Assembly: GCA_022968985.1 (NCBI GenBank)
Contig: JALJPK010000045.1
Location: forward strand, 19,127-31,400
Direction of reading: 5' to 3'
Length of the DNA stretch: 12,274 nt
DNA from: Pseudomonadales bacterium
Lineage (GTDB): Bacteria; Pseudomonadota; Gammaproteobacteria; Pseudomonadales; Natronospirillaceae
Shown here: positions 1-12,274 of the stretch, piece after piece
Numbering within the stretch: position 1 is the stretch's first letter
Layout of the letters: each line of letters begins with the position of its first letter
Notes under the pieces: generated by a model
The model's input: only the letters and a program-made list of their open reading frames with translations
Database searches by the model: none
Told to the model about the DNA's origin: nothing
Made by a program: the position numbers and the translations under genes

Positions 1-2
1 TA

Positions 3-848
3 GTAAACGAAAACGCTAAGAAAAAAGCACAGATCTCTGAGCTTAGAGAATTTGTAAGCCGATTCTCAGCAAACGCATCAAAAGCAAAACAAGCTACATC
101 ACGTGCCAAACAAATTGATAAAATTCAAATTCACCACATCAAACCATCTAGTCGTGCTAACCCGTATATTATTTTCGAACAAGAGAAAAAATTACATCGA
201 TTAGCATTAACCGCTGAAAATATCTCTCATGGTTTTGACGGAGTAGAATTATTCTCAGGCACTGATCTAATGATTAATGCTGGCGAACGTGTTGCTATTA
301 TTGGTGAAAACGGTGCAGGTAAAACCACATTAATGAAAATCTTAATTGGCGAAATTACACCCAATACGGGATCATTAAAATGGGCAGAAAACGCAACCCA
401 AGGTTATTACGCACAGGATCACGAATACATATTTGACGCCAAGAAAAATCTACAAGAGTGGATGGAGCAATGGCGTACAGAAAAACATGACGAACAAATT
501 GTACGTTCGATTTTAGGGCGTTTATTGTTTAAAGGCGATACAATCGAGAAAAAATCCACAGTATGTTCTGGGGGTGAAAAAGGCCGTTTATTATTCGGTA
601 AGTTAATGATGCAACACGACAACGTATTAGTGTTAGATGAACCTACTAACCACATGGATATGGAATCAATTGAATCAATCAACTTAGCGTTAGACAACTA
701 CGACGGTACGTTGTTTTTCGTATCTCATGACCGCGAGTTTGTATCGTCTTTAGCAACGCGTATATTAGAAATCAAAGATAACAAAATTCATGATTTCCAA
801 GGTACCTATGAAGAGTATTTGAAGTCTCAAGGCATTAATTCAATCTAA
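3..848 (+). CDS. ABC-F family ATPase (YbiT-like; ribosome-associated ABC-F protein); 3' part only, start lies upstream of window
   Basis: Reading frame 3 is open from base 3 and encodes the characteristic ABC-F interdomain linker (…[28 protein letters not shown]…). The second ABC domain follows, with Walker [13 protein letters not shown] signature CSGGEKGRL, and Walker [13 protein letters not shown] plus the H-loop SHD. Stop TAA is at 846-848. There is no long C-terminal extension, which argues for YbiT/EttA-like rather than Uup/YheS. The paralogue is not resolved. Confidence 0.85.
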
Positions 849-876
849 AGAAAAAGTGAAACTTTAAAAGATTATG

Positions 877-906
877 AAGACCACGTTAACGTGGTCTTTT
901 TTTTGG
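877..906. terminator. Bidirectional rho-independent terminator between the convergent ABC-F and esterase genes
   Basis: Perfect hairpin aagaccacgtt/aacgtggtctt at ~878-898. It is followed by a T8 run on the plus strand. An A8 run precedes it on the plus strand, which gives a U-tract for the minus-strand transcript. It sits 30 bp after the ABC-F stop. Confidence 0.7.
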
Positions 907-1035
907 ATGGGAGAAAATACTGTAAGGATTATTTTTTGCAATTCCAACTTAATTTATTAGTTTAGAAGGAATTGCAAGATCGTAGTTTTGTTCAAAGTTA
1001 ATTATTTGTTTTTTACTTTTTGTTTTTACTTTTTT

Positions 1036-2010
1036 TTAGTTGGGGAATACTTCACTAAAAAAACTAACAATATGCAGCGCTTGAGTGGAGCCTAAAGAGT
1101 GACTGCCATAATGATCAAAACTGTTAACGACAATATTGTTGTTTTCTAATTCTGAGATAAGGTATTTACTACCTGAAACAATCCATTTAAATTGATCGTT
1201 ACTGCCATATTCAATATAAATATTATCTAATTTTTGTGTTTGTTTAACATAGTTTTTGATTTTAGTTGTTATATCACCAAAACCAGATTCCCAACTAGCT
1301 GTCGTTAATTTGTTGCTGTCATCCCAATTAAACCAAAACTGATCATCACTTGATTTTGGATTAGGTGCAAAAGCAGCGGCATAACCATCCATAAAATCAG
1401 TCCAACCTTCTTTTTGCCATTGCTTAACAGCTTGTTGCAGCCCAGTGGGGTCAAATAACCCAGGACTTAATGCAAATATATGCTTGAATTTATCAGGGTG
1501 CTTAAAAGCAATGTTAATAGCAGCATAACCCCCCATCGAAAACCCAGCCAAACCTCTGTATTGCGCTTTATTAATTGTTCGATAGTTAGTGTCCATAAAA
1601 TTGATCACATCATTAACCACATAATCTTCCCAATTACCTGTTACAGGTGAATTTGCATAAAAACTGCCACCAAATTGGTTGTTTCCATTAATACCAACAA
1701 TAATCATCTCATTAATATCACCAGATTTTATTGCTTTTTTTACTTTATAACCCATTAGTTTATTAACTTCAGAATGATTGGCGCCATAACCATGAAAATA
1801 ATACAGGACAGGATAACGTTTAGAGGAGGTGTAATAGGATTTTGGTAAGTACACCCGTAACGATTGTTGTTCTTTATTTTTTAAGAGGCTACCAGCCAAA
1901 GAGGGGGCTTTTATAGTAGTAGTTAAACTAAATTTGTTTTCAGCATAACTTAATGAAAAAGTTAACATTAAACTTGCAACTAAAGACCAGCGAAAAAACG
2001 CATTAATCAT
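1036..2010 (-). CDS. Secreted alpha/beta-hydrolase, putative esterase (esterase D / PF00756-like family)
   Basis: The 335-aa ORF carries an N-terminal signal peptide (MINAFFRWSLVASLMLTFSLSYA). It has an FHGYG oxyanion-region motif and a GFSMGG nucleophile elbow (GxSxG). The ATG at 2008-2010 is the preferred start, with an AGGA Shine-Dalgarno 7 nt upstream. The ORF-track start at 2043 is a TTG extension. Confidence 0.8.
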   Translation of the reverse strand: MINAFFRWSLVASLMLTFSLSYAENKFSLTTTIKAPSLAGSLLKNKEQQSLRVYLPKSYYTSSKRYPVLYYFHGYGANHSEVNKLMGYKVKKAIKSGDINEMIIVGINGNNQFGGSFYANSPVTGNWEDYVVNDVINFMDTNYRTINKAQYRGLAGFSMGGYAAINIAFKHPDKFKHIFALSPGLFDPTGLQQAVKQWQKEGWTDFMDGYAAAFAPNPKSSDDQFWFNWDDSNKLTTASWESGFGDITTKIKNYVKQTQKLDNIYIEYGSNDQFKWIVSGSKYLISELENNNIVVNSFDHYGSHSLGSTQALHIVSFFSEVFPN

Positions 2011-2038
2011 AAAAAATCCTTGTAACTCAAAATTCCCT

Positions 2039-2053
2039 GACAAGTATTGTCAA
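2039..2053. promoter_or_regulatory. 15-bp perfect palindrome TGACAA-gta-TTGTCA in the divergent esterase / P-loop-protein promoter region; candidate operator
   Basis: The two half-sites are exact reverse complements. The element lies 29 bp upstream of the esterase ATG. Its half-sites double as TTGACA-like -35 hexamers on both strands. Confidence 0.35.
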
Positions 2054-2074
2054 GAGTTGGTTAATTTGTATACT
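2047..2074 (+). promoter_or_regulatory. Candidate sigma70-type promoter for the P-loop protein gene
   Basis: -35 TTGTCA at 2047-2052, a 16-nt spacer, and -10 TATACT at 2069-2074 with TG immediately upstream. Downstream RBS AGGGA lies ~10 nt before the ATG at 2191. No TSS data are available. Confidence 0.3.
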
Positions 2075-2190
2075 AAATTAAAAGATGTAATCAGTAAATA
2101 CTTATGATTATAAACTGTTAAAAGGTAGAGGTTATTAATTGAATAATTTAACTGATAAACTAGCCACTCATTTATTAAAACAGGGATTCT

Positions 2191-2667
2191 ATGACAACTA
2201 TACATATATTAAACGGAACAATAGGAAGCGGAAAAACAACCTACGCAAAACAAATAGAAGCTAAATCAAATGCAGTACGTTTTACAGTTGATGAATGGAT
2301 GTTGGTATTATTTGGTGAGGCGGATATGGAGCGTGATGTATTCGAATCAAAAATTAAATTTTTAGAAACCCAATTTAAAACCTTGGCTGAATCATTCATT
2401 AACAATAATGTGGATGTGATAATGGATTTTGGAGGCTGGGGAAAGTCCGATCGAGATCAAATGCGTGTTTGGGCAAATACATTAAATTGTGAATTAAATA
2501 TGGTGTATTTTGATACCCCATTTGATGTTTGTAAATCACGTGTTTTAAAACGTACACAAGCAAAAACAGAAAATAATTATATGTTTGACGAACAAACCAT
2601 TGATACCTTATTTGGTTTTTTTGAAATACCTGAAGCTAATGAAGAATTTCATGAAATTGTTAAGTAA
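2191..2667 (+). CDS. Small P-loop NTPase / predicted kinase (AAA_33 / zeta-toxin-like or CPT-like fold), 158 aa
   Basis: N-terminal Walker A GTIGSGKTT immediately after the start. The size and architecture are typical of stand-alone predicted nucleotide/small-molecule kinases. AGGGA RBS upstream. Confidence 0.7.
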   Translation: MTTIHILNGTIGSGKTTYAKQIEAKSNAVRFTVDEWMLVLFGEADMERDVFESKIKFLETQFKTLAESFINNNVDVIMDFGGWGKSDRDQMRVWANTLNCELNMVYFDTPFDVCKSRVLKRTQAKTENNYMFDEQTIDTLFGFFEIPEANEEFHEIVK

Positions 2668-2691
2668 CATTTAATTGACGCGGCAAGCCAC

Positions 2692-2727
2692 GACCTACAA
2701 ATATAAAGTAGGTCTCAGCTTGCTGAG
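2692..2727. terminator. Tandem stem-loops between convergent genes (weak or possible bidirectional terminator / mRNA-stabilising hairpins)
   Basis: gacctac-aaatataaa-gtaggtc at 2692-2714, immediately followed by ctcag-cttg-ctgag at 2714-2727. It sits between the stop of the + gene at 2667 and the stop of the - gene at 2739. There is no strong U-tract on either strand, hence low confidence as an intrinsic terminator. Confidence 0.3.
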
Positions 2728-2738
2728 TCAAATCTAAT

Positions 2739-3095
2739 TTATTTCTTATCGATTAAGTCAACTTTAACCTTCGTTTTAGTCACCATCGATTTTTCAAGAC
2801 TCGATATTTGTTTACCCAAGTTCTTAACCCTCTGCCAAATATCATGATCCATATCAAGTTTGTGTCGCATTGCACTTACAACAGGTAATAGACTTGTTGT
2901 AATCGCATCACTCATAGAATGTAATACTTTATCCATTCCAGGTACGGGTTGATTCACCACTTCAACATGCATCTTCGCTTCACTTATTAACTTAGACATT
3001 TGTTGAATGGCTTGTGTGACAGGCACTAAGGCATCGGGTTTTTCTATATTAATAGATTCATTAATATTAAATAAACCGTCATTTATTTTAGCCAC
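2739..3095 (-). CDS. Hypothetical 118-aa protein, last gene of the minus-strand operon; candidate partner of the giant ATPase
   Basis: Non-repetitive ORF that starts 12 bp after the stop of the 1632-aa gene (GTG start at 3095, weak SD). No transmembrane segment and no recognisable motif. Its operonic position is the only functional clue. Confidence 0.5.
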   Translation of the reverse strand: MAKINDGLFNINESINIEKPDALVPVTQAIQQMSKLISEAKMHVEVVNQPVPGMDKVLHSMSDAITTSLLPVVSAMRHKLDMDHDIWQRVKNLGKQISSLEKSMVTKTKVKVDLIDKK

Positions 3096-3107
3096 TTGGT
3101 TTGCAAG

Positions 3108-6100
3108 TTAAGTGGTTGAGTCTGCATCGTCGCCACCCATAGATTGTATACGTGCGTAATCTTGTTTGATTTGGCTCCAACGGATTTTTTCATCATCATT
3201 TAAACTGTTGTTTAACTCACCTAATTTTAATAAGTTTTCTTCTGCGCCGGTGGTTAATGTTTGTGCTTCACCTACGTAATGATCACGTATCAAATCGTTT
3301 AGCTCTTTATCGTTCATTATACCGCTGATTTTTTCAGCCATTTTACTCATATTACGATAACTACCTTGTAACTTAAATGAAGGTTCAATTCGGTATTTAT
3401 CATCTTGAGCCGCTGAAATAATATATTGTTGATTTACTTTTAAAACAACTTCCTGCACTTTATAAAGTTTCTTTAATACATCAACAATTTCTTTTACTTC
3501 GGCACCACTATAATTGTGTTCTAAATCCGTTGATGCAATATTTTCACCTTCAGCCATACGCATTAATTTATATACGTCTTGTATATTACGTGTTGCTAAA
3601 GGGGCTAATACCGCATTCGAGGTTAAGCAGTTTTCGATATAACTCATGGAGAATTGTTTTTCGCGTCCGCTTAATACATCACCTAAATTATAAATGTCAG
3701 CTCGGTTCGCTAACATGTCTGGAATTTTAAATGACTCACCTGATTCTGTATAAGGGTTACCTGCCATAATCACACAGAATTTTTTACCGCGTAAATCATA
3801 GGTTTTACTTTTGCCTTTCCAAACTCCGTCAATACGTCTAGAGCCATCACAAAGTGAAATAAATTTTTGTAAAAACTCAGGGTGGGTATGTTGAATGTCA
3901 TCTAAGTAGAGCATGACATTGTTGCCCATCTCAAAACCTAAATTGATTTTTTCTAACTCTTGGCGGGCCGTTGCGTTAGGTGCTTGTTCTGGATCCAGTG
4001 ACATCACATCATGACCCAAAGACGGGCAGTTGATTTTCATAAAAATCAAACCCATTCGGCTGGCTACGTATTCCATTAATGTGGTTTTACCGTAACCTGG
4101 TGGTGATATTAATAATAATAAACCCATTAAATCGGTTCGTTTATTAGCGCCTACGGTACCCATTTGTTTGGCTAAATTGTCACCAATAATAGGTAGATAC
4201 ACATCGTTAATTAATTTGTTACGCACAAACGAACTCAATGGTTTCGCTTTAAAATCTTCTAAACGTAATGATTTTCGTTCTTGTTGCACTATGTCGTGGC
4301 GAAGCTCTAAAAACGCTTTGTATTGTGGTACAACACTTTGTACATGATGATTTAAACGCTGGGTAAATTCATCTAAAGCTAAAGTCATAGTTTGTTGTTT
4401 GATTAATTTATGATCCCCCATTAATCCTTCAATATTTTGTTGAAGATCAATGGCTTTAGATTGCATTTTTAAATCTTGTTGGCACAAAATAATAGCAATG
4501 GCTTCGGGTATAAATCGAACGGCATCTGATTGCTGGGTTGATTCTATAAACGCATGTAACCAGGTTTGTAATAAAGCCCATTGTTTATCTAACGCGCCAT
4601 CAAGTTGGGTCAGTGTCTTTTTATAGGAATCTAAATGCGAAATACTACTTAAGTGCGATTCTAAATCGGTTACTAAAGTTTGTGCATTTAAGCTACAGGA
4701 AAACACTAACTCGTCTTGAGCTAATTCGTAAGATAAATAATCAGCGCTTAACTTTAAGTCCTGTTCGTTTAAATCTAAATTAAACTCAGAAAAGTACTCA
4801 GTGATGTCGTGTAATAACTCTTCGCGTATTTTGCTATAAGCTTGATTACTATTAAATGTTTGGGCCAAAATTTCAGCACTTTGTGCACGTACTGGCCACA
4901 AATTATCAGTGACTTTTTTGACGTTAAAGTTCCAATACATTAATGCCAATGCACGTGGTTTAGGTGGGTAACGTAATAAACCACATTCTTTGCGAATACT
5001 TAATAAAGCCAATAATAATTTGGCCGCATCATAATCATGAATGCCTTTTTCGTAACCTTCTTGATAACGTGTGGCGCTAAAGGTTTTAATTATTTTTAAT
5101 AGCTCTTCTTCTGAGCAGTCATATAATTGATTAAAACTCAAACCATCTTGAGTTGCTTCGGCAGCATTTAAAATAGAAAATACTAAATATTCAGCACGAT
5201 ATACTTCGTCTGTTTCAGATATAAACGATTGATCCCAATAGGATTGTAATTTAATTAATTCTTGATTATCAACTGTGTCGAAATAATCCGTGCCAGTTAA
5301 ATGTAACGCAATTTCATTATTCTTTGGAATAATGGTTAAATCAACATTTTGAGTGTTCACACTAAAACGGTGACGACCCAATTTAATGATGTTACCGCCA
5401 TCTTCAAAGATGTCTTGTTTATCGCGTTGGGCGCGTACGGCTTGATCACGGGCAAACTTAAGTCGACTATCAATATCGTCTGCACGCACACTGTCACCCA
5501 GTTTACGCAGTTGATCACATAGTCCACGACACTTAGATACCATTGCGTCAGACGCAAAATAGGTATTAATTTCGTCTGCTGTATTAAAGCTTGAGCTTTT
5601 GCGTGTCACTCCTACTAAAATACGATCAGCGGCATTGGATAAGTTATGTACTTTACGTTGTTGCTCGTCTAACAACGATTGTTTAAGCGCTTCAAAGGTT
5701 TCATAAACCTGTTCACGTTTAGTTAAAATATCACCTAAAAACTCATCGTATTCACTAAAGCGGGATTCTAATTCTTCAAGTTGGGCTAATAAACGGGTTA
5801 ATTGTTCATCACAACTTTGTGGTGTAAGCGCTAATGTTTGTGCGTTAGCAATCGATTGTGAAAATAAAGTAAACTGTGCAGAAAATTCTGCAATGGTTTC
5901 AGAAGAACCTAACGATTTTAAATGTTGTTTTGATATGGCTTTGGCTTGGTTTAACTTACCGTATACTTCTGAAATGGATTCTAAAATTGCAGTTCGTATA
6001 GTGGCGTCATCTACTTTTAAACTGCCAAGCATTTTAGTTAATAAATCTAAGCCTTTAGTCATGTCGTTTAAATCATCAAGCACAGGTTGTAAAGTAACCA

Positions 6101-8006
6101 CTGTTTCTATTTGATCTAAATTATCTGTAATCTCAATAATACGATTGCTATATTGATCTAACGCATGGGGCTGGTTTAAAAAACGAATGGTTTTTTTAGA
6201 TAAATCGGTTTGTTCTTTTTCTAAGCTCTCATCAAATTGTTTTATTCGTTCTAAGTCGATATAACGTAATTCTTTGATTGTAATTAAATGCCCTCTAAAC
6301 GAAGAGAATTTATCAAGCGCGGTAACAAAGTCAGAAGGTTGTTCCCATTTGAATTTTTTAATGTCTGAAAAAAGTCTTTTGATTTGTGTGTCCGCTTTAG
6401 TAATCGCTTCGTTGGCTTGATTACGAATACTTTCAACTTTTTCAAATTCGTCTAATACTAATTCAGAAGTTTGTTGAATGTCTTTTACTTGTATACTTAA
6501 TGCAGGTAATCCGTCATCTTCAATCCAATGATAGGTGTCAAAAACCGCTTCACATTGTTCGATTAAATTTTCATACATTAATGCACTGACGTTTTCATCA
6601 TGAGTCATTTTAACAATAGAATTAATGTGCGAAATAGCACGCACTAATTCAGGGTTGCCAATACGCCCTAATAATGAATTGTTATCAGGCTGGCTCTGTA
6701 AAAACTCATCACTGAAAAATGGTGTTTGCCAAATTTGCATAGGATGCAAACGAGAAGGCTCATCGGATTCTGCTGAAAACAAAATTCCTTGTCCGTTATC
6801 AAACAAACAAAATCCATGACCAAATAATGGGGTGGATAACTCTTTACGAATTAAGTTGTAATTAAATAAGCCAAACTTGCCTTCGTCTGCTTTATAAAAT
6901 TTATATAAAATATCTTCACCGTTAGGTGATTTTTTAGCTGACTCAAAAATCATTCCATCGGCGTTTGATCCAAATGATTTAGTTTCGCCACTTTGCAAAT
7001 AATAACCACCAGGAAATATAATACCGTGGTCTTCAGGTAGCTGAATACAACTGTGGGCAAGGGCATCAATTCGATTCACTTGATTATTAAGTGTATTAAA
7101 TACTAAATAACGCCAATTGGTTTCGCGGTAAGGTAATATTTTTAATAATATTAATGATCCTAATTTTGCATAAAATATCCCCGCATCCGCTAACGACTGA
7201 TTTTTATCGTCCACATCTTCACGGTAAATACCTAAACCGTCTTGCGTATTATTTTCAACTTTAATTGTTAAATCACCATTAACGGTTTCAACAAATACCT
7301 CATCTAAAATACTGATGTGAGGATTTTTACCTGTCACGTGATTTTTACGTGTGGTGCCTATCCATTCAAAATCGTGCGTAGGGATTACATCCAGTTCACG
7401 CTCACCTCGGTCATCTATATAACTGATACTTTCATCGTTATTGATTGCCCAACGAAATACTCGAATGTCGTTTAAAGATTTTCCAATCTGAAAAAAGGCT
7501 AGTACTCGTTTGTTGTTATTTTCTAATTTAATTAATTTAGCATTTTTGTAATAACTATAAAGCTCCTTAAAATCCTTTACGAACTCGTTATCATCTAAAA
7601 AACTGTCTTTTATTGCAGTGGGTTCAATGGCAAACCCCTCTTCGTTTTTCAGTTTGTATAAACCAAATACATCAGCAACACTGATTTCGTTTTTTAAACC
7701 AATAAAAACGTTATAACCAAATAATAGTTTGTCTTTTACTTGAACGATGTCTCTGGCTTCACAGTTATTTTCGGTGCGCACTCGGACGCGACCAATCACT
7801 TCCATTGAGGTTTCACCAAATTCTTCTAAACGTAAAACGTTTAAAGAGTTAGAAGTTTGCTCTAATAAATTCGCTTGTTGTTGTAGGCGTTTTTTGATTA
7901 ATTCGTAAGCACTGCCTTGGGTAACGGCGTCTTCGATATTTGAATTATTGTCTTTTTTTACTGCGACCACGGAAAAATCCCTCAAGAATTTGAATTGACA
8001 TGACAT
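3108..8006 (-). CDS. Giant (1632 aa) multidomain protein with a C-terminal MoxR/AAA_5-type AAA+ ATPase. It may belong to the poorly characterised family annotated 'ATPase involved in DNA repair' (DUF3686 + AAA); this is recalled from memory and unverified.
   Basis: A single uninterrupted 4.9-kb ORF. The N-terminal ~480 aa is beta-rich with many aromatic/Gly motifs. The central ~800 aa is helical/coiled-coil-like. The C-terminal module has Walker A LLLLISPPGYGKTTLMEYVA, Walker B NNVMLYLDDIQH, sensor-1 FCVIMAGNPY and an Arg finger MLANRADIY. This pattern is typical of the AAA_5/MoxR/McrB/dynein clade. The start ATG at 8004-8006 has a weak SD and lies 6 nt after a 13-bp hairpin. Confidence 0.85.
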   Translation of the reverse strand: MSCQFKFLRDFSVVAVKKDNNSNIEDAVTQGSAYELIKKRLQQQANLLEQTSNSLNVLRLEEFGETSMEVIGRVRVRTENNCEARDIVQVKDKLLFGYNVFIGLKNEISVADVFGLYKLKNEEGFAIEPTAIKDSFLDDNEFVKDFKELYSYYKNAKLIKLENNNKRVLAFFQIGKSLNDIRVFRWAINNDESISYIDDRGERELDVIPTHDFEWIGTTRKNHVTGKNPHISILDEVFVETVNGDLTIKVENNTQDGLGIYREDVDDKNQSLADAGIFYAKLGSLILLKILPYRETNWRYLVFNTLNNQVNRIDALAHSCIQLPEDHGIIFPGGYYLQSGETKSFGSNADGMIFESAKKSPNGEDILYKFYKADEGKFGLFNYNLIRKELSTPLFGHGFCLFDNGQGILFSAESDEPSRLHPMQIWQTPFFSDEFLQSQPDNNSLLGRIGNPELVRAISHINSIVKMTHDENVSALMYENLIEQCEAVFDTYHWIEDDGLPALSIQVKDIQQTSELVLDEFEKVESIRNQANEAITKADTQIKRLFSDIKKFKWEQPSDFVTALDKFSSFRGHLITIKELRYIDLERIKQFDESLEKEQTDLSKKTIRFLNQPHALDQYSNRIIEITDNLDQIETVVTLQPVLDDLNDMTKGLDLLTKMLGSLKVDDATIRTAILESISEVYGKLNQAKAISKQHLKSLGSSETIAEFSAQFTLFSQSIANAQTLALTPQSCDEQLTRLLAQLEELESRFSEYDEFLGDILTKREQVYETFEALKQSLLDEQQRKVHNLSNAADRILVGVTRKSSSFNTADEINTYFASDAMVSKCRGLCDQLRKLGDSVRADDIDSRLKFARDQAVRAQRDKQDIFEDGGNIIKLGRHRFSVNTQNVDLTIIPKNNEIALHLTGTDYFDTVDNQELIKLQSYWDQSFISETDEVYRAEYLVFSILNAAEATQDGLSFNQLYDCSEEELLKIIKTFSATRYQEGYEKGIHDYDAAKLLLALLSIRKECGLLRYPPKPRALALMYWNFNVKKVTDNLWPVRAQSAEILAQTFNSNQAYSKIREELLHDITEYFSEFNLDLNEQDLKLSADYLSYELAQDELVFSCSLNAQTLVTDLESHLSSISHLDSYKKTLTQLDGALDKQWALLQTWLHAFIESTQQSDAVRFIPEAIAIILCQQDLKMQSKAIDLQQNIEGLMGDHKLIKQQTMTLALDEFTQRLNHHVQSVVPQYKAFLELRHDIVQQERKSLRLEDFKAKPLSSFVRNKLINDVYLPIIGDNLAKQMGTVGANKRTDLMGLLLLISPPGYGKTTLMEYVASRMGLIFMKINCPSLGHDVMSLDPEQAPNATARQELEKINLGFEMGNNVMLYLDDIQHTHPEFLQKFISLCDGSRRIDGVWKGKSKTYDLRGKKFCVIMAGNPYTESGESFKIPDMLANRADIYNLGDVLSGREKQFSMSYIENCLTSNAVLAPLATRNIQDVYKLMRMAEGENIASTDLEHNYSGAEVKEIVDVLKKLYKVQEVVLKVNQQYIISAAQDDKYRIEPSFKLQGSYRNMSKMAEKISGIMNDKELNDLIRDHYVGEAQTLTTGAEENLLKLGELNNSLNDDEKIRWSQIKQDYARIQSMGGDDADSTT
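3650..4140 (-). other. AAA+ ATPase module (MoxR/AAA_5-like) within the giant protein, approx. aa 1290-1450
   Basis: The Walker A codons lie at ~4082-4126 (rc encodes MGLLLLISPPGYGKT). Walker B, sensor 1 and the Arg finger follow within ~130 codons. About 180 aa of C-terminal helical extension lies beyond. Confidence 0.7.
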
Positions 8007-8012
8007 CTTTAA

Positions 8013-8050
8013 AAAGCACTTTAAGATTCCTTTGAGCCTTAAAGTGCTTT
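8013..8050 (-). promoter_or_regulatory. Perfect 13-bp inverted repeat (12-nt loop) in the flotillin-to-giant-ATPase spacer; intra-operon attenuator/terminator or translation-occluding hairpin
   Basis: aaagcactttaag (8013-8025) and cttaaagtgcttt (8038-8050) are exact reverse complements. On the minus-strand transcript the 3' arm ends GCUUUUUAAAG immediately before the AUG at 8006. The loop contains AAAGGAAU. No comparable structure occurs in the other intergenic gaps of the operon. Confidence 0.45.
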
Positions 8051-8068
8051 GTAACTAAACGACTGTTT

Positions 8069-8115
8069 TAATCGTCAGATTCTAATCGTTACAAACTATT
8101 CTAATCGTCAGATTC
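8069..8115. repeat. Direct repeat duplicating the last codons and stop of the flotillin gene (taatcgtcagattc ×2, with a partial third copy taatcgt)
   Basis: Copies at 8069-8082 and 8102-8115, plus a partial copy at 8083-8089. On the minus strand each copy reads GAATCTGACGATTA(A/G), i.e. E-S-D-D-stop. The real C-terminus is …IESDD-TAG and the upstream copy encodes ESDD-TAA. Confidence 0.6.
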
Positions 8116-10164
8116 GATTGATGTCATCAATTGCTTAACTAGATTTTTTTGTTCGTTAGTGCCACTTTTAACTACATGTCCTAAAAATGCACTCACTGTT
8201 AGGTTTTGCAAGTTACCGCTACCAGCACTTAAACCAGCTACGATATCTTTTAAATCACCCACAAAACTTTCGTCACCATTCATGTGGCCTTCAATTGCTT
8301 TTGTTACTATCTTGCTCTTATTCGCTACACCATCAATTGATTTACCAACGGCTAATGCGTTAACAAATTTCTCGAAGTAATCGCCGTTACCACCAACTAT
8401 ATCAATGTTCGCATCACGTAATGCAGTGGATAAAACTTCTGCTTGGTCATGTGCAATTTCAACATTAGACATAATACGTTGCATTGTTTGTTCATGCGTG
8501 AAATCAAGATCCATACGGAATTCTTCATGGCTACGTGTGTCTTCATCCATTTGTTTCATGGCTAAAAATTTCTTCTCTAAACCTTCTGCTTCTGCTGAGT
8601 ACTTATCAGCAATGTTTCTAGCTTCTGCTTCACCGTATAATTTAAGTGCTGACGCATCTGCTTCTTTAACTGTGGCCGCTGCAATACCAATTTTTTCATC
8701 ACCGGCTGCTTGAGCGGTTAATTTCTCAACTAATACTTTAGCGTTAGCTAAACCTGATTTTTCATCGGCATCGGCTTTGGCTTCTTGTACTTTAACATCT
8801 GCTAAGCCTGGGGCTGCATGAATCGCTTCAATACCTTTGGCTTCATTTCTTTTAGCTTCGGCGTCTTTTTCAGCTGATTTTAAACGGCCTTCAGCTAATA
8901 ATAATGCTTCTTTAGCCTTATGCGTGGCTTTAATTTCGTCTGCTTCTGCCGCTTTGATTTCTTTTACTAATGACTGTTGAGCATGTGCTTCAGCAGTCAC
9001 AATCATGGCGTCTTTTTCACGTTCTGCTTTTGAAACTAAACGCACTTTTTCGATCGCTTCTTCTTCAACAGCTACGGTTCTTTCAACACTCACACGTTCA
9101 CGAACTATATCAGCAATATTTTTACGTTCAATTTCTACTGCTTTTTCTTTTTCAATGGTTTCTAGTTCAACAGCACGATGACGTTGTACTTCTTCTAACT
9201 CTTGTGCGCGTTTCACTTGTTCTGTTTCAGTTACAACAACACGTTGACGATTTAAGTTGGCTACTTCTACTTCACGATGTTTGTTTTCTTCAGCAATTAG
9301 AATTTTTTCTTCTGCTGCAATTCGCGCATTTTCATATTTTAACTTCTCTTCTTGTTGTATTTTTTTTGTTTCAGCTTCTTCGCGAGCGATAACAGTTAAT
9401 ACTTCGCGCTGTTGTTTAGCTTGTGCGTCTTTTTCTTGGCGTTCTAACTCTAATATAGTTTCACGAGTTTCTACGTCTTTCTTTTTAATCTTCATTTCTT
9501 CTTCGCGTCGATGCTCATTGGTTTCAATGTGTTCAATCGCAGTTAGACGAATGATTTTACGAATACCCTGTGCATCCAATATATTGTCACGATCCAAACT
9601 TTCAATAGGTGTTTGTTCTAAATAATCAATTGCTGCATCTTCTAATACATAACCATTTAAATCTTCGCCAATAACACGAATAATGTCATCACGAAACTTG
9701 TCACGCTCTTGATATAAATCAGTAAAGTCTAAACGTTTACCCACTGTTTTTAATGCTTCAGAAAACTTAGCACTGAATAAATTTTCCATTGTTTCTTGTT
9801 CAGAGGCACGCTCGCACCCAATTGCTTGAGCCACACGAAGTACGTCTTCTTTTGTTTTATTAACCCGAACAAAAAATGCCACTTTAATATCGGCTCGAAT
9901 GTTATCCATACAGATCAAACCGTCTTTGCCACGACGATCAATCTCGATCGTTTTTAATGAAATGTTCATAATTTCTTTGCGATGAATAACCGGTAATACT
10001 AGGCGACCGGTAAATGTTACTTCGGGTTCTTCGCGGGTGGTGTTAACGATCATGGCATTACCTTGATCGACTTTTTTGTAAAAACTTGCGTATAAAATGC
10101 AAATGCCGATAACAATTACGACTAAGACTAGAGCTATTGGTAAAATTATTGAAAAAAGATCCAT
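8101..10164 (-). CDS. yqiK: Flotillin-family protein (SPFH/band-7 domain + long Glu/Ala-rich coiled coil), YqiK-like
   Basis: N-terminal TM helix (IILPIALVLVVIVIGICILYA). SPFH core with the conserved …ADIKVAFFVRV… block as in E. coli YqiK. A ~300-aa EA-rich coiled-coil region (EEKLKYENARIAAEEKILIAEENKHREVEVANL…). Total 687 aa. AGGAA SD 8 nt upstream of the ATG at 10164. Confidence 0.85.
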   Translation of the reverse strand: MDLFSIILPIALVLVVIVIGICILYASFYKKVDQGNAMIVNTTREEPEVTFTGRLVLPVIHRKEIMNISLKTIEIDRRGKDGLICMDNIRADIKVAFFVRVNKTKEDVLRVAQAIGCERASEQETMENLFSAKFSEALKTVGKRLDFTDLYQERDKFRDDIIRVIGEDLNGYVLEDAAIDYLEQTPIESLDRDNILDAQGIRKIIRLTAIEHIETNEHRREEEMKIKKKDVETRETILELERQEKDAQAKQQREVLTVIAREEAETKKIQQEEKLKYENARIAAEEKILIAEENKHREVEVANLNRQRVVVTETEQVKRAQELEEVQRHRAVELETIEKEKAVEIERKNIADIVRERVSVERTVAVEEEAIEKVRLVSKAEREKDAMIVTAEAHAQQSLVKEIKAAEADEIKATHKAKEALLLAEGRLKSAEKDAEAKRNEAKGIEAIHAAPGLADVKVQEAKADADEKSGLANAKVLVEKLTAQAAGDEKIGIAAATVKEADASALKLYGEAEARNIADKYSAEAEGLEKKFLAMKQMDEDTRSHEEFRMDLDFTHEQTMQRIMSNVEIAHDQAEVLSTALRDANIDIVGGNGDYFEKFVNALAVGKSIDGVANKSKIVTKAIEGHMNGDESFVGDLKDIVAGLSAGSGNLQNLTVSAFLGHVVKSGTNEQKNLVKQLMTSIESDD

Positions 10165-10200
10165 TATTAATTTCCTGATTGATTAAAGGTTAAATGTTAA

Positions 10201-10848
10201 TTATTTATTAAGGTTAGTTTTAAATTCATCATTACTGATTACTTGATAAAGGTTATTTGTTTTGTTGTAACTAATCGCTATCACAATGTCACCTTTTTTA
10301 AAGCCTTCTGCTTTAGATGCACGAATTCTTACAATTATATCATCGCCGTTATTTGAGCTAATTCGACCCTGTCCAAATTCATCATCAACCGTTAGGGAGG
10401 TGACTTTACAAGGTTGACCCAAAAAATCGATTTTTGTTTTTGCTTTATTTTCGTTTGATAATTTTCTTAGTGGTTGAATTAATTTTCCTGTAATAAATAC
10501 AGCAATTATAAAACTTCCAACTAAAGTAGTTGAGCTAAAAATAAACTGTAATATTGAGCTTGGAATAAGAGGTGTTAAGAAAATTGATGTAAGGTAGGTA
10601 ATTGTCCATGCTAAAAATATTATCAGTGTTAATACAATTGTGAATGGTACACCAGAGAGTCCTAGAGTATGTAATAATCCAGCAAATCCAGGGATATCAG
10701 TTTCTGTATCAAAATCAACATCAAATGAAACAACATCAATATCCATAGCACCTATAATAGTGAATAACCATAAAACCAATAACATTGCTAAAAATATAGT
10801 GTAAATCCCAGTTGGATAACTACTTAATACATTCCAAATTTCATTCAT
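10201..10848 (-). CDS. yqiJ: YqiJ/NfeD-like inner-membrane protein (flotillin-associated partner)
   Basis: 215 aa with 3-4 predicted TM helices and a C-terminal soluble NfeD-like beta domain (…GQGRISSNNGDDIIVRIRASKAEGFKKGDIVIAI…). It sits directly upstream of the flotillin gene with a 36-bp gap, mirroring the E. coli yqiJ-yqiK pair. AAGGTGG SD upstream. Confidence 0.75.
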   Translation of the reverse strand: MNEIWNVLSSYPTGIYTIFLAMLLVLWLFTIIGAMDIDVVSFDVDFDTETDIPGFAGLLHTLGLSGVPFTIVLTLIIFLAWTITYLTSIFLTPLIPSSILQFIFSSTTLVGSFIIAVFITGKLIQPLRKLSNENKAKTKIDFLGQPCKVTSLTVDDEFGQGRISSNNGDDIIVRIRASKAEGFKKGDIVIAISYNKTNNLYQVISNDEFKTNLNK

Positions 10849-10857
10849 TCATTCATT
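10842..10857. repeat. (CATT)4 / (AATG)4 tetranucleotide repeat spanning the yqiJ-like start codon
   Basis: tcattcattcattcatt on the plus strand equals AATGAATGAATGAATG on the coding strand. It puts four ATGs in three frames between the SD (AAGGTGG) and the ORF. Only the ATG at 10848 opens the long frame. Confidence 0.6.
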
Positions 10858-10864
10858 CCCCACC

Positions 10865-11185
10865 TTATTGTTTATTTTTTTGAGTGGCCAATACTAATTC
10901 TTCTTTAATACGATTGCGAATTTCTATTGTGTTATTGGGGTCCAATTCATAACGCTTGCCAAGCATTAAATAATCAGCCGGTGACAAACTAATACTTAAT
11001 CTTGGGCGCACTGGTTTTTTACGAGGTAATTGGATGATCTCTCGTATTAAATCCGAAGGGCTTAAATCATTTTCTATCGCAGTAATACGTAAAATTTTTG
11101 ATTGTGCCTGCTCTAATTCAAATACCACTTGTACCGCTTTGATATTCTTATCAGAGACACTCCACGATTTTGCTATTTTTTTCAA
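10865..11185 (-). CDS. Hypothetical 106-aa protein with a possible ribbon-helix-helix-like C-terminal half
   Basis: ORF that exactly fills the gap between PspA-like and yqiJ-like genes. Its stop overlaps the yqiJ SD. Likely TTG start at 11185, with an AGGT ~9 nt upstream. The segment RPRLSISLSPADYLMLGKRYELDPNNTIEIRNRIKEEL resembles a strand-helix-helix (RHH) pattern. No TM segments. The gene call is uncertain because of the non-ATG start. Confidence 0.45.
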   Translation of the reverse strand: MKKIAKSWSVSDKNIKAVQVVFELEQAQSKILRITAIENDLSPSDLIREIIQLPRKKPVRPRLSISLSPADYLMLGKRYELDPNNTIEIRNRIKEELVLATQKNKQ

Positions 11186-11207
11186 AACTTTTTTACCTGT
11201 TGTTATT

Positions 11208-11909
11208 TTATGACTGCTTAGTTTTAGATGATTTCTTTAGGCGATCTAACACTGAGTGAGCAGAATTTTTATCTTTGATAATGCCAGCTTCTTCCAAGCG
11301 GGTTTGTAGACTTTCGTCTTTTGACGATTCTGCTAATTCGATATTGGCTGCTGCTTGATCTTCTTTTCTTTGCTGACGTTCACGAATACGTGCTAATGAA
11401 TCTGTGGCGCTACTTAATGACGAGTTCGAACCATTGGCATTTTTATTGGCTAAATCATTGGCTTTTTGAACTTTATCAGTGGTTTCAACCAATCTTAATT
11501 CACGTTCACAGGATTGAATATTACTATCAGCTTGTGATATCGCTTTTTTTAACGTAATTACTTGAGACTCAAAACTATTTAAAACGGCTTGATTAGCATC
11601 CCTTTGTTGCTCTAAATTTGCAATTTTTTCAGATACTTCTAAGGCTAAAGTCTCATCGTCTTTATCTAGTGCTTTTATTACATAAGACTCATGCTCTGTA
11701 ATGGAATCAGTAGCTGTCTTTAATGTACGTTCAATGGCTATTTTTTGCGCCACTATGTTTGTTAGACTCACTTTAGATTGCTCTAATGCTAGTTTCGCAT
11801 CACGAATTTCTTGTTCTAAAATACGAAAAGCTTGAGTGTCTACAATGGCTTCGCCTACTTCAGTAACACCGCCACGTACAGCTGTAATTAATTTTTTAAA
11901 AATACTCAT
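11208..11909 (-). CDS. yjfJ: PspA/IM30 (ESCRT-III superfamily) protein, YjfJ-like
   Basis: The N-terminus MSIFKKLITAVRGGVTEVGEAIVDTQAFRILEQEIRDAKLALEQSK matches the PspA/IM30 amphipathic helix plus the conserved RxLEQxIRDAK block of E. coli YjfJ. The remainder is coiled-coil, with a C-terminal …LEEAGI…SAHSVLDRLK… region like YjfJ. The ATG at 11907-11909 has a GGAG SD 8 nt upstream. The ORF-track start is a TTG extension. Confidence 0.85.
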   Translation of the reverse strand: MSIFKKLITAVRGGVTEVGEAIVDTQAFRILEQEIRDAKLALEQSKVSLTNIVAQKIAIERTLKTATDSITEHESYVIKALDKDDETLALEVSEKIANLEQQRDANQAVLNSFESQVITLKKAISQADSNIQSCERELRLVETTDKVQKANDLANKNANGSNSSLSSATDSLARIRERQQRKEDQAAANIELAESSKDESLQTRLEEAGIIKDKNSAHSVLDRLKKSSKTKQS

Positions 11910-11922
11910 ATTATTCTCCAAA

Positions 11923-12274
11923 TTAAGTTAGGTATTCTGACACAGCGTCAATTGCTTCTAATACGTTGTCGCTGAGTGTCTCAATTTCTTTGATTAAATC
12001 ATCAGTACTTGATTGGGGGGATAATGCACCAAACATAATATATTGATTACTAATTTTTGAAAATGCCGATAATGGAATCGATACATTTAATATCAACATC
12101 GCTTCAGTTAAGTTCGATTTTTGTGCTGACTTAACTTGATCGTCTGCAAATAAATACGTAATAACTAATATTTGGCCTTCATCAACCGTCAGGTAAATAG
12201 GGAACTCTTCTCTATCGGGTACTGTAATACAAGCTACTGATCCATCACCTGCAAGTTTATCAATATTCAGCTTA
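11923..12274 (-). CDS. yjfI: YjfI-like (DUF2170) protein; C-terminal part only, start lies beyond window end
   Basis: The minus-strand frame is open to the window edge. It encodes …ITVPDREEFPIYLTVDEGQILVITYLFADDQVKSAQKSNLTEAMLILNVSIPLSAFSKISNQYIMFGALS…EIETLSDNVLEAIDAVSEYLT*. This matches the conserved PDREEFP…FGALS…IETLSDNVLEA blocks of E. coli YjfI. The stop lies 13 nt before the PspA-like start. Confidence 0.75.
   Translation of the reverse strand, partial: KLNIDKLAGDGSVACITVPDREEFPIYLTVDEGQILVITYLFADDQVKSAQKSNLTEAMLILNVSIPLSAFSKISNQYIMFGALSPQSSTDDLIKEIETLSDNVLEAIDAVSEYLT

Follow-up and report, generated by a model that had tools for sequence, protein, structure and literature searches.

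A DUF3686-AAA+ ATPase encoded beside flotillin and YqiJ-like proteins in a Pseudomonadales copy of a published envelope operon

The stretch of DNA analysed here (12,274 nucleotides, hereafter 'the window') carries six co-directional genes on its minus strand, encoding in order a DUF2170 protein, a PspA protein, a 106-amino-acid protein, a YqiJ-like membrane protein, a YqiK-like flotillin and a giant ATPase, with intergenic gaps of 14, 22, 16, 36 and 94-130 bp. The initial annotation of this DNA overlooked the first and third of these genes. The DUF2170/YjfI/BacA-like gene is represented by its 3' part (11923-12273, 116 codons plus stop; Pfam DUF2170, E = 7.8e-30), as it is cut by the end of the window. 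Its stop codon lies 14 bp ahead of the PspA ATG, and on the parent contig the whole gene encodes 147 amino acids (locus L001, 1455-1898). Proteins of this type are termed CesT/Tir-like chaperones in the literature. The PspA/IM30 gene (11208-11909; BacB/YjfJ-like), which had been recognised previously, likely starts at an ATG (11909) that follows a GGAGA sequence, and its product matches Pfam PspA_IM30 (E = 3.9e-39) from residues 6 to 231 over profile positions 1-217 of 220.

The 106-amino-acid protein (10865-11185) yields no family match in Pfam and PDB searches, and its comparison with CopG by hhalign reaches a probability of just 14%. Judged by eye only, it is possibly a tandem ribbon-helix-helix regulator. 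Its gene is present in 8 loci and lies inside the operon in 7. In these 7, its presence coincides without exception with that of a palindrome close to the promoter, GACATAWTATGTC.

The next gene (10201-10848) encodes a BacC-like, multi-pass membrane protein of 215 amino acids with hydrophobic segments in residues 7-127 and a C-terminal beta domain. This protein had been called NfeD-like. In hhalign, the profile built for its family aligns with E. coli YqiJ (probability 95.6%, E = 1.1e-8, 141 columns), YqiJ-like DUF1449 proteins are called 'short NfeD' in the literature, and the Hymenobacter orthologue carries the NCBI name 'DUF1449 family protein'. In contrast, Pfam searches with the whole protein, its halves and 40 orthologues gave no match, so that neither the NfeD nor the DUF1449 model recognises it, and a PDB search was likewise without a match.

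Directly upstream of the ATPase lies a gene (8101-10164) for a flotillin-like SPFH protein of 687 amino acids, related to YqiK and BacD/PaFlo3, whose architecture comprises an N-terminal anchor (residues 1-33), a Band_7 domain and a long coiled coil. Its earlier assignment as a flotillin is upheld by BLASTP to E. coli YqiK (E = 4e-34 over 435 amino acids) and by a Band_7 match (E = 2.3e-10, 41 bits) that appears only when residues 1-210 are scanned alone; the full-length protein has no Pfam match. The C-terminal Flot model (PF15975) scores E = 0.011 and 16.2 bits, under its cut-off of 27. Past the ATPase, the next gene in the window is convergent and AAA_33 kinase-like (2191-2667, plus strand).

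The giant ATPase was first delimited as a minus-strand open reading frame (ORF) of 1632 amino acids at 3108-8006, and this ORF is indeed present. Its probable start is a GTG at 7970 rather than the ATG at 8006, since the protein recorded in the database for this contig and the closest homologue both begin where V13 lies. The gap of 94 bp reported between the flotillin stop and the ATPase is therefore correct if the ATG is used, but would be 130 bp with the GTG. A full-length match to Pfam DUF3686 (E = 6.3e-192; profile 2-448 of 448) occupies residues 48-493 (6528-7865), and DUF7902 (residues 614-697, 5916-6167; E = 3e-25 / 3e-26) lies within a long middle region (residues ~521-1240). The protein begins with a helix, followed by the DUF3686 domain, which is predicted to be a divergent beta-propeller of ~7 x 4 strands packed on a helical bundle. 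The middle region, described beforehand as helical, is modelled by AlphaFold2 (AF2) mostly as long helices plus two small beta sub-domains (pLDDT 84), for which no informative structural match was found. No hydrophobic segment was found in the ATPase, which is thus predicted to be cytoplasmic.

The C-terminal AAA+ module has its alpha/beta core at residues ~1297-1440 (3687-4118), as located by Pfam, invariant columns, AF2 and Foldseek. Against the whole protein, Pfam AAA matches residues 1297-1416 (E = 6e-7) and AAA_5 scores E = 1e-6; for the isolated module the values are 6.4e-8 (33.5 bits) and 1.8e-7 (31.7 bits; cut-off 22), both above the gathering cut-offs. The motif set read by the initial annotation (PPGYGKTT / LYLDD / AGNPY / NRAD) is complete. 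It provides the Walker A GKT (K1307), Walker B (D1369, D1370), sensor 1 (N1417) and the Arg-finger position (R1435), all invariant in 79 family members with identities down to ~30%, as is R1390, which the window ATPase also has. In all 79, Walker B has the form DD and not DE, a feature that may point to a slowly hydrolysing or switch-like ATPase instead of a processive motor. The protein belongs to the DUF3686-AAA+ 'DNA repair ATPase' family (PF12458 + PF25472 + AAA), as suggested earlier. This family is large: of 8,000 candidates that were scored, >6,600 are homologues at E<=1e-5, and the N-terminal domain is matched by 687 clusters at 50% identity.

An ORF for a '118-aa protein' (2739-3095), earlier proposed as a separate interaction partner, is in the same reading frame as the ATPase and is parted from it by one in-frame TAA (3108-3110). 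The stretch 2739-3107 (122 codons plus stop) corresponds to the C-terminal ATPase tail of relatives. In these, the ATPase is a continuous ORF of 1650-1900 amino acids, mostly ~1750. In 31 other loci the giant ORF contains this tail, and all other surveyed loci have an uninterrupted ORF except one (L067), where it is in two pieces. Measured against the family pattern of an uninterrupted ORF of ~1600-1900 amino acids including the tail, the window gene departs by its TAA. The closest relative and other homologues have a lysine at this position, and a single-base change of an AAA lysine codon would yield TAA.

We considered whether the ATPase gene is a nonsense-inactivated pseudogene in a decaying module, as the stop where relatives read through might suggest. 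Against this, the sequence on both sides of the TAA is intact, the tail is 70.5% identical to that of a homologue (P0002), similar to the remainder of the protein, and pN/pS is 0.26 for the tail and 0.27-0.29 for the N-terminal and middle regions. The stop is therefore either very recent or an artefact of metagenome assembly or population mixture; it may be an assembly error or a polymorphism. In addition, some lineages have shorter ATPases (~1650-1680 amino acids) in which phmmer detects no tail, so the truncated product of 1632 amino acids may still work. We therefore regard inactivation as unlikely, and the truncated ATPase could be active.

A stem-loop lies between the flotillin and ATPase genes (8015-8048, minus strand). 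It has a stem of 12-13 bp with arms AAAGCACUUUAAG and CUUAAAGUGCUUU, followed by a U run, and the RNA fold of 7995-8105 has a free energy of -26.1 kcal/mol (z = -3.5), with 1 of 200 shuffles as good. This element is possibly an attenuator or an mRNA-processing or stability element. Co-transcription, as anticipated for these genes, has been observed by RT-PCR across every junction of an operon of matching gene order, the bac operon of P. aeruginosa PA14, including bacD-bacE (PMC10948618). A sigma-54 (RpoN) promoter has been proposed ahead of the first gene of that operon. In the upstream intergenic region of the window operon (L001), no sigma-54 consensus TGGCAC-N5-TTGCW was found at <=2 mismatches, and a tandem palindrome is present instead. 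The consensus was likewise not found in a P. paraeruginosa locus (L073).

The genes had been put forward as a candidate new system, but the operon is already described (PMC11237479, PMC2587700, PMC10948618). Ravi, Anantharaman, Aravind, Gennaro et al. (2024) reported an operon of CesT/Tir-PspA, band-7/flotillin, AAA+ ATPase and YqiJ/YuaF components and proposed that it acts in ATP-dependent assembly and in membrane dynamics (PMC11237479). All four components and their domain architectures match those in the window, and we see no essential difference. The window thus holds a gammaproteobacterial copy, from a Pseudomonadales metagenome-assembled genome, of a published and widespread envelope operon. 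To that description our analysis adds locus counts, structure predictions, the DD form of Walker B and the flotillin pair as invariant partner.

The P. aeruginosa version is named bacABCDEF (PMC2587700, PMC10948618) and corresponds to PA3732-PA3727 / PA14_16140-16200, of which bacABCDE are represented in the window. Shared in order and family are DUF2170, PspA, the YqiJ-like protein, a ~76-kDa flotillin (PaFlo3) and the DUF3686-AAA+ ATPase. By gene position and the annotation 'PA3728 ATPase' (PMC8190622), the window ATPase is the counterpart of BacE (PA3728 / PA14_16190). The P. paraeruginosa locus, whose ATPase is ~54% identical to the window protein in the N-terminal domain, has exactly the bac order, followed by a PLD-family gene at the BacF position, a gene for 225 amino acids and recJ. 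In contrast, the window operon has the extra 106-aa gene and palindrome, has no sixth gene and no upstream sigma-54 consensus, and its ATPase gene contains a premature stop. The E. coli yqiJK pair comprises homologues, in the same order, of the two genes upstream of the window ATPase. However, no giant ATPase is adjacent there, and YqiK has 553 amino acids, the window flotillin being ~130 longer.

Several phenotypes have been reported for these genes. Osmotic shock induces PA3731, and mutation of this gene impairs biofilm formation, swarming and virulence (PMC2587700). In a bacA mutant of P. aeruginosa all Bac proteins increase 6-13 fold (PMC10948618), and deletion of paFlo3 lowers biofilm by only ~20% (PMC13086221). 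We count this modest flotillin phenotype, the DD of Walker B and the premature stop against a remodelling role for the ATPase.

Linkage of the giant gene to flotillin, NfeD and PspA genes had been suggested as a check, and it proved very strong, with PspA the one partner not always present. The 80 genome loci surveyed come from the nearest relatives, which show 50-66% identity across the N-terminal domain. A flotillin gene lies directly upstream of the ATPase, on the same strand, in 78/78 loci, and a YqiJ-like gene adjoins the flotillin gene in 76/76, whereas PspA and DUF2170 genes lie upstream in just 50 of 72. None of the flotillin, YqiJ-like, PspA or DUF2170 genes occurs downstream of the ATPase in the surveyed loci. 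The order DUF2170, PspA, YqiJ-like, flotillin, ATPase is common to 50 related loci and Hymenobacter. Distant members of the family were covered by spot-checks of 8 loci, one with too little upstream DNA to judge. At ~30% identity the trio of YqiJ-like, flotillin and ATPase genes is kept, and it is also found in Bacteroidota, Actinomycetota and Deinococcota. ATPase and flotillin genes occur with no nearby PspA gene in Streptomyces, Deinococcus and two further loci (L084 and L085), in keeping with the report that abbreviated operons lacking PspA are the more widely distributed (PMC11237479), which our survey reproduces.

These counts indicate that the obligate partner of the ATPase is the flotillin pair. 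The conserved core of the operon is the YqiJ-like, flotillin and ATPase trio, with PspA and DUF2170 as a frequent optional add-on, which makes the flotillin/YqiJ pair the better candidate partner for the ATPase. Where PspA is present, it is placed upstream and co-directionally, directly downstream and convergently (L091) or 6 kb downstream (L086), and these three arrangements argue for a repeated, selected association. Directly downstream of the ATPase, rhomboid genes occur in 23 loci and PLD-family (PLDc_2) genes in 23; both are absent from the window and most loci. We count the recurrence of these membrane-related genes in favour of a remodelling role.

In Pfam and NCBI the family goes by 'ATPase involved in DNA repair' or 'DNA repair ATPase', which implies a different function. 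Besides this name, only a resemblance to RuvB at the level of the P-loop speaks for it. No DNA-binding or nuclease domain was found in the ATPase, its invariant neighbours are membrane proteins, and a literature search for the term DUF3686 found no paper. A DNA-repair role, against which the gene context had already been argued, found no support and seems to us exceedingly improbable. The name may, at a guess, have been prompted by recJ, found two genes further down in the Pseudomonas locus.

A defence function on membrane scaffolds, as an anti-phage or abortive-infection module, had also been suggested. Large NTPases are common in defence systems, and PA3728-PA3732 are among 17 P. aeruginosa genes induced by phage infection (PMC12041424). 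Nevertheless, PADLOC models gave no meaningful match: IetA (0.0016, 15.9 bits) covers 30 residues around the P-loop only, and LmuB (2.3e-4) matches the PspA coiled coil at a coiled-coil level. Nothing among 50,697 phage records matches the ATPase, and of 72,556 plasmid records only 13 do, most of these being very large replicons; the neighbouring genes that were viewed are of the ordinary chromosomal kind and include neither mobile-element nor defence genes. Induction of PspA by phage is, moreover, a general envelope-stress response. We consider such a module very improbable.

The class of the AAA+ module bears on the remaining possibilities. Its motifs are MoxR/AAA_5-like in sequence: the MoxR pattern from sensor 1 to the Arg finger is 'ATQNP.E..G...LP.A.LDRF', which the window motif 'NP...G...IP..L.NR' resembles. 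The best compact-domain fold matches by Foldseek are RuvB (E = 4e-5) and CbbQ and NorQ (~1e-4), and the top 50 for the core include dynein, RuvB, CbbQ/NorQ, MCM, Lon and ClpA/C. Of the profiles for the MoxR/AAA_5 group (CbbQ, NorQ, RavA), AAA_5 scores above its cut-off and AAA_3, at 15 bits, below its cut-off of 27. Pfam AAA (PF00004), the classical model, scores equally well, so that assignment to the MoxR/AAA_5 clade is tentative. Other differences from MoxR/AAA_5 proteins are the huge N-terminal extension, the DD of Walker B and the lack of a VWA-domain partner among neighbouring genes. AF2 predicts a beta-hairpin at residues 1391-1404, before the sensor-1 strand, but no helix-2-insert hairpin in the segment that joins strand 2 to helix 2. 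Inspection of this segment by eye also showed no aromatic pore-loop motif, and the lack of such a motif makes substrate threading in the manner of Vps4 or ClpX doubtful.

The initial annotation had likened the ATPase to Vps4. As with Vps4 and CdvC, an AAA+ ATPase is encoded beside an ESCRT-III-superfamily polymer (PspA in the window), and the proposed job, ATP-driven polymer remodelling, would be analogous. However, the window ATPase is about four times larger, has no Pfam match to an MIT domain at E<=0.01, carries the predicted hairpin before sensor 1 and the MoxR-like motif, and can have a neighbourhood that dispenses with PspA. Neither Vps4 nor other meiotic-clade ATPases are among the top 50 Foldseek matches, in which the sole classical-clade entry is Pex1/6 at rank 49. 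Homology to Vps4 was therefore rejected, and a Vps4-like role is an analogy only, the module lying outside the classical Vps4 clade.

That analogy underlies the main idea of the earlier interpretation, in which the ATPase is a dedicated disassembly machine for PspA and flotillin merely a membrane adaptor. The upstream PspA and DUF2170 genes in 50 of 72 loci, the other PspA arrangements in distant members and the co-regulation of Bac proteins (PMC10948618) are all consistent with this idea, and a regulator of PspA assemblies would fill a recognised gap, as a Vps4-like ATPase appears absent in bacteria according to a 2025 review (PMC7619361). Yet in 22 of the 72 close loci, and in several more distant members, ATPase and flotillin genes occur with no PspA nearby, and the missing MIT domain and the fold point away from it as well. 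We judge exclusive dedication to PspA to be quite improbable.

Another explanation takes the flotillin as a platform that confines or regulates the AAA+ enzyme, whose real clients would be other membrane or envelope proteins or lipids; an example would be the extraction of damaged proteins together with the downstream-encoded rhomboid protease and PLD-family enzyme. SPFH scaffolds are coupled to membrane AAA+ machines in HflK/C-FtsH and in prohibitin/m-AAA protease, and SPFH cages enclose AAA+ proteases in the HflK/C-FtsH case. The window operon likewise couples an SPFH gene to an AAA+ gene, and the obligate adjacency to flotillin/YqiJ and the rhomboid and PLDc_2 genes immediately downstream, in 23 loci each, fit this explanation. 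However, Pfam detects no protease or other catalytic domain in the ATPase, which also lacks a membrane anchor, its SPFH partner is of the flotillin and not the HflK/C type, and the rhomboid and PLD genes are missing from most loci, including the window. Such a platform model is, in our view, rather unlikely.

We instead favour the reading, at roughly even odds (about 0.5), that the ATPase is a cytoplasmic, ATP-driven remodeller of flotillin assemblies and, facultatively, of PspA assemblies. The flotillin, with one N-terminal anchor, and the YqiJ-like protein, with several hydrophobic segments, would form a scaffold on the inner face of the cytoplasmic membrane that recruits the ATPase, probably via its propeller and helical regions. 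The AAA+ module would then oligomerise and, at the cost of ATP, reshape, take apart or recycle the SPFH assembly formed by flotillin. In operons that include PspA, the ATPase would also act on the ESCRT-III-like polymer of PspA; in B. subtilis, PspA is tethered to the membrane by an SPFH protein (PMC8581546). Remodelling would be called for when the envelope is under stress, for example after osmotic shock or in phage infection, each of which induces genes of the P. aeruginosa operon (PMC2587700, PMC12041424). The function would resemble that of Vps4 on ESCRT-III, with an independent origin from a MoxR/AAA_5-like ATPase.

A bolder form of this proposal, which we hold only tentatively and consider doubtful, is that the DUF3686 ATPase supplies bacterial membrane scaffolds with their energy-consuming partner, an independently evolved, MoxR-like counterpart of Vps4 that grips flotillin and PspA polymers via its propeller and helical regions and uses ATP to take them apart or reshape them. 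If this is true, an ATP-driven cycle of flotillin/ESCRT-III remodelling would operate in at least five bacterial phyla, in contrast to the apparent absence of a Vps4-like ATPase from bacteria (PMC7619361).

The genes of the operon stand in a tight row on the minus strand of the window, which is identical in sequence to a contig from a Pseudomonadales metagenome-assembled genome (ENA ERZ23489742, scaffold_237). They run from a DUF2170/YjfI gene cut by the window end (11923-12273; Pfam, 7.8e-30) through a PspA/IM30 gene (11208-11909; Pfam, 3.9e-39), a 106-amino-acid open reading frame (ORF) without a family match (10865-11185), a gene for a YqiJ-like multi-pass membrane protein of 215 amino acids (10201-10848) and a gene for a 687-amino-acid flotillin-like protein with Band_7 on its N-terminal part (8101-10164), to a giant ATPase ORF of 1632 amino acids (3108-8006; Pfam DUF3686, DUF7902 and AAA/AAA_5). 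To the left of the operon, Pfam identifies an AAA_33 kinase-like gene, an esterase and an ABC-F fragment, which are unrelated and partly convergent. An Rfam search of the window gave no match, and promoter-like sites, being fewer in the window than in shuffled sequence, were uninformative.

Full-length scans of the 687- and 215-amino-acid proteins against Pfam, NCBIfam and PDB sequences yielded nothing useful. The initial naming of the larger protein as a flotillin is nonetheless borne out, given that its first 210 residues, with the coiled coil trimmed off, match Band_7 (2.3e-10, 41 bits) and that it aligns with the E. coli flotillin YqiK across 435 residues (4e-34). The missing full-length Pfam match is probably caused by the long coiled coil, which triggers the composition-bias filter of HMMER. 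Because Band_7 becomes visible only once it is isolated, this flotillin subfamily is systematically under-annotated. Orthologues of the protein also carry no full-length Pfam annotation, precomputed tables included. For the 215-amino-acid protein, the name ‘NfeD-like’ holds in a loose YqiJ sense but not otherwise, since neither this protein nor its 39 orthologues have a relevant Pfam match. The sole comparison that recognised it was that of its family profile with E. coli YqiJ (DUF1449; 95.6% probability). Its P. aeruginosa counterpart has been named ‘short NfeD’ (PMC13086221).

The ATPase ORF was present with the motifs first described for it, but an in-frame stop had been overlooked and the sequence beyond it misread as a 118-amino-acid gene (2739-3095, minus strand) for a separate partner. 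The two ORFs share one frame and are separated by a single TAA (3108-3110, minus strand), with read-through giving ...DDADSTT*LANQVAKINDG.... At this place a 77%-identical Marinicellulosiphila homologue reads ...DEADSATKLANQVAKINDG... within one protein of 1750 amino acids, and the ATPase is one uninterrupted ORF of 1650-1900 amino acids in all other loci except L067, where it is in two pieces. The ‘118-amino-acid protein’ is instead the C-terminal tail of the ATPase. This tail (2739-3107, minus strand) is 70.5% identical to that of the homologue, compared with 72% for the N-terminal region and 70% for the middle, and its pN/pS of 0.26 lies beside values of 0.27-0.29 for those two regions, all of them rough because synonymous sites are saturated. 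This likeness of the tail to the rest of the protein argues that the TAA arose very recently as a nonsense allele, is polymorphic or reflects an error in assembly of the metagenome-assembled genome. The start of the gene is probably the GTG at 7970 (V13) rather than the ATG at 8006, because this is where both the nearest homologue and the entry in the database for the same contig begin. The ATPase gene does lie downstream of the flotillin gene as originally noted, but the gap is therefore probably 130 bp, not 94 bp.

Pfam assigns residues 48-493 of the giant ATPase to DUF3686 (E = 6.3e-192), residues 614-697 to DUF7902 and residues 1297-1422 to AAA and AAA_5. When the C-terminal module is searched in isolation, AAA (33.5 bits) and AAA_5 (31.7 bits) both score above their cut-offs, which confirms the AAA+ assignment. 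The four AAA+ motifs noted initially are real and conserved, because K1307 (Walker A), D1369 and D1370 (Walker B), R1390, N1417 (sensor-1) and R1435 (‘NRAD’) are invariant across 79 aligned family members whose identities go down to ~30%. DUF3686 bears the description ‘ATPase involved in DNA repair’, and a role of this kind, already doubted in the initial annotation, has essentially no support. The database name ‘DNA repair ATPase’ has no visible basis.

Walker B takes the form hhhhDD, not DE, in 79/79 aligned family members (D1369-D1370 codons at 3900-3905), which may indicate slow or regulated ATP hydrolysis. Inspection by eye found no aromatic pore-loop motif, and together with the invariant DD this argues for caution regarding a threading mechanism. 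AlphaFold2 models residues 1-520 with high confidence (pLDDT 91.7) as a long helix followed by about seven four-stranded sheets and then helices, and residues 521-1632 (pLDDT 84) mainly as long helices, along with two small beta sub-domains and then the AAA+ core. This core includes a lid and further helices, and a beta-hairpin precedes its sensor-1 strand. The giant ATPase has no hydrophobic segment and is predicted to be cytoplasmic, with its partners anchored in the membrane.

A Foldseek search of the PDB returned dynein heavy chains (E = 4e-7, with low TM-score), RuvB (4e-5) and the MoxR-class proteins CbbQ and NorQ (~1e-4), as well as MCM, Lon and ClpA/C, with no Vps4-type protein in the top 50. 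Sequence searches of the PDB with the protein and with the 79-sequence profile found no solved relative beyond the P-loop. The stretch past sensor 1 (‘AGNPYTESGE.F.IPDMLANRAD’) resembles the MoxR pattern. Because of this stretch, the lack of an MIT domain and a core outside the classical clade, the initial proposal of a Vps4-like remodeller can be kept as an analogy but not as homology.

To survey gene linkage, one genome per species was scanned with an alignment of seven sequences, which gave the 80 closest loci (50-66% identity in the ATPase N-terminal domain). Counts were taken from a phmmer-based table, in which six-frame ORFs were searched with the window proteins, because calling ORFs greedily gave false antisense ORFs where loci are GC-rich. 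Directly upstream of the ATPase gene, all loci with enough upstream DNA (78/78) have a flotillin-like gene on the same strand, and a YqiJ-like gene is present in 76/76. PspA is present in 50/72 loci, each time with DUF2170. No flotillin, YqiJ-like, PspA or DUF2170 genes were found downstream of the ATPase in the survey loci. The linkage to membrane-scaffold genes expected from the initial annotation is thus clearly enriched, and is among the strongest visible by comparative genomics. The flotillin/YqiJ pair is the invariant partner of the ATPase, and PspA is a frequent add-on.

Because the genome scan gave only the 80 closest relatives, more distant members (~30% identity) were spot-checked one by one, and these retain the trio of YqiJ-like protein, flotillin and ATPase. 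Their gene orders include rhomboid, 245 aa, 683 aa and ATPase (L084), and 212 aa, 647 aa, ATPase and TelA (L085). Annotated replicons from other phyla are in line with this, with a Tir-like chaperone, PspA, a DUF1449 protein, a 722-aa protein and ATPase in Hymenobacter; a small protein, flotillin and ATPase in Streptomyces; and 198 aa, 652 aa and ATPase in Deinococcus. In two further loci among the distant members the trio is accompanied by PspA, either 6 kb downstream (L086) or convergent and abutting (L091), such that PspA is associated with the ATPase locus repeatedly and in different arrangements. This arrangement, with the ATPase gene straight after that for flotillin, is found in at least five phyla.

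Genes for a rhomboid protease (PF01694, 9.5e-19) and a PLD-family protein (PLDc_2, 3e-29) each occur downstream of the ATPase in 23 loci, and one or both lie immediately 3' of it in L003, L022, the P. paraeruginosa locus L073 and ~20 others; neither is found in the window. In eight loci the flotillin gene is separated from that for the ATPase by an 80-amino-acid ORF with weak TerB/EF-hand-like similarity (E ~0.005; at 9590-9832 in L016). The proposal that the operon might constitute a defence module has essentially no support, with no match to the ATPase family in 50,697 phage records, just 13 plasmid matches among 72,556 records, for the most part on very large replicons, and nothing meaningful from PADLOC on the window.

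The 106-amino-acid protein is conserved in only 8/83 loci. A 13-bp palindrome, GACATAWTATGTC, lies over the DUF2170 start codon or within ~50 bp upstream of it in 7/7 loci that carry the 106-amino-acid gene inside the operon (L001, at 1430-1459 and just outside the window, L002, L004, L005, L010, L029 and L071) and in 0/83 other loci fetched. In L001, the parent contig of the window, two copies of the palindrome GACATAATATGTC are found at the DUF2170 gene start. Because GACATAWTATGTC is confined to loci with this gene, the 106-amino-acid protein is a good candidate for an operon-specific repressor, with GACATAWTATGTC as its putative operator. The protein has no Pfam or PDB match and by eye resembles two ribbon-helix-helix units, although hhalign gives a probability of just 14% against CopG. 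The best PDB matches of its profile were to Vps4 MIT domains, which at E = 0.76 and 13 bits were taken as chance.

No sigma-54 consensus was found upstream of the operon in L001 or L073, and the site put forward in published work may deviate from the consensus. The spacer between the flotillin gene and the ATPase gene contains a stem-loop (8015-8048, minus strand) with a 12-13-bp stem followed by a U run (MFE z = -3.5). It may act as an attenuator or set the ratio of scaffold to enzyme expression, and may lower ATPase expression relative to that of the scaffold.

The operon is not the candidate new system initially suggested: both it and the idea have been published before, so the window introduces no novel kind of system. 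It was described by Ravi, Anantharaman, Aravind, Gennaro et al. (mSystems 2024, section 19), according to whom shortened operons that lack PspA have a wider distribution (PMC11237479). The P. aeruginosa locus was reported as a biofilm-associated cluster, in which PA3731 (PspA) is induced by osmotic shock and its mutant is defective in biofilm formation, swarming, rhamnolipid production and virulence (PMC2587700). This cluster was later enlarged to bacABCDEF, with RT-PCR products bridging all junctions, bacD-PA14_16190 among them; the Bac proteins are all 6-13 fold more abundant in a bacA mutant, and the BacA crystal structure is similar to type III secretion chaperones (PMC10948618). Phage infection induces PA3728-PA3732 (PMC12041424). 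In cystic-fibrosis isolates, mutations recur in PA3728, which is annotated ‘ATPase’ (PMC8190622), and deletion of PA14_16180 (PaFlo3) has only mild phenotypes (PMC13086221). Because L073 shares the bac gene order, with a PLD gene, a 225-amino-acid gene and recJ coming next, BacE is the giant ATPase by position, and BacF is likely the PLD-family protein encoded right after it. Computational work has therefore already described the system, and experiments have addressed its genes other than that for the ATPase. The literature searched contained neither the term DUF3686 nor any biochemical or genetic work on the ATPase.

We propose that a scaffold of flotillin and the YqiJ-like protein would recruit the ATPase to the membrane's inner face, where it would spend ATP on remodelling or recycling the SPFH assembly during envelope stress, and would also act on PspA where this is encoded. 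The ATPase is encoded directly after flotillin in every related locus examined, and in at least five phyla, and is the most obvious candidate for taking apart or recycling flotillin and PspA assemblies. The main rival explanation is that flotillin might instead provide the ATPase with a platform, as HflK/C does for FtsH, with the clients being elsewhere.

The ATPase family bears on the question of how flotillin and PspA assemblies are dismantled or recycled in bacteria, in which a Vps4-like ATPase appears to be absent (2025 review; PMC7619361). To this question our analysis adds that flotillin and the YqiJ-like protein, not PspA, are the invariant partners, that the AAA+ module is not Vps4-like and carries an invariant DD Walker B, that one lineage has a separate regulatory variant with the 106-amino-acid protein and a conserved palindrome, and that high-confidence models of the ATPase domains are on hand. 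What the ATPase does is a worthwhile and testable question, though not one that this window is the first to raise.

Follow-up and report, generated by a model that had tools for sequence, protein, structure and literature searches.

A probable membrane-maintenance operon linking PspA, NfeD-like, flotillin-like and giant ATPase genes, with a candidate ribbon-helix-helix autoregulator

The DNA analysed here, referred to as the window, is a stretch of 12,274 nucleotides from a contig (JALJPK010000045.1) of a bacterium of the Pseudomonadales. It carries five minus-strand genes, the first of them cut by the contig end, followed by the gene for a giant DUF3686-AAA+ ATPase. The features are, in gene order:

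11923–12274, minus strand: 3′ part (116 codons and stop) of a DUF2170/YjfI/BacA-family gene for a CesT/Tir-like chaperone (Pfam PF09938, E = 7.8e-30)
11208–11909, minus strand: YjfJ-type PspA/IM30 protein (ESCRT-III superfamily), 233 aa, with ATG at 11909 after a GGAGA Shine-Dalgarno sequence (Pfam PF04012, E = 3.7e-39)
10865–11185, minus strand: single-chain tandem ribbon-helix-helix (RHH) protein, 106 aa, TTG start
10201–10848, minus strand: YqiJ/YuaF (NfeD)-type inner-membrane protein, 215 aa, three hydrophobic helices and a C-terminal OB-fold domain
8101–10164, minus strand: flotillin-like SPFH protein, 687 aa, with a membrane helix at the N-terminus, an SPFH domain, a long coiled coil rich in Glu/Ala and a conserved C-terminal domain
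8009–8054, minus strand: hairpin just 5′ of the ATPase start codon, 17-nt arms, 94% complementary, U-run at its end (inverted-repeat search and RNA fold)
3108–8006, minus strand: giant ATPase, 1632 codons, with N-terminal DUF3686, DUF7902, coiled coils and one AAA+ module (about residues 1297–1422), ending at an in-frame TAA (3108–3110)
2739–3107, minus strand: severed C-terminal tail of the ATPase, in frame with it, made up of a 118-aa ORF and the four codons that separate its GTG from the TAA

The first-pass annotation had described five co-directional genes between 8101 and 12274, with spacers of 13 to 36 bp and overlapping Shine-Dalgarno and stop sequences, and all of this was confirmed: the spacers measured 13, 22, 16, and 36 nt in gene order, and the Shine-Dalgarno sequences adjoined or overlapped the stop codon of the preceding gene. 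The flotillin-ATPase spacer was 94 nt. It had also stated, correctly, that the window contains no DUF2491, DUF350, or DUF1190 genes and that the giant ATPase and the flotillin pair take the place of yjfKLMC; these polyamine-linked genes of E. coli had no counterparts in the window, where the cluster was flanked by genes for an AAA_33 kinase, an esterase, and a fragment of an ABC ATPase. Two ORFs that it had left as small and unknown proved to be something else, that at 10865–11185 encoding a conserved single-chain tandem RHH protein and that at 2739–3095 being the severed C-terminus of the ATPase.

Direct pairwise alignments with the named E. coli proteins identified four window products as homologues of YjfI, YjfJ, YqiJ, and YqiK, at identities of only 25–43%. 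The DUF2170 gene, which ends with the contig in the window and is complete, at 138 codons, in another assembly of the source organism (locus L085, 1482–1898), encodes a protein homologous to YjfI (E = 4e-9), bearing out the relationship first proposed for the partial ORF. The full-length copy matched the solved structure 8q8o, which we take to be that of BacA, over its whole length (E = 3.3e-8), and the window protein also matched the NCBIfam BacA model, yet at 62.7 bits against an equivalog cut-off of 300. The second protein aligned over its full length with YjfJ (33% identity, E = 1e-26) and gave no significant pairwise match to E. coli PspA, in keeping with its first assignment as YjfJ-type rather than canonical; solved Vipp1/PspA structures matched it at E of about 1e-4. 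PspA is a member of the ESCRT-III superfamily, and the tails of the PspA proteins, including that of the window, held a MIM1-like V[ML]xR[IL] core (hydrophobic-x-x-R-hydrophobic).

The 687-aa protein aligned with YqiK by BLASTP at 26% identity over 435 aa (E = 4e-34) and, through its residues 19–426, by hhalign with a probability of 99.8%; its homologues are annotated as YqiK or flotillin family, some with a precomputed PF01145 match. Neither this protein nor the YqiJ-like one reached the Pfam models YqiJ_N, YqiJ_OB, NfeD, Band_7, or Flot, and the conserved C-terminal domain of the flotillin likewise had no match to Flot, whereas E. coli YqiJ and YqiK matched all their models (YqiJ_N, YqiJ_OB, Band_7, and Flot). 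Judged by these comparisons, the window proteins are distant relatives of the E. coli pair, which belongs to a different, Pfam-detectable subfamily.

The ATPase matched DUF3686 (E = 6e-192), DUF7902 (E = 3e-25), and AAA (E = 6e-7), and the solved structures nearest to its AAA+ module were ClpE, Rix7, and VCP-type ATPases. Every complete relative had an ORF that ran 66–279 codons further, reading ...DSATKLANQVAKIND... where the window has ...DSTT*LANQVAKIND..., a change of AAA (Lys) to TAA. Wherever homology to the tail was detected in a relative, it fell within the ATPase ORF, and the second assembly of the source organism carried the identical in-frame stop. With this premature stop, therefore, the ATPase is split or impaired in the source organism. 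RNA folding of 7995–8110, around the preceding hairpin, gave −29.3 kcal/mol (z = −3.4), with none of 200 shuffled sequences as stable; the hairpin, which separates the flotillin gene from that for the ATPase, is possibly an attenuator or an mRNA-stabilising element. Because the 94-nt spacer holds a promoter-like site as well as the hairpin, the ATPase gene may be expressed differently, and in the source organism its co-transcription with the upstream genes is no more than putative.

An HMM search of fetched loci recovered the full order YjfI-PspA-106aa-YqiJ-flotillin-ATPase in 46 loci of Gamma- and Betaproteobacteria (44 independent genome loci plus those of the closest isolate and of the second assembly of the source organism) and a short form, YqiJ-flotillin-ATPase, in another 25 loci spread over several phyla. 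The linkage is not a chance one, because the six-gene order recurs in 46 loci; that the order is the same across two proteobacterial classes supports a function shared by the YjfI/YjfJ-type and YqiJ/YqiK-type modules, whose linkage the annotation had proposed to check by synteny. As a unit, the core of YqiJ, flotillin, and ATPase is more widespread than the full operon. Within the family the flotillin-ATPase spacer was the longest and most variable (median 277 nt, maximum 863 nt), and in Betaproteobacteria it contained an additional Zn-ribbon gene. As had been said, yqiJK (3.19 Mb) and yjfIJKLM (4.41 Mb) are separate loci in E. coli K-12. The two modules are thus joined here, but the data show no direction for the "fusing" that the annotation described, since the core is more widespread and E. 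coli yqiJK is of another subfamily.

This composite arrangement has been published before: Ravi et al. (2024, mSystems; PMC11237479) described a class of operons with CesT/Tir-PspA, YqiJ/YuaF, band-7/flotillin, and beta-propeller-AAA+ components, proposed a role for it, gave Dokdonia donghaensis ANH61663.1 as an example, and also noted abbreviated YqiJ-flotillin(-ATPase) operons. The window operon shares with it all five protein types and their order, and the abbreviated operons correspond to the 25 short loci recovered here. We consider it likely that most of a single conserved membrane-maintenance operon of this published class, composed of chaperone, PspA, RHH, NfeD-like, flotillin-like, and ATPase genes, lies in the window. 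The bacABCDEF operon of P. aeruginosa (PA3732–PA3727; PMC2587700, PMC10948618) appears to belong to the class too, homology having been tested for BacA only. As in the window, it opens with a DUF2170 gene, next to which is a PspA-like gene; a 23-kDa membrane protein, a 76-kDa protein, and two more genes follow, and from the reported sizes only we infer that BacC, BacD, and BacE correspond to YqiJ, flotillin, and ATPase. The bacA-F genes are co-transcribed at all junctions, as assayed by RT-PCR, and BacA exerts negative control on the others, its loss raising BacB-F 6- to 13-fold (PMC10948618). E. coli, in contrast, lacks the giant ATPase and the RHH protein, and the PspA-SPFH links of Bacillus subtilis (ydjFGHI/L; YuaF-FloT) involve other partners (TPM, Zn-ribbon) and other regulation, without DUF2170, the giant ATPase, or RHH.

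The RHH gene was present whenever the YjfI-PspA pair was present, and it lay between pspA and yqiJ in all 46 proteobacterial long-form loci. Its product belongs to a dedicated family that is small, with 189 cluster representatives in a set of 1.84 billion proteins, and its strand residues are invariant (A-V-Q-V-x-F; R-P-R-L-x-x-S-L). It showed no significant sequence similarity to F-plasmid TraY, AvtR, or engineered single-chain Arc, whose context is plasmid or virus, whereas its own is a membrane-stress operon. Upstream of yjfI, the palindrome GACAT-N3-ATGTC occurred exactly in 46 of 46 RHH-containing loci with upstream DNA retained, as 73 copies, usually one or two per locus, all within a few hundred bp of the gene. 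An independent metagenome scan found 14 dual-motif sites directly upstream of yjfI-pspA operons. One copy of the palindrome holds the sigma-70 −35 box as TTGACATnnnATGTC; a perfect TTGACA was embedded in a motif copy in 44 of the 46 loci, with a −10-like hexamer at 16–18 nt in 34. In the source organism the predicted promoter lies beyond the window, with O1 (L085 1430–1442) spanning the −35 box and O2 (1447–1459) the −10 box, about 20 nt upstream of the Shine-Dalgarno sequence. None of the 46 loci had a sigma-54-like site, whereas a sigma-54 site was proposed for bac, which was reported with six genes and no RHH gene; regulation may therefore differ between lineages. The palindrome was absent upstream of E. 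coli yjfI, and the description and Table S3 example of Ravi et al. are without RHH gene or operator, both of which the 46 proteobacterial long-form loci have. We found no published description of the RHH regulator or its conserved operator.

Going by co-occurrence, GACAT-N3-ATGTC is probably the operator of the 106-aa protein, itself a probable autoregulator of the operon: the motif was found in none of 32 loci without a detectable RHH gene (583 kb), no other product of the operon has a DNA-binding-type fold, and the strand residues of the 106-aa protein are as invariant as the operator arms. Such pairing is not binding, however, and a regulator encoded elsewhere might read the palindrome, with the 106-aa protein having another role, such as that of a PspA-binding adaptor. 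AT-centred dual motifs also stood upstream of SPFH, NhaA, and YidC-like genes on contigs without a nearby RHH gene, GACAT...ATGTC pairs with CGG/CCG centres occurred on many unrelated contigs, and an adaptor would suit both the MIM1-like core of the PspA tails and the C-terminal half of the 106-aa protein, whose sequence weakly resembles the Vps4 MIT domain. That resemblance is not significant (E = 0.16), and against the 46 to 0 distribution of the motif we regard this reading as fairly unlikely.

The reading of the cluster as one operon can likewise be set against others. That it comprises two or three merely adjacent units, yjfI-pspA(-RHH), yqiJ-flotillin, and ATPase, with no common function, would fit the separate E. 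coli loci, the 25 loci without YjfI-PspA-RHH, and the hairpin and promoter-like hexamer pair before the ATPase gene; it is nevertheless improbable, given the identical order and adjacency in 46 loci, the short spacers within 8101–12274, an operator motif confined to the region upstream of yjfI and absent inside the window, promoter-like sites in the window fewer than expected by chance (28 versus 39.5), and RT-PCR across all bac junctions (PMC10948618). A more tenable, though still doubtful, proposal keeps the operon and makes the ATPase a separately tuned sub-unit through an attenuating hairpin, with structural proteins therefore in excess over ATPase. The stability of the hairpin and the length, variability, and Zn-ribbon insertion of the spacer favour it; the stem, however, is A/U-rich and was not called by a terminator scan, and mutation of bacA in P. 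aeruginosa raises BacE protein along with BacB-D (PMC10948618). That the cluster serves anti-phage defence or is mobile-element cargo, and is no housekeeping membrane system, was suggested by the Pfam label of the giant ATPase, "ATPase involved in DNA repair", and by the frequency of RHH proteins in toxin-antitoxin and plasmid systems. We regard this as very improbable, because PADLOC gave no meaningful match (one weak coiled-coil, E = 3e-4; one P-loop, E = 0.0016), GC content was even along the window, the cluster was chromosomal with conserved order in many isolates, and its partners are membrane proteins.

As one membrane-maintenance operon, the cluster could work as follows. In the inner membrane the NfeD-like protein would anchor and organise the flotillin oligomer, and at this platform PspA would polymerise on damaged or curved membrane, held or regulated by the DUF2170 chaperone; the RHH protein would bind the palindromes and repress its own operon. 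By analogy with Vps4 acting on ESCRT-III, the AAA+ ATPase might remodel or disassemble the polymers. The likeness to that system lies in a PspA of the ESCRT-III superfamily, with its MIM1-reminiscent tail, encoded beside an AAA+ ATPase. Unlike Vps4, the window ATPase, in which no MIT domain was detected, combines DUF3686, DUF7902, and one AAA+ module in over 1700 aa.

The genes from 2739 to 12274 formed a single row, all co-directional on the minus strand, as established by ORF listing and translation. These genes and those flanking them were as follows:

11923-12274, minus strand: partial ORF with a DUF2170 domain, cut by the window end (ORF listing, translation)
11208-11909, minus strand: 233-aa PspA_IM30 protein, with an ATG start behind GGAGA
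10865-11185, minus strand: 106-aa ORF, predicted tandem ribbon-helix-helix (RHH) protein, with a TTG start
10201-10848, minus strand: 215-aa ORF, YqiJ-like (ORF listing, translation)
8101-10164, minus strand: 687-aa ORF, flotillin-like (ORF listing, translation)
3108-8006, minus strand: 1632-aa ORF, giant ATPase (ORF listing, translation)
2739-3095, minus strand: 118-aa ORF, in frame with the ATPase ORF
2191-2667, convergent: AAA_33/KTI12-like kinase, unrelated to the operon and marking its 3' boundary
1036-2043: secreted esterase, a flanking gene unrelated to the operon
270-848: ORF with an ABC-ATPase domain, a flanking gene unrelated to the operon and probably a piece of a longer ABC-F gene

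The spacers between 8101 and 12274 measured 13, 22, 16, and 36 nt, and the Shine-Dalgarno sequences adjoined or overlapped the stops of the preceding genes, in agreement with the 13-36 bp spacers and the overlapping layout described in the first-pass annotation. That annotation was also correct that genes for DUF2491, DUF350, and DUF1190 are missing from the window and that yqiJK and yjfIJKLM are distinct loci in E. coli K-12. The GC content of the window was uniform (0.32-0.39), and no Rfam family was matched anywhere in it. The contig breaks off within the first gene, whose absent 5' end, together with the promoter, was provided by a second assembly (L085) of this organism.

The partial ORF matched DUF2170 in Pfam (E=7.8e-30) and had as homologues E. 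coli YjfI and 8q8o, a DUF2170 protein of solved structure; as a DUF2170/CesT-Tir-like gene it lay directly 5' of the yjfJ-family pspA gene, with a 13-nt spacer. The 233-aa product of the latter matched PF04012 (PspA_IM30) at E=3.7e-39, scoring 135.1 bits against a gathering cut-off of 33.9, and aligned with E. coli YjfJ end to end at 33% identity (E=1e-26); pairwise comparison with E. coli PspA gave no significant alignment, placing the protein nearer to YjfJ than to PspA within the PspA/IM30 family. The alternative allowed for earlier, a canonical PspA preceded by an ORF unrelated to YjfI, thus fails on both counts, the PspA being of the YjfJ type and its upstream neighbor a DUF2170 gene. The pspF, pspB, and pspC genes of the classical Psp regulon were not found in the window. 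Assignment of the PspA protein to the ESCRT-III superfamily was supported by a match to Vipp1. The tails of the PspA proteins (loci L004-L085; window 11211-11260) had in common V[ML]xR[IL]xx[RK] after a flexible linker of the AGIG type, and its conserved V[ML]xR[IL] core is similar to that (LxxRL) of the MIM1 motifs of ESCRT-III; the Xanthomonadales tails depart from this pattern.

Neither the YqiJ-like nor the flotillin-like protein matched any NCBIfam family. The flotillin-like protein had no Pfam match even at E<=10, whereas E. coli YqiK matches Band_7 and Flot; likewise, the YqiJ-like protein did not match YqiJ_N, YqiJ_OB, or NfeD, whereas E. coli YqiJ matches YqiJ_N and YqiJ_OB. Because these databases were blank for both proteins, homology was shown through pairwise, profile, and fold comparison. 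The 687-aa protein was 26% identical to YqiK over 435 aa (E=4e-34), hhalign gave a probability of 99.8% over residues 19-426, and the TM helix, SPFH domain, and coiled coil were all recovered by alignment to YqiK; the C-terminal Flot domain (PF15975) was detected neither by Pfam nor by hhalign. Given clear YqiK homology without a Pfam match, we concluded from sequence comparison that the protein belongs to a divergent but very widespread YqiK-related subfamily; its relatives in the database number >8000, are typically 680-700 aa long, and are in many cases labelled YqiK or flotillin. The YqiJ-like protein had the three hydrophobic helices and NfeD-type OB domain of YqiJ/YuaF-type 3TM proteins, with weak sequence support, and showed the membrane anchor and C-terminal OB-fold, beside an SPFH gene, that characterize NfeD/YqiJ (DUF1449) proteins. 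Of 29 relatives, 1 matched NfeD in Pfam (E=0.027). In the closest isolate, a Marinicellulosiphila, an extra gene for a 203-aa Band_7 protein lies between the YqiJ-like and flotillin genes (L004 9272-9883).

A scan of a genome collection with the flotillin alignment yielded 80 loci, to which we added the locus of the closest isolate and the source region in three copies; gene order was scored by tblastn and then by HMM searches with the proteins of the window. The full order DUF2170-PspA-106aa-YqiJ-flotillin-ATPase (the long form) was present in 46 loci, from Gammaproteobacteria (Thiodiazotropha, Marinicella, Tahibacter and other Xanthomonadales relatives, Moraxellaceae, and Marinicellulosiphila) and from Betaproteobacteria (Variovorax, Acidovorax, Hydrogenophaga, Massilia, Duganella, and Ideonella). 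A further 25 loci, from Myxococcota, Acidobacteriota, Paraglaciecola, Rhodoferax, and others, had YqiJ-flotillin-ATPase only (the short form); loci belonging to neither group were cut by contig ends. Median spacers across the family ranged from 25 to 109 nt, with the exception of 277 nt 5' of the ATPase gene. Betaproteobacterial loci (L010 12151-12699, L023 12146-12679) have an extra gene between the flotillin and ATPase genes, encoding a protein of ~180 aa with two CxxC...GxWxDxGE zinc-ribbon-like motifs, and this gene accounts for the gaps of 600-860 nt found at that position in ~30 loci. In a Thiotrichaceae MAG a 3.7-kb insertion separates the RHH and YqiJ-like genes (L005 5613-9300).

Homologues of the 106-aa protein, 35-93% identical, were encoded at this position in all long-form loci and were absent from those short-form loci having upstream DNA; the 106-aa ORF is a real gene. 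An AlphaFold2 model (pLDDT 80) showed strand-helix-helix two times over, with the strands predicted to pair into a two-stranded sheet, as in the beta-alpha-alpha fold of the RHH superfamily. Some relatives matched the NikA-like RHH family of Pfam, and one source labels the Thalassotalea homologues as CopG-family RHH proteins; a weak MIT-like match (E=0.16) was not significant. The family is small, numbering 189 cluster representatives in a set of 1.84 billion proteins. The tandem-RHH module is found, too, at the C terminus of proteins of 330-620 aa (P0377, P0382, P0393, P0401, P0411, P0412, and others), behind a conserved N-terminal domain and a long Pro/Ala/Lys-rich linker; Pfam identified no domain in them apart from one faint hint of DUF4178 (E=0.062).

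Upstream of yjfI in L085, the sequence reads TTGACATAATATGTC-gccg-GACATAATATGTC, followed by the Shine-Dalgarno sequence and ATG. A sigma-70-like promoter, TTGACA-17-TAATAT (L085 1428-1459), lies under two copies of a palindrome (GACATAATATGTC) that are 4 nt apart, and the pair is ~20 nt 5' of the Shine-Dalgarno sequence of the yjfI-like gene. All 46 of the RHH-containing loci with upstream DNA carried the exact palindrome, GACAT-N3-ATGTC, in a total of 73 copies, each just upstream of yjfI; there was none in the 32 loci lacking a detectable RHH gene (583 kb) and none in the window, and it was not found at E. coli yjfI. By our own calculation, chance would supply ~1 copy per 925 kb searched. 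One copy held a perfect -35 hexamer in 44 of the 46 loci, a -10-like hexamer followed 16-18 nt further on in 34, and the second copy often covered the -10/+1 region. This layout is that of a putative repressor operator and, by co-occurrence, the operon-encoded RHH protein is the obvious candidate to bind it. Short spacers, a gene order kept across loci, and one operator/promoter at the 5' end would be consistent with a single transcription unit. Control of the sigma-54/PspF type was rejected since the regions upstream of yjfI in the 46 loci contained no sigma-54-like site and a sigma-70 -35/-10 pair was present instead. A literature search on the operator sequences returned unrelated primers only.

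When metagenomes were scanned for two palindrome copies <=20 nt apart, 120 loci were returned, 14 with the site directly 5' of yjfI-pspA operons. About 90 of the 120 (L088-L207) were of another class with CGG/CCG centers (GGACATCSGATGTCC) that was not tied to the operon. As this class made up most of the matches, the bare dual-palindrome pattern is not specific unless the center is A/T-rich. Pairs of this class, GGACATC[C/G]GATGTCC, were common on metagenome contigs of varied GC, often inverted and sometimes several per contig. Operon-like A/T-rich centers were found in 11 of the 120 sites (among them L088 2101-2132, L174 2692-2723, L186 13312-13344, L108 8922-8962, L199, and L204), and the genes following such pairs included those for two SPFH/Band_7 proteins, NhaA, a YidC-like insertase, and small membrane proteins. 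The occurrence of these pairs at other membrane genes hints at a wider regulon.

The giant protein contained DUF3686 (E=6e-192), DUF7902, and one AAA+ module in Pfam, and on these domains it belongs with AAA+ ATPases having an N-terminal beta-propeller and coiled coil, the propeller fold being predicted. Within the literature library searched, no paper mentioned 'DUF3686'. An in-frame TAA at 3108-3110 parts the 118-aa ORF from the ATPase ORF, which in all complete relatives runs 66-279 codons beyond this point and contains the region homologous to the tail. At this place the closest relative has ...DSATKLANQVAKIND... and the window ...DSTT*LANQVAKIND..., a single change from AAA (Lys) to TAA. 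The same TAA is present in the second assembly of the organism, where the NCBI annotation has no ATPase gene. The in-frame stop, the homology of the tail to the interior of the relatives' ATPase ORF, and the AAA to TAA change thus argue that the 118-aa ORF is the result of a recent nonsense mutation or gene split and no independent small gene. The small unknown ORF listed at 2739-3095 in the first-pass annotation is the C-terminal tail of the ATPase rather than an unknown gene of its own. The TAA cuts the ATPase ~122 codons early, the severed tail being 2739-3107, and the split gene is a natural setting in which to ask whether the tail can function in trans. The tail could be translated on its own from a GTG 12 nt downstream of the TAA. 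Directly 5' of the ATPase start codon is a stable hairpin (8009-8054; 17-nt arms, z=-3.4 relative to shuffles) followed by a U-run, which may lower expression of the ATPase relative to the structural proteins.

The proposal that the yjfIJ-like and yqiJK-like modules are joined in a composite operon was supported in substance, both the modules and their linkage being confirmed; the arrangement itself had been published. Ravi et al. 2024 (PMC11237479) describe exactly this gene combination, with abbreviated operons more widely distributed, and in the bac operon of P. aeruginosa BacA (DUF2170) and BacB (PspA-like) are followed by a 23-kDa membrane protein and a 76-kDa protein (PMC2587700). The six bac genes are co-transcribed, as demonstrated by RT-PCR across every junction, and loss of BacA raises BacB-F 6- to 13-fold (PMC10948618). 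BacC, BacD, and BacE would correspond to the YqiJ-like protein, the flotillin-like protein, and the ATPase, an assignment resting on reported sizes. The composite operon is thus already known, and the window adds one member to it. An RHH gene in this operon class is not listed in the text or supplementary table of Ravi et al. (PMC11237479).

The observed parts list, conserved gene order, and promoter/operator architecture can be fitted to a model that draws on the cited papers and on what is known of the protein families. In this model, the NfeD-like protein and flotillin would make an inner-membrane scaffold, at which a polymer of the YjfJ-type PspA would assemble on stressed membrane; the DUF2170 chaperone would hold or regulate PspA, the AAA+ ATPase would remodel the polymers as Vps4 does with ESCRT-III, and the RHH protein would keep the operon off until stress lifted repression. 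We propose tentatively, with confidence falling a little short of an even chance, that the proteobacterial version of the operon represents an undescribed, sigma-54-independent 'Psp-like' stress circuit, in which a dedicated regulator, the single-chain tandem RHH protein, would act on GACAT-N3-ATGTC where this overlaps the -35 and -10/+1 positions of a sigma-70 promoter, perhaps being released by a PspA/DUF2170 partner switch comparable to PspA-PspF, and would also govern a small membrane-homeostasis regulon (another SPFH protein, NhaA, a YidC-like insertase, and small membrane proteins). The linkage of PspA, flotillin, and ATPase is among the clearest genomic hints for bacterial ESCRT-III-like polymers working on SPFH platforms with an ATP-driven remodeler; this idea is already in the literature, to which the present instance adds an extra member and no new concept. 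The points worth carrying forward are the RHH gene, the candidate operator with its possible regulon, and the split ATPase. A conserved operator with a cognate-looking small repressor is a simple entry point to the regulation of the system, and could reveal when it switches on, which other genes are co-regulated, and whether there is transcriptional feedback from PspA or the DUF2170 chaperone. A reading of the locus as anti-phage defence was rejected, PADLOC giving no meaningful match.

Short repeats were seen at two places within the gene row. An (AATG)4 tetranucleotide run (10842-10857) crosses the start of the YqiJ-like gene and supplies four ATGs in rotating frames, only that at 10848 being in frame. 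At 8062-8116, the final ~20 nt of the flotillin gene with its stop (GAATCTGACGATTAG) recur 33 nt further downstream (GAATCTGACGATTAA); a third copy, which is partial, lies between the two, and the repeat looks like a small duplication scar.
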